This document shows positions 1 to 64,000 of a DNA stretch of 64,000 nt, in pieces. The notes under the pieces are model-generated. The model did not search any database, had not been told where the DNA came from, and worked only from the letters and a program-made list of their open reading frames with translations. The stretch is from Escherichia coli. Its GTDB lineage: Bacteria > Pseudomonadota > Gammaproteobacteria > Enterobacterales > Enterobacteriaceae. The translations under genes were made by a program, and so were the position numbers. Location of the stretch: assembly GCF_003334335.1 (NCBI RefSeq), contig NZ_QOWQ01000003.1; one strand, written 5' to 3'. Every line of letters starts with the position of its first letter. The stretch's first letter is position 1.

Positions 1-235
1 ACGCGAGGCATCGTCTTAACGAGGCACCGAGGCGTCGCATTCTTCAGATGGTTCAACCCTTAAGTTAGCGCTTATGGGGTCAGGTCTCCCCGTTCCGCAA
101 GCTGCCGCGATTTTTCCCGCCACTGCTTCACGGCGATATCATCCAGGTAGGCGGGGGCTTTCGGTGGTCTTGCCATGCTTATTTTTCGTCAGATTATTTT
201 TCAAAAAATTCCCGTGCATAAAAATTTGGGGAGGC

Positions 236-285
236 GTTCGGTGCCCGGCGGGGTCGGGTTTGTCCTGAAAACGCCCCCCACCCCG
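236..285. promoter_or_regulatory. GC-rich imperfect inverted repeat, candidate cos/packaging site
   Basis: GGGGAGGCGT ... ACGCCCCCC arms around GCCCGGCGGGGTCGGGTTTG core, flanked by AT-rich DNA, immediately downstream of the HNH gene. Confidence 0.25.
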
Positions 286-298
286 TCATACAGCCTCA

Positions 299-481
299 TC
301 AGCGATTGCGGAAACATTCCATAACCTCGCGGTCACGGTCGGTTAATCGCTTCGCTGTGATGCGTTCTGCGCGTCCTGACGCTTTATCTTTATGCCCTGT
401 TTCCTGTGTCTTCCATGCGTCACGCTGCCTTATAAGTCCACGGATAAGGCGGTTTTGTTCCCGCTCATTCATCAGCGTCAT
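299..481 (-). CDS. Hypothetical small protein (about 60 aa) overlapping the HNH stop
   Basis: ATG at 481-479 overlaps the last HNH codons; C-terminal LTDRDREVMECF stretch looks HTH-like; no convincing RBS. Confidence 0.25.
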   Translation of the reverse strand: MTLMNEREQNRLIRGLIRQRDAWKTQETGHKDKASGRAERITAKRLTDRDREVMECFRNR

Positions 482-905
482 ACATCCAGTTATTGCGGTT
501 AGCGGCCCGTTCTTCCTCTTCACGAAATCCACCTGCGGCACGCTTGCTTTTTGTTGCCGGATCAAGCCACTTCGTTTTCTGGTTATGACACGCCTGGCAC
601 AATGGCTGATGGTTCCATTCGGGCCAGAAGAGAACATCATCACCGCCATTAATCGGGATAATGTGATCCACCACCACGGCGGGCGTATATATCCCCTTCT
701 CAAGGCATCGCACGCATAACGGGTTTTTACTCAGATACATGGCGCGGTATTTTTCCCACTGTCTGGAGTACCCACGCGCGCGGCGGTGTCCTCGTCTGGC
801 ATCCTCTGCACGCCATGCCGCCCGCCTGTGCTCCTCACACTTGCCGGACTTAACGCGCCTGTTACAGCCTGGTTCTGTACATCGTCTTAATGGTTGCCAC
901 GGCAT
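465..905 (-). CDS. HNH endonuclease, phage packaging-associated
   Basis: 146 aa with Cys-rich N-terminus and DHIIP...H...N...CH...CH HNH-type motif; start overlaps connector stop (ATGA). Confidence 0.85.
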   Translation of the reverse strand: MPWQPLRRCTEPGCNRRVKSGKCEEHRRAAWRAEDARRGHRRARGYSRQWEKYRAMYLSKNPLCVRCLEKGIYTPAVVVDHIIPINGGDDVLFWPEWNHQPLCQACHNQKTKWLDPATKSKRAAGGFREEEERAANRNNWMYDADE

Positions 906-1201
906 CAGTACACCCCCACATCACGGTAAGCCGTCCAGAGCGCGCCAATCGTCATGGGTACGCGCGTTTTTGCGTTATCCGCTACCAGCTGGCGATTCTC
1001 GTACAGGTGAGCGATAAACATCATGCAGCCAATCTTTATGGCTGGCGTGAACTCCAGCCCGTCATCAAAGCGCCTGCCTATATGTATCTGGCACGCCTCA
1101 AGCGATGCGGCAATGTATCCGCTGATTAACTGGTCTTCCTCGTCGCCATCGATGCGGCAATGGAGTTTCACTTCTTCCAGGGTGATAAGTTCTTCTGTCA
1201 T
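905..1201 (-). CDS. Head-tail connector protein, gp6-like
   Basis: 98 aa, N-terminal ITLEEVKLHCRIDGDEEDQLI motif typical of gp6-like connector proteins; translationally coupled to neighbours. Confidence 0.8.
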   Translation of the reverse strand: MTEELITLEEVKLHCRIDGDEEDQLISGYIAASLEACQIHIGRRFDDGLEFTPAIKIGCMMFIAHLYENRQLVADNAKTRVPMTIGALWTAYRDVGVY

Positions 1202-1536
1202 TTTTCCGCGCCCTCACGACAAAGAATTTCAAGGCGTGTCCTGGCGGCATCCGGCAGCGGTTGCCCGATGATATTCAGTACACGCCCCGCCAGCGGCCCC
1301 GTACTGACCTTTATCCGGCTGGTGGCGTTGATGTCCTTCCGGTACCGTATCCAGATCCTTACGGTACCAATCGCCAGCTCTGCACCCGATGAAATGGCCT
1401 CCTTGCTGCTGATCATGTTCACGCTTGCCCAGAGTGTGTGACCGTCCTCCCACGTTTCGAGTATTTCGCCGGTTATATCCCTGGTCTGTTTCAGGGTCTG
1501 AATCGTTACCCTGTCACGCAGTCGCCCTATGTTCAT
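1198..1536 (-). CDS. Head closure / head-tail joining protein
   Basis: About 113 aa from ATG at 1536 overlapping portal stop; RVTIQ ... IRYR pattern of head-tail joining family. Confidence 0.7.
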   Translation of the reverse strand: MNIGRLRDRVTIQTLKQTRDITGEILETWEDGHTLWASVNMISSKEAISSGAELAIGTVRIWIRYRKDINATSRIKVSTGPLAGRVLNIIGQPLPDAARTRLEILCREGAEK

Positions 1537-2744
1537 TCCGGTTTTTCTCCCTCGCTGATTTTTACTTCCTGTTTCCATGCCTGGCTGAACTCATCACCAC
1601 CATCACGCGGGGACAGCCCTTCACGTTCGCGGGCTTCGTTCGGGCACATAACGCCGGATTTGATGCCGCGTTCATAGGTGGCAAAGCGTTCGCCAGGTGT
1701 GGCCCGTAACAGGTCCGCGCTGTCAAACTCCACCTGATACCGGATACCAGGTACAGGCGAGGCCACCAGCAGGGCGTTTTTTATCTGCTGCTCAAAGTTC
1801 GCCAGCCACGGGCGCATTGTCATGGTGAGAAATGCGCGGCTTGCCTCGCTGAAATTGCTGTAGGTGCTGTTGCTGTATTCCTGCAGAAAAATCGGCGAGA
1901 CGTTGAACATTCGGGCGATGTCTTCAATGGTGAAGCGACGGGAGGCCAGCCATTCAGCATCCTGATTACTCATGCCCAGCTGCTGATAGCTCATACCCCC
2001 TTCAAGGATGGGCGTTTTTCCGGCGTTTCTGGCCCCTTTGTAGCGTTCCAGTGCGGCTAATGCCTGTTTGCCCTTCACGCCGTCCAGCCATTCGCCTGAC
2101 GTGATAACCCCTGCCGCCATCATGCCATCACGCATCACGCTCGCGCCGTGGCGTTGTTGGGCCAGCCCAAGCCCCAGCGATTCGCGGCAGATGGTTACAG
2201 GTGAGCGCCCCATAAAACCGTCATCCGTGGAGTAACGAAGGTGGAGAACCTCCCACGGTAAATAGTTGCGGGTGTTTCCGGTGTAGGCGTCAGTGATGCA
2301 GTAGCGCCAGTTGTGTTCGCCTGTCTGCTCCACGTTCACCGACTGCGGCGGGTAAGGATGTAAAGCCACCGGAAAACCATCACGCCCCCACTGAATCACC
2401 GCATAAGCATTACCGTTTAACAGGCAGTGGCGGATCATCATTCGCTTAAACTGGTAGGGAGTCTGCCACGCGTTCGGGCGCTCGTTGAGGATGTGATCGA
2501 CCGGATGAGAATCAAGCCACTCGCGGGCCTCCTTCCCCTTCTCATTGCGTACCAGGTACAGGTAACACGGCATGGTAGCCACCGCCTCAGAGATGACCGT
2601 CACGGCGTTCATGACGGCGGGCAGTGATTCCGCTGTCCCCGATGATACGTACTCACCCGCCCCCGTGTTCGATGTGCCAGCCAGCGCCATAAATTCATCA
2701 AGCGTCATGCTGCGCTGCTCTTTTTTTCTTCTGAAAAGCCACAT
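1533..2744 (-). CDS. Phage portal protein, HK97 family
   Basis: 403 aa with portal-family conserved core; sits between protease and head-closure genes. Confidence 0.9.
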   Translation of the reverse strand: MWLFRRKKEQRSMTLDEFMALAGTSNTGAGEYVSSGTAESLPAVMNAVTVISEAVATMPCYLYLVRNEKGKEAREWLDSHPVDHILNERPNAWQTPYQFKRMMIRHCLLNGNAYAVIQWGRDGFPVALHPYPPQSVNVEQTGEHNWRYCITDAYTGNTRNYLPWEVLHLRYSTDDGFMGRSPVTICRESLGLGLAQQRHGASVMRDGMMAAGVITSGEWLDGVKGKQALAALERYKGARNAGKTPILEGGMSYQQLGMSNQDAEWLASRRFTIEDIARMFNVSPIFLQEYSNSTYSNFSEASRAFLTMTMRPWLANFEQQIKNALLVASPVPGIRYQVEFDSADLLRATPGERFATYERGIKSGVMCPNEAREREGLSPRDGGDEFSQAWKQEVKISEGEKPE

Positions 2745-2745
2745 A

Positions 2746-3303
2746 TCACACCCCCGCTAAATCCACCCACCAGCGGCGATTATCCGCACGCGGCATTTTT
2801 TCGGGGTGCTGCTCATACAGGGAACGGCGGGCCAGCTCCACGCCGGAATCGGGGTAAGCCGGTACCGATGTAACGGTAATTTCGTACAGTTCCGCCACCA
2901 GCACGGTGCGCACGCATGGATCTGTTGTGGTATCCCATACATCCTTACGGGAGCGAAAGCCAAAGCTCATCCCCGAGATGTCCCCACGCTTAACCAGTTC
3001 GATAACGTCGCGCCCTGTACTGGTATCCGGTGGGGTCAGTTCAAAGCGTAACCCTGTTTCGTCCTCTTCCAGTTTCAGCGTGCCGGAACGGGTACGCCCC
3101 AGCAACATGCTGTGGTCATGCTCATACAGGCCGCGAACGTCATTACCCGCCGCAAGCCATTCAGTAAACGCTCCCCGCTGGAATTTTTCGTAAAACTCCC
3201 CCCATAGCAGCTCTGAAAGCTTATCCCAGCGAACAACGTAGCCTGTAAGCGTGTTGCTGGCGCTGGTGGTGATTTCCGATGACCGGATTTCCATACTCTT
3301 CAT
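2746..3303 (-). CDS. Prohead (head maturation) protease, HK97 family
   Basis: About 185 aa; ORF track gives 2746..3318 but ATG at 3303 has the better RBS (GGGTGA); HK97 protease-like sequence. Confidence 0.85.
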   Translation of the reverse strand: MKSMEIRSSEITTSASNTLTGYVVRWDKLSELLWGEFYEKFQRGAFTEWLAAGNDVRGLYEHDHSMLLGRTRSGTLKLEEDETGLRFELTPPDTSTGRDVIELVKRGDISGMSFGFRSRKDVWDTTTDPCVRTVLVAELYEITVTSVPAYPDSGVELARRSLYEQHPEKMPRADNRRWWVDLAGV

Positions 3304-3318
3304 AATTTTTTCACCCAT

Positions 3319-3347
3319 AAAACACTAAAGGGGCTTTTAAGCCCCTT
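3319..3347 (-). terminator. Intercistronic hairpin/attenuator after major capsid gene
   Basis: AAGGGGC-loop-GCCCCTT stem followed by U-rich tract on minus strand between capsid stop and protease start. Confidence 0.5.
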
Positions 3348-3357
3348 CTGTATGCTG

Positions 3358-4515
3358 TTAATCGTCGTCCTGTGGCAGTTCCAGAATCTTGATCGCGTTC
3401 GAATCCACCACGCCACCGCCTAAATATTTCTGCGTGAAAATTTTGATGAAGCCCGGCTCTGTGAGGTTGTCCGGTCTGGTGCGAACACCTGTTTCGTGAT
3501 CAACAATGTAGTAACCGCGTTTGAAGTCACCCAGGGCAATAACGTTATCAGGCATAAACTCCAGATATTCGACCGGAAGGCCCAGCAACGTATCAGGATC
3601 ACCCGCCTGTAAACGGTCACGCCAGATGTAATCACCGTTCGCGTTCTTCACCTTCTGGAGTTTTGCCGCCGTCGTGGAGTTAACCACCCAGACCGCGTTT
3701 TTGCGGTATTTTTTACGTAATGCAAATTTCAGGTCGATCAGCGGGTCCGCAGATGTCCACGCCAGAGATTCGGAAGGTTTAATTACCTGCAACGTACCAA
3801 AATCACGCTCTTTGTCGTTCTTCTCTGCACGGGGTACGGATAAAAAGCCTTTTGCTTTTTTGTCACCGTCGCCCACAACCAGATCGCTTTCTTCGGTTTC
3901 CGTGAAGGTGTCGCCAATCTCGCCCGTCAGCCATGAAAGGATGTCCACATCGGAAAAATCCACGATTTCCTGTGTGGTGCGCGGGTACGCATAGACCGGA
4001 TACAGCTTAATGCTCACCTCGTTAATCTGCGGGGTGCTGGTCTGTTCGCGTGTCTTACCCTCTTCACCGTGGTTAACGGTCGCACCGCCAGCGGAAACAA
4101 GCTGCTTAAACTCGTTGCTGCTGATTTTCTTCACGGTACAGATGCGGCGCATGGTGGATTCATCCGTCAGCATTCGCATGATTTCGGTGTTCAGTTCGGG
4201 GATAACGGTATAACCACCATCAGCGGGAACGCCTGTACTTAATGCGCGGGTTTCACCTGTCAGGATGTAGTTGCGGAGTTCTGCCGGGTCAGTGGTCTGG
4301 CTGCTTTTACCTGGCTTGCTGCGCTCTTCGTCTGCAATGGCTTCAAGGCGGGAAATGTCTTTATCGAGGGATTCAGCTTTAGCGCGTAATTCGTCAAATG
4401 TTGCGCCCTCAGCATCGTTAAGACTGCGGTTTTCTTTTTCCGCGTTCTCCAGCATGTCGCGCATCTGATTTTTAATGGCGGTTTTCTGCTGGCGTAATTC
4501 GATTATTCTCGGCAT
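3358..4515 (-). CDS. Major capsid protein, HK97 fold, with N-terminal coiled-coil delta domain
   Basis: 385 aa; charged coiled-coil N-terminus then HK97-type capsid body; adjacent to prohead protease. Confidence 0.9.
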   Translation of the reverse strand: MPRIIELRQQKTAIKNQMRDMLENAEKENRSLNDAEGATFDELRAKAESLDKDISRLEAIADEERSKPGKSSQTTDPAELRNYILTGETRALSTGVPADGGYTVIPELNTEIMRMLTDESTMRRICTVKKISSNEFKQLVSAGGATVNHGEEGKTREQTSTPQINEVSIKLYPVYAYPRTTQEIVDFSDVDILSWLTGEIGDTFTETEESDLVVGDGDKKAKGFLSVPRAEKNDKERDFGTLQVIKPSESLAWTSADPLIDLKFALRKKYRKNAVWVVNSTTAAKLQKVKNANGDYIWRDRLQAGDPDTLLGLPVEYLEFMPDNVIALGDFKRGYYIVDHETGVRTRPDNLTEPGFIKIFTQKYLGGGVVDSNAIKILELPQDDD

Positions 4516-4522
4516 AAAAAAA

Positions 4523-4552
4523 GTCCTGGGGTTAAGTAAGGAACTCCAGGAC
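4523..4552 (-). promoter_or_regulatory. Hairpin plus U-run immediately 5' of capsid start codon
   Basis: GTCCTGG ... CCAGGAC stem (7 bp, about 16 nt loop) followed by TTTTTTT then ATG; no canonical SD at normal spacing. Confidence 0.35.
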
Positions 4553-4729
4553 GCGGCAAAAACTCAACCGTTTTTCATAAGGAAATCAGCAATCGCACCG
4601 ATCGTTTTCCCGCCTGGTAATGAATATTGGCGAGAACATTAACAGGCGGAAAAGTGGCCCCAGCGTCCTGGCACCACGGGCGAGAATAATCATGATTCAG
4701 TTCGGGTAAAATATGCCGATCCTGTCAGT

Positions 4730-4756
4730 GAACAACGTGGAACAACCGCGAACAAA
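4730..4756. promoter_or_regulatory. Three GAACAAC direct repeats at 10-bp phasing upstream of head operon
   Basis: gAACAACgtg gAACAACcgc gAACAAAtaa on plus strand (GTTGTTC on the transcribed minus strand), about 215 bp upstream of capsid start. Confidence 0.45.
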
Positions 4757-4761
4757 TAATT

Positions 4762-4796
4762 TACAAAAAATGACAAAAAGCCGGATTGCTCCGGCT
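4762..4796 (-). terminator. Rho-independent terminator after small cargo gene
   Basis: GCCGGAgcaaTCCGGC hairpin followed by TTTTTGTCATTTTTTG on minus strand. Confidence 0.7.
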
Positions 4797-4806
4797 GTAT
4801 GCGTGC

Positions 4807-5031
4807 TCAGTCCCTGATCCCTTTCAGAAATTCTATCAATGCATCTATCTGTTCAGGATTTACCGCCAGCATTTCACCGGACAGAGCACATCTCACAAAA
4901 CCATGCTGATCCTTTTCAATCAGTGCGCCCGTCTCCAGGAATGCGCGGTAATCATTGATGCTCATCGTCTCCATGTTGTCAGCATGGTATTTATCACGCT
5001 GTTTTAATATCTCATCAAATTTCATCGGCAT
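4807..5031 (-). CDS. Hypothetical protein, 74 aa, terminator-bounded cargo (moron-like) gene
   Basis: ATG at 5031 with GAGGAA RBS; terminators on both sides; no recognisable family. Confidence 0.55.
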   Translation of the reverse strand: MPMKFDEILKQRDKYHADNMETMSINDYRAFLETGALIEKDQHGFVRCALSGEMLAVNPEQIDALIEFLKGIRD

Positions 5032-5123
5032 TGTTTTTTCCTCTGTTGTGTCTGTTTGTTTCAGATAGTAACTATGCCTGACCGTGACGAAAACCCGGTA
5101 ATGCGCCATACCGTTTCAACTGG

Positions 5124-5149
5124 TGCAAAAAAAGCCGGATTTCTCCGGC
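5124..5149 (-). terminator. Rho-independent terminator ending the early/replication operon
   Basis: GCCGGAgaaaTCCGGC hairpin followed by TTTTTTT on minus strand; near-identical to hairpin at 4780-4795. Confidence 0.7.
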
Positions 5150-5156
5150 TGTGTGA

Positions 5157-5429
5157 TTAGCTGTCCTGGTAATTTCGCCATATTTCATCACCAGCACCAT
5201 CCATACCCATTTCGGCATAAGTGCGATCGACCGCCTTTTTCAGGTCTCCGTAATTATCCGGCGGCTCCGGTGGCCTCTGTGCCTTCCTGGAACATTCCAG
5301 CCGTCGCATCGTAACCTGATGCCGTTCCTTGTCTGTCTCCACCAGCAGCATGACTTCACCCCATCGCGCCGACGCCCTCCGGTAAAAGCCTTTTGCCTCG
5401 AGTTCCTCCGCTATGCGGTCATGTACCAT
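5157..5429 (-). CDS. Hypothetical protein, 90 aa
   Basis: ATG at 5429 with strong RBS (GAGGGGGTGA), 10 nt after SSB stop; no recognisable family. Confidence 0.55.
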   Translation of the reverse strand: MVHDRIAEELEAKGFYRRASARWGEVMLLVETDKERHQVTMRRLECSRKAQRPPEPPDNYGDLKKAVDRTYAEMGMDGAGDEIWRNYQDS

Positions 5430-5439
5430 CGTCACCCCC

Positions 5440-5850
5440 TCAGAACGGAATATCATCACCGTAGGGGTCATCGTCTCCCGCTGGTGGCTGATTACCCTGT
5501 GTGCCTGTGGTTTTGCGTCTGTTCCCGCCAGGACGTGCCGCACGGGCACTGATTACGCTGTCTGCAATAACCTGATACCCCTGTCGTGTTTCCCCGTTCT
5601 GTCCGGTCCACTGGCTTACCTGCATCGTGCCGGATACGCTGGCAACATCGCCTTTTTGATGTTTAGCCAGGAAATCGGCCTGTTTGCCAAATGCGATAAC
5701 CGATAACCATAACGTCGCCTGTCCGTCATGTGCTTGGCTGCATGGCAACGATACCGCCATACGCGCCAGAGTCATCGGTGTGCCCTTGCTGCTCTGTTTT
5801 ACCAGCGGGTCGTCCACCAGGCGCCCGTAAGCTGCAATTTGTGCTGTCAT
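5440..5850 (-). CDS. ssb: Single-stranded DNA-binding protein
   Basis: 136 aa; OB-fold region aligns with E. coli SSB; Gly/Gln-rich linker and acidic C-terminal tip ending DDIPF. Confidence 0.85.
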   Translation of the reverse strand: MTAQIAAYGRLVDDPLVKQSSKGTPMTLARMAVSLPCSQAHDGQATLWLSVIAFGKQADFLAKHQKGDVASVSGTMQVSQWTGQNGETRQGYQVIADSVISARAARPGGNRRKTTGTQGNQPPAGDDDPYGDDIPF

Positions 5851-5859
5851 ATTGCCACC

Positions 5860-6165
5860 TCAGTGAAGCGATCCGGCGTTGTTCTTTTTCATCTCTTCCA
5901 TCATTTTTTCAGTGAGCATTACGCACTGAAAACCCATGTTTTTGATGTCTACGGGTTTCATGCCTTTGTCAGTGGATATCACAGGCAGAATATCCTGATA
6001 CACATCGCGGTCAGGGTAACTAAGCACACAAAGCGCCCATGATGCCACGGGTGAGGATCCTTCGTCTGTTTCAACCCACCAGCCTGGTGTAGCTGCGCTT
6101 ATTTGCTGAATCGTGATCCGTCCGTTGTGCTTGTAAAGTTTTTCACCAAATTTTGGTTCGCTCAT
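5860..6165 (-). CDS. Hypothetical protein, 101 aa
   Basis: Start overlaps upstream gene stop (ATGA); operon context; no recognisable family. Confidence 0.5.
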   Translation of the reverse strand: MSEPKFGEKLYKHNGRITIQQISAATPGWWVETDEGSSPVASWALCVLSYPDRDVYQDILPVISTDKGMKPVDIKNMGFQCVMLTEKMMEEMKKNNAGSLH

Positions 6166-6413
6166 GATTCCAACTCTCCGGTTTTAACGTTGATTGTTGT
6201 TACCTGTTCCGCTTCGGCAATCTCACGTTCTGTCAGCGTGGCAAAGTTTGCCGCTGCTGTGGTCATGAATGCGCTTATCAGGTCGGGATGTTCTTTCGCG
6301 TATCCTTCCCCCGCGTGGCGGTCTATCGTTCTGATTGCCACCTTTAAGGCGTGCTCTGTCATGTCTAACGCTTTATATTTTGGCTCTGTTCTGTCTCTGT
6401 GTTTTTGAGTCAT
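6162..6413 (-). CDS. Hypothetical protein, about 84 aa
   Basis: ORF track gives 6162..6545 but that N-terminal extension runs through the iteron array; ATG at 6413 has GAGGTG RBS. Confidence 0.45.
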   Translation of the reverse strand: MTQKHRDRTEPKYKALDMTEHALKVAIRTIDRHAGEGYAKEHPDLISAFMTTAAANFATLTEREIAEAEQVTTINVKTGELES

Positions 6414-6620
6414 TTGCCCACCTCTACCCACTTTTTTCGCCCACTTTTTACGTTTTCCCACTTCGTCCAACGTGGGAAATTTGGGATTTATATCATCTTG
6501 TTTCATAGGTATTTTTTTAGTGCCCACTTTTTGGGATATATACACGTGGGAAAGTGGGTAATTTTGTTAAAATTACGTTAAATCGCCCACCTTTCCCACT
6601 TTTAATGCCCACTTTTTACA
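6414..6620. repeat. Candidate replication origin: iteron array around an AT-rich spacer
   Basis: At least 10 copies of (G/T)CCCAC(T)n / GTGGGAAA in both orientations flanking an AT-rich segment (about 6478-6518), directly 3' of the replication protein gene. Confidence 0.6.
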
Positions 6621-8013
6621 GTGGTCCTACATCATCACCGTCAATGTAGATCACGTCGTCTTTTTCCAGTTTGGCTAACCATCGTTTAAGGTGTTTTGTG
6701 TCATACCCCAGCTTTTTCATATCGTCACGTAACAGCGGGATCGTGCACTTGTCGCCGTGCTGTGTGCGTGAACGTATGCACCCCCATAGCGCGGTATGGT
6801 TTTCCGTCTTGTTGCCTGCCTCCTCGATGCGCTCCAGTTCAACGGGAGGGCGCGGCTTATCCACCACCACCAGCGACGTGATTAACTCCCCGTCAGCGTC
6901 GGTAAAAAGCTCCACCACCCGCAAATCATAGGCAGCCTCTTTGAGTTCCTCCGCGTCCTTCATTTTGGTGCATGAGATAACCAGCGCTTCGCTTCCTGCG
7001 TCCTCCCTGCGTATCCGGTATTCAGCATCCAGCGAAGCACGAAATGCACTGGAACCGCGCGCGCCTTTCGTCTCATCCTTGCCGGAATGGTGAACCACCA
7101 GCACCGTGGCCCCTGTGCGCCGTTTAAGCTCGTCACACCCACGGATAAACGCCCCCATATCACGGGAATCATTTTCATCATTGCCACCAAAGCAACGCGC
7201 CAGAGTATCAAGAATAATCATGCGTACAGGTTTACCCGTTTCCCGCTCCACCTGACGGGCAGCGATAACCAGTTCATCAACATCAAGCGGGACAGCCGGA
7301 AAAACTGGACGGTTTACCAGATACAGATTTTTCACCTGCTCACCGTGCACAACCTCCCAGGCTTTTACACGACGCGGAACGCCGATACCGCCTTCACCAA
7401 CCACATAGAGAACAGCGCCATGCGCCACCCTGCGGCCTCCCCACTGGCGGCCCGTGGAAACGTGACACGCCCACGAACCCGCAAGGAATGATTTATAGGA
7501 ACCGCTTGCCCCGTATATGCTGCATAGCGACGATGCCGGAATAATCCCCTTTACCACGTAATCTAATTGCGTGTCGTATCCGGCAGATCCAACGCTCATC
7601 GGTAGCGTGGTTTTTCGCTGGTGGTGTTCTTCCCCTGGCTTTTTCCCCCGCTCCCGTTCCAGATATTCGCGCCAGTTCTCCCGCTTCTGGCTGTGTATCC
7701 CTTCGGGGTAATAATTCGCATCAGTTACGCCCGCCGCCGCCAGCTTGTGCGCAATGGCATTAATATTTGATGGCCTGATGTGGCCTGCCTTGTACAGCCG
7801 GACACAATAGCGCCCCTCGTCGATGATTCTCAGGTCTGCCAGTTCATCCAGTTGATCATCAGCCAGCACAATGGGAGGCACATTATCGCCAGCCAGTCGC
7901 CCGTCCTGTTCCTGCCACTGTTTCGCATGTGCCCACGCATCACTACCCGCAAAAATGATGACTTCGGTCATCTTGTCGTAAGGCTGTTTTTTTAAGTTCG
8001 GTGCGCTTTTCAT
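6616..8013 (-). CDS. Satellite replication protein, RecA/DnaB-like P-loop ATPase with N-terminal extension
   Basis: 465 aa; Walker A GASGSYKS and ILDTLARCFGG...VHHSGK helicase-like motifs; followed by the iteron array. Confidence 0.85.
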   Translation of the reverse strand: MKSAPNLKKQPYDKMTEVIIFAGSDAWAHAKQWQEQDGRLAGDNVPPIVLADDQLDELADLRIIDEGRYCVRLYKAGHIRPSNINAIAHKLAAAGVTDANYYPEGIHSQKRENWREYLERERGKKPGEEHHQRKTTLPMSVGSAGYDTQLDYVVKGIIPASSLCSIYGASGSYKSFLAGSWACHVSTGRQWGGRRVAHGAVLYVVGEGGIGVPRRVKAWEVVHGEQVKNLYLVNRPVFPAVPLDVDELVIAARQVERETGKPVRMIILDTLARCFGGNDENDSRDMGAFIRGCDELKRRTGATVLVVHHSGKDETKGARGSSAFRASLDAEYRIRREDAGSEALVISCTKMKDAEELKEAAYDLRVVELFTDADGELITSLVVVDKPRPPVELERIEEAGNKTENHTALWGCIRSRTQHGDKCTIPLLRDDMKKLGYDTKHLKRWLAKLEKDDVIYIDGDDVGPL

Positions 8014-8309
8014 TTCTTGCCCCTGAATCCGTTAATCATGTTTTTCATCTTCTGAATATTGGCGCGTGCTTTCTCCCTGCTGGTGGGCACGTTACGCGGT
8101 ACGGCCTGCACCAGAGAAAAATCACGCCGGAACTGATAAACAGGCATCACGCAATCATATTCGTAACTTTCACGACGGTAGGTTACGCGCCGTTCCTCCA
8201 CGCCCTTAATCATTACCGTGCCGCCGTACTGGTCGCGGTAAATATCACCGCGCGTAAATTTAGGGTGAGTGTTGCCACTGGCAGTTAAGCCAGAATATTT
8301 AAGTTTCAT
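8010..8309 (-). CDS. Hypothetical protein, 99 aa
   Basis: ATG with GGAG RBS; stop overlaps rep start. Confidence 0.5.
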   Translation of the reverse strand: MKLKYSGLTASGNTHPKFTRGDIYRDQYGGTVMIKGVEERRVTYRRESYEYDCVMPVYQFRRDFSLVQAVPRNVPTSREKARANIQKMKNMINGFRGKK

Positions 8310-8314
8310 TATTT

Positions 8315-8548
8315 TTATTCTCCGGTGTGCTGTTCGTTATATCTGTCGTGCAATGTCTCTATTTCTTGTAGTTCCATTATTACAGGCTCAAGAAGCGTTA
8401 TTAATGCCGTGACAATTCTTGATTTTTGTTTGTCGCGTTCATTGTCGCCAAGTGTTTCAAGCCATATGCGCAATATTTCCAGCATGTTTTCACTGTGAGA
8501 AAGTGCAAGAAATACGCGTTCTGTTGTTTCGTGGTAAATATCACGCAT
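8315..8548 (-). CDS. Hypothetical protein, 77 aa
   Basis: ATG at 8548 with GAGGA RBS; operon context. Confidence 0.5.
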   Translation of the reverse strand: MRDIYHETTERVFLALSHSENMLEILRIWLETLGDNERDKQKSRIVTALITLLEPVIMELQEIETLHDRYNEQHTGE

Positions 8549-8620
8549 GGCTTACATCCTCAGGAAATTTTCTTCTGTAACGCGCCTCTGCCACATATTC
8601 CGCATAATCGGCGGCGATAT

Positions 8621-8773
8621 TCAGTACATCAAGCCCGTTGATTTATATTCTCTCGTGGAAAGTAAGAAAAAAGCCGCTCTAATAAGTTCTGGCATTGACG
8701 AAAGCGCATCAGCCGCATCATCAGGAACGCCGGAAAATTCTTGTTTCAGGGAATTAAAACGATCATCACGCAT
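8621..8773 (-). CDS. Hypothetical small protein, about 50 aa
   Basis: ATG at 8773 preceded by GGGGGG RBS; overlaps upstream gene stop by 8 nt. Confidence 0.3.
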   Translation of the reverse strand: MRDDRFNSLKQEFSGVPDDAADALSSMPELIRAAFFLLSTREYKSTGLMY

Positions 8774-8996
8774 AACCCCCCCCATTTTCACAATCAGCAA
8801 CAAGAATATTTTTAGCGTCATTCAGCGACCGCGTTGCGGTGTATCGGATACATTCCAGGGCGAATAGTGTGTATTCTTCCCTTTCTTCCCTTTCTTCCTT
8901 TTGTGCAAGCTCTGCTGTGCATTCAATATCAATAAGCGCGTGCATCAGCGTAGTGAGTGCGGCGGCGGCTGCGTCCGGTGTGGTTTTATTGCACAT
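8766..8996 (-). CDS. Hypothetical protein, about 76 aa, acidic Glu-rich segment
   Basis: ATG at 8996 overlapping the stop of the upstream gene. Confidence 0.4.
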   Translation of the reverse strand: MCNKTTPDAAAAALTTLMHALIDIECTAELAQKEEREEREEYTLFALECIRYTATRSLNDAKNILVADCENGGGYA

Positions 8997-9216
8997 GTAC
9001 CCCTCCGCATTTTTTTTCGTTAGAAATAAGCGTTCTTCTTTCCTGTTCATCGATCAGGAATACGCAGACCTCACCGCTAAGGCGTTTAAGTAAGCCGATG
9101 ATTGCCCCTGATTCGCTGTCGGTCATCATGCCTGGGTAATCCTCTGCCAGTGCGCAAATAACTTCGATTTGGTGGGCGCGTTCTGCTGCCTGTTGTAGTG
9201 TGATTTCCTGGCTCAT
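8986..9216 (-). CDS. Hypothetical protein, 76 aa
   Basis: ATG at 9216 overlapping stop of upstream ORF (ATGA). Confidence 0.5.
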   Translation of the reverse strand: MSQEITLQQAAERAHQIEVICALAEDYPGMMTDSESGAIIGLLKRLSGEVCVFLIDEQERRTLISNEKKCGGVHVQ

Positions 9217-9413
9217 AAGCCTACCCCCTGACGAATACGGGCAGCGAATACCATCACGCAGCCAGCCGGGGATTGCAGGCGTGCTTCCTGTTCGCTGGTG
9301 GCCTCAATGGTAATCACGCGCGGTTGTGCAGTGCTCAGGGCGATAAAACGCCAAATGTATTTATTCAGGTTGTGCGAGTCCCGCCCTTGCGGGTGTGTGG
9401 TATGATTTCTCAT
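9213..9413 (-). CDS. Hypothetical protein, 66 aa, first gene of leftward operon
   Basis: ATG at 9413 with GAGGTAG RBS; this is the only plausible part of the spurious 340-aa ORF 9213..10235. Confidence 0.45.
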   Translation of the reverse strand: MRNHTTHPQGRDSHNLNKYIWRFIALSTAQPRVITIEATSEQEARLQSPAGCVMVFAARIRQGVGL

Positions 9414-9508
9414 AGCTACCTCGATACTCTCGTTATCGTTGGTGGTTAGAAGCCCGGTTAGTGTTAGCGCACTGCCGGGTTTCGTCGTTTCTGCACCTTG
9501 CGCCAACA

Positions 9509-9566
9509 AGGTGTTGAACACCAATTTAAACCCAGGTGTTAAACACGTCAAGTGTTGAACACTTAT
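9509..9566. promoter_or_regulatory. Three palindromic operators in divergent promoter region
   Basis: GGTGTTGAACACC, GGTGTTAAACAC and AGTGTTGAACACT; last one contains TTGAAC -35 candidate with CATACT -10 about 17 bp downstream for the RHH gene. Confidence 0.5.
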
Positions 9567-9612
9567 TTTTTTTCCTGCATACTGCATTTGTTTTTTATGA
9601 GGGGTACACCAC

Positions 9613-9792
9613 ATGGCGACAAAAGCAGTAAACGCAAAATCACAAACCGTTGCGGCAAGGGTTCCGCATGAAGTTATGAACAATGTTGAGGCGGTAAAAA
9701 TGCCTGGCGAAAGTACGGGGCAATTTGTTACTGCAGCATTAAAACGAGAAGTTGAATATCGCCAGCGGCGCAAGGCCAAAGAACCAGAGTAA
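9613..9792 (+). CDS. Ribbon-helix-helix DNA-binding protein, 59 aa, candidate satellite repressor
   Basis: Not in ORF track (below 60 aa); ATG with GAGGGG RBS; AARVPHEV beta-strand then helices, typical Arc/CopG-like pattern. Confidence 0.55.
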   Translation: MATKAVNAKSQTVAARVPHEVMNNVEAVKMPGESTGQFVTAALKREVEYRQRRKAKEPE

Positions 9793-9834
9793 TCACCATC
9801 AGCGCCGTGGTGTAAGGTATTACGGCGCATTGCT

Positions 9835-10023
9835 ATGCAGGACAACACAATGACCGATAAAGAATTGACCAAAACATTATCACCGGCACGGAAAAGACGG
9901 CGCAGAAAGATAGAGCATGAATCAGAAAGATTCGCGCCATGTGCTTTTGCCCTTGAGCAATTCCTTAAAGAGTACAGGGAAAAGCGCTCATTGCAGGTAT
10001 GGCAACGAACTGAACCAGACTGA
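9835..10023 (+). CDS. Hypothetical small basic protein, 62 aa
   Basis: Lies between the RHH gene and a plus-strand terminator in the same transcription unit; weak RBS. Confidence 0.35.
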   Translation: MQDNTMTDKELTKTLSPARKRRRRKIEHESERFAPCAFALEQFLKEYREKRSLQVWQRTEPD

Positions 10024-10116
10024 TAGCATTGCCCACCAGCCTGATAGCGACTATCATTGCCGTTCTTATGTTTGGGATCACACACACAAACGGCGCAGCG
10101 GGTTATCTGTTCAGAA

Positions 10117-10148
10117 AGGCGGCTCCATTTCGGGGCCGCTTTTTTTAT
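10117..10148 (+). terminator. Rho-independent terminator of the RHH operon
   Basis: GCGGC...GCCGC hairpin followed by TTTTTTTT. Confidence 0.65.
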
Positions 10149-10292
10149 ACCTGAAAAACCCCAATTTTGTTGTTTTTCAGTTTCACCAGGGCGAACGAAT
10201 CCCCGCCCACGTTCTGGCGTATATTCAATCTTCATGGTTATAGCTCTGTGTTCAGATGATTGATGTGTGGCGGCTGCGTGCCGCCAGCGTGA

Positions 10293-10481
10293 TTAATGAA
10301 CTGCCTTGCAGCTATCCTTCCAGGCCAGAACCTCGGATAAAGACCAGCCAACGGAACGACCGCCAAGTTTACGACGTGATGGGAATTGTCCGGCCTTTTC
10401 CAGGCGGTAGCGACACGTACGGCTAAGGCCGGTTAGTTTTTCGCATTCTTTTTCACGTATAAACCGATCAGTGCTTAACAC
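10293..10481 (-). CDS. alpA: AlpA-family transcriptional regulator/excisionase
   Basis: GTG start at 10481 with strong RBS (AAGGGGGG); ORF track extends to a TTG at 10562; EKLTGLSRTCRYRLEKAGQFP HTH typical of AlpA. Confidence 0.75.
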   Translation of the reverse strand: MLSTDRFIREKECEKLTGLSRTCRYRLEKAGQFPSRRKLGGRSVGWSLSEVLAWKDSCKAVH

Positions 10482-10631
10482 TATTGCCCCCCTTTCGTTT
10501 CTTAAAGAGTCATCAGGTGTCTTATTGTGTCGTATTGTTCCCGCTAGAGTGATGAATGGCAAATATTGAGGATGTATTATTTACAGAAAATGAAACAGTA
10601 AGAATAAAATCTTTTAAATTCATGTTAATAC

Positions 10632-10666
10632 AAAGGCATAAAATATTGTTTCATGCCTTTTTTTTC
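10632..10666 (+). terminator. Hairpin plus T8 terminator in int-alpA spacer
   Basis: GGCAT...ATGCC stem followed by TTTTTTTT on plus strand. Confidence 0.45.
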
Positions 10667-10754
10667 GCTCTTTAAAGAGTGATTCGCTAGTGTATAAAAA
10701 ACCAGTGACACATTAAAAATCAGCCACTTATAAATCTGTATGCTTTTTCGCCTC

Positions 10755-10810
10755 TTGTTCGTGGTTGTTCCACATTGTTGCTCATTGTTGCACGTTGTAT
10801 CTGTTCGCAT
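10755..10810. promoter_or_regulatory. Five to six TTGTT(C/G) direct repeats at 10-bp phasing
   Basis: cTTGTTCgtgg TTGTTCcaca TTGTTGctca TTGTTGcacg TTGTATctg TTCGC between int stop and alpA; same motif as at 4730-4756. Confidence 0.45.
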
Positions 10811-10846
10811 ATCCAGTATGCGCATACTGAAAAAACACGAAAAAAA

Positions 10847-12064
10847 TTATTTTCTTCTGGCTACGGGTAGCGTGGTTACGTTTTCATGTGTTCCCGCCAG
10901 TATCCCTAACCGCTCCGTCCACATATCCAGCGCATTGCGTTTAGCATCCAGATAACGGGAATGATTATAAACTCGCTGCATTCCTGGCATCTGGTGGCCT
11001 GTAAGCTGCTCCACGACATGCGGATCAACGCCTAAATCGTTCAGCATGGTTGTAAAGGTGCGCCGGATGTCATGCAGTGACCAGTGAGGATGATTAAGCC
11101 TCCTGTGCGCTAATCTTCCATACTGCGATACGCTGGCCTCCTGTTTCACTTCCCCCAGCAATAAGCCCGTGTGCCTGTTCTGCTCCACCAGCTGCGTGAC
11201 GAACGGCAGGATCGCTTCCGGTATGGGCCGGAATATTGCGACCTTCGTTTTGCTGTGCTCCTTCGGAACGGTCCATAGCATTTCCGTAAAATCCCACTCC
11301 CCGATCTCCGATAACCTCAGTTCTACCGTTCTGGCTCCGAAGACAATCAGGAGGCGGATTAACGCGACGTAGTAAGGGGAGAATATTTTTTTGTCCAGTG
11401 CCTGCAATAATTCGCCAAGTTCTTTGTTACTTAAGACACGTTCGCTTATATCCGGTTTTTTCCCAACGTCCGCCACGTTCAGATCGTCCAGAACGTTGCT
11501 GATTGCATAGCGCCGCCTACGGCAGAACTTAAGCGCCTGTTTGCACGCCTGTAGCACGAATCCGGCAGTAACAGGCGTTCGCTTTGCCACCTGGTCAAAA
11601 CAGGCCAGCCAGTGCCGTAGCTCGCATTTATCCAGCGGCATAGCACCAATCTGCTGTATTACGTGATTATTAAGTCGCCTTTTCAGGGCGATATAATCCA
11701 CGCGGTTTTCCTTTACGTAATACTCAAGCCAGTAGGTGAGCGCATCGCCAACCGTTACGGGCTTTAACGCTTCCTGTACGGTGTAATTCATCTCATGACG
11801 TGGATTTTTCCCCTCAGCCAGCCATGTGCGACACTGTGCGGCTTTTTCCCTGGCTGCTTTCAGGCTCAGATCAGGATAACTTCCCAGCTTAATGCGTTCG
11901 GGTCGTGTCTCCCTTCCCGTTCCGGCCCTGTATGTGAAATACCAGGTCAATTTCCCTGATGTTAAATATTTCACGCTCAGGTTTCCGCCATCACTATAAA
12001 ACGTGTTTTTCTCCGCTGGCTTACCATGAAGTTTCCTTAGCAAGGTATCGCTCAGTTTGTTCAT
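10847..12064 (-). CDS. int: Tyrosine integrase, P4-like
   Basis: About 405 aa from ATG at 12064 (ORF track starts at a GTG at 12076); P4-type N-terminal arm-binding region and C-terminal catalytic region with HDIRRTF and trailing Tyr; next to insertion junction. Confidence 0.9.
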   Translation of the reverse strand: MNKLSDTLLRKLHGKPAEKNTFYSDGGNLSVKYLTSGKLTWYFTYRAGTGRETRPERIKLGSYPDLSLKAAREKAAQCRTWLAEGKNPRHEMNYTVQEALKPVTVGDALTYWLEYYVKENRVDYIALKRRLNNHVIQQIGAMPLDKCELRHWLACFDQVAKRTPVTAGFVLQACKQALKFCRRRRYAISNVLDDLNVADVGKKPDISERVLSNKELGELLQALDKKIFSPYYVALIRLLIVFGARTVELRLSEIGEWDFTEMLWTVPKEHSKTKVAIFRPIPEAILPFVTQLVEQNRHTGLLLGEVKQEASVSQYGRLAHRRLNHPHWSLHDIRRTFTTMLNDLGVDPHVVEQLTGHQMPGMQRVYNHSRYLDAKRNALDMWTERLGILAGTHENVTTLPVARRK

Positions 12065-12100
12065 TGCTCTGCTCACGTTTTACCCCCTCTTTACGAAAAA

Positions 12101-12123
12101 GTGACTACACCAGTGACTACACC
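12101..12123. repeat. Tandem direct repeat (A)GTGACTACACC x2 between int and insertion junction
   Basis: Two adjacent copies seen directly in sequence; candidate integrase arm-type site or promoter element. Confidence 0.35.
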
Positions 12124-12252
12124 GATCGTTGCACAAAGGGCTACAACGTGAAACAAGCTGGAACAAGGAAAATCACAAATCTGTTGATAATCAAAAACAT
12201 AATGCACAGCCTGAAACATTATGAAACAGCAAAAAACACTAAATGATAAAAT

Positions 12253-13158
12253 GCTGTTATTCTTAACCCGCTGGTGCAACACATGGTCCGCTGGCGTGTG
12301 CCGCGTGTACTGGCGGTGTCGATTTTGATGACCATCATCGTGATGGCGATGGTGTTGCTATTAGCTTATCTGGGTTCCGCGCTCAACGAGTTGACGCGGA
12401 CGTTACCGCAATATCGCAACTCTATTATGACGCCGCTGCAAGCGCTTGAAGCGTTGTTGCAACGCGTAGGGATTGACGTCTCAGTTGACCAGCTGGCGCA
12501 TTATATTGATCCGAACGCGGCGATGACGTTGCTCACCAACTTATTGACGCAGTTATCTAATGCCATGTCATCAATATTTTTATTGCTGCTGACGGTGCTG
12601 TTTATGCTGCTCGAAGTGCCACAATTGCCCGGAAAATTTCAGCAAATGATGGCGCGTCCGGTTGAAGGGATGGCGGCGATTCAACGTGCGATTGACAGTG
12701 TTTCTCATTATCTGGTGCTGAAAACAGCCATCAGCATCATCACCGGCCTGGTCGCCTGGGCGATGCTCGCCGCACTCGATGTTCGCTTCGCTTTTGTCTG
12801 GGGATTGCTGGCCTTTGCGCTTAATTACATCCCGAATATTGGTTCAGTCCTCGCGGCAATCCCCCCTATCGCTCAGGTACTGGTGTTTAATGGCTTCTAC
12901 GAAGCGTTGCTGGTGCTGGCGGGATATCTGCTGATTAATCTGGTCTTCGGCAATATTCTGGAGCCGCGTATCATGGGGCGTGGGCTGGGGCTTTCCACAT
13001 TGGTGGTATTTTTGTCGTTGATTTTTTGGGGATGGTTGTTAGGACCGGTGGGTATGCTGCTTTCCGTGCCGTTGACAATTATTGTCAAAATTGCGCTTGA
13101 ACAAACAGCGGGAGGTCAAAGCATCGCCGTTCTGTTAAGCGATCTCAATAAAGAGTGA
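12253..13158 (+). pseudogene. tqsA: tqsA (AI-2 exporter) 3' fragment, 5' end displaced by the satellite
   Basis: Protein matches TqsA from about residue 50 onward; in-frame TAA immediately upstream at the junction; only GTG/ATG internal starts remain. Confidence 0.8.
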
Positions 13159-13179
13159 CGGCCTCAGCAGAGGCCGTCA
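13157..13179. terminator. Bidirectional hairpin between tqsA and pntB
   Basis: GACGGCCTCagcagAGGCCGTC. Confidence 0.45.
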
Positions 13180-13182
13180 GGG

Positions 13183-14574
<1,392 letters not shown>

Positions 14575-14581
14575 TTACCCC

Positions 14582-16177
<1,596 letters not shown>

Positions 16178-16637
16178 TCATGTACGAGCTAAATGTTACT
16201 CCGTTAAAATAAATTAGTAACAAACGCCCTATAACGTACTGAAAATTATGCCTGTGATCTAGCGCCAAAAATCAGTATTTCGGCGTGAACTCGCAAAATA
16301 TTAACGATTCAGCCGTGATAGTGGGATAAACACCTTAGAACGCCGGATAAAGACTGATAATTGTCTTCGACGGTCGGGTAAAACGAGACATCGCCCCGGC
16401 ACGAATCACTACTTAACATTAAATTAACTTATACAATTCAGTTGCTTCAGTAGTAATGATGCTGATACGGCTGTTTTTTAAGCATAGACGGTCATTTGAG
16501 CAGGATTAAAATTGGCTTAAGGAATGTGATATGAAAAATGACGCAGACAGTTACACCGTTTAAATGCAATAATCAGCCACGTTTCTCGTTAATAACAATA
16601 CCAGTACCTGGTTTGCGCAAGGCGAAGGATTATTTTT

Positions 16638-17582
16638 ATGAAGCTTAAGAACACCCTCCTGGCGTCGGCACTGCTTTCTGCTACGGCATTCTCCGTTAAC
16701 GCAGCAACAGAACTGACACCGGAGCAAGCGGCAGCGGTTAAACCTTTTGACCGTGTAGTGGTTACCGGTCGTTTTAATGCTATTGGCGAAGCGGTGAAAG
16801 CCGTTTCTCGTCGCGCAGATAAAGAAGGTGCCGCCTCTTTTTATGTTGTCGACACTTCTGATTTTGGTAACAGCGGTAACTGGCGTGTGGTCGCTGACCT
16901 CTATAAAGCCGATGCTGAAAAAGCAGAAGAAACAAGTAATCGCGTAATTAACGGTGTTGTCGAACTGCCGAAAGATCAGGCTGTTCTGATTGAACCGTTT
17001 GACACGGTCACCGTCCAGGGCTTCTATCGTAGCCAGCCAGAAGTCAATGATGCCATCACCAAAGCGGCAAAAGCGAAAGGTGCCTACTCTTTCTACATCG
17101 TTCGTCAAATCGATGCCAACCAGGGCGGCAACCAGCGTATTACTGCATTCATCTATAAAAAAGATGCTAAGAAACGTATCGTCCAGAGCCCGGATGTGAT
17201 CCCGGCAGATTCCGAAGCAGGACGTGCAGCTCTGGCTGCCGGTGGCGAAGCCGCGAAGAAAGTTGAGATCCCGGGTGTTGCGACTACCGCATCACCAAGT
17301 TCTGAAGTCGGTCGCTTCTTTGAAACCCAGTCATCAAAAGGCGGGCGTTACACCGTCACGCTCCCGGATGGCACTAAAGTCGAAGAACTGAACAAAGCGA
17401 CCGCAGCGATGATGGTCCCGTTCGACAGCATCAAATTCTCTGGCAACTACGGCAACATGACCGAAGTCTCCTATCAGGTTGCGAAACGTGCCGCGAAGAA
17501 AGGTGCTAAGTATTACCACATCACCCGCCAGTGGCAGGAACGTGGTAATAACCTGACCGTCAGCGCAGATCTGTATAAATAA
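16638..17582 (+). CDS. ydgH: Periplasmic DUF1471-repeat protein YdgH
   Basis: 314 aa with signal peptide, matches E. coli YdgH. Confidence 0.9.
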   Translation: MKLKNTLLASALLSATAFSVNAATELTPEQAAAVKPFDRVVVTGRFNAIGEAVKAVSRRADKEGAASFYVVDTSDFGNSGNWRVVADLYKADAEKAEETSNRVINGVVELPKDQAVLIEPFDTVTVQGFYRSQPEVNDAITKAAKAKGAYSFYIVRQIDANQGGNQRITAFIYKKDAKKRIVQSPDVIPADSEAGRAALAAGGEAAKKVEIPGVATTASPSSEVGRFFETQSSKGGRYTVTLPDGTKVEELNKATAAMMVPFDSIKFSGNYGNMTEVSYQVAKRAAKKGAKYYHITRQWQERGNNLTVSADLYK

Positions 17583-17600
17583 CTATTCAGTTACTCCTAT

Positions 17601-17631
17601 AAGGCGGCTTGATGCCGCCTTTCGCATTTTT
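17601..17631 (+). terminator. Rho-independent terminator after ydgH
   Basis: GGCGGCttgatGCCGCC followed by T-rich tract. Confidence 0.6.
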
Positions 17632-17767
17632 AGTCACAAATTTCCCCGCGACCATTGCATGCAGACACATCTCTTCGTAAAATCCCGCGCTTCAGTGGCA
17701 AACTCCATTTTTATGCGTTTTGCCCTAATATTTATTCTTCTTATCACGTTTTAATCACTGGATATCG

Positions 17768-19150
17768 ATGGAAAAGAAACTGGGACTGAGCGCACTCACC
17801 GCGCTGGTATTAAGCTCAATGCTGGGCGCGGGTGTTTTCAGTCTGCCGCAAAATATGGCGGCAGTTGCCAGCCCGGCAGCACTGCTCATCGGCTGGGGTA
17901 TTACTGGCGCTGGCATTTTATTGCTGGCCTTTGCCATGCTGATCCTCACGCGCATTCGTCCCGAACTTGACGGCGGTATCTTTACCTATGCCCGCGAAGG
18001 GTTTGGCGAGCTAATCGGCTTTTGTTCCGCATGGGGATACTGGCTGTGCGCAGTCATCGCCAACGTCTCCTATCTGGTGATCGTTTTTTCCGCGTTAAGC
18101 TTTTTTACGGACACGCCGGAATTGCGCCTGTTTGGCGATGGTAATACCTGGCAATCGATAGTCGGTGCATCGGCTTTATTGTGGATTGTTCACTTTTTGA
18201 TCCTGCGCGGGGTGCAAACCGCTGCCAGCATTAACCTGGTGGCGACACTGGCAAAATTGTTGCCGCTGGGTCTGTTTGTTGTGCTGGCGATGATGATGTT
18301 CAAACTGGATACCTTCAAGCTCGACTTCACCGGACTTGCACTTGGCGTACCCGTTTGGGAACAGGTGAAAAACACCATGCTGATCACCCTGTGGGTTTTC
18401 ATTGGTGTGGAAGGTGCCGTGGTTGTTTCTGCGCGTGCGCGTAATAAACGTGATGTTGGCAAAGCGACACTGCTGGCGGTTCTCTCCGCTCTGGGCGTTT
18501 ACTTGCTGGTAACGCTGCTTTCGCTGGGTGTGGTGGCACGTCCTGAACTGGCTGAAATTCGTAACCCGTCAATGGCCGGTCTGATGGTGGAAATGATGGG
18601 ACCATGGGGCGAAATCATCATCGCTGCCGGTTTGATCGTTTCCGTTTGCGGCGCGTACTTAAGCTGGACCATCATGGCAGCAGAAGTACCGTTCCTGGCC
18701 GCCACTCATAAAGCATTCCCGCGCATTTTTGCGCGCCAGAACGCACAAGCTGCGCCATCCGCCTCACTGTGGTTGACCAACATCTGCGTGCAAATTTGTC
18801 TGGTACTCATCTGGCTGACCGGTTCCGATTACAACACGTTGCTGACCATCGCCTCAGAAATGATTCTGGTGCCCTATTTCCTGGTCGGCGCGTTCTTGCT
18901 GAAAATCGCAACCCGTCCACTGCATAAAGCGGTAGGTGTCGGTGCCTGCATTTATGGCTTATGGTTATTGTACGCCTCTGGTCCAATGCACTTGCTGTTA
19001 TCCGTTGTTCTGTATGCACCGGGGCTGCTGGTTTTCCTGTACGCGCGCAAAACGCATACCCATGATAATGTACTGAACCGTCAGGAAATGGTGCTGATTG
19101 GCATGCTGTTAATTGCCTCAGTTCCGGCGACCTGGATGCTGGTGGGATAA
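17768..19150 (+). CDS. ydgI: Putative arginine:ornithine antiporter (APC family)
   Basis: 460 aa multi-pass membrane protein, matches E. coli YdgI/ArcD. Confidence 0.9.
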   Translation: MEKKLGLSALTALVLSSMLGAGVFSLPQNMAAVASPAALLIGWGITGAGILLLAFAMLILTRIRPELDGGIFTYAREGFGELIGFCSAWGYWLCAVIANVSYLVIVFSALSFFTDTPELRLFGDGNTWQSIVGASALLWIVHFLILRGVQTAASINLVATLAKLLPLGLFVVLAMMMFKLDTFKLDFTGLALGVPVWEQVKNTMLITLWVFIGVEGAVVVSARARNKRDVGKATLLAVLSALGVYLLVTLLSLGVVARPELAEIRNPSMAGLMVEMMGPWGEIIIAAGLIVSVCGAYLSWTIMAAEVPFLAATHKAFPRIFARQNAQAAPSASLWLTNICVQICLVLIWLTGSDYNTLLTIASEMILVPYFLVGAFLLKIATRPLHKAVGVGACIYGLWLLYASGPMHLLLSVVLYAPGLLVFLYARKTHTHDNVLNRQEMVLIGMLLIASVPATWMLVG

Positions 19151-19186
19151 CGTTCATCCCATCGTTGGATAGCAAAGGAGATAACG

Positions 19187-19909
19187 ATGGGTAAAACCCA
19201 GCCCTTGCCAATATTAATTACTGGCGGAGGTCGTCGCATCGGCCTCGCCCTCGCATGGCATTTCATTAATCAAAAGCAACCGGTGATTGTCAGCTATCGG
19301 ACACACTATCCAGCCATTGATGGACTGATTAATGCAGGTGCGCAGTGTATTCAGGCTGATTTTTCGACCAACGACGGTGTGATGGCGTTTGCCGATGAAG
19401 TACTAAAAAGCACCCATGGTCTGCGTGCTATTTTGCATAACGCCAGTGCGTGGATGGCGGAAAAACCGGGTGCGCCACTGGCCGACGTACTGGCTTGCAT
19501 GATGCAGATCCACGTTAATACCCCATACCTGCTCAACCATGCGCTGGAAAGATTACTGCGTGGGCACGGACACGCCGCCAGCGATATCATTCACTTTACC
19601 GATTATGTGGTGGAGCGCGGTAGCGACAAACATATTGCGTATGCTGCAAGCAAAGCGGCACTGGATAATATGACCCGCTCGTTTGCCCGCAAGCTGGCAC
19701 CGGAAGTGAAAGTGAATTCTATTGCGCCATCGCTGATCCTGTTTAATGAACATGATGATGCCGAATATCGACAACAGGCGCTGAATAAATCACTGATGAA
19801 AACCGCGCCTGGCGAGAAAGAAGTGATCGACCTGGTCGATTACTTACTTACCAGTTGCTTTGTCACCGGACGCAGTTTCCCACTTGATGGCGGTCGTCAT
19901 CTGCGTTAA
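19187..19909 (+). CDS. folM: Dihydromonapterin reductase / dihydrofolate reductase FolM
   Basis: 240 aa short-chain dehydrogenase, matches E. coli FolM. Confidence 0.9.
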   Translation: MGKTQPLPILITGGGRRIGLALAWHFINQKQPVIVSYRTHYPAIDGLINAGAQCIQADFSTNDGVMAFADEVLKSTHGLRAILHNASAWMAEKPGAPLADVLACMMQIHVNTPYLLNHALERLLRGHGHAASDIIHFTDYVVERGSDKHIAYAASKAALDNMTRSFARKLAPEVKVNSIAPSLILFNEHDDAEYRQQALNKSLMKTAPGEKEVIDLVDYLLTSCFVTGRSFPLDGGRHLR

Positions 19910-20241
19910 TGCAGCTTTATCCAGCATATAATCAACACCCATGCGCTTATCCCCCAACACGCAACAGAACCAACAAAAGCGGCGGGCAAGCGCATCATTC
20001 CGGTGAAATACCACAGCGACACCAGGTAAACAAAATAGGGAATAATCGACCACATACTAAAAATGATGGTTGCGCGTAAGGCTTCAATGCCGCGTTCGCT
20101 GGCAACAATATAATGCGCGATAAGCGCAAAGGTCGGGAAAAGTGGAATCAGCCCGGCGATATAATAATTTTTCGTTTTTGCTAAAACACCAATCAACAGC
20201 ACTACCAGCGCACCGAGCGCGGCTTTGATTACCAGCCCCAT
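19906..20241 (-). CDS. ydgC: GlpM-family inner membrane protein YdgC
   Basis: 111 aa hydrophobic protein, matches E. coli YdgC. Confidence 0.85.
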   Translation of the reverse strand: MGLVIKAALGALVVLLIGVLAKTKNYYIAGLIPLFPTFALIAHYIVASERGIEALRATIIFSMWSIIPYFVYLVSLWYFTGMMRLPAAFVGSVACWGISAWVLIICWIKLH

Positions 20242-20369
20242 CTTTTTACCTTAACACTTCCATAACAAGTCATCAGTAGAATACCTGATGAAAACTTGTT
20301 TAGAAACGATTGATAGTAAGTAAAAACAGCGCGGTGTATTGTGACGTTTTTATATCTACCGTGAATGTT

Positions 20370-21089
20370 ATGAACACTATCGTATTTGTGGAAGATGATG
20401 CGGAAGTCGGTTCACTGATTGCCGCGTACCTGGCAAAACATGATATGCAGGTTACCGTAGAGCCGCGCGGCGACCAGGCCGAAGAAACCATTTTGCGAGA
20501 AAATCCGGATTTGGTGTTACTCGACATCATGCTACCAGGCAAGGACGGCATGACCATTTGTCGTGATTTACGCGCAAAGTGGTCTGGACCGATTGTTCTT
20601 CTAACCTCTCTCGATAGCGATATGAACCACATCCTGGCACTGGAAATGGGTGCCTGCGACTATATTCTCAAAACGACGCCCCCTGCTGTTTTGCTAGCGC
20701 GTTTACGTTTGCATTTGCGTCAGAATGAGCAAGCCACACTGACCAAAGGTCTTCAGGAAACGTCTCTGACTCCCTACAAAGCCCTGCATTTCGGCACGTT
20801 GACCATCGATCCCATCAACCGCGTAGTCACCCTGGCTAACACTGAAATCTCGCTCTCGACAGCTGATTTCGAATTATTGTGGGAATTAGCTACCCATGCC
20901 GGGCAAATCATGGACCGCGATGCATTGCTGAAAAATTTACGCGGCGTCAGTTATGACGGACTGGATCGTAGCGTGGACGTGGCTATTTCGCGGTTAAGAA
21001 AAAAACTGCTCGATAACGCCGCAGAACCTTATCGCATTAAAACTGTGCGTAACAAAGGCTATCTTTTTGCGCCTCATGCATGGGAATAA
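20370..21089 (+). CDS. rstA: Two-component response regulator RstA
   Basis: 239 aa from MNTIVFVEDD; ORF track extends upstream. Confidence 0.95.
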   Translation: MNTIVFVEDDAEVGSLIAAYLAKHDMQVTVEPRGDQAEETILRENPDLVLLDIMLPGKDGMTICRDLRAKWSGPIVLLTSLDSDMNHILALEMGACDYILKTTPPAVLLARLRLHLRQNEQATLTKGLQETSLTPYKALHFGTLTIDPINRVVTLANTEISLSTADFELLWELATHAGQIMDRDALLKNLRGVSYDGLDRSVDVAISRLRKKLLDNAAEPYRIKTVRNKGYLFAPHAWE

Positions 21090-21092
21090 GCG

Positions 21093-22394
21093 ATGAAAAA
21101 ACTGTTTATCCAGTTTTACCTGTTATTGTTTGTCTGCTTCCTTGTGATGTCTCTGCTGGTTGGGCTGGTGTACAAATTTACCGCCGAACGCGCGGGCAAA
21201 CAGTCGCTGGATGATTTGATGAACAGTTCGCTGTATCTGATGCGCAGCGAATTGCGTGAGATCCCCCCACACGACTGGGGTAAAACTCTGAAAGAGATGG
21301 ATTTAAATCTCTCTTTCGATCTGCGTGTCGAGCCACTGAGTAAATACCATCTTGATGATATTTCCATGCACCGACTGCGTGGCGGCGAAATTGTCGCCCT
21401 GGACGATCAGTACACGTTTTTGCAGCGTATCCCGCGCAGCCACTACGTGCTGGCAGTTGGTCCTGTTCCTTATCTTTATTATCTCCATCAGATGCGATTG
21501 CTGGATATCGCCCTGATCGCTTTTATTGCTATTTCCCTCGCCTTTCCGGTGTTTATCTGGATGCGTCCGCACTGGCAGGATATGTTAAAACTGGAAGCAG
21601 CGGCGCAACGATTTGGCGATGGGCATCTCAATGAACGTATCCACTTTGATGAGGGTTCGAGCTTTGAACGACTTGGCGTCGCATTTAACCAGATGGCGGA
21701 CAATATCAACGCCTTAATTGCCAGCAAAAAACAGCTTATTGACGGTATCGCTCACGAACTGCGAACACCGTTAGTGCGCCTGCGTTATCGACTGGAGATG
21801 AGCGATAACCTGAGCGCCGCCGAATCCCAGGCGTTGAATCGTGATATCAGTCAACTTGAAGCTTTAATTGAAGAGCTGCTGACTTATGCCCGACTCGATC
21901 GCCCACAAAACGAGCTTCATCTTAGCGAACCAGACCTGCCGTTGTGGCTGTCAACGCATCTGGCAGATATTCAGGCAGTAACGCCCGATAAAACGGTACG
22001 GATAAAAACGCTCGTGCAAGGCCATTATGCGGCGTTGGATATGCGCTTAATGGAGCGCGTGCTGGATAATTTGCTCAATAACGCCCTGCGGTACTGCCAT
22101 TCAACGGTTGAAACCAGCCTGCTACTGTCGGGGAATAGAGCGACATTAATTGTTGAGGATGATGGCCCAGGGATTGCCCCAGAAAACCGCGAACATATCT
22201 TTGAACCTTTTGTTCGCCTCGATCCCAGCCGGGATCGCTCAACCGGCGGCTGCGGGCTGGGGCTGGCAATTGTCCACTCTATAGCACTGGCAATGGGCGG
22301 TACGGTTAATTGTGACACCAGCGAACTGGGTGGTGCCCGCTTCTCGTTTAGCTGGCCGTTATGGCATAACATCCCGCAATTTACCTCTGCCTGA
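21093..22394 (+). CDS. rstB: Sensor histidine kinase RstB
   Basis: 433 aa, HAMP plus HisKA/HATPase motifs. Confidence 0.95.
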   Translation: MKKLFIQFYLLLFVCFLVMSLLVGLVYKFTAERAGKQSLDDLMNSSLYLMRSELREIPPHDWGKTLKEMDLNLSFDLRVEPLSKYHLDDISMHRLRGGEIVALDDQYTFLQRIPRSHYVLAVGPVPYLYYLHQMRLLDIALIAFIAISLAFPVFIWMRPHWQDMLKLEAAAQRFGDGHLNERIHFDEGSSFERLGVAFNQMADNINALIASKKQLIDGIAHELRTPLVRLRYRLEMSDNLSAAESQALNRDISQLEALIEELLTYARLDRPQNELHLSEPDLPLWLSTHLADIQAVTPDKTVRIKTLVQGHYAALDMRLMERVLDNLLNNALRYCHSTVETSLLLSGNRATLIVEDDGPGIAPENREHIFEPFVRLDPSRDRSTGGCGLGLAIVHSIALAMGGTVNCDTSELGGARFSFSWPLWHNIPQFTSA

Positions 22395-22436
22395 CACTAC
22401 GCGCACGATGGTCAAGTCACCACGACTGTGCTATAA

Positions 22437-24799
<2,363 letters not shown>

Positions 24800-24910
24800 G
24801 ACCTGCTCCTCACCTGATTAATTTTTTCTTTCTGTTTTGCTTTCGTTAAGCAACTTTTAGCTCACTTATTATTTACCATTTGATAACAAATGTTTGGTCT
24901 TTCGTGCCAT

Positions 24911-24938
24911 GTAAAAAAACCGCCCCGAAGGGCGGCTC
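24911..24938 (-). terminator. Rho-independent terminator after fumA
   Basis: GCCGCCCttcgGGGCGG hairpin followed by TTTTTTT on minus strand. Confidence 0.6.
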
Positions 24939-24941
24939 TGT

Positions 24942-26588
24942 TTATTTCACACAGCGGGTGCATTGTGTGAGTTGTATCTGCTGGAAGAAGTCATTTCCTT
25001 TATCATCCACAAGGATAAACGCCGGGAAATCTTCCACTTCAATTTTCCAGATGGCTTCCATTCCCAGTTCCGGATATTCAACACATTCCAGGCTCTTAAT
25101 ACTTCCCTGCGCCAATACAGCGGCCGGACCACCGATACTGCCAAGGTAGAAGCCGCCGTGTTTTTTACAGGCATCCGTCACCTGCTGGCTGCGGTTGCCT
25201 TTCGCCAGCATGATCATACTTCCGCCCTGCGCTTGCAGTTGATCGACATAAGAATCCATCCGTCCGGCGGTCGTTGGGCCAAGAGAACCGGAGGCATAAC
25301 CTTCCGGCGTTTTGGCCGGACCCGCGTAGTAAATCGGATGATCTTTGATGTACTGCGGCAGCCCTTCACCGTTATCCATCCGCTCTTTCAGTTTGGCGTG
25401 AGCAATATCACGACCGACGATAATCGTGCCGTTAAGCGATAAGCGTGTAGAAACGGGATACTGCGACAACTGTGCGAGGATCTCTTTCATCGGACGGTTA
25501 AGGTCAACGCGCACCGCTTCGCCTTCTCCCGCTTTGCGCAGCTCTTCCGGGATATATTTGCCTGGATTATGTTCCAGTTTTTCGATCCAGATCCCCTGAC
25601 GGTTGATCTTCGCTTTGATATTACGGTCAGCAGAGCAGGAGACGCCCATACCGACCGGGCAGGATGCGCCGTGACGTGGCAGGCGAATCACGCGGATGTC
25701 GTGAGCGAAGTATTTACCACCAAACTGCGCACCCAGACCAAGATTTTGCGCTTCGATCAGCAATTCTTTTTCCAGTTCCACATCGCGGAACGCCTGACCG
25801 TGCTCATTCCCTTCCGTTGGCAGTTCATCATAGTATTTCGCGGAAGCCAGTTTCACCGTTTTAAGGTTCGTTTCTGCAGAAGTTCCACCAATAACGAACG
25901 CAATATGATACGGAGGACAGGCCGCCGTACCCAGCGTGCGCATCTTCTCAACCAGGTAATTTTTCAGTTTCCCCGGCGTCAGTAACGCTTTGGTTTCCTG
26001 ATAGAGATACGTCTTGTTTGCCGAACCACCACCTTTGGCGATACAGAGGAATTTGTATTCGTCGCCATCAACGGCATAAAGATCGATCTGCGCTGGCAGA
26101 TTGGTGCCGGTATTCACTTCTTTATACATATCCAGCGGCGCGTTTTGCGAGTAGCGCAGATTATCTTCGATATAAGTGTTATAGACACCGCGCGCCAGCG
26201 CCGCTTCATCACCACCACCGGTCCATACACGCTGCCCTTTTTTACCAACAATAATCGCGGTGCCGGTATCCTGACAGGTTGGCAGAACGCCTTTCGCCGC
26301 GATGTCGGAGTTACGCAGGAATTGCAGCGCCACATATTTATCATTTTCGCTGGCCTCCGGGTCACGCAGAATGTCGGCCACCTGTTGTTGGTGCGCCGGA
26401 CGCAGCATGAACGACGCATCATGAAACGCCTGGCGCGCCAACAGAGTTAACGCTTCGAGTGCGACTTTCAAAATCTCCTGCCCTTCAAATTCAGATACGC
26501 TAACGTGTTCGCTGGTTAGCAGGTAATACTCAGTATCATCTTTTTTGAGTGGAAAAGGAGCCTGATAATGAAAGGGTTTGTTTGACAT
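24942..26588 (-). CDS. fumA: Fumarate hydratase class I, aerobic
   Basis: 548 aa, matches E. coli FumA. Confidence 0.95.
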
Positions 26589-26786
26589 TGTTCTCTCACT
26601 TACTGCCTGGTTTGGTTATGCTCTGGGCGGGTGTTCCGTTGCCCTGTTAAAAGCGAGTAACAATATCCTACACACTTTTTTAACAAAAACTGAGACTAGT
26701 ACGACTTTTTGCGGCTCCAGGTTACTTCCCGTAGGATTCTTGCTTTAATAGTGGGATTAATTTCCACATTAAAACAGGGATTGATC

Positions 26787-27962
26787 ATGCAAAAACTCAT
26801 TAACTCAGTGCAAAACTATGCCTGGGGCAGCAAAACGGCGTTGACTGAACTTTATGGTATGGAAAATCCGTCCAGCCAGCCGATGGCCGAGCTGTGGATG
26901 GGCGCACATCCGAAAAGCAGTTCACGAGTGCAGAATGCCGCCGGAGATATCGTTTCACTGCGTGATGTGATTGAGAGTGATAAATCGACTCTGCTCGGAG
27001 AGGCCGTTGCCAAACGCTTTGGCGAACTGCCTTTCCTGTTCAAAGTATTATGCGCAGCACAGCCACTCTCCATTCAGGTTCATCCAAACAAACACAATTC
27101 TGAAATCGGTTTTGCCAAAGAAAATGCCGCAGGTATCCCGATGGATGCCGCCGAGCGTAACTATAAAGATCCTAACCACAAGCCGGAGCTGGTTTTTGCG
27201 CTGACGCCTTTCCTTGCGATGAACGCGTTTCGTGAATTTTCCGAGATTGTCTCCCTACTCCAGCCGGTCGCAGGTGCACATCCGGCGATTGCTCACTTTT
27301 TACAACAGCCTGATGCCGAACGTTTAAGCGAACTGTTCGCCAGCCTGTTGAATATGCAGGGTGAAGAAAAATCCCGCGCGCTGGCGATTTTAAAATCGGC
27401 CCTCGATAGCCAGCAGGGTGAACCGTGGCAAACGATTCGTTTAATTTCTGAATTTTACCCGGAAGACAGCGGTCTGTTCTCCCCGCTATTGCTGAATGTG
27501 GTGAAATTGAACCCTGGCGAAGCGATGTTCCTGTTCGCTGAAACACCGCACGCTTACCTGCAAGGCGTGGCGCTGGAAGTGATGGCAAACTCCGATAACG
27601 TGCTGCGTGCGGGTCTGACGCCTAAATACATTGATATTCCGGAACTGGTTGCCAATGTGAAATTCGAAGCCAAACCGGCTAACCAGTTGTTGACCCAGCC
27701 GGTGAAACAAGGTGCAGAACTGGACTTCCCGATTCCAGTGGATGATTTTGCCTTCTCGCTGCATGACCTTAGTGATAAAGAAACCACCATTAGCCAGCAG
27801 AGTGCCGCCATTTTGTTCTGCGTCGAAGGCGATGCAACGTTGTGGAAAGGTTCTCAGCAGTTACAGCTTAAACCGGGTGAATCAGCGTTTATTGCCGCCA
27901 ACGAATCACCGGTGACTGTCAAAGGCCACGGCCGTTTAGCGCGTGTTTACAACAAGCTGTAA
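26787..27962 (+). CDS. manA: Mannose-6-phosphate isomerase
   Basis: 391 aa from MQKLINSVQNYAWGSK; ORF track extends upstream. Confidence 0.95.
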   Translation: MQKLINSVQNYAWGSKTALTELYGMENPSSQPMAELWMGAHPKSSSRVQNAAGDIVSLRDVIESDKSTLLGEAVAKRFGELPFLFKVLCAAQPLSIQVHPNKHNSEIGFAKENAAGIPMDAAERNYKDPNHKPELVFALTPFLAMNAFREFSEIVSLLQPVAGAHPAIAHFLQQPDAERLSELFASLLNMQGEEKSRALAILKSALDSQQGEPWQTIRLISEFYPEDSGLFSPLLLNVVKLNPGEAMFLFAETPHAYLQGVALEVMANSDNVLRAGLTPKYIDIPELVANVKFEAKPANQLLTQPVKQGAELDFPIPVDDFAFSLHDLSDKETTISQQSAAILFCVEGDATLWKGSQQLQLKPGESAFIAANESPVTVKGHGRLARVYNKL

Positions 27963-28062
27963 GAGCTTACTGAAAAAATTAACATCTCTTGCTAAGCTTA
28001 TTAAAGGCTTATAACACCTTCAGGCGGCCAGTCCGCCTGATTTCATTTTATGGATAATCATT

Positions 28063-29571
28063 ATGAATAAATCGCTGGTAGCGGTAGGCGTCATTGTTGC
28101 GCTAGGCGTAGTCTGGACAGGCGGCGCATGGTATACAGGCAAGAAGATTGAAACCCATCTCGAAGACATGGTCGCGCAGGCGAACGCGCAACTCAAACTG
28201 ACAGCTCCTGAATCCAACCTGGAAGTGAGTTATCAAAACTATCATCGCGGCGTATTCAGCAGCCAGTTGCAACTGTTGGTGAAACCCATTGCCGGGAAAG
28301 AAAATCCGTGGATTAAAAGCGGTCAGAGCGTCATCTTCAACGAATCGGTTGATCATGGTCCCTTCCCGCTTGCCCAGCTTAAAAAACTGAACCTGATCCC
28401 GTCGATGGCATCAATTCAAACCACGCTGGTTAATAACGAAGTAAGCAAACCACTGTTTGATATGGCAAAAGGTGAAACGCCTTTTGAGATTAACTCGCGC
28501 ATTGGTTACAGCGGTGATTCCAGTTCCGATATTTCGCTCAAGCCACTGAATTACGAGCAAAAGGATGAAAAAGTCGCCTTTAGCGGCGGCGAGTTCCAGT
28601 TAAATGCTGACAGAGACGGCAAAGCCATCTCCCTTTCCGGGGAGGCGCAAAGTGGTCGGATAGACGCAGTTAACGAATACAACCAGAAAGTGCAGTTGAC
28701 CTTTAATAATCTGAAAACCGACGGTTCCAGCACGCTGGCAAGTTTTGGTGAGCGTGTAGGAAATCAAAAACTGTCACTGGAAAAAATGACCATTTCAGTG
28801 GAAGGCAAAGAACTGGCACTGCTGGAAGGCATGGAGATCAGCGGTAAATCGGATCTGGTCAATGACGGTAAAACGATCAATAGCCAACTGGATTACTCGC
28901 TAAACAGCCTGAAGGTACAGAATCAGGATCTGGGCAGCGGCAAGCTGACTTTAAAAGTCGGCCAGATTGATGGTGAAGCCTGGCATCAGTTTAGCCAGCA
29001 ATATAACGCGCAAACTCAGGCGCTGCTGGCACAGCCAGAAATTGCCAACAACCCCGAACTTTATCAGGAGAAAGTGACGGAAGCCTTCTTTAGCGCCCTG
29101 CCGCTGATGCTGAAAGGCGATCCGGTGATTACTATCGCGCCGCTAAGCTGGAAAAACAGTCAGGGTGAAAGTGCCCTGAATCTGTCGCTGTTCCTGAAAG
29201 ATCCGGCAACGACTAAAGAAGCGCCGCAAACGCTGGCGCAGGAAGTAGATCGTTCGGTTAAATCTCTGGATGCGAAACTGACCATTCCGGTGGATATGGC
29301 AACTGAGTTTATGACTCAGGTAGCGAAGCTGGAAGGTTATCAGGAAGATCAAGCGAAAAAACTGGCGAAACAGCAAGTTGAAGGTGCATCAGCAATGGGG
29401 CAGATGTTCCGTCTGACCACCTTGCAGGACAATACCATCACCACCAGCCTGCAATATGCTAACGGTCAGATAACGTTAAATGGGCAGAAAATGTCGTTAG
29501 AAGATTTTGTTGGCATGTTTGCGATGCCAGCTCTTAACGTTCCGGCTGTACCGGCAATTCCGCAGCAGTAA
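28063..29571 (+). CDS. ydgA: DUF945 family protein YdgA
   Basis: 502 aa with signal/anchor, matches E. coli YdgA. Confidence 0.9.
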   Translation: MNKSLVAVGVIVALGVVWTGGAWYTGKKIETHLEDMVAQANAQLKLTAPESNLEVSYQNYHRGVFSSQLQLLVKPIAGKENPWIKSGQSVIFNESVDHGPFPLAQLKKLNLIPSMASIQTTLVNNEVSKPLFDMAKGETPFEINSRIGYSGDSSSDISLKPLNYEQKDEKVAFSGGEFQLNADRDGKAISLSGEAQSGRIDAVNEYNQKVQLTFNNLKTDGSSTLASFGERVGNQKLSLEKMTISVEGKELALLEGMEISGKSDLVNDGKTINSQLDYSLNSLKVQNQDLGSGKLTLKVGQIDGEAWHQFSQQYNAQTQALLAQPEIANNPELYQEKVTEAFFSALPLMLKGDPVITIAPLSWKNSQGESALNLSLFLKDPATTKEAPQTLAQEVDRSVKSLDAKLTIPVDMATEFMTQVAKLEGYQEDQAKKLAKQQVEGASAMGQMFRLTTLQDNTITTSLQYANGQITLNGQKMSLEDFVGMFAMPALNVPAVPAIPQQ

Positions 29572-29580
29572 TTCACGGCC

Positions 29581-29612
29581 AAAACGCCGGAGAATTTTCA
29601 CTCCGGCGTTTT
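29581..29612 (+). terminator. Rho-independent terminator after ydgA
   Basis: AACGCCGGAGaattttcaCTCCGGCGTT followed by TT. Confidence 0.6.
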
Positions 29613-29635
29613 CATCTGAAAACAAACCAGAGATT

Positions 29636-29733
29636 GCCTGATGCGCTACGCTTATCAGGCCTACCTTTTCCTGCAACACTTTGAATTTATGAGTTTTTGT
29701 AGGCTGGATAAGGCGTTTACGCCGCATCCGGCA
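29636..29733. repeat. Two REP (repetitive extragenic palindromic) elements
   Basis: GCCTGATGCGCTACGCTTATCAGGCCTAC and AGGCTGGATAAGGCGTTTACGCCGCATCCGGCA, typical REP consensus. Confidence 0.7.
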
Positions 29734-29762
29734 TAAAAAACGCGCACTTTGTCAACAATCTG

Positions 29763-29798
29763 AAACGCCGGAGATTTTTCTCTCCGGCGTTATTTTTT
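29763..29798. terminator. Hairpin near uidC 3' end
   Basis: AACGCCGGAGatttttctCTCCGGCGTT followed by ATTTTTT; near-copy of the hairpin at 29581-29612. Confidence 0.45.
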
Positions 29799-31062
29799 AC
29801 TTCAGCATAAAGTCATACTGAATACTCATTTTCACATCCCAGTAATTCAGGCGATCGCCCAGCGTACTGCCATCGCGCTTTTCCCGCCCTTTATCGGCAG
29901 CAAGAAAGAAATTCATCCCTTGTAACGGCCCTTCGCTGACCCGATAGTTCATACCACCTAAGATACCCGTGCCTTCAATCCGCACATCTCGTTTACTGGA
30001 TTCATAGCCGCGAGTCACAATCGGTGCAAATGTCAGCGTAAATTGCGGCGTTAAACGATAGTTGACGCCCAATTGCCAGGACTGCATTCCTTCACGGTTA
30101 CGATCAAGACTTAATGAAAAGGGATAGCCAATGTCGGTATCCACCACGGCACCATTCATTGCATGGCGCAAATAACCACCACTGCCAAATACACTTCCCC
30201 ACGGCGCATTCCAGGTCAATTGTCCACTAACCAACGCCGTTTCATTGGGCTGGCTGGTATTACGACTTAAACCTTCGAGCTGCGCGTAAAAGCCGAGCAA
30301 CTCCCCTTTCAACGTATAATTCGGGTCGAGCGGTATGCTTTTCTCGAGAATACTTTGTATCTGATTGGAAACATCTTTCTGTACCGATGCCCCCAGAGAA
30401 TAGCGACTGGTATCATCATGCCAACTGGCGGCTAAAAAAGAACGTGCGCGATGTTTATCGTATTTTCCCGTCTGGCTGTTATACACCCCTTCATCACGAA
30501 TACCGGTTGTTGAATCAGTCCATAAAAATACTCGTGAACGCCACATTCCCCACAGATCAATATTTGGTGTTAAAGCCCAATAACCTAATGCTCCTTCAGA
30601 AACTGTCGGTAATGTACGTTGCGAACTGCCAGCCATTAACGGAATACGATAAGGTAAGCTACCATAACTATAATCCGTCCCGAAGCGACCTAATTTAAGC
30701 AGGCTATTTTCACTGGGTTTTATTTTTACTGCCCCCAGGGCAAAGCCAAAACTTTTATCACCATCAAGATACCACCGGGTACTCATATCAGCACGAGCAC
30801 CTAATTTATAAACATAATACGCCCCGCCTTCAACGCCAATAATATTGGAATAATAACCACTATTGAAATCGAGCAATCCTCCCTGTACCCATGCGTAAAT
30901 ATCTCTTCCCGCGCCAGCACTGGGCTTATCCGCCCTGCGCAATTCGTTTTTCAGTCTGATGCGTAGTCCCGCTTCATCGTCAGCCAGTTGCGCCGCATAA
31001 GCAGAGGTAAGGCCAGAGGCAGCCGTCAGGCAAATAACGGCCATGGCCACTATTTTTCTCAT
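29797..31062 (-). CDS. uidC: Outer membrane porin for glucuronides
   Basis: 421 aa, signal peptide, matches E. coli UidC. Confidence 0.9.
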   Translation of the reverse strand: MRKIVAMAVICLTAASGLTSAYAAQLADDEAGLRIRLKNELRRADKPSAGAGRDIYAWVQGGLLDFNSGYYSNIIGVEGGAYYVYKLGARADMSTRWYLDGDKSFGFALGAVKIKPSENSLLKLGRFGTDYSYGSLPYRIPLMAGSSQRTLPTVSEGALGYWALTPNIDLWGMWRSRVFLWTDSTTGIRDEGVYNSQTGKYDKHRARSFLAASWHDDTSRYSLGASVQKDVSNQIQSILEKSIPLDPNYTLKGELLGFYAQLEGLSRNTSQPNETALVSGQLTWNAPWGSVFGSGGYLRHAMNGAVVDTDIGYPFSLSLDRNREGMQSWQLGVNYRLTPQFTLTFAPIVTRGYESSKRDVRIEGTGILGGMNYRVSEGPLQGMNFFLAADKGREKRDGSTLGDRLNYWDVKMSIQYDFMLK

Positions 31063-31100
31063 AGTTGCACCTTTGATGTTCTGATTATTTTTATTGAATA

Positions 31101-34333
<3,233 letters not shown>

Positions 34334-34672
34334 TTAACCAATTCTGTGTTGCACACAGTTATCTGTGAGAAACCCATGGAAGAGAAATGGAAATAAAAAG
34401 AACTGACACCGCGATCAAAAAACCAAAAACTGCAATACCCACAGCGTGATATAGATCGCATTAATCTTTAAAACAGCGTTGACAGAAGCCATAAAATAAG
34501 CAACCGAACGTTCGTTCGAGCGTATTGGGAACGATAAACTCTCATGACATATGGCTACAGTGAATATTTTGGGGGGAATTCTCCGAAGCCGGGAAGGATA
34601 ATTTTTGCACAGAGAAATTACGATATGAAACGCGGGCACAGTTATCACCAGCCCGCCGAAAAAGAGAGAGAA

Positions 34673-35263
34673 TCAGGATGCGGTTAAGATACCGCCAATC
34701 ATCGCGCGTAATCCCTGAGCAAACGACGCTTCACGCGCCAGGTCTTCCGCTTCGATATCGGCCAGTACACCGTAGGTCAGATCCAGCAGTAAACGTGAAG
34801 TCATTGCCGTGTTGATGTCTGGGCTTATCTCGCCTTTTTGCTGGGCATCACGCATCCGCTGGGCAACAAATTCCGTGATCGTCATATGCTTATTTTTAAG
34901 CATGGCGGCGACCTGTGGGTTACGCATCCCTTCCGCCATAATTTCAACCACCAGCGCCCGTTGTCCAAAGGCTTCATGGGTGAGAGAGACAATGGACTCG
35001 ACCATATAGTCAACGAAATGAATCCCTTCAATCGGTTCCCGGAAACGGGCCAGCGCCCTCTCCTGGTCCTGTAAGATAATCGCCTGAATCAAGGCTTCTT
35101 TGGAGATGAAATGGTGATAGAGCGTCCCGGGACTAATGGCGCAAGATTTACAGATGGCTTTCATCGAGGCACTGTGAAATCCATTTTCTGAAAAAATCTC
35201 TCTGGCAGCATTGAGGATCCGGGTCCGTGTCGGTTGTGCTTCAGTCTGCATGTTATCCATCAT
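34673..35263 (-). CDS. uidR: TetR-family repressor of uid operon
   Basis: 196 aa, matches E. coli UidR. Confidence 0.95.
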   Translation of the reverse strand: MMDNMQTEAQPTRTRILNAAREIFSENGFHSASMKAICKSCAISPGTLYHHFISKEALIQAIILQDQERALARFREPIEGIHFVDYMVESIVSLTHEAFGQRALVVEIMAEGMRNPQVAAMLKNKHMTITEFVAQRMRDAQQKGEISPDINTAMTSRLLLDLTYGVLADIEAEDLAREASFAQGLRAMIGGILTAS

Positions 35264-35483
35264 TAAACCATTATAGTTAGCGTGAATAACTAGTTTACCG
35301 CGTTGTCAGGTGAGCGCCTATCATTGCTGTTGAATAGTGCGAAGGCACACTCTATTCGTATACTTTTCACTCTGAAATTGGTTAACCAATAGCCGTGATT
35401 TGGCTGCCAGTTATTTAGCAGAGACGTTGATGAGTTTATCCCGGTAAACAACACGCACGGTTGTTTACCGGTCCGTTAGTGTA

Positions 35484-36251
35484 TTAATTGAGCTCCTGTA
35501 CCCCACCACCGGAGACGGTGAGAATTTGTCCGCTTACCCAGCTCGCAGCAGGCGAGCAAAGGAACAGCGCTGCGTTAGCAATATCTTGCGGTTGGCCCAG
35601 ACGTCTGATCGGCGTGTGCTGTAACATTTTTTGTTCAATTTCTGGTGTAATAACGGATTTCAGGGCATCGGTTAATATTGCCCCCGGCGCAATGCCATTT
35701 ACCCGAATATTTTTTTCACCCAGGTCAAACGCCATATTTCTGACCAGATGACTGGCCGCAGCTTTAGATGATGCATAGGAAGTCATGTTTATATTTTTAT
35801 TTTCTGCCGCCATAGAAGTGATGGTCAGAATAACGCCACCGCCATTTTTTTCCATTTCTGGCGCAACAAGTTGTGACAGATGGAAAAAAGAAAACACATT
35901 CAGTTCATAAGCACGGCGAAAATCCGCCATTGGCATATCAAACGGTTTAGGTCCACCGCCACCGGCGTTGTTAACCAGAATATCAACTTTACCCAGCTTA
36001 CTGATAGCAAAGTCTGCCAGTGCAGAGAGTTCCTGTTCGGAAGTAATATCACAACGGCAGGCAAATGCCTGACCACCCAGTTGTTGAATTTCGTCTACAA
36101 CATGGTTAGCTGCGTCGGCGTTAATATCACTGACCACCACAGATGCGCCAGCTGTCGCGAATGTAATGGCGATTTCTTTACCAATACCTGCACCCGCACC
36201 TGTGATGATGGCGCATTTTCCGTCGAGTCTCAGGTTGTCAGAATTAAACAC
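35484..36251 (-). CDS. hdhA: 7-alpha-hydroxysteroid dehydrogenase
   Basis: 255 aa SDR with GAGAGIG motif, matches E. coli HdhA. Confidence 0.95.
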   Translation of the reverse strand: MFNSDNLRLDGKCAIITGAGAGIGKEIAITFATAGASVVVSDINADAANHVVDEIQQLGGQAFACRCDITSEQELSALADFAISKLGKVDILVNNAGGGGPKPFDMPMADFRRAYELNVFSFFHLSQLVAPEMEKNGGGVILTITSMAAENKNINMTSYASSKAAASHLVRNMAFDLGEKNIRVNGIAPGAILTDALKSVITPEIEQKMLQHTPIRRLGQPQDIANAALFLCSPAASWVSGQILTVSGGGVQELN

Positions 36252-36362
36252 ATAAACCTCCTGTGAACTTCAGTAAAAATAAAAGGCACCGCCTGTGTGC
36301 CACATTTTTTATCATTAACCTTGAGGAAAGGACACTACCAGGTATAGCAGATAAAGAGAGGA

Positions 36363-39158
<2,796 letters not shown>

Positions 39159-39167
39159 GGATAAGAT

Positions 39168-40340
39168 ATGTTCGATTTTTCAAAGGTCGTGGATCGTCAT
39201 GGCACATGGTGTACACAGTGGGATTATGTCGCTGACCGTTTCGGCACTGCTGACCTGTTACCGTTCACGATTTCAGACATGGATTTTGCCACTGCCCCCT
39301 GCATTATCGAGGCGCTGAATCAGCGCCTGATGCACGGCGTATTTGGCTACAGCCGCTGGAAAAACGATGAGTTTCTCGCGGCTATTGCCCACTGGTTTTC
39401 CACCCAGCATTACACCGCCATCGATTCTCAGACGGTGGTGTATGGCCCTTCTGTCATCTATATGGTTTCAGAACTGATTCGTCAGTGGTCTGAAACAGGT
39501 GAAGGCGTGGTGATCCACACACCCGCCTATGACGCATTTTACAAGGCCATTGAAGGTAACCAGCGCACAGTAATGCCCGTTGCTTTAGAGAAGCAGGCTG
39601 ATGGTTGGTTTTGCGATATGGGCAAGTTGGAAGCCGTGTTGGCGAAACCAGAATGTAAAATTATGCTCCTGTGTAGCCCACAGAATCCTACCGGGAAAGT
39701 GTGGACGTGCGATGAGCTGGAGATCATGGCTGACCTGTGCGAGCGTCATGGTGTGCGGGTTATTTCCGATGAAATCCATATGGATATGGTTTGGGGCGAG
39801 CAGCCGCATATTCCCTGGAGTAATGTGGCTCGCGGAGACTGGGCGTTGCTAACGTCGGGCTCGAAAAGTTTCAATATTCCCGCCCTGACCGGTGCTTACG
39901 GGATTATAGAAAATAGCAGTAGCCGCGATGCCTATTTATCGGCACTGAAAGGCCGTGATGGGCTTTCTTCCCCTTCGGTACTGGCGTTAACTGCCCATAT
40001 CGCCGCCTATCAGCAAGGCGCGCCGTGGCTGGATGCCTTACGCATCTATCTGAAAGATAACCTGACGTATATCGCAGATAAAATGAACGCCGCGTTTCCT
40101 GAACTCAACTGGCAGATCCCACAATCCACTTATCTGGCATGGCTTGATTTACGTCCGTTGAATATTGACGACAACGCGTTGCAAAAAGCACTTATCGAAC
40201 AAGAAAAAGTCGCGATCATGCCGGGGTATACCTACGGTGAAGAAGGTCGTGGTTTTGTCCGTCTCAATGCCGGCTGCCCACGTTCGAAACTGGAAAAAGG
40301 TGTGGCTGGATTAATTAACGCCATCCGCGCTGTTCGTTAA
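39168..40340 (+). CDS. malY: PLP-dependent cystathionine beta-lyase / MalT regulator MalY
   Basis: 390 aa, matches E. coli MalY. Confidence 0.95.
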   Translation: MFDFSKVVDRHGTWCTQWDYVADRFGTADLLPFTISDMDFATAPCIIEALNQRLMHGVFGYSRWKNDEFLAAIAHWFSTQHYTAIDSQTVVYGPSVIYMVSELIRQWSETGEGVVIHTPAYDAFYKAIEGNQRTVMPVALEKQADGWFCDMGKLEAVLAKPECKIMLLCSPQNPTGKVWTCDELEIMADLCERHGVRVISDEIHMDMVWGEQPHIPWSNVARGDWALLTSGSKSFNIPALTGAYGIIENSSSRDAYLSALKGRDGLSSPSVLALTAHIAAYQQGAPWLDALRIYLKDNLTYIADKMNAAFPELNWQIPQSTYLAWLDLRPLNIDDNALQKALIEQEKVAIMPGYTYGEEGRGFVRLNAGCPRSKLEKGVAGLINAIRAVR

Positions 40341-40443
40341 CCCCAATTGCGCAACGTAAAAAATCGTTGCGCAATCGTGGATTTTTACCCTGCTTTGTTT
40401 TTATAATGGTGCGCACTTTTATATCCAGAAAAAGAGTGCGACC

Positions 40444-41445
40444 ATGATTGATACCACCCTGCCATTAACTGATATCCATCGCCACCTTGATGGCAACATT
40501 CGTCCCCAGACCATTCTTGAACTTGGCCGCCAGTATAATATCTCGCTTCCTGCACAATCCCTGGAAACACTGATTCCCCACGTTCAGGTCATTGCCAACG
40601 AACCCGATCTGGTGAGCTTTCTGACCAAACTTGACTGGGGCGTTAAAGTTCTCGCCTCTCTTGATGCCTGTCGCCGCGTGGCATTTGAAAACATTGAAGA
40701 TGCAGCCCGTCACGGCCTGCACTATGTCGAGCTGCGTTTTTCACCAGGCTACATGGCAATGGCACATCAGCTGCCTGTAGCGGGTGTTGTCGAAGCGGTG
40801 ATCGATGGCGTACGTGAAGGTTGCCGCACCTTTGGTGTGCAGGCGAAGCTTATCGGCATTATGAGCCGGACCTTCGGCGAAGCCGCCTGTCAGCAAGAGC
40901 TGGAGGCCTTTTTAGCCCACCGTGACCAGATTACCGCACTTGATTTAGCCGGTGATGAACTTGGTTTCCCGGGAAGTCTGTTCCTTTCTCACTTCAACCG
41001 CGCGCGTGATGCGGGCTGGCATATTACCGTCCATGCAGGCGAAGCTGCCGGGCCGGAAAGCATCTGGCAGGCGATTCGTGAACTGGGTGCGGAGCGTATT
41101 GGACATGGCGTAAAAGCCATTGAAGATCGGGCGCTGATGGATTTTCTCGCCGAGCAACAAATTGGTATTGAATCCTGTCTGACCTCCAATATTCAGACCA
41201 GCACCGTAGCAGAGCTGGCTGCACATCCGCTGAAAACGTTCCTTGAGCATGGCATTCGTGCCAGCATTAACACTGACGATCCCGGCGTACAGGGAGTGGA
41301 TATCATTCACGAATATACCGTTGCCGCGCCAGCTGCTGGGTTATCCCGCGAGCAAATCCGCCAGGCACAGATTAATGGTCTGGAAATGGCTTTCCTCAGC
41401 GCTGAGGAAAAACGCGCACTGCGAGAAAAAGTCGCCGCGAAGTAA
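40444..41445 (+). CDS. add: Adenosine deaminase
   Basis: 333 aa, matches E. coli Add. Confidence 0.95.
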
Positions 41446-41446
41446 C

Positions 41447-41479
41447 AAAATGGATGGTGCAAATGCACCATCCATTTTT
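41447..41479. terminator. Bidirectional terminator between add and ydgJ
   Basis: AAAATGGATGGTGCAaaTGCACCATCCATTTTT. Confidence 0.6.
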
Positions 41480-42519
41480 CATGCAAGGCACAAAGTCGCG
41501 CGATGTTTGGCGGATTCGATGCCCAGCTCAATCAACTCCATTACCTGGATTGCCTGGCTTGCCGGAACCGGATTTTCACCATCGCCATTTAACGCATCAC
41601 GAATAGCCGCATAGTAAGCCGGATAATTCCCAGGCACCGTCAACAGCGTTTCTTCGACACGTTCCTCACCTTCCACGCGGGTAAGTACGCCATCACGCAT
41701 ATCGTAGCCCCAGTCTTCCTGCGGTAGACGCTCGCCATTTTTCAGACGTTCTTCCTGTGGATCGAGGCCATATTTCACATAACTGCCTCGGGATCCATGC
41801 ACGATATACCGTGCTGACTCAGCGGCTGCCAGCATGGTACCGTGTAAAATGACTCGCCGCTGTGGATAGGACAAGATGGCGTGGAAATAATCGGTCGACT
41901 GCGCTCCGGGCCGTAACTGTGCCAAATCTACCGTCATGCTGACCGGTAAACCAAAAAGCGTAATGGCCTGATCAAGAAGATGTGGTGCTAAATCGTACCA
42001 GATACCGCTGCCTGGGCCGCCCTGTTCACGCCAACGATCGCGCACCTGCGGACGGAAGCGGTCAAAATGAGACTCAAAGTAAGCAACTTCACCCAGCACG
42101 CCTTCCGCGAGTAAACCTTTTAGCGTCAAGAAATCGCTATCCCAGCGACGGTTATGGAATACAGACAGCACACGCCCCAGGCTTTTTGCCAGCGCATCCA
42201 GCTCTCGCGCTTGTGACAGTGTCACGGTAAAGGGTTTATCAACGACCACATGTTTACCCGCCTCAAGCGCCGCTTTGGCTAACGGTAAATGGGTATCGTT
42301 GGGTGTAGGAATGACAATCAGGTCTATGTTGGGATCGTTAAACAGATGCTTCGGCTCAGAGACAACCGTAACCGTTGGCCAGTCGGCTTTTACTTTTGTT
42401 TCATCACTGCTGGAGATTACCGCCAGTTCCAGCCCGGGCGTGCCCGCAATCAGGGGCGCATGGAAGGTTTTGCTCGCATAACCATACCCAATCAACCCAA
42501 CACGGATGTTGTCGCTCAT
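41479..42519 (-). CDS. ydgJ: Gfo/Idh/MocA-family oxidoreductase YdgJ
   Basis: 346 aa from MSDNIRVGLIGYG; ORF track extends upstream. Confidence 0.9.
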   Translation of the reverse strand: MSDNIRVGLIGYGYASKTFHAPLIAGTPGLELAVISSSDETKVKADWPTVTVVSEPKHLFNDPNIDLIVIPTPNDTHLPLAKAALEAGKHVVVDKPFTVTLSQARELDALAKSLGRVLSVFHNRRWDSDFLTLKGLLAEGVLGEVAYFESHFDRFRPQVRDRWREQGGPGSGIWYDLAPHLLDQAITLFGLPVSMTVDLAQLRPGAQSTDYFHAILSYPQRRVILHGTMLAAAESARYIVHGSRGSYVKYGLDPQEERLKNGERLPQEDWGYDMRDGVLTRVEGEERVEETLLTVPGNYPAYYAAIRDALNGDGENPVPASQAIQVMELIELGIESAKHRATLCLA

Positions 42520-42761
42520 GTCATTGCCTCTCATTGAAGTATGATGGCTATTTGACACTATCCTTTACCCACGCTCAACAGTTTAATAACCTGCCAGCAA
42601 TAAGGGATGTTGTTTAACTTAAGTCAAAAAAATAGCGAATTTTCCAACGACAAAAGCTAAATATCGCAAAAACCTCAGTAAAAATCTTGCTGGAGCTATT
42701 ATTGCTAAGTAACATTTACCCCCTGAAGTTAATGGATCAATCAAGAGAGATGTGGGCTGTA

Positions 42762-42887
42762 ATGAATCGTCTTATTGAATTAACAGGTTGGATCGTTCTT
42801 GTCGTTTCAGTCATTCTTCTTGGCGTGGCGAGTCACATTGACAACTATCAGCCACCTGAACAGAGTGCTTCGGTACAACACAAGTAA
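42762..42887 (+). CDS. blr: Small membrane protein Blr (41 aa)
   Basis: MNRLIELTGWIVLVVSVILLGVASHIDNYQPPEQSASVQHK embedded in a longer ORF-track ORF. Confidence 0.8.
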   Translation: MNRLIELTGWIVLVVSVILLGVASHIDNYQPPEQSASVQHK

Positions 42888-43159
42888 GCTCTGCACTTGT
42901 GGAGCGACATGCTGCCCGTCCGGGTGCATGTTTTCACTTGTCGGATATTAAACCAGGAATTTATTATCTTGTTCGATGTTGTTGGTGATTGTCAGGGATA
43001 GTAAAGCGCGTTACTCTTTTCAGAGCAGTTTTTCATCCCTGAATATTTGCCATCAGCGCATTCTTATTATTGTAATAACACAAGCGTTCACTTTTGGTGA
43101 AATTTTATCATCACTAATAATACCTACCCCTTTGGTATTAATTATTTTATGGACCTTTT

Positions 43160-43375
43160 ATGACTGTTCAGGACTACTTATTAAAATTTCGCAAAATCAG
43201 TTCACTCGAAAGTCTGGAAAAACTCTACGACCATCTTAATTACACCCTGACGGACGATCAGGAACTGATCAATATGTATCGTGCTGCCGATCACCGTCGC
43301 GCAGAGCTGGTTTCTGGCGGGCGTTTGTTTGACCTCGGCCAGGTACCGAAGTCCGTCTGGCACTATGTCCAATAA
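43160..43375 (+). CDS. cnu: OriC-binding nucleoid-associated protein Cnu (YdgT)
   Basis: 71 aa, Hha-family, matches E. coli Cnu. Confidence 0.95.
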
Positions 43376-43460
43376 AGAAAGTAGCGATCGGTTATAAAAG
43401 CCTTATAATAACGCCCCTAAAATTAGATTTGCCTGTTTGCGTCGCTATTCTGGAGAACCT

Positions 43461-43901
43461 ATGACCACCACAACGCCACAACGTATTGGAGGCTGGTTGC
43501 TTGGCCCGTTGGCCTGGCTTTTAGTCGCTCTGTTGAGTACGACGCTGGCGTTGTTGCTGTATACCGCTGCGTTATCTTCTCCGCAAACATTTCAAACGCT
43601 CGGCGGACAAGCACTGACGACACAAATCTTATGGGGCGTTTCTTTTATTACCGCTATCGCCTTGTGGTATTACACACTGTGGTTGACCATCGCTTTCTTT
43701 AAACGTCGGCGTTGTGTTCCTAAACACTATATTATCTGGCTGCTTATTTCCGTATTGCTGGCAGTAAAAGCATTCGCTTTTTCACCCGTGGAAGATGGCA
43801 TAGCCGTTCGCCAGTTGCTGTTTACTTTGTTGGCAACCGCATTGATCGTCCCCTATTTCAAACGCTCGTCGCGGGTAAAAGCGACGTTTGTGAATCCGTA
43901 A
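43461..43901 (+). CDS. ydgK: Inner membrane protein YdgK
   Basis: 146 aa from MTTTTPQRIGG. Confidence 0.85.
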   Translation: MTTTTPQRIGGWLLGPLAWLLVALLSTTLALLLYTAALSSPQTFQTLGGQALTTQILWGVSFITAIALWYYTLWLTIAFFKRRRCVPKHYIIWLLISVLLAVKAFAFSPVEDGIAVRQLLFTLLATALIVPYFKRSSRVKATFVNP

Positions 43902-43977
43902 TAACCTTACAGTTAACCTGTTGTCGCCTGCTCTGGATTAACGGATAATAGGCGGCTTTTTTATTTCAGGCCGAAAA

Positions 43978-44558
43978 ATGACTGACTACCTGTTACTGTT
44001 TGTCGGAACTGTACTGGTCAATAACTTTGTACTGGTCAAGTTTCTCGGTCTCTGTCCGTTTATGGGGGTTTCCAAAAAACTGGAAACCGCGATGGGCATG
44101 GGGCTGGCAACAACGTTTGTGATGACGCTGGCGTCTATTTGCGCCTGGCTTATCGATACGTGGATTTTGATCCCACTTAATCTGATTTACCTGCGCACCC
44201 TGGCATTTATTCTGGTGATTGCTGTGGTCGTGCAGTTCACCGAGATGGTGGTGCGCAAAACCAGCCCGGTGCTTTACCGTCTGCTGGGGATTTTTTTGCC
44301 GCTTATCACCACCAACTGTGCAGTGCTCGGCGTGGCGTTGCTGAATATCAATCTCGGGCACAATTTCTTGCAGTCGGCGCTGTACGGTTTTTCCGCCGCT
44401 GTCGGTTTCTCGCTGGTGATGGTGCTCTTCGCCGCCATCCGCGAACGCCTTGCTGTGGCTGATGTCCCGGCACCTTTTCGCGGTAATGCCATTGCGTTAA
44501 TTACCGCAGGTCTTATGTCTCTGGCCTTTATGGGCTTTAGTGGTTTGGTGAAGTTGTA

Positions 44559-44559
<1 letters not shown>
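43978..44559 (+). CDS. rsxA: Rsx/Rnf electron transport complex subunit A
   Basis: 193 aa, matches E. coli RsxA. Confidence 0.95.
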
Positions 44560-47256
<2,697 letters not shown>

Positions 47257-48315
47257 ATGGTATTCAGAATAGCTAGCTCCCCTTATACCCATAACCAGCG
47301 CCAGACATCGCGCATTATGCTGTTGGTGTTGCTCGCAGCCGTGCCAGGAATCGCAGCGCAACTGTGGTTTTTTGGTTGGGGTACTCTCGTTCAGATCCTG
47401 TTGGCATCGGTTAGTGCTCTGTTAGCCGAAGCTCTCGTACTCAAACTACGCAAGCAGTCGGTAGCCGCAACGTTGAAAGATAACTCAGCATTGCTGACAG
47501 GCTTATTGCTGGCGGTAAGTATTCCCCCCCTCGCGCCATGGTGGATGGTCGTGCTGGGTACGGTGTTTGCGGTGATCATCGCTAAACAGTTGTATGGCGG
47601 TCTGGGACAAAACCCGTTTAATCCGGCAATGATTGGTTATGTGGTCTTACTGATCTCCTTCCCCGTGCAGATGACCAGCTGGTTACCGCCACATGAAATT
47701 GCGGTCAACATCCCTGGTTTTATCGACGCCATCCAGGTTATTTTTAGCGGTCATACCGCCAGTGGTGGTGATATGAACACACTACGCTTAGGTATTGATG
47801 GCATTAGTCAGGCGACACCGCTGGATACATTTAAAACCTCTGTCCGTGCCGGTCATTCGGTTGAACAGATTATGCAATATCCGATCTACAGCGGTATTCT
47901 GGCGGGCGCTGGTTGGCAATGGGTAAATCTCGCCTGGCTGGCTGGCGGCGTATGGTTGCTATGGCAGAAAGCGATTCGCTGGCATATTCCCCTCAGCTTC
48001 TTAGTAACGCTGGCGTTATGCGCAATGTTGGGCTGGTTGTTCTCACCAGAAACACTGGCAGCACCGCAAATTCATCTGCTGTCTGGAGCGACCATGCTCG
48101 GCGCATTCTTTATTTTGACTGACCCGGTTACCGCTTCTACGACCAATCGTGGTCGTCTTATTTTCGGCGCGCTTGCGGGCTTATTAGTCTGGTTGATCCG
48201 CAGTTTCGGCGGCTATCCTGACGGCGTGGCTTTTGCCGTCCTGCTGGCGAACATCACGGTTCCTCTGATCGATTACTACACGCGTCCGCGCGTCTACGGC
48301 CATCGCAAAGGGTAA
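47257..48315 (+). CDS. rsxD: Rsx complex subunit D
   Basis: 352 aa, matches E. coli RsxD. Confidence 0.95.
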
Positions 48316-48318
48316 ACC

Positions 48319-48939
48319 ATGCTGAAAACTATCCGAAAACACGGCATTACGTTGGCGCTATTTGCAGCGGGTTCAACAGGGTTAACTGCGGCCATCAACC
48401 AGATGACCAAAACGACGATTGCTGAACAGGCCAGTCTGCAACAAAAGGCGTTATTTGATCAGGTGCTGCCAGCCGAACGCTATAACAATGCGCTGGCACA
48501 GAGTTGCTATCTGGTAACTGCGCCAGAGTTAGGTAAAGGTGAGCATCGGGTTTACATCGCCAAACAGGATGACAAACCGGTAGCCGCCGTTCTGGAAGCA
48601 ACCGCGCCAGATGGCTATTCCGGTGCGATTCAGCTGCTGGTGGGAGCCGATTTTAACGGCACGGTACTTGGCACGCGCGTGACAGAGCACCACGAAACGC
48701 CAGGGCTTGGCGATAAAATCGAACTGCGCCTTTCTGACTGGATCACCCATTTTGCGGGTAAAAAAATCAGTGGTGCAGATGATGCGCACTGGGCGGTGAA
48801 GAAAGATGGTGGTGATTTCGACCAGTTCACCGGCGCGACGATTACTCCCCGCGCGGTGGTTAATGCGGTAAAACGCGCCGGATTGTACGCTCAGACGTTA
48901 CCGGCACAACTTTCTCAACTTCCTGCCTGTGGAGAATAA
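48319..48939 (+). CDS. rsxG: Rsx complex subunit G
   Basis: 206 aa, matches E. coli RsxG. Confidence 0.95.
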
Positions 48940-48942
48940 AGC

Positions 48943-49638
48943 GTGAGCGAAATTAAAGACGTTATTGTTCAGGGGTTGTGGAAAAACAACTCTGCGCTGG
49001 TCCAGTTGCTCGGCCTTTGTCCTCTGTTGGCGGTCACGTCCACTGCCACTAACGCTCTGGGTTTAGGACTTGCGACTACGCTGGTACTGACGCTGACCAA
49101 CCTGACCATTTCGACGCTGCGTCACTGGACGCCAGCCGAGATCCGCATTCCCATTTACGTGATGATCATCGCCTCGGTGGTCAGCGCTGTACAGATGCTG
49201 ATCAACGCCTACGCCTTTGGCCTGTATCAATCATTAGGGATTTTTATTCCGCTGATTGTCACTAACTGTATCGTTGTGGGCCGCGCTGAAGCCTTCGCCG
49301 CCAAAAAAGGTCCGGCGCTTTCGGCACTGGACGGCTTTTCAATTGGTATGGGCGCAACCTGCGCCATGTTCGTGCTGGGTTCACTACGCGAAATTATCGG
49401 CAATGGCACATTGTTTGACGGTGCAGATGCGCTGTTAGGTAGCTGGGCAAAAGTATTACGCGTGGAGATTTTCCACACCGACTCCCCTTTCCTGCTGGCG
49501 ATGCTGCCACCAGGTGCATTTATTGGCCTGGGACTGATGCTGGCAGGAAAATACCTGATTGATGAAAGAATGAAAAAGCGCCGTGCTGAAGCAGCTGCAG
49601 AACGTGCATTGCCAAACGGTGAAACAGGGAATGTCTGA
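48943..49638 (+). CDS. rsxE: Rsx complex subunit E
   Basis: 231 aa, matches E. coli RsxE. Confidence 0.95.
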
Positions 49639-50273
49639 TGAATAAAGCAAAACGCCTGGAGATCCTCACTCGCCTGCGTGAGAACAATCCTCATCCCACC
49701 ACCGAGCTTAATTTCAGTTCGCCTTTTGAATTGCTGATTGCCGTACTGCTTTCCGCTCAGGCGACCGATGTCAGTGTTAATAAGGCGACGGCGAAACTCT
49801 ACCCGGTGGCGAATACGCCTGCAGCGATGCTTGAACTGGGCGTTGAAGGGGTGAAAACCTATATCAAAACGATTGGGCTTTATAACAGCAAAGCAGAAAA
49901 TATCATCAAAACCTGCCGTATCTTGCTGGAGCAGCATAATGGCGAGGTTCCGGAAGATCGTGCTGCGCTTGAAGCCCTGCCCGGCGTAGGTCGTAAAACA
50001 GCCAACGTCGTATTAAACACTGCATTCGGCTGGCCGACTATTGCTGTCGACACGCACATTTTCCGCGTTTGTAATCGTACTCAATTTGCGCCGGGGAAAA
50101 ACGTCGAACAGGTAGAAGAAAAGCTACTGAAAGTGGTTCCAGCAGAGTTTAAAGTCGACTGCCACCATTGGTTGATCCTGCACGGGCGTTATACCTGCAT
50201 TGCCCGCAAGCCCCGCTGTGGCTCTTGTATTATTGAAGATCTTTGTGAATACAAAGAGAAAGTTGACATCTGA
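49638..50273 (+). CDS. nth: Endonuclease III
   Basis: 211 aa with C-terminal 4Fe-4S Cys cluster. Confidence 0.95.
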   Translation: MNKAKRLEILTRLRENNPHPTTELNFSSPFELLIAVLLSAQATDVSVNKATAKLYPVANTPAAMLELGVEGVKTYIKTIGLYNSKAENIIKTCRILLEQHNGEVPEDRAALEALPGVGRKTANVVLNTAFGWPTIAVDTHIFRVCNRTQFAPGKNVEQVEEKLLKVVPAEFKVDCHHWLILHGRYTCIARKPRCGSCIIEDLCEYKEKVDI

Positions 50274-50883
50274 AGAAAAGGGGTAACACCGATTACCCCA
50301 TTGATAACCTTTCTTTATCCTCTTTTAAAACATCTTTTTAACGTCAATGATGCCATTGCTTAGCGTTATCATCAGGTAATCCGTTTGCGGATAACCAAAA
50401 ATGCAGGTTAATTGTTTTTTTAATAGCGAAATTTTCTATTCATTCGTGATCAAGATCACGATGCTGTCGCAATGTAAAAACATTGCAAGAATCAGGTTAA
50501 AATCATTTAAATTTACACACGCAACAAATATTGACCTACAAAACATTACACTGGCTATTTTTCAGAAACTGGACTATCTCACTAGTAAAAACGCTAAATA
50601 GCAGAACATATCGCCGTTAAGCCATCACCCCCCTCTCAGTGCAGTGAAAAAATCTGCCGTTACGTTTTTTGAAAAATTTAACGCTGGATAACATTTCCCG
50701 GAATGGTTGAATTCCCCGCCTCAGTTATATGTAACAGATTATTACAAAGGACTTGTCTGAAAGTGCAAGATAGTGAACATTACCTGCCGTTTCCCCTCCC
50801 ACTATATCAATTGCGCGTATGTTTTTTATACATAACGCGAGAAAGCACCCCCGTTAATATGGGATGTAAAAAAAGAGGTAAAA

Positions 50884-52386
50884 GTGTCCACTGCAAACCA
50901 AAAACCAACTGAAAGCGTCAGTTTGAACGCTTTCAAACAACCGAAGGCGTTCTATCTCATCTTCTCGATTGAGTTATGGGAACGTTTTGGTTATTACGGC
51001 CTACAAGGAATTATGGCTGTTTACCTGGTTAAACAACTGGGTATGTCTGAAGCGGATTCAATCACCCTTTTCTCTTCCTTTAGTGCCCTGGTTTATGGTC
51101 TGGTCGCTATCGGCGGCTGGTTAGGTGACAAGGTACTGGGTACTAAACGCGTAATTATGCTCGGCGCTATTGTGCTGGCGATTGGTTATGCTCTGGTTGC
51201 CTGGTCTGGTCACGACGCCGGTATCGTTTATATGGGTATGGCGGCTATTGCGGTCGGTAACGGCCTGTTTAAAGCTAACCCGTCTTCTCTGCTTTCTACA
51301 TGCTATGAGAAAAACGACCCGCGTCTGGACGGTGCATTCACCATGTACTACATGTCCGTCAACATCGGCTCTTTCTTCTCTATGATTGCTACGCCGTGGC
51401 TGGCCGCGAAATACGGCTGGAGTGTTGCGTTTGCGTTGAGCGTTGTAGGCCTGCTGATCACTATCGTTAACTTCGCCTTCTGCCAACGCTGGGTTAAACA
51501 GTACGGTTCAAAACCAGACTTCGAGCCTATCAACTACCGTAACCTGCTGCTGACCATTATTGGTGTTGTGGCACTGATCGCTATCGCCACCTGGCTGCTG
51601 CACAATCAGGAAGTTGCGCGTATGGCGCTGGGCGTTGTTGCCTTCGGTATCGTGGTTATCTTCGGTAAAGAAGCCTTCGCGATGAAAGGTGCTGCGCGTC
51701 GTAAAATGATCGTTGCCTTCATCCTGATGCTCGAAGCCATTATCTTCTTCGTGCTGTACAGCCAGATGCCAACGTCACTGAACTTCTTTGCGATTCGTAA
51801 CGTTGAGCACTCCATTCTGGGTCTGGCCGTAGAACCTGAGCAGTATCAGGCACTGAACCCGTTCTGGATCATCATCGGTAGTCCGATTCTGGCCGCTATC
51901 TATAACAAGATGGGCGATACCCTGCCGATGCCAACCAAGTTTGCAATCGGCATGGTGATGTGTTCTGGTGCGTTCCTGATTCTGCCGCTGGGTGCAAAAT
52001 TCGCGTCTGACGCTGGTATCGTGTCTGTAAGCTGGCTGGTCGCAAGCTATGGCCTGCAGAGCATCGGGGAACTGATGATCTCTGGTCTGGGTCTGGCAAT
52101 GGTTGCTCAACTCGTTCCGCAGCGTCTGATGGGCTTCATTATGGGTAGCTGGTTCCTGACCACTGCCGGTGCAAACCTGATTGGTGGTTATGTTGCGGGT
52201 ATGATGGCTGTGCCGGATAACGTTACCGATCCGCTGATGTCACTGGAAGTCTATGGTCGCGTATTCTTGCAGATTGGTGTCGCTACTGCCGTTATTGCAG
52301 TACTGATGCTGCTGACCGCGCCGAAACTGCACCGCATGACGCAGGATGACGCTGCAGACAAAGCGGCGAAAGCAGCCGTAGCGTAA
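50884..52386 (+). CDS. dtpA: Proton-dependent di/tripeptide permease DtpA (TppB)
   Basis: 500 aa POT-family transporter. Confidence 0.95.
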
Positions 52387-52408
52387 AATTCAGGGAAACT
52401 CTTTTACA

Positions 52409-52442
52409 AGCCGCTAACTTTTCGTTAGCGGCTTTTTTTTTG
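52409..52442 (+). terminator. Rho-independent terminator after dtpA
   Basis: AGCCGCTAACttttcGTTAGCGGCT followed by T9. Confidence 0.7.
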
Positions 52443-52491
52443 TTCAGCAACGCACTACCATACTTTAAACCACAGACAAAAGGAGTTACCG

Positions 52492-53097
52492 ATGAAATTG
52501 TTCTACAAACCGGGTGCCTGCTCTCTCGCTTCCCATATCACCCTGCGTGAGAGCGGAAAGGATTTTACCCTCGTCAGTGTGGATTTAATGAAAAAACGTC
52601 TCGAAAACGGTGACGATTACTTTGCCGTTAACCCTAAGGGGCAGGTGCCTGCATTGCTGCTGGATGACGGTACTTTGCTGACGGAAGGCGTAGCGATTAT
52701 GCAGTATCTTGCCGACAGCGTCCCCGACCGCCAGTTGCTGGCACCGGTAAACAGTATTTCCCGCTATAAAACCATCGAATGGCTGAATTACATCGCCACC
52801 GAGCTGCATAAAGGTTTCACACCTCTGTTTCGCCCTGATACACCGGAAGAGTACAAACCGACAGTTCGCGCGCAGCTGGAGAAGAAGCTGCAATATGTGA
52901 ACGAGGCACTGAAGGATGAGCACTGGATCTGCGGGCAAAGATTTACAATTGCTGATGCCTATCTGTTTACGGTTCTGCGCTGGGCATACGCGGTGAAACT
53001 GAATCTGGAAGGGTTAGAGCACATTGCAGCATTTATGCAACGTATGGCTGAACGTCCGGAAGTACAAGACGCGCTGTCAGCGGAAGGCTTAAAGTAA
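52492..53097 (+). CDS. gstA: Glutathione S-transferase
   Basis: 201 aa, matches E. coli GstA. Confidence 0.95.
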
Positions 53098-53104
53098 TAG
53101 CCAT

Positions 53105-53128
53105 CGGCCCACAGGTCGTTGTGGGCCG
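53105..53128. terminator. Bidirectional hairpin between gstA and pdxY
   Basis: CGGCCCACAGGTCGTTGTGGGCCG. Confidence 0.55.
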
Positions 53129-53140
53129 AAATGAGATATT

Positions 53141-54004
53141 TCAGAGCTTTGTTGCGCTGAAGTAATGTTCTGGTTTGGCAATACGATCCTGAGCAGCCAC
53201 CACTTGCAGCTCATATTCCTGCATTGCTTTGGTGGTCACCATGATTTCGTAGACTGCAGCGGTCACATGTTCCAGCGCCTCCTGCAGCGTTGCCCCCTGA
53301 AGCAGTTTCACCAGCAGTAAACCGCTCGTCACATCACCAACACCTACCGGCTGGCGCATACCAAAATCCACCAGCGGACGGCTGATATGCCAGGCTTCAT
53401 CGGCGGTGACCAGCAGCATTTCAAAACGGTCACGGCTGTAGCCAGCTCGCGCCAGGTGTTTAACCAACACAATTTGTGGCCCTTGCGCAATGAGTTCGCG
53501 CGCTGCCAGAACCGCTTCTTCGACGTTATTTACCGCATGCTCACAGAGTATTTCCAGCTCAACCAGATTTGGCGCAATGATATCGCTGGCAGGCAAACCG
53601 TGCCGCACATGAAACTCTGCGACACCCGGTGCAACGATACAGCCTTTTTCCGGATGACCCATTACCGGATCGCAAAAATATTTCGCCTGCGGATTCGCGG
53701 CTTTCACCTGACGGACGATACCGAGGATATGTTCACCCTGCTCCGCCGATCCCAGATAGCCACTTAATACGGCATCACAGGTGTGTAATTTATCAATGGC
53801 GGCAATGCCTTGCACAATTTCGGTTAAATGGCTGGGCGGCATCACGCAGCCAGTCCATTTGCCGTATTGGGTGTGATTAGAAAATTGAACGGTGTTCAGC
53901 GGCCAGACGTTCGCGCCCAGGCGGCGCATCGGAAACTCTGCCGCACTGTTACCCGCATGACCATAAACAACGTGAGACTGGATAGCGAGAATATTTTTCA
54001 TCAT
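53141..54004 (-). CDS. pdxY: Pyridoxal kinase 2
   Basis: 287 aa, matches E. coli PdxY. Confidence 0.95.
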
Positions 54005-54062
54005 GTTCCCTGTATAAAAACCAGGGGGAGTGATTTCTCACTCCCCCTTTCCACTTAATGCA

Positions 54063-55337
54063 TTATTTCCAGCAAATCAGACAGTAATTCTTTTTACCGC
54101 GACGCAGTAAGGTAAAACGACCAAACAGACGATCTTCTTCTTTAAAGAAGTATTCAGGATCGGACTGTTTTTCACCGTTAATGGTGATGGCATTGGAGGC
54201 GATAGTTTTACGTGCCTGACCACGGGAAGGTTGCAGTTCAGAATCGACCAGTGCCTGCATCAGGTCTGCGCCCTTTTCCATCTCAACCATCGGTACGCCG
54301 TCCTGCGCCAGCTGTTCGAAGTCCGCTTCACTCAGCGCACTCAAAGAACCGCTGAACAGGCATTCGGTAATACGTTTTGCCGCCTGTAAACCTTCTTCAC
54401 CGTGAACCAGACGAGTCACCTGCTCCGCCAGTACATACTGGGCGCGCGGTGCTTTACCGCTGTTTTTATCTTCTTCTTCCAGGGCGTTGATCTCTTCAAT
54501 GCTCATAAAGGTGAAGAACTTCAGGAAGCGGTAAACGTCGGCATCCGCAGTGTTGATCCAGAACTGGTAGAATTTGTACGGGCTGGTTTTCTTCGGATCC
54601 AACCAGACTGCGCCGCCTTCAGTTTTACCAAATTTGGTGCCATCTGCTTTAGTGATCAGCGGAACGGTCAGGCCAAACACCTGATTCTGATGCAGACGAC
54701 GGGTCAGGTCGATACCAGAAGTGATGTTACCCCACTGGTCAGAACCACCAATTTGCAGCACCACACCGTACTGTTTGTTCAGACAGGCGAAGTCATAACC
54801 CTGCAACAGGTTGTAGGAAAACTCAGTGAACGAAATCCCCTGATCTTCACGGTTGAGACGCTGCTTAACCGCTTCTTTGTTGATCATCTGGTTAACGGAG
54901 AAGTGTTTGCCAATATCGCGCAGGAAGGTCAGCACATTCATATTGCCGAACCAGTCATAGTTGTTCGCCGCGATAGCAGAGTTTTCTCCACAGTCGAAAT
55001 CGAGGAACGGGGCAACCTGCTTACGGATTTTGTCCACCCACTCCTGAACAGTTTCTTCGGTGTTCAGCTTACGCTCGGCAGCTTTGAAGCTCGGGTCGCC
55101 AATCAGACCCGTCGCGCCGCCTACCAGCGCAACCGGCTTGTGGCCCGCCTGCTGGAAGCGTTTCAGGCATAACAATGGAACAAGATGCCCCAAATGCAAG
55201 CTGTCAGCGGTAGGATCGAAGCCGCAATAGAGCGCGATCGGGCCTTGCGCCAGTCGCTCTGCTAACGCTTCCTCGTCCGTCACCTGGGCTACCAGCCCCC
55301 GCTCTTGCAATTGTTTAATCAAGTTACTGCTTGCCAT
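54063..55337 (-). CDS. tyrS: Tyrosine-tRNA ligase
   Basis: 424 aa from [14 protein letters not shown]; HLGH and KFGKT motifs. Confidence 0.95.
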
Positions 55338-55465
55338 CAAAATCTCCATGTATATAACGACTGCACCTTTGCCGGTACACGACTTTTCGCCAGATGCGAA
55401 AGAGACATAGAATAAAGTGCCAGAATCAGGAGTACCAGCGATTAAAGCAAGATTTTTGCATCTTT

Positions 55466-56122
55466 TCAGGGTGCAAGACGATCAATCTTCCACGCATCAT
55501 TTTCACGCTGGTACAAAAAGCGGTCATGCAGGCGATGCTCACCACCCTGCCAGAACTCAATCTGTTCAAGGCTGACGCGAAAACCGCCCCAAAAGCTCGG
55601 CAATGGCACTTCGCCCTGTTGAAACTTCTGCTTCAGCTCCAGGAATTTACTTTCAAGGATACCGCGGGCAGAAATGCGACTGGACTGCTTCGAAACCCAT
55701 GCACCAATCTGGCTATCACGCGGGCGGCTATGAAAATATTTCATCACTTCGAGAGTCGAAAGTCGTTCTGCTTTACCGATCACCATCACCTGGCGCTCAA
55801 GGGTATGCCACGGGAACAGCAGGCTAACGCGCGGATTATTTTCGATTTGATGTGCTTTACGGCTGCCGAGGTTGGTGTAAAACACCATGCCTTTTTCGTC
55901 GTAATGTTTGAGTAAAACGATGCGCTGATAAGGCTGACCATGTTCATCCACGGTAGCGACCACCATCGCGGTAGGGTCCGCCAGTTTGGCTTCACAAGCC
56001 TGAGAGAGCCAACGTTCAAAAAGGGTTAATGGATCGGCGGGAAGATCGCGGCGGCGTAACCCGCCTTTGGTGTATTCACGGCGCAGATGCGCGATTTGCT
56101 GCAATTCGTCGTTATCAGACAT
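55466..56122 (-). CDS. pdxH: Pyridoxine/pyridoxamine 5'-phosphate oxidase
   Basis: 218 aa, matches E. coli PdxH. Confidence 0.95.
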
Positions 56123-56180
56123 GGTTTTCTTTACGGATTGTCAGTGGGTGACGCTATTGTGCGCCGCCCCTGGAAAAATC

Positions 56181-56510
56181 TCAACGCTGTGGATTTTGTA
56201 ACTGACAGTTATTCAAGACGATGCGGTCGCGTTTATAGACAGTCGCTTCATCGCCTTTCGACCAGAAAACATAGATTCCGTCAGTGTAACGCGCGCCAGA
56301 GGCTGAAATGCCCTGTTTGAGATGCAGTAGTTGATTATCGTAAACAAAACTGACCTCCTGGCGCGGATTATTCAGTTTGACCGTCAACGGTTTTTCATCA
56401 CACTGGTATTCCAGCGTATCGGTTTGCATGCGCTCAACCAGCTGATTAAAGGCGCTACAGCCGGAGAGAAGGACCGGCAAAATGATAATTAACAGTTTTT
56501 TCATAGTCAT
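56181..56510 (-). CDS. mliC: Membrane-bound lysozyme inhibitor of C-type lysozyme
   Basis: 109 aa lipoprotein, matches E. coli MliC (YdhA). Confidence 0.9.
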
Positions 56511-56607
56511 ATCCCGAAGACTTTCCTGGTCTGGAGGGCAATACGCCCTCCCTAACGTTCCAAGTGTAACGGCAGACGCGGTAAGAAAAATTCAGTTAAC
56601 TCTGATA

Positions 56608-57717
56608 TCACGGGTTAGCGGGGAAAATAGCCCCCAGTACCGTCTCCTGGCTTGCGCCAGTGACGGAAGGCAGATTTCCTGGTAATCCCGCCAGCGTCCG
56701 CCAGGCAAGCCAGGCGAAAGCCAATGCTTCCATGTCATCGCCACTAATGCCAACGGCATCGGTGGTGGTGACTTCTGTGCCTGGCAGTAATGCCGCCAGA
56801 CGCGCCATGAGTAGCGGATTACGACTACCTCCACCACATACCATCAATCGTTCGCAGCCACCGCTCAACAAAACTTGTTCAGAAATGGTCACGGCGGTGA
56901 GTTCTGCCAGTGTCGCCTGCACATCTCGGGGATCAACACCCGGAAAATGGCGCAAATGGCGCTCCAGCCAACCATAGTTAAAGTATTCGCGTCCGGTGCT
57001 TTTCGGTGCAGGTTGCGAGAAATACGGGTCGCTGAGCATATTTTGCAGCAGTGGGAGAATAACTTTACCCGCCCGTGCCCACTCGGCATCTTTATCGTAA
57101 GGTTTACCGGCCTGACGCCAGATCCAGGCATCCATCAGCATGTTACCAGGACCGGTATCGTAGCCCCCAACCGGCTGCCCAGGAATGAGCAGTGACAGAT
57201 TGGCGATGCCGCCAATATTGAGCACCATTCGTCGCTCGGTTGGGTGAGCCAGCAGCGCATGATGGAACGCAGGTACCAGCGGTGCGCCTTGTCCTCCCAA
57301 GGCAATATCGCGACGGCGAAAATCACCGACAACCGTAATTCCGGTGCGTGCCACAATTTGATTGTTATCGCCAATCTGTAAAGTGTGTGGTGCCACGCCC
57401 GTCGGTTCATGCCAGACGGTTTGACCGTGACAACCGATCGCAACTATATCTCTTGCCTGCAGATTTTGTTCCTTAAGCAAGGCATTGACCGCATCAGCAA
57501 AAAGTCGCCCGAGTTGAGTATCAAGCTGTCCAAACTGCGAAAGTGTAAGCTGCTGGCCCTGGCAAATATCCAGTACAGCCTGTTTCAGAGATACCGGGAT
57601 CGGCCAACTCAAACTTGCCAGCTGTGCGACCCGGTGTTCATCAATTGTCGCCAACACAACATCAACACCATCAAGGCTGGTGCCTGACATAACGCCAATA
57701 AAGCGGCCCGATTTCAT
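56608..57717 (-). CDS. anmK: Anhydro-N-acetylmuramic acid kinase
   Basis: 369 aa, matches E. coli AnmK. Confidence 0.95.
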
Positions 57718-57990
57718 AGTTCATCCTTTTTCAATCTGACGTTTGCGCACCACTCAAACATAAACTTTTCGTGAATACCATGCGGAATGACCGATTTTTA
57801 CCGTTGGTAGTAAAACATTATCTTCAAATCAATAATCATCATGAATGTTTTGTTTATAATTGGTTGATCCTACTTTCATTATGATTTGCTCATATTTGGT
57901 AGAACATGTAACCATGGATTCACATATGCCATATACTTTGACCATGAGGGATGCTTGCGTGGCGTTTCATGGTGAACAGGAGATTTTTCA

Positions 57991-58458
57991 ATGATTAAAC
58001 GCGTATTGGTTGTTTCAATGGTAGGTCTGTCTCTTGTCGGTTGTGTTAATAACGACACCCTGTCAGGGGATGTTTATACCGCTTCTGAAGCGAAACAAGT
58101 ACAGAATGTCAGCTATGGCACCATCGTTAACGTACGTCCGGTACAGATTCAGGGCGGTGATGATTCCAACGTTATCGGTGCAATTGGCGGTGCTGTTCTT
58201 GGTGGTTTCCTGGGGAATACTGTTGGTGGCGGAACCGGGCGTTCTCTGGCTACTGCAGCAGGCGCTGTTGCAGGTGGCGTAGCTGGTCAGGGCGTACAGA
58301 GTGCAATGAACAAAACGCAGGGTGTCGAGCTGGAAATTCGTAAAGACGATGGTAATACCATCATGGTGGTACAGAAACAAGGCAACACTCGTTTCTCTCC
58401 GGGCCAACGTGTCGTACTGGCCAGCAATGGCAGTCAGGTGACCGTTTCTCCGCGCTAA
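57991..58458 (+). CDS. slyB: Outer membrane lipoprotein SlyB
   Basis: 155 aa, lipobox and Gly-rich region. Confidence 0.95.
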   Translation: MIKRVLVVSMVGLSLVGCVNNDTLSGDVYTASEAKQVQNVSYGTIVNVRPVQIQGGDDSNVIGAIGGAVLGGFLGNTVGGGTGRSLATAAGAVAGGVAGQGVQSAMNKTQGVELEIRKDDGNTIMVVQKQGNTRFSPGQRVVLASNGSQVTVSPR

Positions 58459-58466
58459 ATAAGTTT

Positions 58467-58494
58467 GCGTGTGGTCAGGTTACTGACCACACGC
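58467..58494. terminator. Bidirectional terminator between slyB and slyA
   Basis: GCGTGTGGTCAGgttaCTGACCACACGC. Confidence 0.6.
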
Positions 58495-58504
58495 CCCCTT
58501 CATT

Positions 58505-58945
58505 TCACCCTTTGGCCTGTAACTCAATGATATTATGCTCAAGTTTTGCGATGAGCGTAATCAGTTGCTCCAGTTCCTCTGCGGAGATGCCATGTAATAT
58601 TTCCGCGCGGGTTTTGTTAATAACAGCTTCCATTTCGCTGATCAGCGGCTCTGCCTTTTCCGTCAGTTTAATACGTTTAGCCCGACGATCGCTGGCACAA
58701 GTTTGACGCGAAATTAACCCTTTTTCTTCCAGTTGGTCCAGAGTACGGACCAGTGATGGCTGCTCGATGCCAATCGCTTTTGCCAGTTGAATTTGCGACT
58801 GGTCTGGAGGTAACTGATGGATATTGTGTAACGTAACCCAATGGGTTTGTGTTAACTCCAGCGGTTTCAGGCGATGGTCTATCAGAGCACGCCATATGCG
58901 CACCAACCGTGCCAGATCAGAACCTAGTGGCGATTCCAATTTCAT
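58505..58945 (-). CDS. slyA: MarR-family transcriptional regulator SlyA
   Basis: Matches E. coli SlyA; exact start (ORF-track start vs annotated MESPLG start two codons in) uncertain. Confidence 0.95.
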
Positions 58946-59139
58946 CTCCTTATAATTAGCTTGCTAAGATATTATGCGGCTTTTAGAATAGTGTGCAGCA
59001 ATTGTATTGCTAAAACAAATGTATTGCTGCATTTGGTTACCGTCAGACATATTTTTCAGAAATTGCGCGTAAATTTTTCGCACTTAAAGAATATTTATTA
59101 ATCTAACGCAATATATTCGGTCGTAAAGGAATCTACTTT

Positions 59140-59376
59140 GTGAAGTTTATGCTCAATGCAACAGGATTGCCCTTACAAGATCTGGTGTTCGGTGCGTCCG
59201 TCTACTTTCCTCCGTTTTTCAAAGCATTCGCGTTTGGATTCGTCATCTGGCTTGTCGTACACCGCCTGCTTCGTGGCTGGATCTACGCCGGTGACATCTG
59301 GCATCCCTTGTTAATGGATTTATCGCTGTTTGCGATTTGCGTTTGCCTTGCTCTGGCAATACTGATTGCGTGGTAA
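59140..59376 (+). CDS. ydhI: DUF1656 inner membrane protein YdhI
   Basis: 78 aa. Confidence 0.85.
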
Positions 59377-59378
59377 CT

Positions 59379-60236
59379 ATGTCAATTAAAACAATTAAGT
59401 ATTTCTCAACAATCATTGTAGCGGTAGTTGCGGTTCTTGCCGGATGGTGGCTGTGGAATTATTACATGCAATCTCCGTGGACACGCGACGGGAAAATACG
59501 CGCAGAACAGGTTTCTATCACCCCACAGGTGTCGGGACGTATTGTTGAGCTGAATATAAAAGACAACCAGCTGGTTAACGCGGGGGATCTTCTGCTCACG
59601 ATCGATAAAACGCCCTTTCAGATCGCCGAGCTGAACGCACAGGCTCAGCTGGCGAAAGCGCAATCTGACCTCGCAAAAGCCAATAACGAAGCGAATCGTC
59701 GTCGTCATCTCTCACAAAATTTTATTTCTGCCGAAGAACTCGATACCGCTAACCTCAATGTTAAAGCGATGCAGGCCAGTGTTGATGCCGCACAGGCGAC
59801 GCTGAAACAGGCACAATGGCAACTGGCGCAAACGGAAATTCGCGCCCCGGTGAGTGGATGGGTGACTAACCTTACTACCCGCATCGGCGATTACGCTGAT
59901 ACCGGGAAACCGCTGTTTGCCCTTGTCGACAGCCACTCGTTTTACGTCATTGGTTATTTTGAAGAAACCAAGTTGCGCCATATCCGCGAAGGTGCACCAG
60001 CACAAATTACCCTCTATAGTGATAACAAAACGTTACAGGGTCACGTTTCCAGTATCGGTCGGGCGATTTATGATCAGAGCGTTGAAAGTGACTCAAGCCT
60101 TATTCCGGATGTTAAACCTAACGTCCCCTGGGTTCGACTCGCCCAACGCGTTCCCGTCCGCTTTGCGCTGGATAAAGTCCCAGGCGATGTCACGTTGGTG
60201 TCGGGCACCACCTGTAGCATTGCCGTAGGTCAATAA
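59379..60236 (+). CDS. ydhJ: Membrane fusion (HlyD-family) protein YdhJ
   Basis: 285 aa from [11 protein letters not shown]; ORF track extends upstream into ydhI. Confidence 0.9.
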
Positions 60237-62248
60237 TGAACGCATCGTCATGGTCCTTGCGCAATTTGCCCTGGTTCAGGGCCACGCTGGCGCAATGGCG
60301 TTATGCGTTACGCAATACCATTGCCATGTGTCTGGCGCTGACGGTTGCCTATTATTTAAATCTGGATGAACCCTATTGGGCGATGACCTCGGCTGCAGTG
60401 GTTAGCTTTCCCACCGTTGGCGGTGTTATCAGCAAAAGCCTCGGACGCATCGCTGGCAGTTTGCTCGGAGCCATTGCGGCACTGCTTCTTGCCGGGCATA
60501 CGCTCAATGAGCCGTGGTTTTTTCTATTGAGCATGTCGGCGTGGCTTGGCTTTTGTACCTGGGCCTGTGCGCACTTCACGAATAACGTCGCGTATGCATT
60601 TCAACTGGCGGGCTACACGGCTGCCATCATCGCCTTTCCGATGGTTAATATTACTGAGGCCAGCCAGCTGTGGGATATCGCTCAGGCGCGCGTTTGCGAG
60701 GTAATAGTCGGTATTTTGTGCGGCGGCATGATGATGATGATCCTGCCGAGCAGTTCCGATGCTACTGCCCTTTTAACCGCATTGAAAAACATGCACGCCC
60801 GATTACTGGAACATGCCAGTTTACTCTGGCAGCCTGAAACAACCGATGCCATTCGTGCAGCACATGAAGGGGTGATTGGGCAGATACTGACCATGAATTT
60901 GCTGCGTATCCAGGCTTTCTGGAGCCACTATCGTTTTCGCCAGCAAAACGCGCGCCTTAATGCGCTGCTCCACCAGCAATTACGTATGACCAGTGTCATC
61001 TCCAGCCTGCGACGTATGTTGCTCAACTGGCCCTCACCGCCAGGTGCCACACGAGAAATTCTCGAACAGTTGCTGACGGCGCTCGCCAGTTCGCAAACAG
61101 ATGTTTACACCGTCGCACGTATTATCGCCCCGCTACGCCCGACCAACGTCGCCGACTATCGGCACGTCGCCTTCTGGCAGCGACTACGTTATTTTTGCCG
61201 CCTTTATCTGCAAAGTAGTCAGGAATTACATCGTCTGCAAAGCGGTGTAGATGATCATACCAGACTCCCACGGACATCCGGCCTGGCTCGTCATACCGAT
61301 AACGCCGAAGCTATGTGGAGCGGGCTGCGTACATTTTGTACGTTGATGATGATTGGCGCATGGAGTATTGCTTCGCAATGGGATGCCGGTGCCAATGCAT
61401 TAACGCTGGCAGCAATTAGCTGCGTACTCTACTCCGCCGTCGCAGCACCGTTTAAGTCGTTGTCACTTCTGATGCGCACGCTGGTGTTACTTTCGCTATT
61501 CAGCTTTGTGGTCAAATTTGGTCTGATGGTCCAGATTAGCGATCTGTGGCAATTTTTACTGTTTCTCTTTCCACTGCTGGCGACAATGCAGCTTCTTAAA
61601 TTGCAGATGCCAAAATTTGCCGCATTGTGGGGGCAACTGATTGTTTTTATGGGTTCTTTTATCGCTGTCACTAATCCCCCGGTGTATGATTTTGCTGATT
61701 TTCTTAACGATAATCTGGCAAAAATCGTTGGCGTCGCGTTGGCGTGGTTAGCGTTCGCCATTCTGCGTCCAGGATCGGATGCTCGTAAAAGCCGCCGCCA
61801 TATTCGCGCGCTGCGCCGGGATTTTGTCGATCAGCTAAGCCGCCATCCAACACTGAGTGAAAGCGAATTTGAATCGCTCACTTATCATCACGTCAGTCAG
61901 TTGAGTAACAGCCAGGATGCGCTGGCTCGCCGTTGGTTATTACGCTGGGGTGTAGTGCTGCTGAACTGTTCTCATGTTGTCTGGCAATTGCGCGACTGGG
62001 AATCGCGTTCCGATCCGTTATCGCGAGTACGGGATAACTGTATTTCACTGTTGCGGGGAGTGATGAGTGAGCGTGGCGTTCAGCAAAAATCACTGGCGGC
62101 CACACTTGAAGAATTACAGCGGATTTGCGACAGCCTTGCCCGTCATCATCAACCTGCCGCCCGTGAGCTGGCGGCAATTGTCTGGCGGCTGTACTGCTCG
62201 CTTTCGCAACTTGAGCAAGCACCACCGCAAGGTACGCTGGCCTCTTAA
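60236..62248 (+). CDS. ydhK: FUSC-family efflux protein YdhK
   Basis: 670 aa multi-pass membrane protein. Confidence 0.9.
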
Positions 62249-62770
62249 TTACTTAATTACACCACAGGCATAGCGTTCACCGCCACCGCCCAGCGGTTTA
62301 GGTTGATCGGACATATTATCGCCGCCAACGTGGACCATCAGCGCTTTGTCTTTGATTTCATCCAGTGATTTCAGACGAGGCGCGATGACGGCATCGGTAG
62401 CTTTGCCGTCATTATTGACGACCAGTGCAGGCAGATCGCCTAAATGCCCGGCACCTTCTGGCCCTTCATGTTTACCGGTATTTTGTGGATCAAGATGCCC
62501 GCCTGCGGATTCCGCGGCGCTGGCTTTGCCATCTTTGGTGGCTGGCTGGCAGCTTCCTTTGGCATGAATATGGAAGCCATGTTCACCGGGGGGTAATGCT
62601 TTCAGATCGGGCGAAAACTCCAGACCTTTATCGGTTTCAGTAATGGTGACGCTACCAATTGACTGCCCTACCCCTTGCGACGTGACGAGGTTCATCTCGA
62701 CTTTTTCACTGGCAGCTTGTGCGCCGGTTGCAACAACCAGCGCCAGAATAGCCAGACTAAAACGTTTCAT
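62249..62770 (-). CDS. sodC: Periplasmic Cu/Zn superoxide dismutase
   Basis: 173 aa from MKRFSLAILAL; His-rich metal-binding motifs. Confidence 0.95.
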   Translation of the reverse strand: MKRFSLAILALVVATGAQAASEKVEMNLVTSQGVGQSIGSVTITETDKGLEFSPDLKALPPGEHGFHIHAKGSCQPATKDGKASAAESAGGHLDPQNTGKHEGPEGAGHLGDLPALVVNNDGKATDAVIAPRLKSLDEIKDKALMVHVGGDNMSDQPKPLGGGGERYACGVIK

Positions 62771-62850
62771 AGGACCTCCGTTCATTGTGCATTCCTGAAT
62801 AAGTGTAAACCAGTGACACATTTTTGAACGGCGGCTATTCCTAAAAGTGC

Positions 62851-63747
62851 TTACGGTACGTCGTACCCCAGTGCCGCTTTACGGATACGAAACCATTGTT
62901 GACGGGTCATTTTCAGTGTTTCTGCTTCGACAGCTGCCCGTACGCGCTCAATTTTACCTGAACCGATAATTGGCAGCGGCTGCGATGGTAAACGTAATAC
63001 CCAGGCGTAAACCACCTGTTCAATCGAGCCCGCGTTTAACTCCTCTGCCACCACAGCCAGTTCATCACGCAGCGGCTGGAAATAATCATCATTAAACAGA
63101 CGACCACCACCAAGGCAGGACCACGCCATCGGACGAACACGCAGTTGTTGTAGTTGGTCGAGCGTGCCATCCAGCAGTAACGGCTGATGCACCGGGGATA
63201 TTTCCACCTGATTAGTGGCAAGGGTAAACGGCAGACGTGATTGCAACAGGGCAAATTGCGCAGGCGTAAAGTTCGATACGCCAAAATGACGCACTTTGCC
63301 GCTCTGATGCAGATGTTTGAACGCGTCCGCCACTTCATCGGCATCCATTAACGGGTCTGGTCGGTGGATTAACAGCAAATCCAGATGATCGGTCGCGAGA
63401 TTAATTAGCGACTGTTCGGCGCTCTTAATGATGTGATCGCGGTCAGTGATGTAATGACCAATGACGTTTTCTTCACGCGCGGTCGTCGCGATACCGCATT
63501 TACTGACGATTTCCATCCGTTCACGCAGGTGAGGTGCCAGTTTCAGTGCCTCGCCAAACGCCGCTTCGCACTGATAGCCACCATAAATATCAGCATGGTC
63601 CACGGTGGTCACGCCGAGATCCAGATGCTCTTCAATAAAACTGACCAGCTGGCGGGCGGACATATTCCAGTCCATCAATCGCCAGTAGCCCATCACAAAA
63701 CGGGAAAACTCCGGGCCTTGCGGCGCAATAGTAATACGCTGAACCAT
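62851..63747 (-). CDS. ydhF: Aldo-keto reductase YdhF
   Basis: 298 aa, matches E. coli YdhF. Confidence 0.9.
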   Translation of the reverse strand: MVQRITIAPQGPEFSRFVMGYWRLMDWNMSARQLVSFIEEHLDLGVTTVDHADIYGGYQCEAAFGEALKLAPHLRERMEIVSKCGIATTAREENVIGHYITDRDHIIKSAEQSLINLATDHLDLLLIHRPDPLMDADEVADAFKHLHQSGKVRHFGVSNFTPAQFALLQSRLPFTLATNQVEISPVHQPLLLDGTLDQLQQLRVRPMAWSCLGGGRLFNDDYFQPLRDELAVVAEELNAGSIEQVVYAWVLRLPSQPLPIIGSGKIERVRAAVEAETLKMTRQQWFRIRKAALGYDVP

Positions 63748-63795
63748 AATCGCTTCCTCTTATCAGATATGAGAGGAGTATACGCAAGATTAGGT

Positions 63796-64000
63796 TCAAA
63801 AGAGTGATGGTTGCTCCGGTTCGTCTGATGACGCTGGCTTATTTGCGCGTAATTTGCGCATTAATCGCTGCCGACAAAGGCGCAGCACCTCTTGTTTTTC
63901 GCCATCGCTCATTTTATTCCAGTTAAAACGCTCATCACGACTACGAAAACAGCCGCGACAAAACCCGCGTTCGTCAGACTGGCAAATTCCCCGGCACGGG
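63796..64000 (-). CDS. ydhL: DUF1289 protein YdhL (partial, start outside window)
   Basis: Minus-strand frame shows Cys-rich CRGICQSDERGFCRGCFRSRDE motif ending in TGA at 63796-63798. Confidence 0.7.
   Translation of the reverse strand, partial: PCRGICQSDERGFCRGCFRSRDERFNWNKMSDGEKQEVLRLCRQRLMRKLRANKPASSDEPEQPSLF

Follow-up and report, generated by a model that had tools for sequence, protein, structure and literature searches.

In the PICIs of Gram-negative bacteria, the origin of replication is the region immediately 3' of rep, in which two sets of iterons flank an AT-rich region (PMC6092414). The rep–ori segment of one such island, EcCICFT073, maintains a temperature-sensitive plasmid, and deletion of either rep or ori reduces maintenance (Fillol-Salom 2018, ISME J, PMC6092414), the ori deletion lowering colony numbers without abolishing them. 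For SaPIs such a design has a biochemical foundation: as summarised by Qiao et al. 2022 (PMC9371898; after Ubeda et al. 2007, 2012), they carry 6–12 penta- or hexanucleotide iterons just after rep, half of them on each side of an AT-rich centre and in opposing orientations. According to the same summary, iteron recognition lies with the C-terminal winged helix of the SaPI Rep, a self-loading helicase, and the specificity differs from one island to the next. The prototype of the capsid-forming PICIs (cf-PICIs) is EcCIEDL933 (bioRxiv 10.1101/2022.09.08.507074).

The window analysed here, a 64-kb stretch of Escherichia coli DNA, holds a rep gene and, directly behind it, a short gap crowded with iterons. 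As in the PICI and SaPI origins, the cluster lies 3' of rep, and two iteron sets flank A+T-rich DNA, with oppositely oriented copies on its two sides; a helicase with an iteron-matched C-terminal domain, the further element of such origins, is present by prediction only.

The host island and the gap behind rep

Judged by its genes and its insertion site, the element that carries rep is a capsid-forming PICI in tqsA, adjoining pntBA. It has an integrase gene, an alpA-type regulator, an att site, a size in the class of about 10–15 kb and the gene content of a satellite (Table 1); an Icd-like gene near int and alpA is followed by small genes, and a perC-like gene, a prohead protease, a portal, connectors and an HNH gene are also present. 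All genes in the rep region lie on the minus strand. The layout matches that of the cf-PICI EcCIEDL933/Sp7, the closest E. coli records have the same gene set plus TerS and TerL, and strain H19 carries an intact 15-kb counterpart island that is 97% identical. The att core is the 9-nt sequence ATAACAGCA, which was given by Fillol-Salom et al. as the core for tqsA-integrated PICIs (PMC6092414). A megablast search of positions 6100–8100 against a phage collection found nothing, since the element is a chromosomal satellite and not a deposited phage.

Within the 202-nt gap between the rep stop codon and the ATG of the next gene, 11 CCCAC cores are found, eight on the plus strand and three inverted. 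Other 202-nt stretches of the window hold at most three cores each, with a background mean of 0.26 per 202 nt, and the Poisson probability of at least 11 cores in a stretch of this length is about 7 × 10^-15. The longer motif CCCACTT occurs ten times in the window and seven times within the gap, and a motif scan of the 64 kb gave no second iteron cluster. The iteron unit, of 8 nt, is AAAGTGGG on the rep strand. The T-tail of the first iteron runs into the rep stop codon (TAA, 6616–6618), and the last iteron of the gap overlaps the Shine–Dalgarno sequence of the downstream gene. An earlier note on this DNA had described at least ten copies of CCCAC(T)n, in both orientations, bracketing an AT-rich stretch directly after the rep stop codon; the count of 11, the overlap with the stop codon and the filling of the gap by the cluster bear out this description.

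The G+C content of the gap is 39%, compared with 51% for the window. Its main A+T-rich stretch, the candidate unwinding element, sits between iterons of opposite orientation (6523 and 6472) and belongs, by nearest-neighbour stability, to the ten 40-mers with the lowest stability in the window (z = +3.26), although this instability is moderate, ranking second within the island behind the int–alpA gap at 10576. A search of the region with the motif TTWTNCACA gave no DnaA box, and an Rfam search of 5800–8600 gave no RNA family, one chance-level match aside.

The frame of the downstream gene remains open for 44 usable codons upstream of its ATG in the window, as far as a GTG codon at 6545, and it might be supposed that the gap is a coding N-terminal extension, the repeats being a repetitive peptide or chance low complexity. 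This extra open frame is seen in the window and in three relatives, but in five of 12 relatives an in-frame stop closes it only one or two codons before the ATG, and in three others 9–25 codons before it, and the gap length varies among relatives from 200 to 203 nt, which shifts the frame. Moreover, the PHROG 1231 profile aligns with exactly residues 1–83 of the 83-residue downstream protein, PGAP starts the gene at the ATG (252 nt in 11 relatives), and the repeats occur on both strands, far past chance. A coding extension can accordingly be given almost no credence. The earlier suspicion that 6414–6545 does not code holds on these comparisons: the extension is non-coding as judged from frame conservation, and the start of the downstream gene is corrected to the ATG at 6413.

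Table 1. Features of the rep region and of the island in the window (positions counted from the first nucleotide of the window)
Feature	Position	Strand	Remark
HK97-type major capsid protein	3358–4515		
SSB	5440–5850		
Downstream gene, true extent	6162–6413	-	83 aa from ATG 6413; PHROG 1231, function unknown
Open-frame extension of downstream gene	6414–6545	-	Start GTG 6545; not coding, as judged from frame conservation
Gap between rep stop and next gene ATG	6414–6615		202 nt; predicted origin of replication
CCCAC cores, plus strand	starts 6417, 6427, 6440, 6457, 6523, 6586, 6595, 6608	+	
CCCAC cores, minus strand	starts 6472, 6546, 6554	-	
Rep-distal array	6417–6463	+	Four direct iterons; cores 6417, 6427, 6440, 6457
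Single inverted iteron	6469–6476	-	CCCACGTT on minus strand
Main A+T-rich stretch	6479–6519		Candidate unwinding element; 70–80% A+T
Central direct iteron	6523–6530	+	CCCACTTT
TATATA element	6537–6542		Between inverted iterons and next direct iteron
Two inverted iterons	6543–6558	-	CCCACTTTCCCACGTG on minus strand; cores 6554–6558, 6546–6550
First A+T-rich spacer	6556–6585		70–85% A+T in 20-nt windows
Rep-proximal array	6586–6615	+	Three direct iterons; CCCAC at 6586, 6595, 6608; AAAGTGGG on rep strand
rep	6616–8013	-	465-aa initiator-helicase; 'helicase RepA family protein' in RefSeq relatives
Predicted C-terminal winged helix of Rep	6619–6804	-	aa 404–465; three helices and beta-hairpin wing
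His441 codon	6691–6693	-	
RecA-fold helicase core of Rep	7072–7578	-	aa 146–314; AAA_25 (Pfam)
N-terminal module of Rep	7639–8013	-	aa 1–125; function unknown; common to primase-type Reps of EcCICFT073 and Sp7/EcCIEDL933
DUF4222 gene	8010–8309		
alpA-like excisionase/regulator	within 10293–10562		
Tyrosine integrase (int)	10847–12076		
att core	12252–12260		9 nt

Co-variation of Rep and iterons

The core of Rep is predicted to be a RecA-fold domain like that of RSF1010 RepA, and the C-terminal part joined to it to be a winged helix. A profile built from 27 homologues matches the hexameric helicase RepA of RSF1010 (1g8y, E = 6.5e-8), and the P-loop, YGASGSYKS with Lys174, is deviant in its GASGSYKS part (Tyr where Gly is usual) yet conserved. 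Neither a primase nor an SF3 match was obtained for the window Rep, so that priming would need a host enzyme; Rep homologues in other genera have a zinc-finger/primase N-terminus. The N-terminal 125 residues, for which Pfam gave no match, occur as two alleles of about 43% identity within the RepA family, and they are 63% identical to the Rep of EcCICFT073 and 68% identical to that of Sp7, with nothing alignable beyond residue 125. A sequence search of the PDB with the C-terminal 76 residues likewise gave no match. In an AF2 model built from 27 sequences, His441 is predicted to occupy the third position of the third helix, which is the putative recognition helix (model residues 314–326, with His at model residue 316); eight near-identical sequences gave a pLDDT of 51.

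A blastn search with the Rep C-terminus plus the gap found the RepA-type replicon in at least 674 of 5,426 complete E. coli genomes, and it is carried by classical and capsid-forming PICIs as well as by related elements across the Enterobacterales. Twelve RepA-type loci of E. coli were compared (ten further variants besides L001). The iteron class is uniform within each locus, over direct and inverted copies alike, being GTGGG at seven loci and GTGAG at five, and the sole column of the 12 Rep proteins that separates these two groups is residue 441 (alignment column 447), which is His or Asn, respectively, and lies in the motif LGYxxK[H/N]xxRWLxKLE. At one locus (L014) only the distal half of the gap region is kept.

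A wider scan with one genome per species added 76 loci, from Xenorhabdus, Kosakonia, Kluyvera, Serratia, Pectobacterium, Erwinia, Morganella, Vibrio and other genera, and in all of those examined a repeat cluster lies within 230–260 nt after the rep stop. The architecture is also shared across genera: after the rep stop come direct iterons (two or three), a spacer and one or two inverted copies, then TATAYA and a single direct iteron; beyond these lie an A+T-rich stretch of about 45–50 nt, often a lone inverted iteron, and two to four direct ones. The position of the rep-proximal array is kept across genera, and TATAYA stands at the same position in most related loci.

Residue and iteron were paired for the 69 loci that keep the RW motif, with a threshold of four iteron copies. 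Asn at position 441 goes with the dominant core GTGAG (25 loci), Lys with GTGGG (19 loci), His with GTGGG (11 loci) and Ser with GTGCG (five loci); control counts of the cores inside rep are about 0–1 per equivalent length. None of the 69 loci is discordant, nine of them falling under the four-copy threshold; most of these nine are compatible on relaxed cores (TGAGG for Asn and TGGGG for Lys), and two loci with His (L062 and L064) are ambiguous, with weak TGGGT repeats only. On a neighbour-joining tree of the helicase part only, the residue changes ten times, the base nine times and the joint state ten times, indicating that both characters always move together. These approximately nine independent co-transitions represent a natural experiment on specificity change in winged-helix initiators, and some of them surely reflect recombination of a cassette made up of the C-terminal domain and the origin, which leads to the same conclusion. 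In distant homologues with unrelated C-termini (from Pseudomonas, Sphingomonas and metagenome bins), the downstream repeats are unrelated.

The pairing of His or Lys with G and of Asn with A is in line with common protein–DNA contact preferences, and together with the modelled position of residue 441 it suggests that this residue may contact base 4 of the iteron. Whether residue 441 alone sets which origin is fired by RepA-type helicases (His or Lys for G, Asn for A and Ser for C, with all 8–11 iterons switching together) is a question on which we put the chances as even. If it does, satellite replicons would be sorted into orthogonal specificity groups by a code of one residue and one base, and this code would be re-programmable; for example, the substitution H441N should shift Rep to GTGAG origins. 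The residue/base pairing may also offer a route to orthogonal mini-replicons. The idea that iterons diversified in order to avoid incompatibility between co-resident islands was also considered and is unsupported, because several Xenorhabdus genomes hold two or three loci of the same Asn/GTGAG class.

The same cassette bears on another reading of the repeats. Small terminases often bind short repeated sequences, and an island that encodes its own HNH, TerS and TerL proteins might use the cluster as a packaging recognition site (cos or pac) bound by the small terminase. However, the repeats co-vary with the C-terminal domain of Rep, and the cassette is found with EcCICFT073-like capsid/decoration, protease–capsid fusion and terS-only modules, as well as at loci of other genera with unrelated neighbours, while the near-identical island of H19 keeps the packaging genes yet has the other iteron class. 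A packaging site is very improbable, given this range of unrelated packaging modules and the differing iteron class of H19.

As a pattern in sequences, the co-variation demonstrates recognition of the iterons by Rep, and not initiation. It would thus also be accommodated if the repeats were Rep-binding operators for the downstream operon (the 83-aa gene, SSB, the perC-like gene and the capsid genes), or served autoregulation or a limit on copy number, with the origin elsewhere or with replication driven by the helper phage. Plasmid iterons often double as operators, the last iteron overlaps the Shine–Dalgarno sequence of the next gene, and the conserved, iteron-flanked TATAYA could be a weak -10 element. 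However, neither a sigma-70-like promoter nor an intrinsic terminator was predicted within 6414–6615, the binder is a helicase and not a regulator, the sites lie downstream of rep and not at its promoter, the window has no second iteron cluster, and the same slot contributes to replication in EcCICFT073 (PMC6092414). We regard operators in place of an origin as unlikely, whereas the repeats may have a dual role in origin function and local regulation, given that the last iteron extends over the ribosome-binding site of the next gene.

The gap as a probable replication origin

The islands used for comparison were EcCICFT073, taken from the CFT073 genome, and Sakai Sp7, the equivalent of EcCIEDL933. 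The order DUF4222 gene, rep, gap, 83–85-aa gene, SSB, PerC is common to these two islands and the window, and the window iterons occupy the same syntenic slot as the tested ori of EcCICFT073. The Rep proteins of EcCICFT073 (584 aa) and Sp7 (710 aa) are both of the primase type; the gap repeats are TGTCTACC/GGTAGA in the former and about a dozen copies of TAACCCGCA/GCGGGTTA in the latter. One slot is therefore occupied by three Rep types, each with its own iteron. Such a pattern would be seen if the gap were the cognate origin and moved along with the part of rep that sets specificity. The iterons accompany rep in islands with differing packaging modules.

The resemblance between the window and EcCICFT073 extends to the island as a whole. 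Each is a satellite island that has int and alpA, their Reps are homologous over the N-terminal 125 residues, and in both cases short iterons in both orientations surround A+T-rich DNA directly 3' of rep. In contrast, the EcCICFT073 Rep belongs to the 'DNA primase family' and lacks any helicase or C-terminal domain that can be aligned, its iterons differ from the CCCACTTT of the window, and its gap is 289 nt long compared with 202 nt. The experimental test of an origin concerns the EcCICFT073 ori only, and the origin in the window is predicted from sequence.

The earlier proposal that the gap is an origin is supported by the tested slot of EcCICFT073, by the cassette swaps, by the co-variation over 69 loci and by the conserved layout, and on this comparative evidence the gap is very probably the replication origin of the cf-PICI in tqsA. 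In the mechanism proposed here, a helper phage would induce the island and Rep would be made from the gene upstream of the gap. Rep would act as a self-loading initiator-helicase, composed of a RecA-fold hexameric helicase and a C-terminal winged helix; the winged helix would read the iterons, and His441, near the beginning of the recognition helix, would be placed so as to recognise base 4 of GTGGG. Where iterons face in opposite orientations, the Rep assemblies bound to them would then open the intervening A+T-rich DNA and load the helicase, much as has been proposed for SaPI Reps. From the sequence comparisons and from the analogy with described islands, we infer physical binding by Rep, melting and Rep-dependent replication. 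If the gap is the origin, the C-terminal domain of Rep (residues ~395–465) would prefer AAAGTGGG DNA over AAAGTGAG.

Comparison with known replicons

Phage P4 is a satellite of E. coli phages; in its initiator, a helicase is joined to a C-terminal domain, and this domain binds short octamer repeats. P4 has two cis regions, ori and crr, which are several kilobases apart, and its alpha protein is a primase plus an SF3 helicase. In contrast, the window has a single iteron cluster and a RecA-fold helicase with no primase domain, which places the locus outside the P4-type replicons. The earlier note had spoken of a classic rep-then-ori layout of the P4/PICI type; the PICI half of this comparison stands, the design being published and the slot being the same, whereas the likeness to P4 is less close, since P4 relies on two cis sites that lie apart. 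P4 is mentioned in PMC6092414.

The helicase core of RepA (PDB 1G8Y) is the only part of the IncQ plasmid RSF1010 that is homologous to the window system. In IncQ plasmids, the initiator RepC acts on 20-bp direct iterons, the primase RepB' acts at ssi sites, and RepA is devoid of a domain that reads DNA sequence. The window helicase instead has its own predicted winged helix, and its iterons are 8 nt long and occur in both orientations. No homologue of RepC or RepB was seen adjoining rep, where the neighbours are the DUF4222 gene, the PHROG 1231 gene and SSB, and the locus is not an IncQ (RSF1010) replicon.

Classical iteron plasmids (pSC101, R6K, F, P1 and RK2) have direct iterons of 17–22 bp that are helically phased, a non-helicase WH1–WH2 initiator, and a dependence on DnaA boxes and host DnaB. 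As in these plasmids, the window element has its own initiator, with repeats beside an A+T-rich region. Unlike the origins of these Rep_3-type plasmids, however, the cluster consists of 8-nt iterons, is served by an AAA_25 helicase as the putative initiator and has no DnaA box; it is not a classical Rep_3-type iteron origin.

The SaPI replicons resemble the window in having the ori immediately downstream of rep and in combining a helicase with a C-terminal winged helix, which in the window Rep is predicted. The SaPI Reps belong to the AAA+ helicases, either to SF3 or to the MCM-like SF6 group, whereas the window Rep is of the RecA-fold, RSF1010-RepA-like type, and there is no sequence similarity between the two; SaPI hosts are also Gram-positive. 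In the window, unlike in SaPIs, direct repeats make up most of the arrays and the inverted copies lie centrally.

In conclusion, an origin at this place is to be expected in a PICI. The rep-then-ori design of PICIs is already published, so that the general picture is unchanged, and the cassette in the window differs from the tested one. A literature search gave no relevant later work on the iterons and helicases of E. coli PICIs, and the iterons drawn in Fig. 2a of Fillol-Salom 2018 lie outside this comparison. What this analysis provides for the RepA-type replicon is a concrete predicted origin (6414–6615) and a map of the domains of its initiator. Two points go beyond the literature searched: the strict co-variation of one residue with one base, and the predicted RecA-fold, RepA-like core of the initiator. 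If the latter is true, a PICI-type initiator would be built on a RecA-fold (SF4-like) helicase, in contrast to the SF3 or MCM-like cores known from SaPIs.

Probable exchange of Rep/origin classes

The island of strain H19 (L091) occupies the same tqsA site as the window's island and is 97% identical to it overall, yet its Rep (11040-12440, the counterpart of 6616-8013 in the window) and its origin are of the class that combines Asn with GTGAG iterons, rather than the His441/GTGGG class of the window. This difference of class, despite such identity and a shared insertion site, indicates a recent swap of the Rep/origin cassette inside a single island backbone. In two further E. coli relatives, L011 and L012, the Reps differ hardly at all except at the C-terminus, yet they are of opposite classes, and the origin of each keeps one iteron of the opposite class.

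The two TTTGGGA half-sites of the window look like truncated inverted iterons. GTGAG-class loci have CTCAAA in place of the half-site at 6530-6536, and this half-site thus co-varies with the iteron class too. In E. coli O111:H8 1056-1 (L014) the gap downstream of rep is only 116 nt long (1401-1516). What it contains is the half of the origin farther from rep, starting at the central iteron; the proximal array, the inverted pair and the TATATA element are all missing. This short gap may represent a minimal origin or have arisen by a natural deletion.

Island ends and the Icd-like ORF

The island's terS is broken by the insertion sequence about 100 nt past the start of the gene, at a G/C-rich junction with a GGGG-N8-CCCC look; the IS421/IS186-family element is present in 8,422 copies in E. 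coli genomes. Self-packaging is therefore probably lost in this copy of the island, although its replicon looks intact. The gene of insertion is tqsA (region 12077-12300), the leftover ORF of which (12274-13158) matches the AI-2E transporter profile from position 52 onward only; ATAACAGCA is given as the att core of tqsA PICIs (Fillol-Salom 2018, Table S1). The Icd-like domain of the 340-aa ORF is confined to its C-terminus (residues 293-336), and the annotation of relatives divides the matching stretch into an Ash-family gene (pseudogene) and a separate Icd-like gene.

Features of the island and its ends in the window
Feature	Position	Strand
End of IS4-like IS421/IS186-family insertion sequence	1-75	
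terS (small terminase), 5' end	76-176	-
TTTGGGA half-sites, n=2 (rep strand: TCCCAAA)	6480-6486, 6530-6536	
Rep P-loop GASGSYKS, aa 168-175	7489-7512	
Rep N-terminal module, aa 1-125	7639-8013	
340-aa ORF	9213-10235	
att core ATAACAGCA	12252-12260	

Modular architecture of Rep

The Rep P-loop carries Tyr at the consensus Gly position of Walker A, and this Tyr is almost invariant among 27 homologues from many genera. In other genera (L015-L072; for example L015 978-3017, L041 1008-3041 and L037 1674-3038) the helicase-plus-winged-helix unit is joined to varied N-termini: in Xenorhabdus, Serratia, Pectobacterium and Morganella, where the whole protein measures about 680-700 aa, a zinc-finger/primase-like region, and in Kosakonia and Enterobacter (about 455 aa) a module that is unrelated and about 115 aa long. 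Some proteins, at about 360 aa, carry nothing extra at the N-terminus. No primase is recognisable in the E. coli RepA-type Rep, and its residues 1-125 have no match in Pfam. Within the RepA type this module occurs as two alleles, about 43% identical, and a recombination breakpoint seems to lie directly after it. The module is common, at 63-68% identity, to three otherwise unrelated Rep types: the RepA type, the EcCICFT073 primase type and the Sp7/EcCIEDL933 type.

Follow-up and report, generated by a model that had tools for sequence, protein, structure and literature searches.

The window, i.e. the whole 64,000-nucleotide stretch of Escherichia coli DNA analysed here, begins inside an island integrated at tqsA. 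The island carries int, alpA, genes for a RepA-type replicase, an SSB and a PerC-like protein, and genes for a major head protein, a protease and a portal, and this gene content identifies it as a capsid-forming PICI (cf-PICI). The tyrosine integrase gene int (10847-12076; phrog_1, 7e-72), the gene of an alpA-like excisionase/regulator (10293..10562, minus strand; phrog_2790, 8e-18) and the replicase gene follow one another in this order on the same strand, which is the PICI core. The capsid and packaging set of a cf-PICI comprises major capsid, protease, portal, connectors, HNH, TerS and TerL, with no tail genes; on the head side the window holds the major head protein, protease and portal genes, while the terminase end lies outside it, and the homologous island in tqsA of E. 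coli 6883 is annotated with the full set and without tail genes. The genes between alpA and the end of the replicase gene form the early operon of the island, for regulation and replication. A PICI/P4-type context had been proposed in the preliminary description, and it is borne out by the cf-PICI genes and by the place of the operon, which is that of the P4 left operon, home of the derepression gene epsilon. The module was matched in 1821 of 5426 complete E. coli genomes, about one third, and a genome can have up to six copies of it. Both PICIs and their capsid-forming relatives are very common in this species. In overall gene set and order the island resembles the EcCIEDL933-type elements (Sakai Sp7 / EDL933 CP-933C, O-island 51), of which Sp7/CP-933C is, judging from size and gene content, probably the published EcCIEDL933 itself, although Sp7 is integrated at ycdF-phoQ and not at tqsA. 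PICI induction is AlpA-dependent; helper-phage induction and transfer of this class have been demonstrated for EcCIEDL933 only, which does not interfere with its own helper.

Directly before the replicase gene rep, six ORFs of 50-99 aa occupy 8010-9413 of the minus strand exactly as first described, each preceded by a Shine-Dalgarno (SD)-like sequence, in agreement with the reasonable ribosome-binding sites noted earlier. They are ORFs beyond chance, as all six match PHROG families (E 1e-15 to 2e-44), and the exact proteins are found on 3 to >999 public contigs. The overlapping stop and start codons ascribed to the chain are present at four of the six junctions, ORF6/rep included, namely ORF1/2 (4 nt, ATGA), ORF2/3 (11 nt), ORF3/4 (8 nt) and ORF6/rep (4 nt, ATGA), but not at ORF4/5 and ORF5/6, which are separated by gaps of 72 nt and 5 nt; in intact relatives, the ORF3-4 gene overlaps ORF5 as well. 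Two statements of the preliminary description had to be revised. The count of six genes becomes five before rep, with ORF3 and ORF4 as the two parts of a single gene (phrog_2512; the relatives have 144-155 aa), and the genes are not all unrecognisable, as ORF1 matches NF033153 (69 bits) and ORF6 is a relative of RgdR that matches Pfam DUF4222 (7.7e-23). Of the checks that it had suggested, homology searches recognised ORF1 and ORF6 and found no Pfam or PDB relative of ORF2 and ORF5, and structure prediction gave an ORF3-4 model of low confidence.

ORF1 (9213..9413, minus strand; 66 aa), hereafter also icd, is an Icd-like and P4 Kil-like leader gene, the first one behind the proximal promoter, with a GAGG SD located 5 nt upstream of its ATG. 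It belongs to the family NF033153 (‘host cell division inhibitor Icd-like’) with a score of 69.1 bits against a cut-off of 25, and matches phrog_6196 at 2e-44 and phrog_1743 at 1.8e-22. P4 Eta/Kil is matched by the same models, NF033153 (73.9 bits) and phrog_1743, and by this sequence evidence ORF1 is a homologue of P4 Kil. In P4, eta contains a constitutive promoter, Kil is a truncated Eta, and termination is prevented when the full Eta is translated from the upstream promoter; kil, a leader gene, kills cells, and read-through is controlled by its translation (PMC10111431). A comparable nesting is seen in the island, where the frame of icd is open for 340 codons (9213..10235, minus strand), from just after the alpA stop, which is the first stop met upstream in this frame, to the icd stop, so that ORF1 forms its end and a promoter-like site (9551-9523) lies within it. 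The frame stays open across divergent relatives as well: over the 600 nt that precede the icd ATG in 57 distinct relatives, the icd frame has on average 1.5 stops per 200 codons versus 12-13 in the other two frames, and it lacked any stop in 40 of the 57 distinct upstream regions and in 8 of 13 very divergent ones. The exact 340-aa protein, named Icd-like at NCBI, is found on 47 contigs. Several features weigh against a role of the long ORF: its SD is weak, 58 nt separate its start from the alpA stop, its N-terminal extension does not resemble a folded protein and matched no family, and a real YlcI/YnfO-family gene runs antisense within it. By analogy, this ORF may be the counterpart of P4 eta, and the icd frame kept open back to alpA could represent a P4-like translational gate. 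In Sakai Sp7, by contrast, the long upstream ORF is not fused to icd but runs in another frame and ends 25 nt before it.

The proximal promoter, internal to the 340-codon ORF, was identified by a promoter scan as a sigma-70-like site (TTGACG / 17 nt / TAAATT; 9523..9551, minus strand), whose TTGAC is 98-100% conserved across loci. Its -35 and -10 are bracketed by three 13-nt repeats, AGGTGTTGAACAC (9509..9562; family D1 of the repeat search), each a GTGTTnAACAC palindrome and thus a candidate operator. Divergently from the operon, and antisense within the long ORF, lies a YlcI/YnfO-family gene of 59 aa (9613..9792, plus strand; NF041551, 59.7 bits; phrog_949, 8.6e-22), whose exact protein is present on >1000 contigs and which is a candidate regulator of the proximal promoter.

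At the start of icd, the plus strand encodes a candidate cis-antisense RNA of ∼80 nt (9414..9493), composed of two hairpins and a U-rich tail and complementary to the icd leader and its SD; our literature search found no description of such a SymR-like antisense RNA at icd. The Rfam SymR model (RF01809) aligns to it with 33 bits (E 0.0011), which does not reach the gathering score of 61, and an Rfam scan at the gathering threshold returned no SymR match. The fold is supported by the relatives: 94% of the alignment cells are paired versus 35-53% when the partners are slid, helix 2 shows double (compensatory) changes in 10 of its 14 pairs, and RNAalifold returned the same fold as the covariation alignment. 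A covariance model built here (R1) gives 93 bits for the copy in the window and matches nowhere else in it; all its matches are antisense and at an icd start, including 79 of a second set of 80 loci, in which the one locus without a match (L131) has its sequence cut at that start. R1 also found the RNA in Sakai Sp7 (37.7 bits), antisense and touching the icd start, but does not retrieve K-12 symR. A putative extended -10 for its transcription, TGgTATGAT (9398..9406, plus strand), lies within icd codons 3-5, with the TATGAT box (9401-9406) 7 nt from the predicted start at 9414. This -10 is kept in 42 distinct variants, and TATGAT + 7 nt + A is kept also in the divergent Sakai-type group, even though the Icd-like protein of Sp7 and ORF1 are just 53% identical.

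The same hairpins might instead act in the sense leader, as an attenuator or as a processed RNA like the P4 CI RNA, with no antisense RNA made. The complementary strand does fold, but more weakly (-20.5 kcal/mol, z -2.5, versus -35.1 kcal/mol, z -5.5, of the plus strand), and P4 offers the precedent of a processed sense-strand RNA; the C4, isrK and c4-a1b1 models, however, returned nothing for 7900-10900 at E up to 5, nor did C4/CI, isrK and c4-target searches in Sakai Sp7, while the same kind of scan recovered all three in P4 (74.9, 60.8 and 44.1 bits). The strand itself is further indicated by the G-U pairs, about 88 of 598 cells, which would be mismatches on the other strand, by the U-rich tail found behind each hairpin variant, by the well-spaced -10 and by the SymR-model match, all favouring the plus strand, so a sense-leader function appears highly improbable. 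Hairpin 2 of the window was not flagged by a simple terminator scan, because its tail has just 4 T in 8.

The antisense RNA resembles SymR of the K-12 SymE/SymR system, which is type I toxin-antitoxin-like, in several respects: a length of ∼80 versus 77 nt, two hairpins joined by a UUAG linker, a partly common apical sequence (GUGUU-GCGCAC), coverage of the SD, a promoter in the first codons of the target ORF and the same distance from -10 to start. The layout predicted from these features is thus of SymR type, i.e. cis-antisense to the 5′ end and SD of the target with a candidate promoter inside the target ORF. The targets differ, since SymE has an AbrB fold while the target here is an Icd/Kil-family gene heading a replication operon, and no sign of LexA control was seen at the antisense-RNA locus, unlike at symE/symR.

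The gene identities, the anatomy of the locus, the conserved, strand-biased RNA structure and the open frame point to a scheme in which the early operon of this cf-PICI, organised like the P4 left operon, is gated at icd jointly by the antisense RNA and the long ORF, and to which we give an about even chance. Driven by the -10 within codons 3-5, the ∼80-nt RNA would begin one base before the icd AUG and be complementary to the icd leader and SD throughout. While the island rests, this RNA would be made and would repress, blocking icd translation on transcripts of the operator-flanked proximal promoter; since overlapping stop and start codons chain the genes, polarity and lost coupling would carry the block as far as rep. 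Once a helper phage turns on alpA, transcripts would come from farther upstream and be translated through the 340-codon ORF ending in icd, and the elongating ribosomes would relieve the block by rendering these transcripts insensitive to the antisense RNA, so that all genes of the chain, down to and including rep, would be expressed. Such a gate would follow the logic of P4 kil/eta but use a SymR-like cis-antisense RNA where P4 uses its CI RNA.

The P4 left operon consists of the alpA homologue orf88, eta with nested kil, CI RNA, epsilon, orf151, orf106 and alpha, and shares with the island the succession of an alpA-like gene, a long ORF whose last ∼65 codons are a separate Icd/Kil gene behind an internal promoter, small genes and a replicase. 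Unlike P4, the island has no C4/CI RNA or seqA/seqC-type targets but a cis-antisense RNA at the kil/icd start, its small downstream genes are unrelated to epsilon, orf151 and orf106, its replicase is a RepA-type helicase and not the alpha primase-helicase, and it makes its own capsids, as known here from the genes. In immI of P1 (c4 RNA, icd, ant), too, the first ORF of an operon is a small one of the Icd family, and its translation, and thereby the downstream genes, is under the control of an antisense-type RNA. The P1 c4 RNA belongs to the C4 family and acts in trans after processing, whereas the operon in the window holds no C4-family RNA and has other downstream genes. The published account of PICI induction stops at AlpA, and the gate, if real, would be the missing step from alpA to replication; PICIs would then share P4-type translational immunity but base it on another RNA, and an island could be switched on simply by silent mutations of a single -10 box.

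The Icd-like protein could also be a growth-arresting toxin that is held down by the antisense RNA in a type I-like toxin-antitoxin or abortive-infection system, either stabilising the island or, with linked genes, killing the cell once the balance is upset by an invading phage. The family is indeed named for P1 Icd, a division inhibitor, P4 Kil kills cells, and an antisense promoter within the toxin ORF recalls SymE/SymR; on the other hand, none of the ten proteins searched matched a PADLOC protein model at E up to 0.01, any toxicity of the 66-aa ORF1 product is putative, and any identity of the ECOR61 system with this operon would be tentative. We regard such a system as possible but doubtful, and as compatible with the gate and not exclusive of it.

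Between icd and the DUF4222 gene lie ORF2 (8986..9216; 76 aa; phrog_1478), which overlaps ORF1 by ATGA, ORF3 (8766..8996; 76 aa; phrog_2512 / phrog_5146), ORF4 (8621..8773; 50 aa) and ORF5 (8315..8548; 77 aa; phrog_2196), all on the minus strand. For ORF2 and ORF5, neither of which has a Pfam or PDB relative, Sakai encodes ECs_1579 of the same family and ECs_1580 of a related family, respectively. ORF3 and ORF4 are the N- and C-terminal halves of one gene of ∼150 aa, split here at a poly-G tract that is G8 on the coding strand (8776..8783, minus strand) and varies in length among relatives. In 25 copies with near-identical flanks, G7 (6 copies) and G10 (4) give a fused ORF, while G8 (12) and G9 (3) give a split one; the fused proteins, 144-155 aa long and represented by hundreds of deposited sequences, have GG or GGG at the tract, i.e. 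their in-frame lengths are one Gly codon apart, and their most conserved part spans the junction. The copy in the window carries a second lesion, a 1-nt deletion near 8630 in ORF4 (TTGATG versus TTGGATG in the relative L003), which leaves 54 codons after the G tract versus 77-82 elsewhere and accounts for the ORF4 truncation and the 72-nt ORF4/5 gap; with two frame disruptions, the gene is probably dispensable. Alternatively, the tract differences could be sequencing or assembly errors and ORF3 and ORF4 two separate small genes, given that homopolymers are error-prone, that each half has its own PHROG family (phrog_5146, phrog_24341), that the split 76-aa form is on >1000 contigs and that the G run could serve as SD of ORF4. 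Four tract lengths amid near-identical flanks, the spacing by one Gly codon in so many fused proteins and the conservation of the junction argue against this, and we consider it unlikely. A homopolymer-switched gene is unusual among E. coli mobile elements.

Family, domain and structure searches gave no functional clue for ORF2, ORF3-4 or ORF5. These middle genes are mosaic, present or absent or 30-100% identical among loci, and are flanked by the almost invariant icd and the conserved DUF4222-rep junction. Genes in conflict with phages typically show such a pattern, and together with the switch-like G tract, the position shared with epsilon, orf151 and orf106 of P4, and a preprint report that a linked ‘Icd-like ... 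primase’ gene set kills cells upon a phage accessory gene, it would fit the proposal that at least these three genes encode factors that sense or manipulate the helper, like epsilon in P4. Yet they share no PHROG family with the three P4 genes, PADLOC, Pfam and PDB searches returned nothing for them, the structure predicted for ORF3-4 is a low-confidence helical bundle of generic type, and this gene is doubly frame-disrupted in the window. Moreover, the published induction acts through AlpA, EcCIEDL933 spares its helper, and the identifiable genes have other documented roles, i.e. P4 Kil in leader control and killing and RgdR in host LEE and motility control, so a helper-directed role seems rather improbable to us.

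Extending the gate beyond this island, we tentatively suggest, as a conjecture that may well prove wrong, that a SymR-like RNA with an eta/kil-type frame is the immunity switch of many enterobacterial PICIs, with specificity classes set by loop and stem, that symE/symR is a domesticated relative and that the G-tract gene is phase-variable. If this were true, the classes would be set apart by the loop of hairpin 1, which is variable, and by the fully exchanged stems of hairpin 2, and co-resident islands would be spared cross-repression, much as with plasmid copy-control RNAs.

The last two genes of the chain are ORF6 (8010..8309, minus strand; 99 aa) and rep (6616..8013, minus strand; 465 aa; phrog_2850, 3.5e-255), a RepA-family helicase gene whose homologue is named ‘helicase RepA family protein’ in RefSeq. 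ORF6 carries DUF4222 (PF13973; i-Evalue 7.7e-23, residues 16-68) and is 84% identical over all 99 residues to RgdR (ECs1581), a prophage regulator of EHEC O157:H7 that activates LEE1 and represses motility. The two share the TRGD motif and the position directly upstream of the replicase, and the RGD motif, of which R20 is needed for RgdR activity, is intact in ORF6 (KFTRGDIY, R20-G21-D22), although the host of the window's island may have no LEE. RgdR, hitherto known only as an EHEC virulence regulator, is thereby placed in its native setting, as the product of a gene coupled to a satellite replicase. Deleting rgdR produces a phenotype in EHEC even without induction, so the distal operon genes are not fully silent, a point against the gate. 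It is conceivable, but in our estimate not probable, that the replicase has the DUF4222 protein, and perhaps the products of adjacent genes, as partners in loading, origin choice or a link to RNA polymerase, and that the host effects of RgdR are side effects. In Sp7 the order is the icd-like ECs_1577, the ORF2-family ECs_1579, the ORF5-family ECs_1580, RgdR ECs_1581 and the replicase; unlike the island, Sp7 has ECs_1578 (phrog_3672) and no ORF3-4 gene, and its replicase is a 710-aa primase.

The six small minus-strand ORFs upstream of the replicase gene rep make up an operon that is built on the P4 plan, sits in a capsid-forming PICI and has a candidate control RNA of another kind. They comprise ORF1 (icd, 9413..9213, 66 aa), ORF2 (9216..8986, 76 aa), ORF3 (8996..8766, 76 aa), ORF4 (8773..8621, 50 aa), ORF5 (8548..8315, 77 aa) and ORF6 (8309..8010, 99 aa, an RgdR-like DUF4222 protein), and are followed directly by rep (8013..6616, minus strand). 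Because each of the six matched a PHROG family (E-values from 1e-15 to 2e-44) and the exact proteins were found on 3 to >999 public contigs, they are not chance ORFs. The preliminary description, which had placed six translationally coupled, unrecognisable small genes here, was partly confirmed in its observation and partly supported in its interpretation: its limits of 8010-9413 fit the minus-strand ORFs exactly, but ORF3 and ORF4 belong together as one gene; a Shine-Dalgarno-like sequence was present at each ORF and stop and start codons overlap at four junctions (ATGA at ORF1/2 and ORF6/rep, 11 nt at ORF2/3 and 8 nt at ORF3/4), but ORF5/6 and ORF4/5 are separated, by 5 and 72 nt, respectively.

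That ORF3 and ORF4 are one gene, as their sequences indicate, was seen from PHROG 2512 (154 aa), which spans both (ORF3 on positions 1-76 and ORF4 on 63-126), and from the RefSeq label 'frameshifted' on the homologue; the joined gene is called ORF3-4 below. The two halves meet at a G8 tract (8776-8783), whose length in 25 copies with near-identical flanks was G7 in six, G8 in 12 (the window included), G9 in three and G10 in four; G7 and G10 give a single ORF of ~150 aa, while G8 and G9 give split ORFs. Hundreds of fused proteins of 144-155 aa are deposited, with GG or GGG at the tract position and with the junction as their best-conserved part, and the split 76-aa form occurs on >1000 contigs. 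The tract appears to behave like a hypermutable switch between one product of ~150 aa and two halves, and sequencing error, as a source of the length variation, is the weaker alternative. Programmed ribosomal frameshifting and transcriptional slippage were considered separately and, from a reading of the sequence, set aside: the ORF4 frame would have to be reached by a +1 shift, and the tract is not followed by a slow codon. A 1-nt deletion near 8630 (TTGATG here, TTGGATG in the related locus L003) further damages the window copy, which has therefore lost the last 28 residues and gained the 72-nt ORF4/5 gap; in intact relatives the ORF3-4 gene overlaps ORF5. The exact truncated 50-aa allele (deletion at window 8621-8640) was found on 92 public contigs, Shigella flexneri among them; the truncation is thus inherited and not a read error.

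ORF1 scored 69 bits against the NCBIfam model NF033153, 'host cell division inhibitor Icd-like' (cut-off 25), and matched phrog_6196 and phrog_1743; the P4 'cI ORF', now eta with kil nested at its end, scored 73.9 bits with the same NF033153 over residues 85-132 of 138 and also matched phrog_1743. ORF1 is thus apparently the counterpart of P4 kil, a link that holds at the level of shared profile models, because ORF1 and P4 Eta showed no significant similarity in a direct BLASTP comparison (E 0.29). A tblastn search of 50,697 phage records with ORF1 gave one weak match, to neither P1 nor P4. In P4, eta harbours a constitutive promoter and Kil is a truncated form of Eta, while full Eta is made only from an upstream late promoter, coupled to the alpA homologue (PMC10111431).

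The same arrangement of a nested frame with an internal promoter-like site was seen here. The icd frame is open for 340 codons (9213-10235, minus strand), with the alpA stop as its first upstream stop, and the exact 340-aa product was found on 47 contigs under the NCBI name 'Icd-like'. In 57 distinct relatives, the 600-nt stretch ahead of the icd ATG averaged 1.5 stops per 200 codons in this frame, versus 12-13 in the other two; the frame was stop-free in 40 of the 57 relatives and in 8 of 13 representatives sharing almost no sequence. At the start of the long ORF (first 50 codons), too few synonymous and non-synonymous changes were counted to show selection on its protein sequence either way. 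Inside the long ORF lies a promoter-like site (TTGACG, 17 nt, TAAATT; 9551-9523, minus strand), bracketed by three 13-nt repeats, AGGTGTTGAACAC, at 9509-9562, and a divergent, antisense YlcI/YnfO-family gene (9613-9792, plus strand), whose product is a candidate repressor. A GC-rich hairpin (GGCGGC acgca GCCGCC) was noted at ~10270-10290 on the minus strand, between the alpA stop, which it directly follows, and the first long-ORF ATG, and in some related loci (for example L041) the long frame opens with a BRO-N-like antirepressor-type sequence.

The operon head appears to carry a conserved candidate antisense RNA. No P4/P1-type C4/CI RNA was found, with P4 as the positive control, and the Rfam scan of the whole window at the gathering threshold gave no match; the permissive scan yielded one notable match, to SymR, at 9414-9486 on the plus strand (33 bits against a gathering score of 61, E 0.0011). 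The candidate, a SymR-like cis-antisense RNA at 9414-9493 (plus strand), lies opposite the ORF1 leader and its ribosome-binding site. Among loci, the block 9225-9456 is nearly invariant with sharply diverging flanks, and just past it is a hairpin whose stem is swapped wholesale between loci with pairing preserved. In 23 distinct sequences, a two-hairpin structure had 94% of cells paired, versus 35-53% with slid partners; helix 2 showed both-side changes in 10 of 14 pairs, the terminator hairpin had many compensatory changes, and RNAalifold returned the same fold. The strand is indicated by G-U pairs in ~88 of 598 cells, which are mismatches on the opposite strand, and by a fold energy of -35.1 kcal/mol (z -5.5) on the plus strand against -20.5 on the minus strand. 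A U-rich tail follows every hairpin variant, and hairpin 2 went unflagged in the simple terminator scan. Within icd codons 3-5 there is a TGgTATGAT putative promoter box (9398-9406, plus strand), 7 nt from 9414, with which the promoter and start of K-12 symR align, the two RNAs sharing the same plan.

A covariance model built from the antisense-RNA sequences of these loci scored 37.7 bits in the Sakai prophage Sp7 and also found the RNA at the icd start in 79 of 80 further loci of a second Icd group, whose protein is only 53% identical; the exception, L131, is cut at the icd start. Every match was antisense and in contact with the icd start; the second group retains the TATGAT box. K-12 symR was not retrieved by the model, and we therefore call the RNA SymR-like and claim no membership of the SymR family; no description of it was found in the literature searched. 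Seven loci (L112, L135, L144, L147, L148, L149 and L161) hold a tandem double icd-plus-RNA module, with the second copy ~750 nt upstream of the main one, and RefSeq lists 'Icd-like protein (x2)' in genomes with such modules.

From these features, we propose that the antisense RNA and the eta-like long ORF may act as a gate. In the resting island, transcripts started at the proximal promoter would be bound at their leader by the RNA, which would block icd translation, and the overlapping codons that chain the genes would carry the block down to rep; when a helper induces alpA, longer transcripts would be translated through the eta-like ORF, escape the RNA and so permit expression of the whole chain. 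A toxin-antitoxin or abortive-infection function is compatible with such a gate. Against the gate stand the weak ribosome-binding site of the long ORF, 58 nt after alpA, its extension, which does not look like a protein and matched no family, the upstream ORF of Sp7, which is in another frame than icd, and the rgdR phenotype reported in the literature for uninduced cells. A promoter-like site with a TG-extended -10 was observed inside ORF5 (8376-8404, minus strand), upstream of the rgdR-like gene, and could be a reason for rgdR activity in uninduced cells.

The island itself is widespread, similar DNA being found in 1821 of 5426 complete E. coli genomes at up to six places per genome. The homologous region of E. 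coli 6883, an insertion in tqsA without tail genes, is annotated with an integrase, an HTH regulator, a YlcI/YnfO protein, an Icd-like protein, hypotheticals, a DUF4222 protein, a RepA-family helicase, SSB, a PerC-family regulator, capsid, protease, portal, connectors, HNH and terminase, and profile searches of the window confirmed the integrase, an AlpA-like regulator, SSB, a PerC-like activator, the major head protein, protease and portal. This is the gene set of capsid-forming PICIs as described for EcCIEDL933, in which alpA is needed for induction according to the literature. Here the island (window 1-12250) is inserted in tqsA (fragment at 12274-13158), adjoining pntB; the window begins within it, so the terminase end is not visible and, like the second attachment site, lies outside.

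The preliminary description had also suggested that these genes sense or manipulate the helper. For ORF2, ORF3-4 and ORF5 helper sensing is possible, but nothing computed supports it. These three had no Pfam match, the PADLOC search of the proteins gave none, and PDB sequence searches with ORF1, ORF2, ORF3-4, ORF5, ORF6 and the YlcI-like protein returned nothing meaningful. For fused ORF3-4, AlphaFold gave a helical bundle of low confidence (pLDDT 66), and Foldseek matched it to generic helical bundles only, with no significant structural match. No PHROG family is common to ORF2-ORF6 and P4 epsilon, orf151 or orf106, and Sp7 has family members of ORF2 (ECs_1579) and ORF5 (ECs_1580). The middle genes vary in a mosaic fashion across 80 IMG/VR loci, being absent from some and 30-100% identical where they occur, and are flanked by an almost invariant icd on one side and the DUF4222-rep junction on the other. 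A replication-accessory role of the DUF4222 protein would agree with its fixed gene position. The N-terminal ~125 residues of rep (first ~125 codons, window 7640-8013) are 58-94% conserved across different replicase bodies, a RepA-type helicase here and a 710-aa primase in Sp7, and form with DUF4222 a conserved junction block. All DUF4222/RgdR-type proteins compared in the alignment share an almost invariant N-terminal motif, SG(L/F)TASG (window 8264-8294, ORF6 residues 6-12), upstream of the Pfam domain in a region that the model predicts to be disordered.

Follow-up and report, generated by a model that had tools for sequence, protein, structure and literature searches.

A probable on/off control module, with a candidate ribbon-helix-helix repressor, heading the main operon in a capsid-forming PICI from Escherichia coli

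The question raised by this locus is what represses the PICIs of Gram-negative bacteria. In the prototype EcCICFT073, AlpA is an activator that is both necessary and sufficient for induction, and alpA is essential; the same study described the global repressor in Gram-negative PICIs as "unclear" and the reason why these differ from the Gram-positive islands as "a mystery" (PMC6092414). Helper-dependent activation of alpA has been reported as the trigger (PMC6092414; PMC11773190), and later work treated AlpA as the sole master regulator. In the literature that we searched, no paper tied the 59-aa protein described below to repression of this island family, and searches on PICIs with ribbon-helix-helix (RHH) proteins, or on Icd-like proteins with antisense RNA, retrieved nothing relevant.

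The locus lies in a stretch of E. coli DNA of 64,000 nucleotides, hereafter called the window. Its PHROG matches comprise HNH, adaptor, head closure, portal, protease, major head, SSB, helicase-primase and integrase proteins, and a near-identical island annotated in CP042903 also has TerS and TerL. The window is cut inside the island, with the terminase genes outside; the absence of tail genes was judged from the annotated relative CP042903 only. These matches, together with the annotated relative, identify the element, previously described simply as a satellite, as a capsid-forming PICI (cf-PICI). The same module is present in EcCICFT073 itself and in an O157 island of the EcCIEDL933 type, and 1704 of the 5426 complete E. 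coli genomes searched contain a match to part of the region.

As the initial annotation had proposed, a leftward multi-gene operon stands opposite a rightward two-gene unit, an arrangement confirmed by the open reading frames and their NCBIfam and PHROG matches. The features of the region are the following:

9213-9413, minus strand: Icd-like gene, 66 aa, first gene of the leftward operon (NF033153, 69 bits; phrog_6196)
9510-9522: operator site O1, GGTGTTGAACACC, just downstream of the PL -10, around the predicted PL start
9523-9551, minus strand: PL, predicted leftward promoter; -35 TTGACG (9551-9546), 17-bp spacer, -10 TAAATT (9528-9523)
9535-9547: operator site O2, GGTGTTAAACACG, within the PL -35/-10 spacer
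9551-9563: operator site O3, AGTGTTGAACACT, overlapping the PR -35 (9555-9560) and, by one base (9551), the PL -35
9555-9583, plus strand: PR, predicted rightward promoter; -35 TTGAAC (9555-9560), 17-bp spacer, -10 CATACT (9578-9583)
9613-9792, plus strand: RHH gene, 59 aa, YlcI/YnfO family, predicted operator-binding repressor; Shine-Dalgarno sequence (SD) GAGGGG at 9599-9604
9850-10023, plus strand: second gene, 57 aa, with a basic N-terminus and a conserved (R/K)FAL(E/D)xF(L/V) motif
10115-10146, plus strand: intrinsic terminator (A-tract, GC hairpin, U-run)
10293-10481, minus strand: alpA, 62 aa, GTG start, convergent with the RHH unit

The run of minus-strand genes headed by the Icd-like gene, which PGAP annotates in the related loci L001, L002 and L084, extends to the left edge of the window, giving an operon of >9 kb. 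The alpA gene is the orthologue of the experimentally characterised activator gene of EcCICFT073.

Three inverted repeats had been noted between the divergent units, and both repeat and pattern searches recovered them. The pattern search of the 64-kb window found three exact GTGTTNAACAC cores (starting at 9511, 9536 and 9552), all within 52 bp, and no exact match elsewhere; when one mismatch was allowed, there were 7 matches in 64 kb versus 2.45 expected. The repeat search grouped the three sites into a single three-copy family with spacings of 25 and 16 bp, and their consensus is 13 bp long, GGTG-N5-CAC(C). An O1-equivalent site was found in every type-1 allele, and the third site lies, in all other type-1 alleles, 45 bp from O2, directly after the PR -10. 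A one-mismatch, operator-like sequence on the alpA start codon (10471-10481) was rejected, as it also occurs in L002, whose operators differ.

In 26 of 38 unique type-1 intergenic variants, the top-scoring sigma-70 match (at least 9/12) fell at this same PL position, and a TCAAG in the PL region is conserved across genera. PL is thus predicted to be a positionally conserved leftward promoter, covered by operator sites. On the rightward side, the third repeat had been said to overlap a candidate -35 of the RHH gene, and reading the sequence by eye agrees: TTGAAC falls inside that repeat and ends 17 bp before CATACT, which fits the position of the -10 in other alleles. Many of these have a TATACT/CATACT-type -10 some 29-36 nt upstream of the RHH-gene ATG, and in most alleles the PR -35 is poor or weak. 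Because the sites overlap both divergent promoters, repression combined with autoregulation is the natural reading.

The 59-aa protein matched the YlcI/YnfO model NF041551 (YlcI_YnfO_N) with 59.7 bits (E 2.1e-16, residues 9-50; curated cut-off 30 bits), and its orthologues carry the YlcI/YnfO name from PGAP. No published function for this family (DUF3950) was found in the literature searched. A Pfam scan of the protein gave nothing significant, a PDB profile search with the window family (A1) alone gave no RHH match, and Foldseek, run on the monomer model, returned only a weak match to an RHH ParB (E 9.9). The relationship to known RHH structures is indirect: A1 aligned with an Arc-like allele family (A2) in hhalign (93.6% probability, E 2e-7), and the A2 profile in turn matched P22 Arc (E 0.0023), as well as AmrZ and an "Arc family" protein. 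In O157, the Arc-like allele lacks a PGAP annotation. The AF2 model of a linked dimer showed a beta-alpha-alpha repeat (core pLDDT ~90) with an N-terminal antiparallel ribbon. Given the negative Pfam and PDB searches with A1 alone and the weak Foldseek match, the call for the window allele rests on profile-profile comparison and predicted structure; on this basis the protein is predicted to be Arc-like and of the RHH fold, the latter as the initial annotation had suggested.

Which local protein, then, would read the repeats? Across 82 E. coli loci, at least 15 alleles were found at this one position, every one of them accompanied by two to three repeats of its own at fixed positions, and related loci with an RHH slot span six genera (a profile scan of genome contigs with the RHH alignment returned only 8 loci, and a search of a phage collection a single match). 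The RHH scaffold is kept across alleles whose DNA is unrelated, and each operator core is confined to its own control region. Across alleles and genera, the N5 core of the operator co-varies with beta-strand residues 11-15, and the 13-mer at O2 changes with the beta-strand of the RHH allele (Mantel r 0.48; none of 5000 permutations was as high). In Enterobacter, Dryocola, Citrobacter and Cedecea, the same beta-strand pairs with the same operator while the spacers diverge.

The neighbouring proteins behave differently. An identical AlpA (WP_000953272.1) flanks GTGTTGAACAC in L001 and GGTAATTACC in L002, the Icd-like proteins next to all the operator types are at least 92% identical, and the same second protein follows unrelated, non-homologous RHH alleles. 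As none of them co-varies with the operators, AlpA, the Icd-like protein and the second protein are excluded as operator partners. This exclusion, together with the allele-by-allele covariation, supports the view that the 59-aa protein recognises the three palindromes as its cognate operators. Linkage partly explains covariation of adjacent DNA; the concerted change of three separate sites is the stronger argument. Much like a phage immunity region, the protein and its operators would form an exchangeable specificity cassette. Both GTGTCAGCCAC and GGTAATTACC represent operator types non-cognate to the 59-aa protein of the window.

Binding to these sites could also serve something other than repression of PL. 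RHH proteins are known as centromere and relaxosome factors, and the best structural matches of the 59-aa protein include TraY, a relaxosome accessory protein, alongside the RHH ParB; it might hence be an architectural or accessory factor, or an activator, with a TraY- or ParG-like part in, for example, replication, excision or packaging. However, the sites lie exactly over the PL -35/-10 spacer and start and over the protein's own promoter, we found neither a ParA nor a relaxase gene in the island, and there are no further operator copies near int, alpA or the replication genes. We regard this role as improbable, and favor that of a repressor of PL.

In the rightward unit, both the 59-aa ORF and the second ORF are present, as initially described, but the 62 aa assigned to the latter are more likely 57. 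The gene can be read from ATG 9835 (9835-10023, 62 aa) or from ATG 9850; the latter is preceded by an SD, AGGA, at 9839-9842, and the match of the protein to phrog_21027 (E 1.6e-15) begins at the second Met. A codon-position test did not separate the two strands over 9850-10023 (14/9/19), as their third positions coincide. The (R/K)FAL(E/D)xF(L/V) motif is common to divergent variants of the second protein. The claim that the unit ends in a terminator is supported by a hairpin with a 12-bp stem (10115-10143), followed by a U-run, with a z of -3.15 for a 141-nt stretch (RNA fold). A simple terminator scan of the plus strand did not list this hairpin, so that the call rests on fold and sequence. 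The terminator is identical in L002, and its shape suggests that it could work in both directions.

A small RHH gene followed by a gene for a small protein, with palindromic operators upstream and a terminator at the end, is also what a type II toxin-antitoxin operon would look like, the RHH antitoxin autoregulating the operon and the downstream basic protein of 57/62 aa being the toxin; RHH antitoxins are common. The initial annotation had offered this alternative, while remarking that the downstream protein did not resemble a known toxin. The remark proved correct: no toxin or defence family was found for it in NCBIfam, the PHROG function classes or PADLOC, and its homologues are only hypothetical proteins, none with a Pfam domain. 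The alternative itself fared poorly, as there is neither a recognisable toxin next to the RHH gene nor a conserved pair. Besides following non-homologous RHH alleles, the second gene is missing or replaced by a different gene in some loci, and in vB_KppS-Ant the RHH gene forms a monocistronic unit that ends in a terminator of its own. Furthermore, of the three operators, two lie over the divergent PL and not over the promoter of the RHH gene, and beyond helix 2 the 59-aa alleles have only a short basic tail and lack an extension for toxin binding. A toxin-antitoxin function is therefore very unlikely.

The leftward operon would be controlled at a second level too, through a small RNA and its promoter:

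9398-9406, plus strand: predicted extended -10 of the antisense-RNA promoter, TGgTATGAT, in Icd-like codons 2-6 (read from sequence)
9414-9491, plus strand: predicted cis-antisense small RNA, ~78 nt, two hairpins, called from covariation and strand asymmetry

This RNA is complementary to the leader and SD (GAGG, 9419-9422) of the Icd-like mRNA and is thus predicted to cover the Icd-like ribosome-binding site. Its fold has 24 pairs, 9 of which show compensatory changes, and 96% pairing, a result matched by none of 500 shuffles. Read on the plus strand, the pairs include 55 G-U cells and 18 mismatches, versus 2 and 71, respectively, on the minus strand. In the -10 hexamer, T1, A2 and T6 are kept in 53 of 53 unique variants, the alternatives being TATAAT, TATTAT and TATAGT. 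Neither the C4 nor the isrK model matched the RNA. The SymR model (RF01809) gave 33 bits (E 7.4e-4 in a 2.1-kb search), below the gathering threshold of 61 bits, at which there was no match; ten related loci gave none at E 0.1 or better. We consequently rejected membership in the SymR family and retain the likeness as an analogy only.

The rightward unit is embedded in a further feature, which, like the antisense RNA, was absent from the initial annotation:

9414-10235, minus strand: stop-free frame in phase with the Icd-like ATG, part of a 340-aa ORF (9213-10235)

This frame, of ~270 codons, spans from just past alpA into the Icd-like gene and covers, in antisense, both genes of the rightward unit, its terminator and the operators. 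Among 57 unique regions, the median stop-free run was 264 codons, versus a median of 30 and a maximum of 135 in shuffles, and inside 32 RHH alleles there was 1 antisense stop versus 31.6 expected. The frame is missing in some relatives, e.g., Citrobacter L088. At the conserved N-terminus of the long ORF, synonymous versus non-synonymous changes numbered 48 to 63, which is weakly suggestive. An "Icd-like pseudogene" annotated by PGAP at 9788-10235 matches no Icd model and reflects the long open frame. Since the RHH unit lies antisense within this frame, the leftward operon may have a second, upstream entry.

One could go further and take the long ORF as the real gene ("ORF3" of the PICI literature), with the 59-aa ORF as a non-expressed shadow and the palindromes bound by AlpA or by a helper-phage or host factor; yet we give this hardly any credence, although the frame is open far beyond chance and is annotated as a gene in CFT073-type records and LR881103, and PGAP skips the Arc-like allele in O157, because the plus-strand ORFs have SDs and fall within a curated family (NF041551) or are homologous to a known one (Arc), the RHH scaffold persists across unrelated DNA, the long-ORF peptide is not conserved and has no family match (NCBIfam, PHROG), and AlpA is identical in loci with different operators. 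Both strands may in fact be translated, and the two ORFs are not mutually exclusive.

Returning to the 59-aa protein as a repressor, we think it likely that this region serves to switch a cf-PICI on and off, with an RHH repressor layer, an antisense-RNA layer and induction by read-through from alpA. The RHH dimer would read the 13-bp sites through its N-terminal beta-ribbon. Bound to O2 in the PL spacer and to O1 at the PL start, it would shut off the operon of Icd-like, replication and capsid/packaging genes, and occupancy of O3 at PR would bring about negative autoregulation. The antisense RNA, transcribed from the promoter inside the Icd-like codons, would pair with the ribosome-binding site and block leaky expression. 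Upon induction, as partly described in the literature, a helper phage would turn on PalpA and AlpA would amplify its own expression. Leftward transcription from alpA would then traverse the stop-free, presumably translated frame, antisense to the repressor unit and colliding with it, and would reach the operon independently of PL. The computation itself shows the sites, the predicted fold, the covariation of protein and operators, the promoter geometry and its conservation, the RNA structure on the antisense strand and the stop-free frame; binding, repression, expression of the antisense RNA and the read-through mechanism are what we infer.

The initial annotation had spoken of an autoregulated master repressor. 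Autoregulated repression is well supported, by covariation and promoter overlap, whereas the "master" status is one that we infer, the published activator being AlpA. Over-expression of AlpA alone induces EcCICFT073, and alpA is essential; it follows that the RHH protein is not the sole switch, and it may serve for fine-tuning or against leaky expression. Nevertheless, it makes a strong candidate for this family's "missing" repressor. More tentatively, and with more doubt than confidence, we consider a broader version, whereby the YlcI/YnfO RHH protein would be the global repressor of Gram-negative PICIs and cf-PICIs, and AlpA-driven transcripts, translated antisense through the repressor operon and protected in this way from Rho and from the shared terminator, would silence the repressor unit and carry ribosomes in phase across the RNA-blocked Icd-like start.

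The immI region of phage P22 has the Arc and Mnt RHH repressors, divergent Pant and Pmnt promoters and the sar antisense RNA. The present region resembles it in the small RHH repressors, predicted in our case (with the Arc-like allele family matching Arc itself), in operators placed inside or between back-to-back promoters, in the negative autoregulation predicted here and in a small cis-antisense RNA, also predicted here, over a ribosome-binding site of the controlled operon. It differs in that there is one RHH gene, on the repressor side only, and that the controlled genes are a satellite replication/capsid operon headed by the Icd-like gene, not an antirepressor gene. In addition, it has at least 15 interchangeable specificities, operator binding being predicted, and a stop-free frame on the opposite strand encloses its putative repressor unit.

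In phage P1, termination occurs prematurely, upstream of ant, unless icd is translated. The immI regions of P1 and P7 (c4 RNA - icd - ant), and the CI RNA of P4, are similar to our locus in that the first gene is Icd-like and a small RNA, predicted in our case, targets its translation start, and a related PICI (L026) has a bona fide C4 RNA, with a1/b1 targets, beside the Icd-like gene. In contrast, the RNA predicted here would be made in cis from the antisense strand rather than by processing of a shared transcript, it matches neither C4 nor isrK, and there is a predicted protein repressor in addition.

Stl (Rpr) of the SaPIs and PICIs is likewise encoded divergently from the replication/packaging operon and ensures the island quiescence predicted here for the RHH protein, and allelic diversity is high in both (PMC6092414). 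At the present locus, the candidate regulator gene is divergent and the operators overlap the predicted PL, which the protein may control. However, Stl is a helix-turn-helix protein, co-oriented with int and inactivated by binding a helper-phage protein, whereas the regulator here has a predicted RHH fold and its gene is convergent with alpA and int; for these islands the published trigger is helper-dependent alpA activation, and an anti-repressor is not known.

As for the RNA, SymR of the SymE/SymR pair is also a cis-antisense RNA of ~77 nt with two hairpins, whose promoter lies in the first codons of its target and which covers SD and start; the Icd-like protein is unrelated to SymE, and the SymR match fell short of gathering. 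Finally, YlcI/YnfO of the cryptic lambdoid prophages DLP12 and Qin belong to the same NCBIfam family as the 59-aa protein, and K-12 YlcI resembles the "KKNIRFP...NFSAWV" alleles of these loci. In DLP12, however, ylcI adjoins cos and nohD, and no upstream GGTG-N5-CAC repeats were found.

Gram-negative PICIs and cf-PICIs are widespread and mobilise virulence and defence genes. The putative repressor-operator cassette at the head of their main operon, which is conserved yet hypervariable, occurs in both laboratory prototypes and is partly unannotated so far, is a concrete candidate for the missing negative control. It would assign a first function to the YlcI/YnfO (DUF3950) family and would offer natural, orthogonal small repressors with a readable beta-strand-to-operator code, while the open antisense frame across a regulatory cassette would be an unusual case of selection. 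If the broader version with a global repressor and convergent switch is true, satellites that share a cell would fall into immunity groups according to their many operator and beta-strand specificities.

The module sits in an island of the E. coli chromosome inserted in tqsA and adjoining pntAB. Among its minus-strand genes are those for an integrase, AlpA, a RepA-like helicase-primase, SSB and a PerC-like protein, together with major capsid, protease, portal, head closure, adaptor and HNH genes; because of this content, the island is a capsid-forming PICI, a class described in bioRxiv 10.1101/2022.09.08.507074. The insertion truncated the 5' end of tqsA (12274-13158), a partial pseudogene according to PGAP in the matching genome. 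The features considered here are the following.

9213-9413, minus strand: Icd-like gene, first of a minus-strand gene run extending to the window edge
9213-10235, minus strand: 340-aa ORF, the Icd-like frame, stop-free back to ATG 10235; in part an 'Icd-like pseudogene' in PGAP
9398-9406, plus strand: extended -10 TGgTATGAT, predicted promoter of the antisense RNA, inside Icd-like codons 2-6 and 7 nt upstream of the RNA
9414-9491, plus strand: predicted cis-antisense RNA of ~78 nt, two hairpins then a U-rich tail
9510-9522: operator repeat O1, GGTGTTGAACACC
9535-9547: operator repeat O2, GGTGTTAAACACG
9551-9563: operator repeat O3, AGTGTTGAACACT
9551-9546 and 9528-9523, minus strand: TTGACG and TAAATT, 17-bp spacer, predicted leftward promoter PL (promoter scan)
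9613-9792, plus strand: ORF of the 59-aa protein, SD GAGGGG at 9599-9604
9835-10023, plus strand: second ORF; the alternative start ATG 9850 gives 57 aa
10115-10146, plus strand: strongly folding hairpin and U-run, terminator of the rightward unit
10293-10481, minus strand: alpA, convergent with the rightward unit

The initial annotation had described three palindromic repeats between a leftward multi-gene operon and a rightward two-gene unit. A repeat search recovered all three, and the Icd-like gene heads the leftward operon. The rightward unit stands as to its two plus-strand ORFs, the 59-aa product and the terminator (which a simple terminator scan missed on the plus strand), but the second protein more likely has 57 than 62 residues, since AGGA lies 7 nt upstream of ATG 9850 and the PHROG alignment starts at that Met.

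Part of the region was matched in 1704 of 5426 complete E. coli genomes, and the window's own allele in 215 (coverage at least 80%). The prototype Gram-negative PICI, EcCICFT073 (NC_004431), has the same module, with alpA, the 57/62-aa gene, a YlcI/YnfO gene and the divergent Icd-like gene. So does an O157:H7 island of EcCIEDL933 type, adjoining roxA, where a different 57-aa protein fills the slot. In the O157:H7 sequence NZ_CP032795 (L002, 2825-2998), this Arc-like gene, with GGTAATTACC operators, is unannotated by PGAP, which instead places a minus-strand 'Icd-like pseudogene' across part of the module. The 16.5-kb 'phage' vB_KppS-Ant (LR881103), obtained as induced particles, also carries the module, with operators GTGCACCCCCAC, GTGGGGGTACAC and GTGTACCCTCAC; its gene for the small protein is unannotated and monocistronic, under an annotated 324-aa minus-strand ORF ending in an Icd-like domain.

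Exact copies of the repeat core, GTGTTNAACAC, number three in the 64-kb window and all lie in the control region; allowing one mismatch gives seven matches (2.45 expected). Using the conserved Icd-like protein as anchor, we gathered 80 IMG/VR loci for comparison and added annotated loci of E. coli. At least 15 alleles occupy the small-protein slot, each accompanied by two or three repeats that are particular to it, stand at constant positions and follow the general form GGTG-N5-CAC(C). The variable core is TTGAA in the window and TCAGC, TGGCC, AATCG or AAATA elsewhere; whole sites of other alleles include CTGGATTCCAG and TGTGCGCACA, and Arc-like alleles have GGTAATTACC, GGTGTACACC or GGTACGTACC. 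Operator cores are confined to the control region of their own locus. Identical or near-identical beta-strands pair with the same operator across genera, even where the inter-site spacers have diverged: SQMTT(V/I)RIP with GTGTAT(T/G)TCAC in E. coli, Enterobacter and Dryocola, and SQQLNARFP with GTGAATCGCAC in E. coli and Citrobacter; additional pairs occur in E. soli and Cedecea. Over 23 unique pairs, strand and operator distances were correlated (Mantel r 0.48; 0 of 5000 permutations as high); the comparison loci are mostly E. coli with shared ancestry, and linkage adds to this correlation but cannot account for the concerted change of three separate sites.

Neighboring proteins do not track the operators, which rules them out as the partner that sets specificity. 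Identical AlpA (WP_000953272.1) lies beside two unrelated operator types, versions of the Icd-like protein at least 92% identical lie beside all operator types, and the same second protein is found behind unrelated alleles. The comparative evidence thus points to the repeats as cognate operators of the 59-aa protein. A one-mismatch sequence at 10471-10481, GTGCTTAACAC, sits on the alpA GTG start and is also present in L002 with its other operators; its resemblance to an operator was judged coincidental. Just left of O1, an inverted repeat (CACCTTG/CAAGGTG, 9494-9500/9507-9513) shares the GGTG of O1 and recurs in other alleles with differing sequence (e.g., TTGAGT..ACTCAA). This repeat may form a hairpin at the 5' end of the PL transcript, or serve as a further binding site.

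The 59-aa protein scored 59.7 bits against NCBIfam YlcI_YnfO_N (cut-off 30), while Pfam and PDB profile searches with the window family alone gave no match. The alternative family in the same slot ('PPYQMRLPEDFRAQLEEAAKADGDTSLATWIKRVLRKEL') matched P22 Arc over its full length (E 0.0023), with further matches to AmrZ and an 'Arc family' protein, and profile-profile alignment of the two families, which takes in the strand and both helices in 45 columns, gave 93.6% probability (E 2e-7). An AF2 monomer model showed an extended N-terminus and two helices (pLDDT 79); in a linker-joined dimer, each half had a strand (10-18) and two helices (19-28, 35-56), with core pLDDT 88-92. Given the Arc-like match, the profile alignment and the dimer model, we accept the ribbon-helix-helix (RHH) fold proposed earlier as a prediction, the assignment being indirect for the window allele. 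Alleles keep the scaffold N-x-K-S ... R-V/I/F-P-H-E/D-V ... G-E-S ... Q-F-I ... G-E-I-K-R-R-Q-R-R-K, and hypervariable residues directly precede the invariant Arg, on what alignment to Arc indicates is the DNA-reading strand face. Several alleles (L004, L005, L036, L071 and others) encode 99-106 aa, with a conserved insertion of ~42 aa (…AEGSGENPLVSSLDALAQVEKLGIKAAEEIGQLV…) that precedes the shared basic tail and may be an additional oligomerisation or sensing domain. A 12-nt inverted repeat (9580-9591/9619-9630, 92% complementary) would put the RHH SD and ATG in a 27-nt loop and may be a translational control element of the mRNA.

An RHH protein followed by a small second protein could also be read as an addiction (toxin-antitoxin) module. 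This reading is disfavored by several observations: homologues of the second protein (E. coli, Shigella) are all hypothetical and none has a Pfam domain; NCBIfam and PADLOC gave nothing, and the one PHROG found is of unknown function; the second gene is missing from some loci; the RHH gene of LR881103, a Klebsiella-type element, forms a transcription unit by itself and has a separate terminator; and the operators are placed over PL. Divergent second-protein variants have only a short (R/K)FAL(E/D)xF(L/V) motif in common. Around the second gene, several repeats are also kept in L002: a 7-bp GC-rich hairpin after the RHH stop (GCGCCGT/ACGGCGC, 9802-9808/9822-9828), at the point where recombination joins variable to conserved DNA, and, toward the terminator, direct repeats of CTGATAGC (10020-10027, 10041-10048) and ATTGCC (10028-10033, 10056-10061), with an inverted repeat GATAG/CTATC (10043-10055) among them.

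The operators overlie both predicted promoters. O2 occupies the PL spacer and O1 spans the predicted PL start, while O3 overlaps TTGAAC, the -35 of the rightward promoter PR in the window allele, as first noted. Of 38 unique variants of type-1 alleles, the type to which the window allele belongs, 26 have a PL equivalent (TTGAC[G/A] or TTGAAG, spacer 17-18) in this position as their top sigma-70 match (at least 9/12); the element forms a phylogenetic footprint across genera. The PR -35 is weak in most alleles. In all other type-1 alleles, the third site lies directly behind the PR -10, TATACT, 45 bp from O2; compared with loci L003-L092, only the window allele has O3 16 bp from O2 (9551-9563), and the usual position (9580-9592) has lost its site. 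Operators over a divergent promoter and over the repressor's own promoter are the classical layout for a repressor that shuts the former and limits its own synthesis. The placement of O1-O3 relative to the predicted promoters fits such a repressor of PL. Between the promoters, a T-run (9566-9573) varies from T7 to T9 in otherwise near-identical loci (L006 vs L008), which shifts the long minus-strand frame and could reflect sequencing error or slippage.

A second layer of control may act on the Icd-like leader. Across 19 diverse sequences, the predicted antisense RNA has 24 pairs, 96% paired, nine with compensatory changes; 0 of 500 shuffles matched the observed value, and slid controls collapsed. 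Plus-strand pairs include 55 G-U cells and 18 mismatches, vs 2 and 71 on the minus strand. Because the structure is specific to the plus strand, the RNA is predicted to be antisense to the leader, spanning the SD (GAGG, 9419-9422) to the start codon. Key positions of its -10 hexamer are invariant in 53 variants. No Rfam family reached threshold within the island. A SymR match was below the gathering score (33 vs 61 bits) and did not recur in the related loci searched, so SymR, with P22 sar, is kept as an analogue and not as family. In the related PICI L026, the stretch at 2931-3135, just downstream of the Icd-like gene, contains a C4 antisense RNA (Rfam, 72.7 bits), the a1/b1 targets of this RNA and a match resembling isrK; the island therefore combines protein and P1/P4-type RNA immunity.

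The upstream 274 codons of the 340-codon ORF run antisense to the operators, both rightward genes and the terminator. In 57 unique versions, the stretch without stops ahead of the Icd-like start had a median of 264 codons and reached at least 150 in 49 (shuffles: median 30, maximum 135; plus strand: median 38). This frame averaged 3.4 stops per 880 nt, vs 17.6 and 16.3 in the remaining minus frames, and 32 distinct RHH alleles contained one antisense stop against 31.6 expected from synonymous reshuffling. The frame stays open across non-homologous alleles, and the phase of the RHH ATG relative to the Icd-like ATG is constant in all intact ones. Where it is broken, a different frame is open nearly to the Icd-like start (L045, L078), or a change in T-run length accounts for the break. 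In the window alpA shares this frame, and in many loci its stop is the only one in the frame from the alpA upstream region to the Icd-like gene. The EcCICFT073 version, a 428-aa ORF directly after alpA, is probably the published 'ORF3', whose reporter fusion is AlpA-dependent (PMC6092414). The peptide showed no conservation and no family match, and the open frame is missing in some other genera; selection appears to act on openness (translation), not on the product. Just past the alpA stop, a minus-strand GC hairpin without a U tract (GGCGGC-5 nt-GCCGCC, 10268-10286) is kept in CFT073-type loci, and is of interest because Pseudomonas AlpA is an antiterminator (PMC9371919).

Alongside what the computation establishes (sites, predicted fold, cognate covariation, promoter geometry, antisense-strand structure and open frame), we infer a mechanism in three steps: resting repression, RNA block and PalpA read-through. 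In the resting island, RHH dimers on O1-O3 would block PL and limit PR, and the antisense RNA would stop translation of any Icd-like leader made through leakage; on the model of P1 icd/ant, this RNA may also bring polarity onto the operon. Induction requires AlpA, and AlpA suffices for it; helper phages turn AlpA on, and it also activates its own promoter (PMC6092414; PMC11773190). Upon helper infection, strong leftward PalpA transcription would pass through the translated open frame, where trailing ribosomes would counteract Rho as well as the shared hairpin terminator. Such transcription would interfere with the convergent repressor unit, to which it is antisense, and enter the operon independently of PL; as repressor decays, PL would contribute to expression. 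Though speculative, this read-through step would explain how a repressor cassette fits with what has been published on AlpA.

P22 immI and P1 immI are the systems most similar to the module, and each of its components is of a known kind: a repressor resembling Arc, operators within divergent promoters, and a cis-antisense RNA. The founding paper called the existence of a repressor in Gram-negative PICIs 'unclear' (PMC6092414). In the searchable literature, we found no paper tying YlcI/YnfO, DUF3950 or an RHH protein to these islands; an earlier description may exist in subscription-only papers. What is new is the location of the module, heading the main operon of Gram-negative PICIs and capsid-forming PICIs, its organization as a many-allele specificity cassette, and the embedding of this cassette in a protected antisense frame.

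Follow-up and report, generated by a model that had tools for sequence, protein, structure and literature searches.

A putative capsid-forming satellite splits tqsA in Escherichia coli at a known PICI att site

Eight att sites used by PICIs in E. coli were described by Fillol-Salom et al. 2018 (PMC6092414), and Table S1 of that study gives tqsA as the att gene and ATAACAGCA as the att core for two elements, EcCI042 and EcCIK1516. The capsid-forming PICIs (cf-PICIs), whose prototype is EcCIEDL933 (Alqurainy et al., bioRxiv 10.1101/2022.09.08.507074), use six attB sites in E. coli, four of which are common to classical PICIs. The tqsA site is also known from studies of integrations that disrupt genes. 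In the work of Bobay et al. 2013, tqsA appears in the list of core genes disrupted by prophage integration, and gene-disrupting sites are described as sparsely populated; Mageeney et al. 2020 placed tqsA among 19 new candidate cases of regulated gene integrity, with repeated independent integrations by members of one integrase clade. The gene disruption considered below, its site and its core are all part of the published record.

The target gene encodes TqsA, a member of the AI-2E family. In its cryo-EM structure (PDB 7NB6; PMC9475539), the five protomers of the pentamer contact each other on the cytoplasmic side mainly through their helices H1 (residues 7-29), and H2 (residues 31-57) is embedded horizontally in the membrane. 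Deletion of tqsA from K-12 increases intracellular AI-2, biofilm formation and motility according to the summary of Herzberg 2006 given in PMC9475539, and E. coli has three other paralogues of the AI-2E family, YhhT, YdiK and PerM (PMC9475539).

The DNA analysed here (the window) is a stretch of 64,000 nucleotides from E. coli. From position 12252 to its end, the window is 99.9% identical to, and collinear with, ordinary core chromosome of E. coli from pntBA to ydhJ. Along this part, rsxC (about 46786-47210) contains tandem repeats with a 96-bp register; the window is 96 bp shorter here than strain VG48B2, the RsxC repeat region being polymorphic in length. The left part of the window, up to position 12251, is occupied by most of a phage satellite that ends inside tqsA. 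The explanation that best accounts for the locus, to which we give a probability of about 0.93, is that a cf-PICI entered chromosomal tqsA through site-specific recombination and that the locus represents the normal integrated state of an EcCI042-type element at the published att site.

The break point was located by alignment with the uninterrupted tqsA of K-12 NCM3722 (2873..3907 in the reference locus L002). Homology to tqsA begins at window position 12252 (L002 3001), which is the third base of codon 43, and the first intact codon is Ala44 (12253-12255). An earlier note, made from the letters of the window alone, had TqsA resuming at about residue 50; the resumption is real and its position moves to codon 44, with the gene interrupted at codons 44-46. 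The 3' remnant (12253..13158, plus strand) carries codons 44-344 and the stop codon but neither a promoter nor a start codon of its own. Its product is identical to residues 44-344 of K-12 TqsA at 300 of 301 amino acids, and the AI-2E transporter profile NF008930 matches it at profile positions 44-344. With a 907-bp match at 99.9% identity, broken exactly at a published att core, a chance origin of the resemblance can be rejected on the alignment. Downstream, a GC-rich terminator-like hairpin (13156..13179) found by a terminator scan lies between the convergent genes tqsA and pntB.

In relatives, the corresponding 3' remnant is annotated as a pseudogene 'missing N-terminus'. Neither frameshifts nor stop codons were found in the three remnants checked (window, H19 and 300709). 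Compared with K-12, the H19 remnant shows 10 nucleotide differences, all synonymous, that of 300709 none and that of the window a single one, a C-to-G change at nucleotide 328 of tqsA (window 12580 region) that is nonsynonymous (P110A) and could be a first hint of relaxed selection or simply an allele.

Immediately upstream of the remnant, the codons in the tqsA frame are TGA (12244-12246), TAA (12247-12249) and AAT (12250-12252). The in-frame TAA that the earlier note had placed at the junction is therefore present, preceded by a TGA and separated from Ala44 by AAT. These two element-encoded stop codons (12244..12249, plus strand), which overlap an extended -10-like motif TGATAAAAT considered below, rule out a replacement 5' end of tqsA supplied by the element. 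The in-frame start codons left are indeed all internal: GTG at 12274 (Val51), ATG at 12283 (Met54) and Met codons further inside the gene. The integrase gene is adjacent, as also noted earlier, at a distance slightly shorter than the roughly 190 bp then proposed, since 175 bp separate its 5' side (12076) from the att core.

The comparison with an uninterrupted locus, which the earlier note had recommended, defines a 9-bp att core, TGCTGTTAT. The copy in attR lies at 12252..12260 (plus strand) and falls in tqsA codons 43-46. This core is the sole sequence common to attL, taken from the island of strain H19 (...TTTATTGCTGTTATATATAAC...), attR (...GATAAAATGCTGTTATTCTTAAC...) and attB (...TTTATTGCTGTTATTCTTAAC...), and, read as its reverse complement, it is identical to the published tqsA core ATAACAGCA. 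The H19 island is flanked by an annotated tqsA 5' pseudogene of 144 bp on the left and by the 3' remnant on the right. The 5' fragment at attL codes for 46 native residues, after which come YNLFHITR and a stop codon in H19, or YN and a stop codon in 300709. Judged from these junctions, neither attL nor attR rebuilds tqsA, and the view that the satellite sits inside the coding sequence of a target that is not reconstituted holds: attP provides no replacement 5' end and the gene is split. The loss of the promoter and of about 50 codons that had been proposed needs to be restated. The 3' remnant is severed from the promoter, the start codon and the first 43 codons, but in relatives these are not deleted, the 5' part being displaced to attL. 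The search for this fragment at the left end of the element, also suggested earlier, succeeds in the relatives; the attL of the window itself lies beyond the left edge, and tqsA 5' sequence is absent throughout the window (two probes, up to 3 mismatches).

In the proposed mechanism, the integrase, with an N-terminal arm-binding and a C-terminal catalytic domain, would recombine TGCTGTTAT in tqsA with the same core carried by attP. Because attP has no tqsA-like sequence past the core, integration splits the gene without rebuilding it. The promoter would go to attL together with codons 1-46, where translation would meet a stop within a few element-encoded codons, and codons 44-344 would stay at attR beside int, behind the in-frame TGA and TAA. 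Full-length TqsA should be impossible to produce from this locus as long as the island is integrated.

The integrase gene (10847..12076, minus strand), whose limits agree with those annotated by PGAP in relatives, encodes a phrog_1 tyrosine integrase, specific for the tqsA site, with the Pfam domains Arm-DNA-bind_3 (E = 1.1e-17) and Phage_integrase (E = 7.5e-16). It is identical to the EcCI042 integrase at 406 of 409 residues. In the attR arm, a repeat search found two tandem 12-bp repeats, AGTGACTACACC (12100..12123, plus strand). Both arms hold two tandem copies of (G)TGACTACACC, the same motif pair being found in the attL arm of H19. As the integrase has an arm-binding domain, these tandem GTGACTACACC repeats are likely to be its arm-type binding sites. 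The attR arms are near-identical across the four strains of the tqsA type. Concerning another PICI, the published 'att core' of EcCIDI14, CGGTGTAGTTAATGGTGTAGTTAATT, resembles the arm repeats and not a crossover core.

A closely related integrase serves a different site. In O157:H7 strain 2571, an island near-identical to EcCIEDL933 sits between phoQ and roxA (ycfD) at the core AAATATGTCC, in agreement with the published GGACATATTT (PMC6092414 Table S1), whereas the island of the window uses the tqsA integration module. The integrases of the two types are only 92% identical (comparison of window 10847-12123 with 16374-17650 of the O157:H7 locus, L005), and most of the differences fall within the first 60 residues, which correspond to the arm-binding domain. 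The arm repeats differ in parallel (GTGACTACACC in the tqsA type versus TTAACTACACC in the phoQ-roxA type), and the rest of the attR arm is near-identical between both types up to GATAAAAT. The pair formed by the tqsA and phoQ-roxA types is a compact natural example of integrase retargeting.

The distribution of these integrations was examined in 5426 complete E. coli genomes, with window 11900-13300 as the megablast query. Nearly all genomes match only from base 353 of the query (window 12252), in annotated tqsA and pntB, whereas 247 genomes match the whole query, including the integrase gene and thus the int-tqsA junction. An uninterrupted 200-bp stretch across attB is present in 5170 of the 5426 genomes. 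In 253, this stretch is matched only in part, and all but one of these 253 hold both tqsA halves at separate places. Split sites are almost always occupied by this type of integrase, found beside the remnant in 247 genomes, which gives an occupancy of about 4.6% of complete E. coli genomes (247-253/5426), or about 1 in 22. None of the 253 split complete genomes has a second, intact tqsA spanning attB. The cargo of the islands varies, from 11-kb islands in 042 and 300709 to 15-kb cf-PICIs in H19 and, presumably, the window. The fact that cargo and host tqsA alleles both differ among genomes points to repeated independent integrations at tqsA.

Two genomes show irregular matches to the 200-bp attB probe. 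In strain 2 HS-C (NZ_CP038180.1, 2229708-2230115), the probe matches in two pieces spread over 408 bp, as would result from a local duplication or a small insertion. In strain CFSAN004176 (NZ_CP014583.1), only the first 91 bp of the probe match.

All the genes assigned to the island (window 76-12251) lie on the minus strand. Downstream of int, alpA (10293..10481) encodes an AlpA-family regulator (PF05930 Phage_AlpA, E = 6.2e-17), the activator of PICI induction and excision. It is followed by an ORF of 340 amino acids (9213..10235) with a C-terminal Icd-like or repressor-like domain (phrog_6196, E = 9.2e-53, residues 251-338; NF033153 Icd-like, residues 293-336); the N-terminal 250 residues have no family match. 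This ORF is intact in the window, whereas in 300709, H19 and 042 its counterpart is a truncated pseudogene with an overlapping YlcI/YnfO gene on the plus strand, and the segment 9514-9753 within it does not align to H19. The replication module is represented by a RepA-type helicase or replication initiator (6616..8013; phrog_2850, E = 3.5e-255, with further matches to primase/helicase PHROGs), which carries the name 'helicase RepA family protein' in relatives. A single-stranded DNA-binding protein is encoded at 5440..5850 (phrog_44, E = 8.3e-38). The next ORF (5157..5429) is a putative accessory regulator of the PerC family, assigned only by its position relative to the 'PerC family transcriptional regulator' of H19 and without any NCBIfam match. 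The island also encodes a DUF4222 protein.

The morphogenesis and packaging genes come next. The major capsid protein (3358..4515; phrog_10, E = 4.6e-88), an HK97-type prohead protease (2746..3318; phrog_80, E = 7.6e-67) and the portal protein (1533..2744; phrog_12, E = 1.1e-116) are identified by PHROG matches. Two further ORFs are assigned as a head closure protein (1198..1536) and a head-tail connector protein (905..1201), from their position equivalent to the 'phage head closure protein' and to the connector of H19. They are followed by an HNH endonuclease (465..905; phrog_144, E = 8.6e-45), a packaging accessory also annotated as HNH in H19, and by the 5' fragment of a P27-family terS (76..176, start codon at 176..174) of about 33 codons, which is cut by an IS and aligns to terS of H19 (5745..6101 in the H19 locus, L003) and of other genomes. 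Among packaging genes, the window holds HNH and only a 5' fragment of terS, and terL would lie to the left of the window. No tail gene was found in window 76-12251.

These features are those of a PICI as described by Fillol-Salom et al. 2018: an integrase at one end together with a PICI-specific att site, alpA, genes in one direction and an autonomous replication module. The capsid, protease and portal genes recognised by PHROG, with the connector and head closure genes placed by comparison with H19, form the capsid module of a cf-PICI, and the inserted element would be classed as one. Window 76-12300 is 97% identical to a 15-kb island of H19 (O26), flanked by both tqsA halves; this relative, about 15.3 kb long between attL and attR, contains terS and terL but no tail genes. 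Furthermore, window 76-8773 is 96% identical to the island of O157:H7 strain 2571, and EcCIEDL933 has the same gene set in the same order (int, alpA, rep, capsid, protease, portal, connectors, HNH, terS). The island of the window is a mosaic that joins a cf-PICI morphogenesis module to a tqsA-type integration module.

The EcCI042 locus of strain 042 consists of the tqsA 5' pseudogene, the island, the integrase gene, the tqsA 3' pseudogene and pntB, in this order, the layout of the tqsA type. EcCI042, EcCIK1516 and the element of the window share the att gene, the 9-bp core and the orientation, with int beside the tqsA 3' remnant. The attR arm of EcCI042 differs from that of the window at one base, and both islands have the backbone made of alpA, the RepA-type helicase, SSB and perC genes. 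However, EcCI042 is an 11-kb island whose only morphogenesis genes encode a capsid and a decoration protein, without portal, protease or terminase, whereas the island of the window carries the full capsid module and presumably the packaging module of a cf-PICI, with an IS in terS.

This IS forms the left edge of the window. Positions 1..75 (plus strand) are the right-hand terminal 75 bp of an IS of the IS421/IS186 type (IS4 family), with a 100% match to a multicopy sequence found at 8422 places in 2144 genomes, on chromosomes and plasmids; in strain 300709 the annotated gene directly before it is an 'IS4-like element IS421 family transposase'. All the relatives of the satellite align from position 76 only, the IS being inserted after about codon 33 of the satellite terS. 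Because the window starts inside the IS, attL and the tqsA 5' fragment are outside it and, judging from H19, should lie further left, beyond about 3 kb of island and about 1.3 kb of IS. With terS cut, self-packaging of the island is probably lost, while int, alpA and attR seem intact.

The IS raises the question of whether the left part of the island is still there. An IS-mediated deletion or rearrangement could have removed it together with the tqsA 5' end, leaving a stranded satellite that can no longer excise and a tqsA gene permanently inactive. The window does start inside an IS that abuts terS at 75/76; the exact 50-bp IS/terS junction has no match in the genome and metagenome contigs searched, and none of the complete E. 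coli genomes matches window 1-400 from end to end. But a motif GGGG-N8-CCCC adjoins the end of the IS (window 76/77-92) and resembles the preferred target of IS186, as would fit a simple insertion, and 252 of the 253 split genomes still have both halves of tqsA. A simple insertion into terS is therefore likely and such a loss unlikely. Another possibility bears on the remnant itself, which might be transcribed from an int-proximal promoter of the satellite and translated from Met54 or Val51 into a truncated TqsA with some activity. The motif TGATAAAAT (12244-12252), made of element DNA and of the first base of the core, lies shortly before the remnant and points into it. The four tqsA-type attR arms all have it, as does the roxA-type arm (there directed toward roxA), and it occurs only three times in the 64 kb; moreover, the remnant ORF is intact. 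Nevertheless, three occurrences on both strands are no more than chance would give (4.6 expected), att arms are A+T-rich, a standard sigma-70 scan found no promoter in 12077-12280, and the GGTG located six bases upstream of the ATG at 12283 (Met54) is a weak Shine-Dalgarno match. The product would also be missing H1 and almost the whole of H2, and we consider this scenario very unlikely. Hardly more probable is its broader version, in which a conserved outward extended -10 promoter of PICIs would transcribe adjacent host DNA (the tqsA remnant or roxA), reprogramming neighbours or producing TqsA(54-344), or, relatedly, in which integration and excision would be a true switch of AI-2 export.

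The integration could also be selected for as regulated gene integrity, tqsA being switched off by integration and restored by excision, which would make AI-2 export reversible. The listing of tqsA as a candidate by Mageeney et al. 2020 favours this, and so does the conserved AI-2E domain, cut at codon 44 without restoration, repeatedly and independently (247-253 genomes). The remnants of H19, 300709 and the window show no decay, and excision would rebuild tqsA wherever both halves are present, as in 252 of the 253 split genomes. The integration indeed resembles the gene-disrupting integrations at mlrA, comK and sigK, which are also site-specific insertions in a conserved coding region without restoration by attP. 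Unlike in those cases, the occupant of tqsA is presumably a helper-dependent satellite whose excision is tied to induction of a helper phage, and a regulatory role is only a candidate one. As PICI excision is triggered by the helper phage through AlpA (bioRxiv 10.1101/2022.09.08.507074), it would presumably occur in cells close to lysis and a restored tqsA would rarely benefit a survivor; this link to helper induction makes it doubtful that excision restores tqsA in surviving cells. Furthermore, only about 4.6% of the genomes are occupied, in keeping with the sparse population of such sites reported by Bobay et al., and a recent integration explains intact remnants equally well. A selected switch is thus rather improbable, and the site-specific integration of a cf-PICI into tqsA, in its ordinary integrated state, remains the preferred reading.

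If so, the consequences for TqsA follow from the position of the break. The severed part had been taken for the first transmembrane segment, whereas the cryo-EM structure shows it to be H1 and half of the horizontal helix H2, the break falling in the middle of H2. A product initiated at Val51 or Met54 would have no H1 and only the last few residues of H2, which makes its assembly and function unlikely. It is therefore reasonable to expect the strain to be TqsA-deficient, as far as this locus is concerned. Since three AI-2E paralogues exist, the phenotype of this loss in a wild strain could be mild.

More generally, a tqsA 'pseudogene' located beside an integrase gene in an E. coli genome should be read as an occupied PICI att site and not as gene decay or an assembly error. 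Strains with this arrangement probably have no TqsA exporter, and the occupancy of this site could contribute to differences between strains in quorum-sensing phenotypes.

Follow-up and report, generated by a model that had tools for sequence, protein, structure and literature searches.

A tandem 12-bp repeat beside the integrase gene of a capsid-forming phage satellite in Escherichia coli: probable arm-type sites of the satellite integrase

The tandem repeat that separates the integrase gene of an Escherichia coli phage satellite from the chromosomal junction very probably represents the P-arm arm-type sites (P1/P2) of the satellite's own integrase, Int, as comparison with related elements suggests. 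Throughout, the window is the whole stretch of DNA that was analysed, 64,000 nucleotides of contig NZ_QOWQ01000003.1 (RefSeq assembly GCF_003334335.1). Positions 12100-12123 of its plus strand read A-GTGACTACACC-A-GTGACTACACC, and the true unit is thus the 12-mer AGTGACTACACC, present as two exact head-to-tail copies with a 12-nt period: unit 1 (int-proximal, 12100-12111) and unit 2 (core-proximal, 12112-12123). Tandem Repeats Finder likewise reports 2.0 copies with a period of 12 and 100% matches. The original prediction had placed two adjacent copies 25-50 bp upstream of the integrase start and about 130 bp from the chromosomal junction, and these positions hold: the pair lies 24-47 nt upstream of the GTG start codon of int (12076, minus strand), and its end is separated by 128 nt from the att core TGCTGTTAT at 12252-12260. 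Across the 64 kb, the only exact copies of GTGACTACACC, and the only matches to RACTACACC, are those of the pair. No other string of 11 nt or more in the window is exactly duplicated in adjacent positions (period 11-15). As at least one exact adjacent duplication of at least 11 nt occurs in 8% of first-order Markov-simulated 64-kb sequences, these within-window statistics are only suggestive, and the weight of the argument lies with the comparative data.

On its sequence, the element that carries the pair is a capsid-forming phage satellite of the PICI type, inserted in tqsA, the flanking chromosomal gene next to pntB. Its body occupies positions 76-12251 of the window, with all genes on the minus strand and the left part missing, and is 97% identical to a complete 15.3-kb copy in strain H19 (locus L002). 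The H19 copy contains int, alpA, an icd-like gene and genes for RepA helicase, SSB, PerC, connectors, HNH and terS/terL, together with those for an HK97-type capsid, protease and portal; genes for a tail are lacking. An int-alpA-replication module combined with its own capsid and packaging genes, the lack of a tail, a length of approximately 10-15 kb and a specific attB all fit a capsid-forming PICI, and the published description of EcCIEDL933 (10.1101/2022.09.08.507074) fits the satellite type of the window and H19. Positions 1-75 of the window are the terminal ~75 nt of an insertion sequence of the IS421/IS186 type (IS4-like), which abuts the satellite near terS. Because this insertion sequence cuts the satellite at about position 75, the far end of the satellite (the terL side, with the P' arm) lies outside the window. 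Of 5,426 complete E. coli genomes, 247 have the integrase-tqsA junction, and none was found to have the junction between insertion sequence and satellite.

Three further features were noted in the satellite body. A 340-aa open reading frame at 9213-10235 (minus strand) has a translation that looks of low complexity and is rich in cysteine, and it may not be a real gene; related genomes annotate here only an 'Icd-like' pseudogene and a small YlcI/YnfO gene on the opposite strand. Three copies of TTTT(A/T)(G/A)(T/C)GCCCACTTTTT, at 6432-6449, 6515-6532 and 6600-6617 (also as 6427-6451 and 6595-6619), lie just upstream of the gene for the RepA helicase (6616-8013, minus strand); they have a spacing of 83-85 nt and resemble the iterons of a replication origin. 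Finally, two 27-nt copies of AAAAAGCCGGATT(G/T)CTCCGGCTGT(A/G)TG, 93% identical to each other, lie at 4775-4801 and 5129-5155, each with a GC-rich hairpin (GCCGGA...TCCGGC); they are terminator-like and flank a small gene upstream of the capsid module.

The right junction (attR) of the satellite with tqsA lies at the core. The 9-bp core TGCTGTTAT is the longest string common to both ends of the complete H19 element, and was taken as the crossover identity. To its right, the 3' part of tqsA, an AI-2 transporter gene, runs from 12253 to 13158 (plus strand) and is annotated by RefSeq in identical loci as 'tqsA, incomplete, missing N-terminus'; the 5' part, 144 nt, lies at the other end of the element (L002 2903-3046). 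Insertion of the satellite therefore splits tqsA after about 48 codons, and no in-frame replacement start is supplied. A tRNA scan of the window found none, and a tRNA-type attB is absent because the element integrates in a protein-coding gene. In the reconstructed attP of the O157:H7 element (L003), an inverted repeat, TGATAAAA-TATGTCC-TTTTATCA, surrounds a 7-bp overlap (L003 8193-8215, 19395-19411), and TGATAAAA and TTTTATCA are likely to be the pair of core-type Int sites. In the window, the probable core-type site C, TGATAAAA, is borne by the element at 12244-12251 (plus strand) and is conserved beside the different cores of four elements. The right half-site of the tqsA type, ATATATAA, is a poorer match than TTTTATCA.

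The int gene (10847-12076, minus strand) starts with GTG and encodes a tyrosine integrase of 409 aa, as shown by the open reading frame, the RefSeq annotation of identical loci and Pfam. Residues 8-95, encoded at 11792-12055 (minus strand; translation checked), form an arm-binding domain (Arm-DNA-bind_3, PF13356, E=1.1e-17), which we propose as the reader of the repeats, and residues 214-375 match the Phage_integrase domain (PF00589). Among solved structures, the N-terminal domain also matches two arm-binding domains of P4-like integrases, 3JTZ/3RMP (E=2.8e-6) and 3JU0 (E=1.6e-3). These come from the integrases of the HPI and HAI7 islands and are the structural prototypes for DUF4102 / Arm-DNA-bind_3 (PMC8138268); their homology to the Int N-domain is detectable in sequence, although, unlike the satellite in the window, HPI and HAI7 are large genomic islands integrated at tRNA genes. 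The N-domain of lambda Int belongs to a different fold subgroup, the DUF4102-type domains having an extra strand and helix (PMC8138268). The satellite also carries alpA (10293-10481, minus strand; translation checked), whose 62-aa product is a regulator of the AlpA/Vis family (PF05930, E=6e-17) and a probable recombination directionality factor. It is 45% identical (E=1e-16) to P4 Vis, which is annotated as 'excisionase and transcriptional regulator', and alpA was found in every relative.

The strongest evidence for the arm-type reading comes from these relatives, which were gathered from genomes of E. coli, from viral contigs and by looking up the genomic context of exact protein matches. In E. 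coli they occupy the sites phoQ/roxA, smrA/abgR, clpS/cspD, thiM/rcnR and dusB-fis; others come from Salmonella, Yersinia, Serratia, Cronobacter and Enterobacter, or from viral contigs. The opposite arm of the complete H19 copy holds a matching pair, AATGACTACACC-AGTGACTACACC, which lies 72 nt inward of the left core and shares its strand with the int-side pair. All 14 Int lineages examined for it (53-100% identical) have a pair with a 12-nt period 14-55 nt upstream of int, and the full pair-core-pair layout recurs in 15 integrase lineages (50-100% identical) from six genera. In eight of eight complete elements, 125-128 nt separate the P pair from the core and 59-74 nt the core from the P' pair; the eight are integrated at six sites in the chromosome, their cores differ and their spacers have diverged. 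Each of L002-L005, L207, L209, L214 and L216 has exactly two occurrences of the degenerate tandem pattern, one in either arm and both on one strand; the chance expectation is about 5e-6 per locus. Thus, both comparisons bear out the original suggestion of an arm-type site: the other end of the complete H19 copy has the matching pair in the same orientation, and the related integrase loci all have a pair, at a conserved distance from the core and with concerted changes of sequence. A partner pair, fixed core spacing, an arm-binding N-domain in Int and a P4-like layout are what such sites would be expected to show.

The sequence of the unit changes in concert across all four copies in both arms. 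The window has AGTGACTACACC; L003, L004, L005 and L212 have ATTAACTACACC; L213 and L214 have A(C/T)AGACTACACC; L215, L216 and L218 have ACTGACTACAC(C/A); L207, L210 and L217 have ACTGACCACAC(A/C); and L211 has ACTGACCGCAC(C/A). The consensus across 14 lineages, to which both units of the window conform, is A-N-W-R-A-C-Y-R-C-A-C-M. A contiguous and intact attP is available in vB_KppS-Ant, an induced and packaged relative whose Int is 50% identical. Read from int, it consists of 16 nt, AGTGTTTATACA-AATGTTTATACA, 130 nt, the core TACGGCATGAACTGATAC, 61 nt and AGTGTTTATACA-TATGTTTATACA; the layout is that of the window's relatives, and a different unit is carried by all four copies.

Some results of the searches concern annotation and resemblance rather than the satellite itself. 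In the Salmonella locus L217 (10001-10048), the called Int is over-extended by 16 codons (VWSVVWSALAKKKGDA...), and this extension, a gene-call artefact, is the arm-site pair translated on the int strand (CTGACCACAC twice). A DNA search of the phage collection with the int region gave no match, and a scan of species-representative genomes with peptide patterns from the Int alignment, which were too specific, returned a single unrelated locus. The pattern scan of viral contigs recovered 16 arms of this satellite family, many coding repeats for Thr-Thr-Pro and several AT-rich non-coding families. Among the latter are TTT-ACTACACC tandems with a 12-nt period, sometimes in three copies, in the AT-rich viral contigs L019, L112, L057, L033, L038, L028, L106 and others. 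We considered ACTACACC tandems as arm sites of unrelated phages and rejected them, as none of the AT-rich families has a divergent integrase beside the motif; their resemblance to the satellite arm sites may be coincidence.

Which protein reads the sites can be approached by asking what varies with them. Between the window and the O157:H7 element L003, alpA is 100% identical in DNA, the arm beyond the pair 96% and the catalytic domain of Int 97.5%, whereas the N-domain of Int (first 100 residues) is only 78% identical. DNA identity drops to 60-80% over exactly 11913-12111 (L003 19067-19265). This diverged block between the tqsA type and the phoQ/roxA type has a sharp mosaic boundary, ending exactly at the arm-site pair. 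The site variant is AGTG in the window and ATTA in L003, in both arms, and in the P' arm the change falls within otherwise identical flanks. Overall, the differences between the tqsA type and the phoQ/roxA type are confined to the first ~55 codons of int, its leader and the variable positions of the four arm sites, with alpA, the rest of int and the arms 96-100% identical. Similarly, L005 and L207 share one AlpA type and have different Ints and different sites (ATTAACTACACC in L005, ACTGACCACACA in L207), while L003 and L004 have an AlpA type unlike that of L005 and yet the same site. Across 13 lineages, which are phylogenetically non-independent and in which the partners are physically linked, site distance correlated modestly with N-domain distance in the unconditioned comparison (rho=0.23, p=0.037), but not with AlpA distance (p=0.15) or with the rest of Int (p=0.18). 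In partial Mantel tests on the same 13 lineages, sites followed the N-domain given AlpA (r=0.36, p=0.003) and did not follow AlpA given the N-domain (r=-0.02, p=0.55). By these comparisons, the arm-site unit tracks the Int N-domain (PF13356) and not AlpA. The P pair and the Int N-domain, joined by the P' pair when the element is circular, all lie within ~500 bp, and part of this co-inheritance could therefore reflect linkage instead of co-adaptation; against this, the sites also change inside otherwise identical flanks. Position 7 of the site is C where the WYF[R/K]YR strand of Int has Arg or Lys, and T where it has Thr, Ser or Ala, a pattern that probably represents a single clade and is a lead, not proof. 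The invariant part of the site, A..RACYRCAC, is uninformative as to the identity of the binder.

Among the alternatives, binding of the pair by an AlpA/Vis-type protein instead of Int, as a directionality factor or an activator of int, has a small chance of being correct. Proteins of the AlpA family bind direct repeats in att arms, and AlpA activates the integrase gene of CP4-57; here the pair lies upstream of int, every relative has alpA, and the AlpA of the window resembles the excisionase and regulator Vis. The comparisons above argue against it, since the site variant changes between the window and L003 while alpA stays identical, the sites of L005 and L207 differ despite one AlpA type, and no association of site with AlpA is left once the Int N-domain is taken into account. 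The equivalent repeats in P4 are, moreover, annotated as arm repeats. A better candidate for AlpA is a set of phased AACAA arrays. One, (T/A)ACAA repeated three times with a 10-nt period, follows directly after the pair (12142-12167, plus strand), as it does in both arms of relatives; a second (GAAACA, GAAACA, AAAACA; 12213-12238, plus strand), also with a 10-nt period, abuts the core, and relatives have analogous core-proximal arrays. Further (G)AACAA arrays, of three to five pentamers with an exact 10-nt period, are found in the int-alpA spacer (10755-10799, minus strand), and another lies at 4731-4755, ~220 nt upstream of the major capsid gene. Five of the six matches to the phased array in the window fall in the satellite, against 0.04 expected, and the arrays of relatives lie within the elements, with none in the flanking chromosome. 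These (G)AACAA arrays are candidate sites for AlpA/Vis in its roles as directionality factor and regulator, or candidate intrinsic bends.

There is a slim chance that the pair is recognised by a different protein, whether a factor of the host with an architectural or regulatory function or another conserved protein of the satellite. The invariant RACYRCAC could in principle be a host-factor site common to all hosts, but a host factor would not explain the concerted, lineage-specific changes of four copies within E. coli (AGTGACTACACC, ATTAACTACACC, ACTGACCACACA, ACTGACTACACC), nor the wholly different unit of vB_KppS-Ant or P4 within the same architecture. The motif is also unlike the IHF consensus, which is WATCAANNNNTTR. 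It seems very unlikely that the pair serves int expression alone, as a cis element (part of a promoter or operator, or an RNA element of the 5'-UTR), and has no role in recombination. In favour of this, the pair and the Shine-Dalgarno sequence of int are 10 nt apart, the pair would form part of the int transcript or mark its beginning, and its position relative to the start codon is conserved, at a distance of 14-55 nt. However, the opposite arm has an identical pair, which is 10-15 kb away from int when the element is integrated and upstream of no gene start; the spacing that is kept, to within ~3 nt, is that to the core and not that to the start codon; and no sigma-70 consensus overlaps the pair. 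It is hardly conceivable that the pair is a neutral local duplication that arose by chance. The simulated frequency given above would allow for one such duplication, but chance is refuted by the comparative data: 15 lineages from six genera keep the pair in both arms and at a constant spacing from the core, while the flanks diverge. We thus favour arm-type sites of Int.

If the pair is indeed bound by Int, as we infer from these comparisons, its position suggests a second role. No gene separates the int start (12076, minus strand) from the core (12252), and the orientation of int puts its promoter in the arm. The int Shine-Dalgarno sequence, GAGGGGG, was read at 12083-12089 (minus strand). As the pair adjoins this ribosome-binding site (the gap is 10 nt; in relatives the pair is 14-55 nt from the start codon), int transcription must start within or upstream of the pair, and Int bound there should repress int. 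The pair would then also be an operator through which Int represses its own gene, a negative autoregulation for which, judging from position, we consider the odds to be even. A consensus scan of the int strand over 12077-12260 found no sigma-70-like site, and among conserved hexamers, which were examined by eye, none was consistent from lineage to lineage; the int promoter, which the original prediction had named as the alternative to an arm-type site, may be weak or activator-dependent. Precedents exist. Panis et al. (2010; PMC2951348) showed that IntS of KplE1, acting at an arm-type site within the att arm, represses its own promoter, and P4 Int is reported to regulate itself by direct DNA binding near the int start (PMC2951348). 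In the IntS/TorI system of KplE1 (CPS-53), as in the window, int abuts att and points away from it, with the promoter region within the arm; both arm-type and directionality factor sites overlap the int promoter, and int is repressed by Int and down-regulated by the directionality factor (PMC2951348). The promoter, transcription starts and repression of KplE1 were mapped experimentally, whereas the regulation proposed for the window is deduced from position, and KplE1 differs from the window element in its site sequences and integration target.

The layout of the repeats is shared with P4 (NC_001609), in which the 'attP arm sequence repeat' features are also 12-nt units in adjacent direct pairs. 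One P4 pair, AGATGCCCCCAA-TTATGCCCCCAA, lies 16-39 nt upstream of int (24-47 nt in the window) and 112 nt from the core (128 nt in the window), and a second adjacent pair lies 53 nt past the core (59-74 nt in the window's relatives). Both integrases have an Arm-DNA-bind_3 N-domain, and the P4 regulator Vis is homologous to the AlpA of the window. There are also differences. The P4 unit, NNRTGCCCCCNN, is unrelated to the satellite consensus A-N-W-R-ACYRCAC-M, and P4 Int is a distant homolog from a different Int lineage (24% identity, E=5e-13). Two extra single copies of the P4 repeat, of which the first overlaps the int start and the second lies within int, have no counterpart in the window, where such copies were looked for and not found. 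P4 integrates at a tRNA gene, in contrast to the insertion inside the protein-coding tqsA, and the window element is a capsid-forming PICI and not a P4-like satellite. Judged from these features, the attP architecture of the window is of the P4 type in its layout, but not in its Int or its site sequence.

The arm sites of lambda, like those of the satellite family, lie roughly -130 and +70 from the core. As proposed for the window, the core of lambda attP is flanked on either side by arm sites in direct repeat (P1, P2 and P'1-P'3) that serve a heterobivalent Int, and accessory factors for bending and directionality act in the stretches between these sites and the core (PMC2951348). Lambda, however, has two plus three sites, with P1 and P2 separated, where the window has adjacent pairs, and lambda int, unlike that of the window, is not transcribed from within the arm.

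In the reading favoured here, a heterobivalent Int in the satellite would act on the core at the tqsA junction through its C-terminal domains, while its N-terminal domain (residues ~8-95) would dock on the 12-bp sites. The P pair and the matching pair in the P' arm would tether the Int N-domains, and bridging of arms and core, together with DNA bending and an AlpA/Vis-type directionality factor, would lead to assembly of the intasome. This intasome could serve both integration (attP x attB) and excision (attL x attR). Arm sites of this kind are already known and are expected for this integrase family, which follows the P4 plan, and our understanding of site-specific recombination is unchanged. 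In the PICI literature that we searched, the Int arm sites and AlpA sites of these elements are not described, nor are the arm-site consensus, the rigid spacing or the mosaic of N-domain and sites.

In summary, this work suggests a simple rule for the P4-like (DUF4102) PICI integrases of Enterobacterales: a pair with a 12-nt period is to be found 14-55 nt upstream of int, and a further pair ~190-200 nt on, across the core. The functional att region can be delimited accordingly, with attP extending from about -155 to +100 around the core and positions 12100-12260 as the part within the window. The satellite family is widespread in E. coli, and these limits should be useful for annotating PICI boundaries and for integration vectors and excision assays. 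The carriers, 247 of 5,426 complete genomes, should be without functional TqsA, and in the lysogenic state int is predicted to be self-limited. Finally, it is possible, although we think it rather doubtful, that the N-terminal half-domain of Int and the arm sites form a swappable specificity cassette that prevents cross-reaction of co-resident satellites. If true, this would offer a readable residue-to-base code for the arm-binding domains of the DUF4102 type, and would explain how an E. coli genome can hold up to six such integrases without mixing of their intasomes.

Follow-up and report, generated by a model that had tools for sequence, protein, structure and literature searches.

Introduction

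BIME-1 elements of Escherichia coli consist of a z1 and a y REP separated by an L linker, often with an IHF site, and occur as single copies (PMC3333891). The z1 REP is 29 nt and the y REP 35 nt long (PMC8266576), and the REP types are also set out in PMC3333891. The presence or absence of BIME-1 among isolates is already documented in PMC3333891 and in PMC1187871, the latter citing Bachellier 1997. How REPs and BIMEs spread was described in 2021 as still to be elucidated (PMC8266576), and a review treats REPs as lacking the signatures of MITEs (PMC3184786). The enzyme linked to REPs, TnpA_REP (RAYT), is an HUH Y1 protein of the IS200/IS605-like kind. It cuts single-stranded DNA at C/T near REPs (the slash marks the cut) and joins only 3' ends that terminate in C. 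Bacterial MITEs such as ERIC and Correia are short, non-coding elements that end in imperfect inverted repeats, lie between direct repeats and are polymorphic for empty and filled sites; their target duplications are short and fixed in length (e.g. TA). Cas1-Cas2 (with IHF in E. coli) and casposons integrate at both borders of a repeat, and gap filling then duplicates the ~28-nt repeat.

Here, we describe the spacer between the convergent E. coli genes ydgA and uidC, in which an inverted REP pair lies between two near-identical hairpins. The object is a BIME-1 element, and its presence/absence polymorphism is of the known sort. The duplication of a whole hairpin and the targeting of terminators are apparently undescribed; neither was found in the BIME/REPIN literature searched, the original BIME papers of 1991-1999 lying outside that search.

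Results

Two copies of one hairpin bracket a BIME-1-type element between ydgA and uidC

The window, that is, the whole 64-kb stretch of E. coli DNA analysed, contains a ydgA-uidC spacer of 225 bp that is identical to the MG1655 spacer (1691361-1691585). The gene names ydgA and uidC given in the initial annotation agree with the RefSeq annotation of identical DNA. No repeat feature is annotated for this spacer in the MG1655 RefSeq record. The features of the region are as follows.

28063-29571, plus strand: ydgA, encoding a DUF945 protein, the upstream convergent gene (ORF; RefSeq annotation of identical DNA)
29472-29571, plus strand: divergent 3' patch of ydgA, its last ~90-100 bp, a haplotype in complete linkage with the long allele
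29582-29610, no strand: probable left copy of the duplicated target, within hairpin 1 (repeat and fold analysis)
29611-29634, plus strand: left terminal motif TTCATCTGAAAACAAACCAGAGAT, a diverged version of the family consensus TGAGAMTGATGACAAACGCAAAAYT
29635-29664, plus strand: inverted REP of z1 type, 30 nt, ending in CTAC, TGCCTGATGCGCTACGCTTATCAGGCCTAC (length and tag, inverted repeat)
29665-29698, plus strand: L-type linker, 34 nt, lying between the z1 and y REPs (sequence)
29699-29733, plus strand: REP of y type, 35 nt, starting with GTAG, GTAGGCTGGATAAGGCGTTTACGCCGCATCCGGCA (length and tag, inverted repeat)
29734-29763, plus strand: right terminal motif TAAAAAACGCGCACTTTGTCAACAATCTGA, conserved in the element family
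29763-29791, no strand: probable right copy of the duplicated target, containing hairpin 2 and identical to the single hairpin of O157
29792-29799, plus strand: T-rich tail ATTTTTTA after hairpin 2, overlapping the uidC stop codon
29797-31062, minus strand: uidC, encoding a glucuronide porin, the downstream convergent gene (ORF; RefSeq annotation of identical DNA)

Hairpin 1 (29581-29612) has a 12-bp stem formed by the arms AAAACGCCGGAG/CTCCGGCGTTTT (29581-29592 and 29601-29612) and the loop AATTTTCA. Hairpin 2 (29764-29791) has an 11-bp stem formed by AACGCCGGAGA/TCTCCGGCGTT (29764-29774 and 29781-29791) and the loop TTTTTC. Together they make a 29-nt direct repeat (29582-29610 versus 29763-29791) that is identical at 27 of 29 positions (93%), with both mismatches in the loop. 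RNA folding of either hairpin on either strand gave -20.5 to -21.3 kcal/mol, with z between -4.4 and -6.6. The direct repeat and these strong folds bear out the initial description of two near-identical hairpins bracketing a REP pair, and the pair itself was recovered as the inverted REP and the REP listed above. The pattern AACGCCGGAG-N4-10-CTCCGGCGTT occurred at exactly two sites in the 64-kb window and at none in 100 shuffles.

Three simpler origins of the repeat were ruled out. The hairpin does not belong to a dispersed family, as it occurs at no more than two places per genome and at this locus only. Hairpin 2 is not an inverted (fold-back) copy, as the loops match directly (6/8) and not as reverse complements; the hairpin copies at other loci are also identical in direct orientation. 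A simple tandem duplication of a 181-bp unit was excluded because the repeat covers 29 nt only.

The segment between the repeats (29611-29763, 152-153 bp) comprises five parts: left motif, z1 REP, linker, y REP and right motif, with the z1 and y types assigned by length and tag rather than from a curated profile. Since the left motif of the window copy is strongly diverged, the left boundary was set by register with the family (±1-2 nt); this left flank is unique to the locus and was found in 1752 genomes, at one place in each. Megablast placed the REP pair at ~38 places per E. coli genome, and copies of the right motif at a median of 5 and up to 14 places. When aligned by eye, the family consensus ends, GAGACTGATGACAAAC and the reverse complement TCAGATTGTTGACAAAG, agree at 12 of 16 positions, with the left end in the window diverged. 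An IHF-consensus-like site was identified by sequence match on the minus strand at 29674-29686 (ATTCAAAGTGTTG, one mismatch to WATCAANNNNTTR). The promoter scan of the region found none. A permissive Rfam search returned nothing at the gathering threshold, just sub-threshold REP-related and chance matches; the best of these was naRNA4 at 29702-29743 (37 bits versus a threshold of 59.5), a family built from REP325, and this match reflects the y REP rather than a separate RNA gene.

The segment has one y and one z1 unit in inverted orientation, tagged GTAG/CTAC, and is a single, non-tandem, extragenic unit of the ~140-bp kind found at 3' ends, placed here between convergent stop codons. It shares with BIME-1/RIB/RIP elements their composition, their size of ~140-150 bp, their single-copy state and their extragenic position at the 3' ends of transcription units, and is a BIME-1/RIB-type element. 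With a median identity of 79% to other family members, among the lowest in the family, the window copy is old.

Long and short alleles of the spacer in E. coli

Comparison with other E. coli genomes, named as a check in the initial annotation, found the whole structure (the long allele) in 1751 of the 5426 complete genomes; the rest had one hairpin and no REP. In the short allele, carried for example by O157:H7 and CFT073, 44 bp separate the two stop codons. The long allele has a further 181 bp, made up of an extra hairpin copy and 152-153 bp. The hairpin is present in 5424 genomes, at 7173 places in total and at most two per genome, with one copy in each short-allele genome and two in ~1749 long-allele genomes. 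Because the hairpin is single in two thirds of the genomes, and because its copies abut the ends of the element, we regard the two hairpins as two copies of one rather than as independent terminators.

Several long-allele haplotypes exist (L062, which is E. coli GF4-3 from guinea fowl, L004 and L061). In GF4-3, hairpin 2 has the same loop as E. albertii, AATTTTCT; this sequence stands between those of the two K-12 loops and is 1 nt different from the loop of hairpin 1. The annotation of E. coli O157:H7 strain Z1723 lists uidC as a pseudogene with a frameshift (L001:1535-2799).

The same architecture occurs at other loci with different hairpins

Elements of this kind, located through the right motif, also lie between paired copies of a local hairpin, distinct from that of ydgA-uidC, at yqjG-yqjF (AAACGAGGAG..CTCCTCGTTT) and at yqiK (prohibitin-family)-tkt (AAGGGCCGC..GCGGCCCTT). 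In E. coli, the filled sites are found in 78 and 1214 genomes, respectively, and empty alleles with exactly one hairpin are found in K-12 AB1157 (yqjG-yqjF) and GPEC1209 (yqiK-tkt). The three polymorphic loci, ydgA-uidC included, share one layout: flank, hairpin, then (T)GAGAxTGATG ... CAATCTGA, then hairpin and flank. Their targets each consist of an A-tract, a G+C-rich hairpin and a T-tract, which is the layout of a bidirectional intrinsic terminator. Both ends of the element contain C/TGA, and many left junctions read C/TGAGA.

A scan for the right motif in one genome per species returned 51 loci. Approximately 40 were in Escherichia (E. coli lineages, E. albertii, E. whittamii and two more species) and in Pseudocitrobacter, and the remainder were chance matches within genes of unrelated bacteria. 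Elements with both ends recognisable measured 151-154 bp across loci. Direct repeats immediately adjoining the two ends of the element, with an offset of 0 to -1 nt, were found at 13 distinct loci, one of them in the window; their local alignment scores were 15-25, whereas mismatched pairs of flanks scored 5.7 on average (sd 2.0). In all 13 cases the repeated segment is a complete stem-loop of 19-29 nt with 0-2 unpaired bases at its ends. The other 12 loci are all in Escherichia, and at each the duplicated hairpin is local and differs from the ydgA hairpin. Substitutions between hairpin copies fall in loops in 8 of 11 cases, and two more, found at the E. whittamii obgE-dacB locus, compensate each other within the stem; in another pair of copies, the loops differ by an indel of one base. 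Together, these results demonstrate that insertion of a defined element is accompanied by duplication of a whole, locus-specific palindrome of variable length.

No flanking repeat was detected at ~8 of the ~22 distinct loci with complete elements. These loci may be old or the product of a different event; one is shared by five species and is therefore old. The barA-gudD locus (L025) was considered as a further empty/filled pair and rejected, because the element is present there throughout E. coli.

Some details of individual loci are recorded here. At obgE/cgtA-dacB, E. whittamii has both hairpin copies, which differ by a compensatory change from A-T to C-G (L039), and in E. coli and E. albertii the left copy has been lost (L008, L013, L054). 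The yqjG-yqjF loop is 4 nt (CTTC) at the K-12 empty site and 5 nt (CGTTT, TGTTC) in the filled-site copies (L063, L006). At all three polymorphic loci the hairpin copies differ in their loops only.

Arrays of the element in Escherichia sp. MOD1-EC7003

BIME-1 is described as single-copy in E. coli K-12. In contrast, MOD1-EC7003 has at least 39 complete element copies in the loci examined, with a median between-locus identity of 93%, and many of these are in arrays, in which elements of 152-153 bp (E) alternate with short hairpins (X). One array has the form X(EX)5. At L051 and L060, a dimer E-Xc-E is flanked by the duplicated local hairpin, and the internal Xc is the terminator of another locus. 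Such a pattern would arise if a multimer moved as one unit and duplicated its target anew.

The arrays at L053, L056, L060, L051, L050, L044 and L048 have 4-8 units with hairpin spacers of 7-25 nt, and hairpins native to one MOD1-EC7003 locus serve as internal spacers at others. The same genome has six tandem copies, with a period of 160 bp, of a different mosaic (L046:11551-12372) made up of another palindromic unit, a short linker, a y REP, the same right motif and a 40-nt spacer.

The 3' end of ydgA, the outgroups and the uid operon

The last ~90-100 bp of ydgA in the window are 83-87% identical to short-allele genomes, compared to 97-99% for the preceding 1190 bp, and the boundary is sharp. 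Almost all the differences are synonymous. The ~15 substitutions cause just 2 amino-acid changes, which rules out a mutagenic origin of the patch. The K-12-like patch, at ≥99% identity, was found in exactly 1751 genomes. Over the last 80 bp, this patch matches E. albertii at 69 positions, compared to 64 for the short-allele patch. The same stretch is 5-8% diverged even among short alleles.

E. fergusonii has the hairpin once, as the terminator of ydgA, and has no uid operon. E. albertii also has no uid genes; directly after its orthologous hairpin, 12 of 15 positions match the left end of the element, with an inverted partner 75 nt away, and this segment may be a decayed element. Since uidRABC is absent from both species, the operon was inserted beside the ydgA terminator in the E. 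coli lineage. In E. albertii ydgA adjoins hdhA, and in E. fergusonii it adjoins a malY-like gene and add (L070:5507-5703, L068:4004-4268). The protein P0037 (86% to YdgA) was uninformative as an outgroup, because the last 480 bp of its locus resemble E. coli. The ydgA gene of L069 (GCA_022716275.1) is ~99% E. coli-like over the last 480 bp and ~89% over the 1100 bp before the last 100 bp, and appears to be mosaic.

Proposed origin of the structure and alternatives

We consider the region to be probably a filled insertion site, where a BIME-1 element of ~152 bp has landed on a shared terminator and the whole hairpin is the target-site duplication. The target before insertion would have been a single bidirectional intrinsic terminator shared by the convergent ydgA and uidC, and the element (z1 REP, L linker, y REP and imperfectly inverted terminal motifs) would have inserted at its hairpin. 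Integration would join the ends of the element at the two feet of the hairpin, the target being recognised by its fold, as an extruded cruciform or as single-stranded DNA folded on itself, rather than by a fixed stagger. Gap repair would then copy the palindrome, which would explain why the duplication varies in length, from 19 to 29 nt. More generally, the element seems to act as a miniature transposon, with intrinsic-terminator hairpins as its targets and duplication of the palindrome in full. The insertion at ydgA-uidC would be old, because the element is highly diverged and E. albertii possibly holds a decayed one. TnpA_REP would be the obvious candidate enzyme, but its reported chemistry makes no duplications: it is the sole enzyme linked to REPs, a single-strand HUH protein whose relatives leave no target duplication (PMC3333891, PMC2817692). 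This, and the loci with complete elements and no flanking repeat, weigh against the insertion reading.

The initial annotation described the hairpins and REPs correctly but judged them to be probably ordinary intergenic architecture. Convergent genes do often have a terminator each, and REPs are common in such spacers; on that account, the similarity of the two hairpins would be coincidental or convergent. We give this practically no credence. The identity of 27/29 extends to the orientation of the loop, the hairpin is found nowhere else, two thirds of E. coli genomes have one hairpin and no REPs, and the copies abut the ends of the element exactly as at other loci. Copying without a transposase is also improbable in our view. 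Palindromes stall replication and promote template switching. Template switching or repair at a stalled hairpin might have picked up a BIME-1 from another site and copied the hairpin a second time on switching back; the length of the duplication follows the palindrome. However, switching driven by microhomology should leave ragged ends, and the ends of the element vary by no more than ±1 nt (151-154 bp) across over 20 loci and among the 39 copies of one genome. We also think it unlikely that the spacer is a junction of horizontal transfer, with hairpin 1 native to ydgA and hairpin 2 brought in with the uid operon by illegitimate recombination beside a resident BIME-1. The donor would then already have had uidC beside the terminator of ydgA, and the copies would be orthologues rather than a target duplication. 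In favour of this reading, acquisition of the operon follows from the absence of uidRABC in E. albertii and E. fergusonii, and there is no difference from the O157 short allele across hairpin 2 and the 240 bp after it. The loop of hairpin 1, AATTT(T)CA, is like that of E. fergusonii, and divergence changes sharply ~90 bp inside ydgA. Yet hairpin 2 starts exactly at the conserved right end ...CAATCTGA, as at 12 loci whose hairpins are unrelated to that of ydgA, and a chance junction would not reproduce this register. Later recombination on the uidC side equally explains the identity of hairpin 2 to short alleles, and in GF4-3 the loops of the two hairpins are just 1 nt apart.

The remaining alternative concerns the direction of the present polymorphism, and on it the duplication would still stem from an older insertion. 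It is possible, if somewhat less than probable, that the long allele is ancestral and that the short allele arose by precise deletion between the 29-nt copies or was imported with the uid operon. The short allele of today may thus go back to an original empty site, to an exact deletion between the two repeats or to import as a block along with uid; the latter two come into consideration because the patch of the long allele looks native and E. albertii may hold a decayed element. The short-allele patch is indeed the outlier in the comparison with E. albertii (64/80 versus 69/80), the E. albertii segment retains 12/15 of the left end and the inverted partner, the window element is among the most diverged of its family (median 79%) and there are several long-allele haplotypes. 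On the other side, no genome was found with a K-12-like patch and a single hairpin. The numbers of long alleles (1751), patches at ≥99% (1751) and left flanks (1752) match so closely that recurrent deletion is not seen. Diverse lineages carry the short allele, with 5-8% diversity in the patch, and the hairpin is single in E. fergusonii. Past the hairpin, E. albertii aligns poorly, and hairpin targeting would make an independent insertion at the same site plausible.

Predicted consequences for termination

The terminator consensus scan found a sole site, hairpin 2 with its tail on the plus strand. Hairpin 1 is followed by UUUU on the plus and UUUU on the minus strand, and hairpin 2 by UUU on the minus strand. 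After an insertion of the kind proposed, the left copy would keep the A-tract and the right copy the T-tract, so that each gene would keep a hairpin next to its stop codon, with the best combination of hairpin and U-tract at the distal copy. Transcripts of ydgA would then mostly end after hairpin 2 and those of uidC after hairpin 1, which would place the REP pair within both convergent 3' UTRs and make these overlap. The predicted effect is that alleles differ in the 3'-end structure of ydgA and uidC across E. coli lineages.

Discussion

The element shares features with several mobile systems. As in REPINs, an inverted REP doublet is the unit that is gained and lost, and the C/TGA at the ends of the element resembles in sequence the sites cleaved by TnpA_REP (C/T essential; TGCC/TGAT). 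IS200/IS605-type transposition differs, being single-stranded and free of target duplication (PMC3333891); here, a duplication of 19-29 nt is the rule. Like bacterial MITEs, the element is short and non-coding, lies between direct repeats and has empty as well as filled sites, and its family consensus ends (12/16) may represent imperfect terminal inverted repeats. A target-site duplication was found at 13 repeat-flanked loci, with a single copy at the empty sites of three empty/filled pairs. The length of this duplication is atypical for a MITE, being variable (19-29 nt) and equal to the whole palindrome; this would imply recognition of the target by its structure. By analogy, CRISPR integration by Cas1-Cas2 may be compared, in that a partly palindromic target is duplicated whole and an IHF site is predicted in the window element; it differs in that the insert here is 152 bp with defined ends and goes to many different terminators, and there is no evidence for Cas1. 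IS1272 also targets stem-loops in intergenic DNA, but is reported to insert in inverted repeats without target duplication (PMC5678879). IS1397 and ISKpn1, which insert in REPs, share the preference for stem-loop targets, and whole-hairpin duplication is not reported for them. Class C group II introns likewise prefer stem-loop targets in intergenic DNA, and we know of no report of whole-hairpin duplication for them.

More tentatively, BIME-1 may be mobile, now or recently, through a form of integration that has gone unrecognised, in which the element is joined at the feet of a terminator hairpin and the palindrome is duplicated; we would put this somewhat below an even chance. If true, the reaction would be guided by structure, unlike the duplication-free type of TnpA_REP, and formally nearer to Cas1-Cas2/casposase-type or cruciform-directed integration. 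It would provide the first sequence footprint of REP/BIME dissemination, and would explain why the elements lie at the 3' ends of transcription units with termination preserved. Should the old BIME literature already report the duplication, the value of the locus drops to that of a well-documented example with population counts. The duplication, together with thousands of genomes with empty sites, provides a concrete target in bidirectional intrinsic terminators, a defined element of 152-153 bp whose ends are fixed, and a testable reaction geometry. REPs and BIMEs are the most abundant non-coding repeats of E. coli, and the duplication of a whole hairpin is a rare clue to how such abundant repeats spread.
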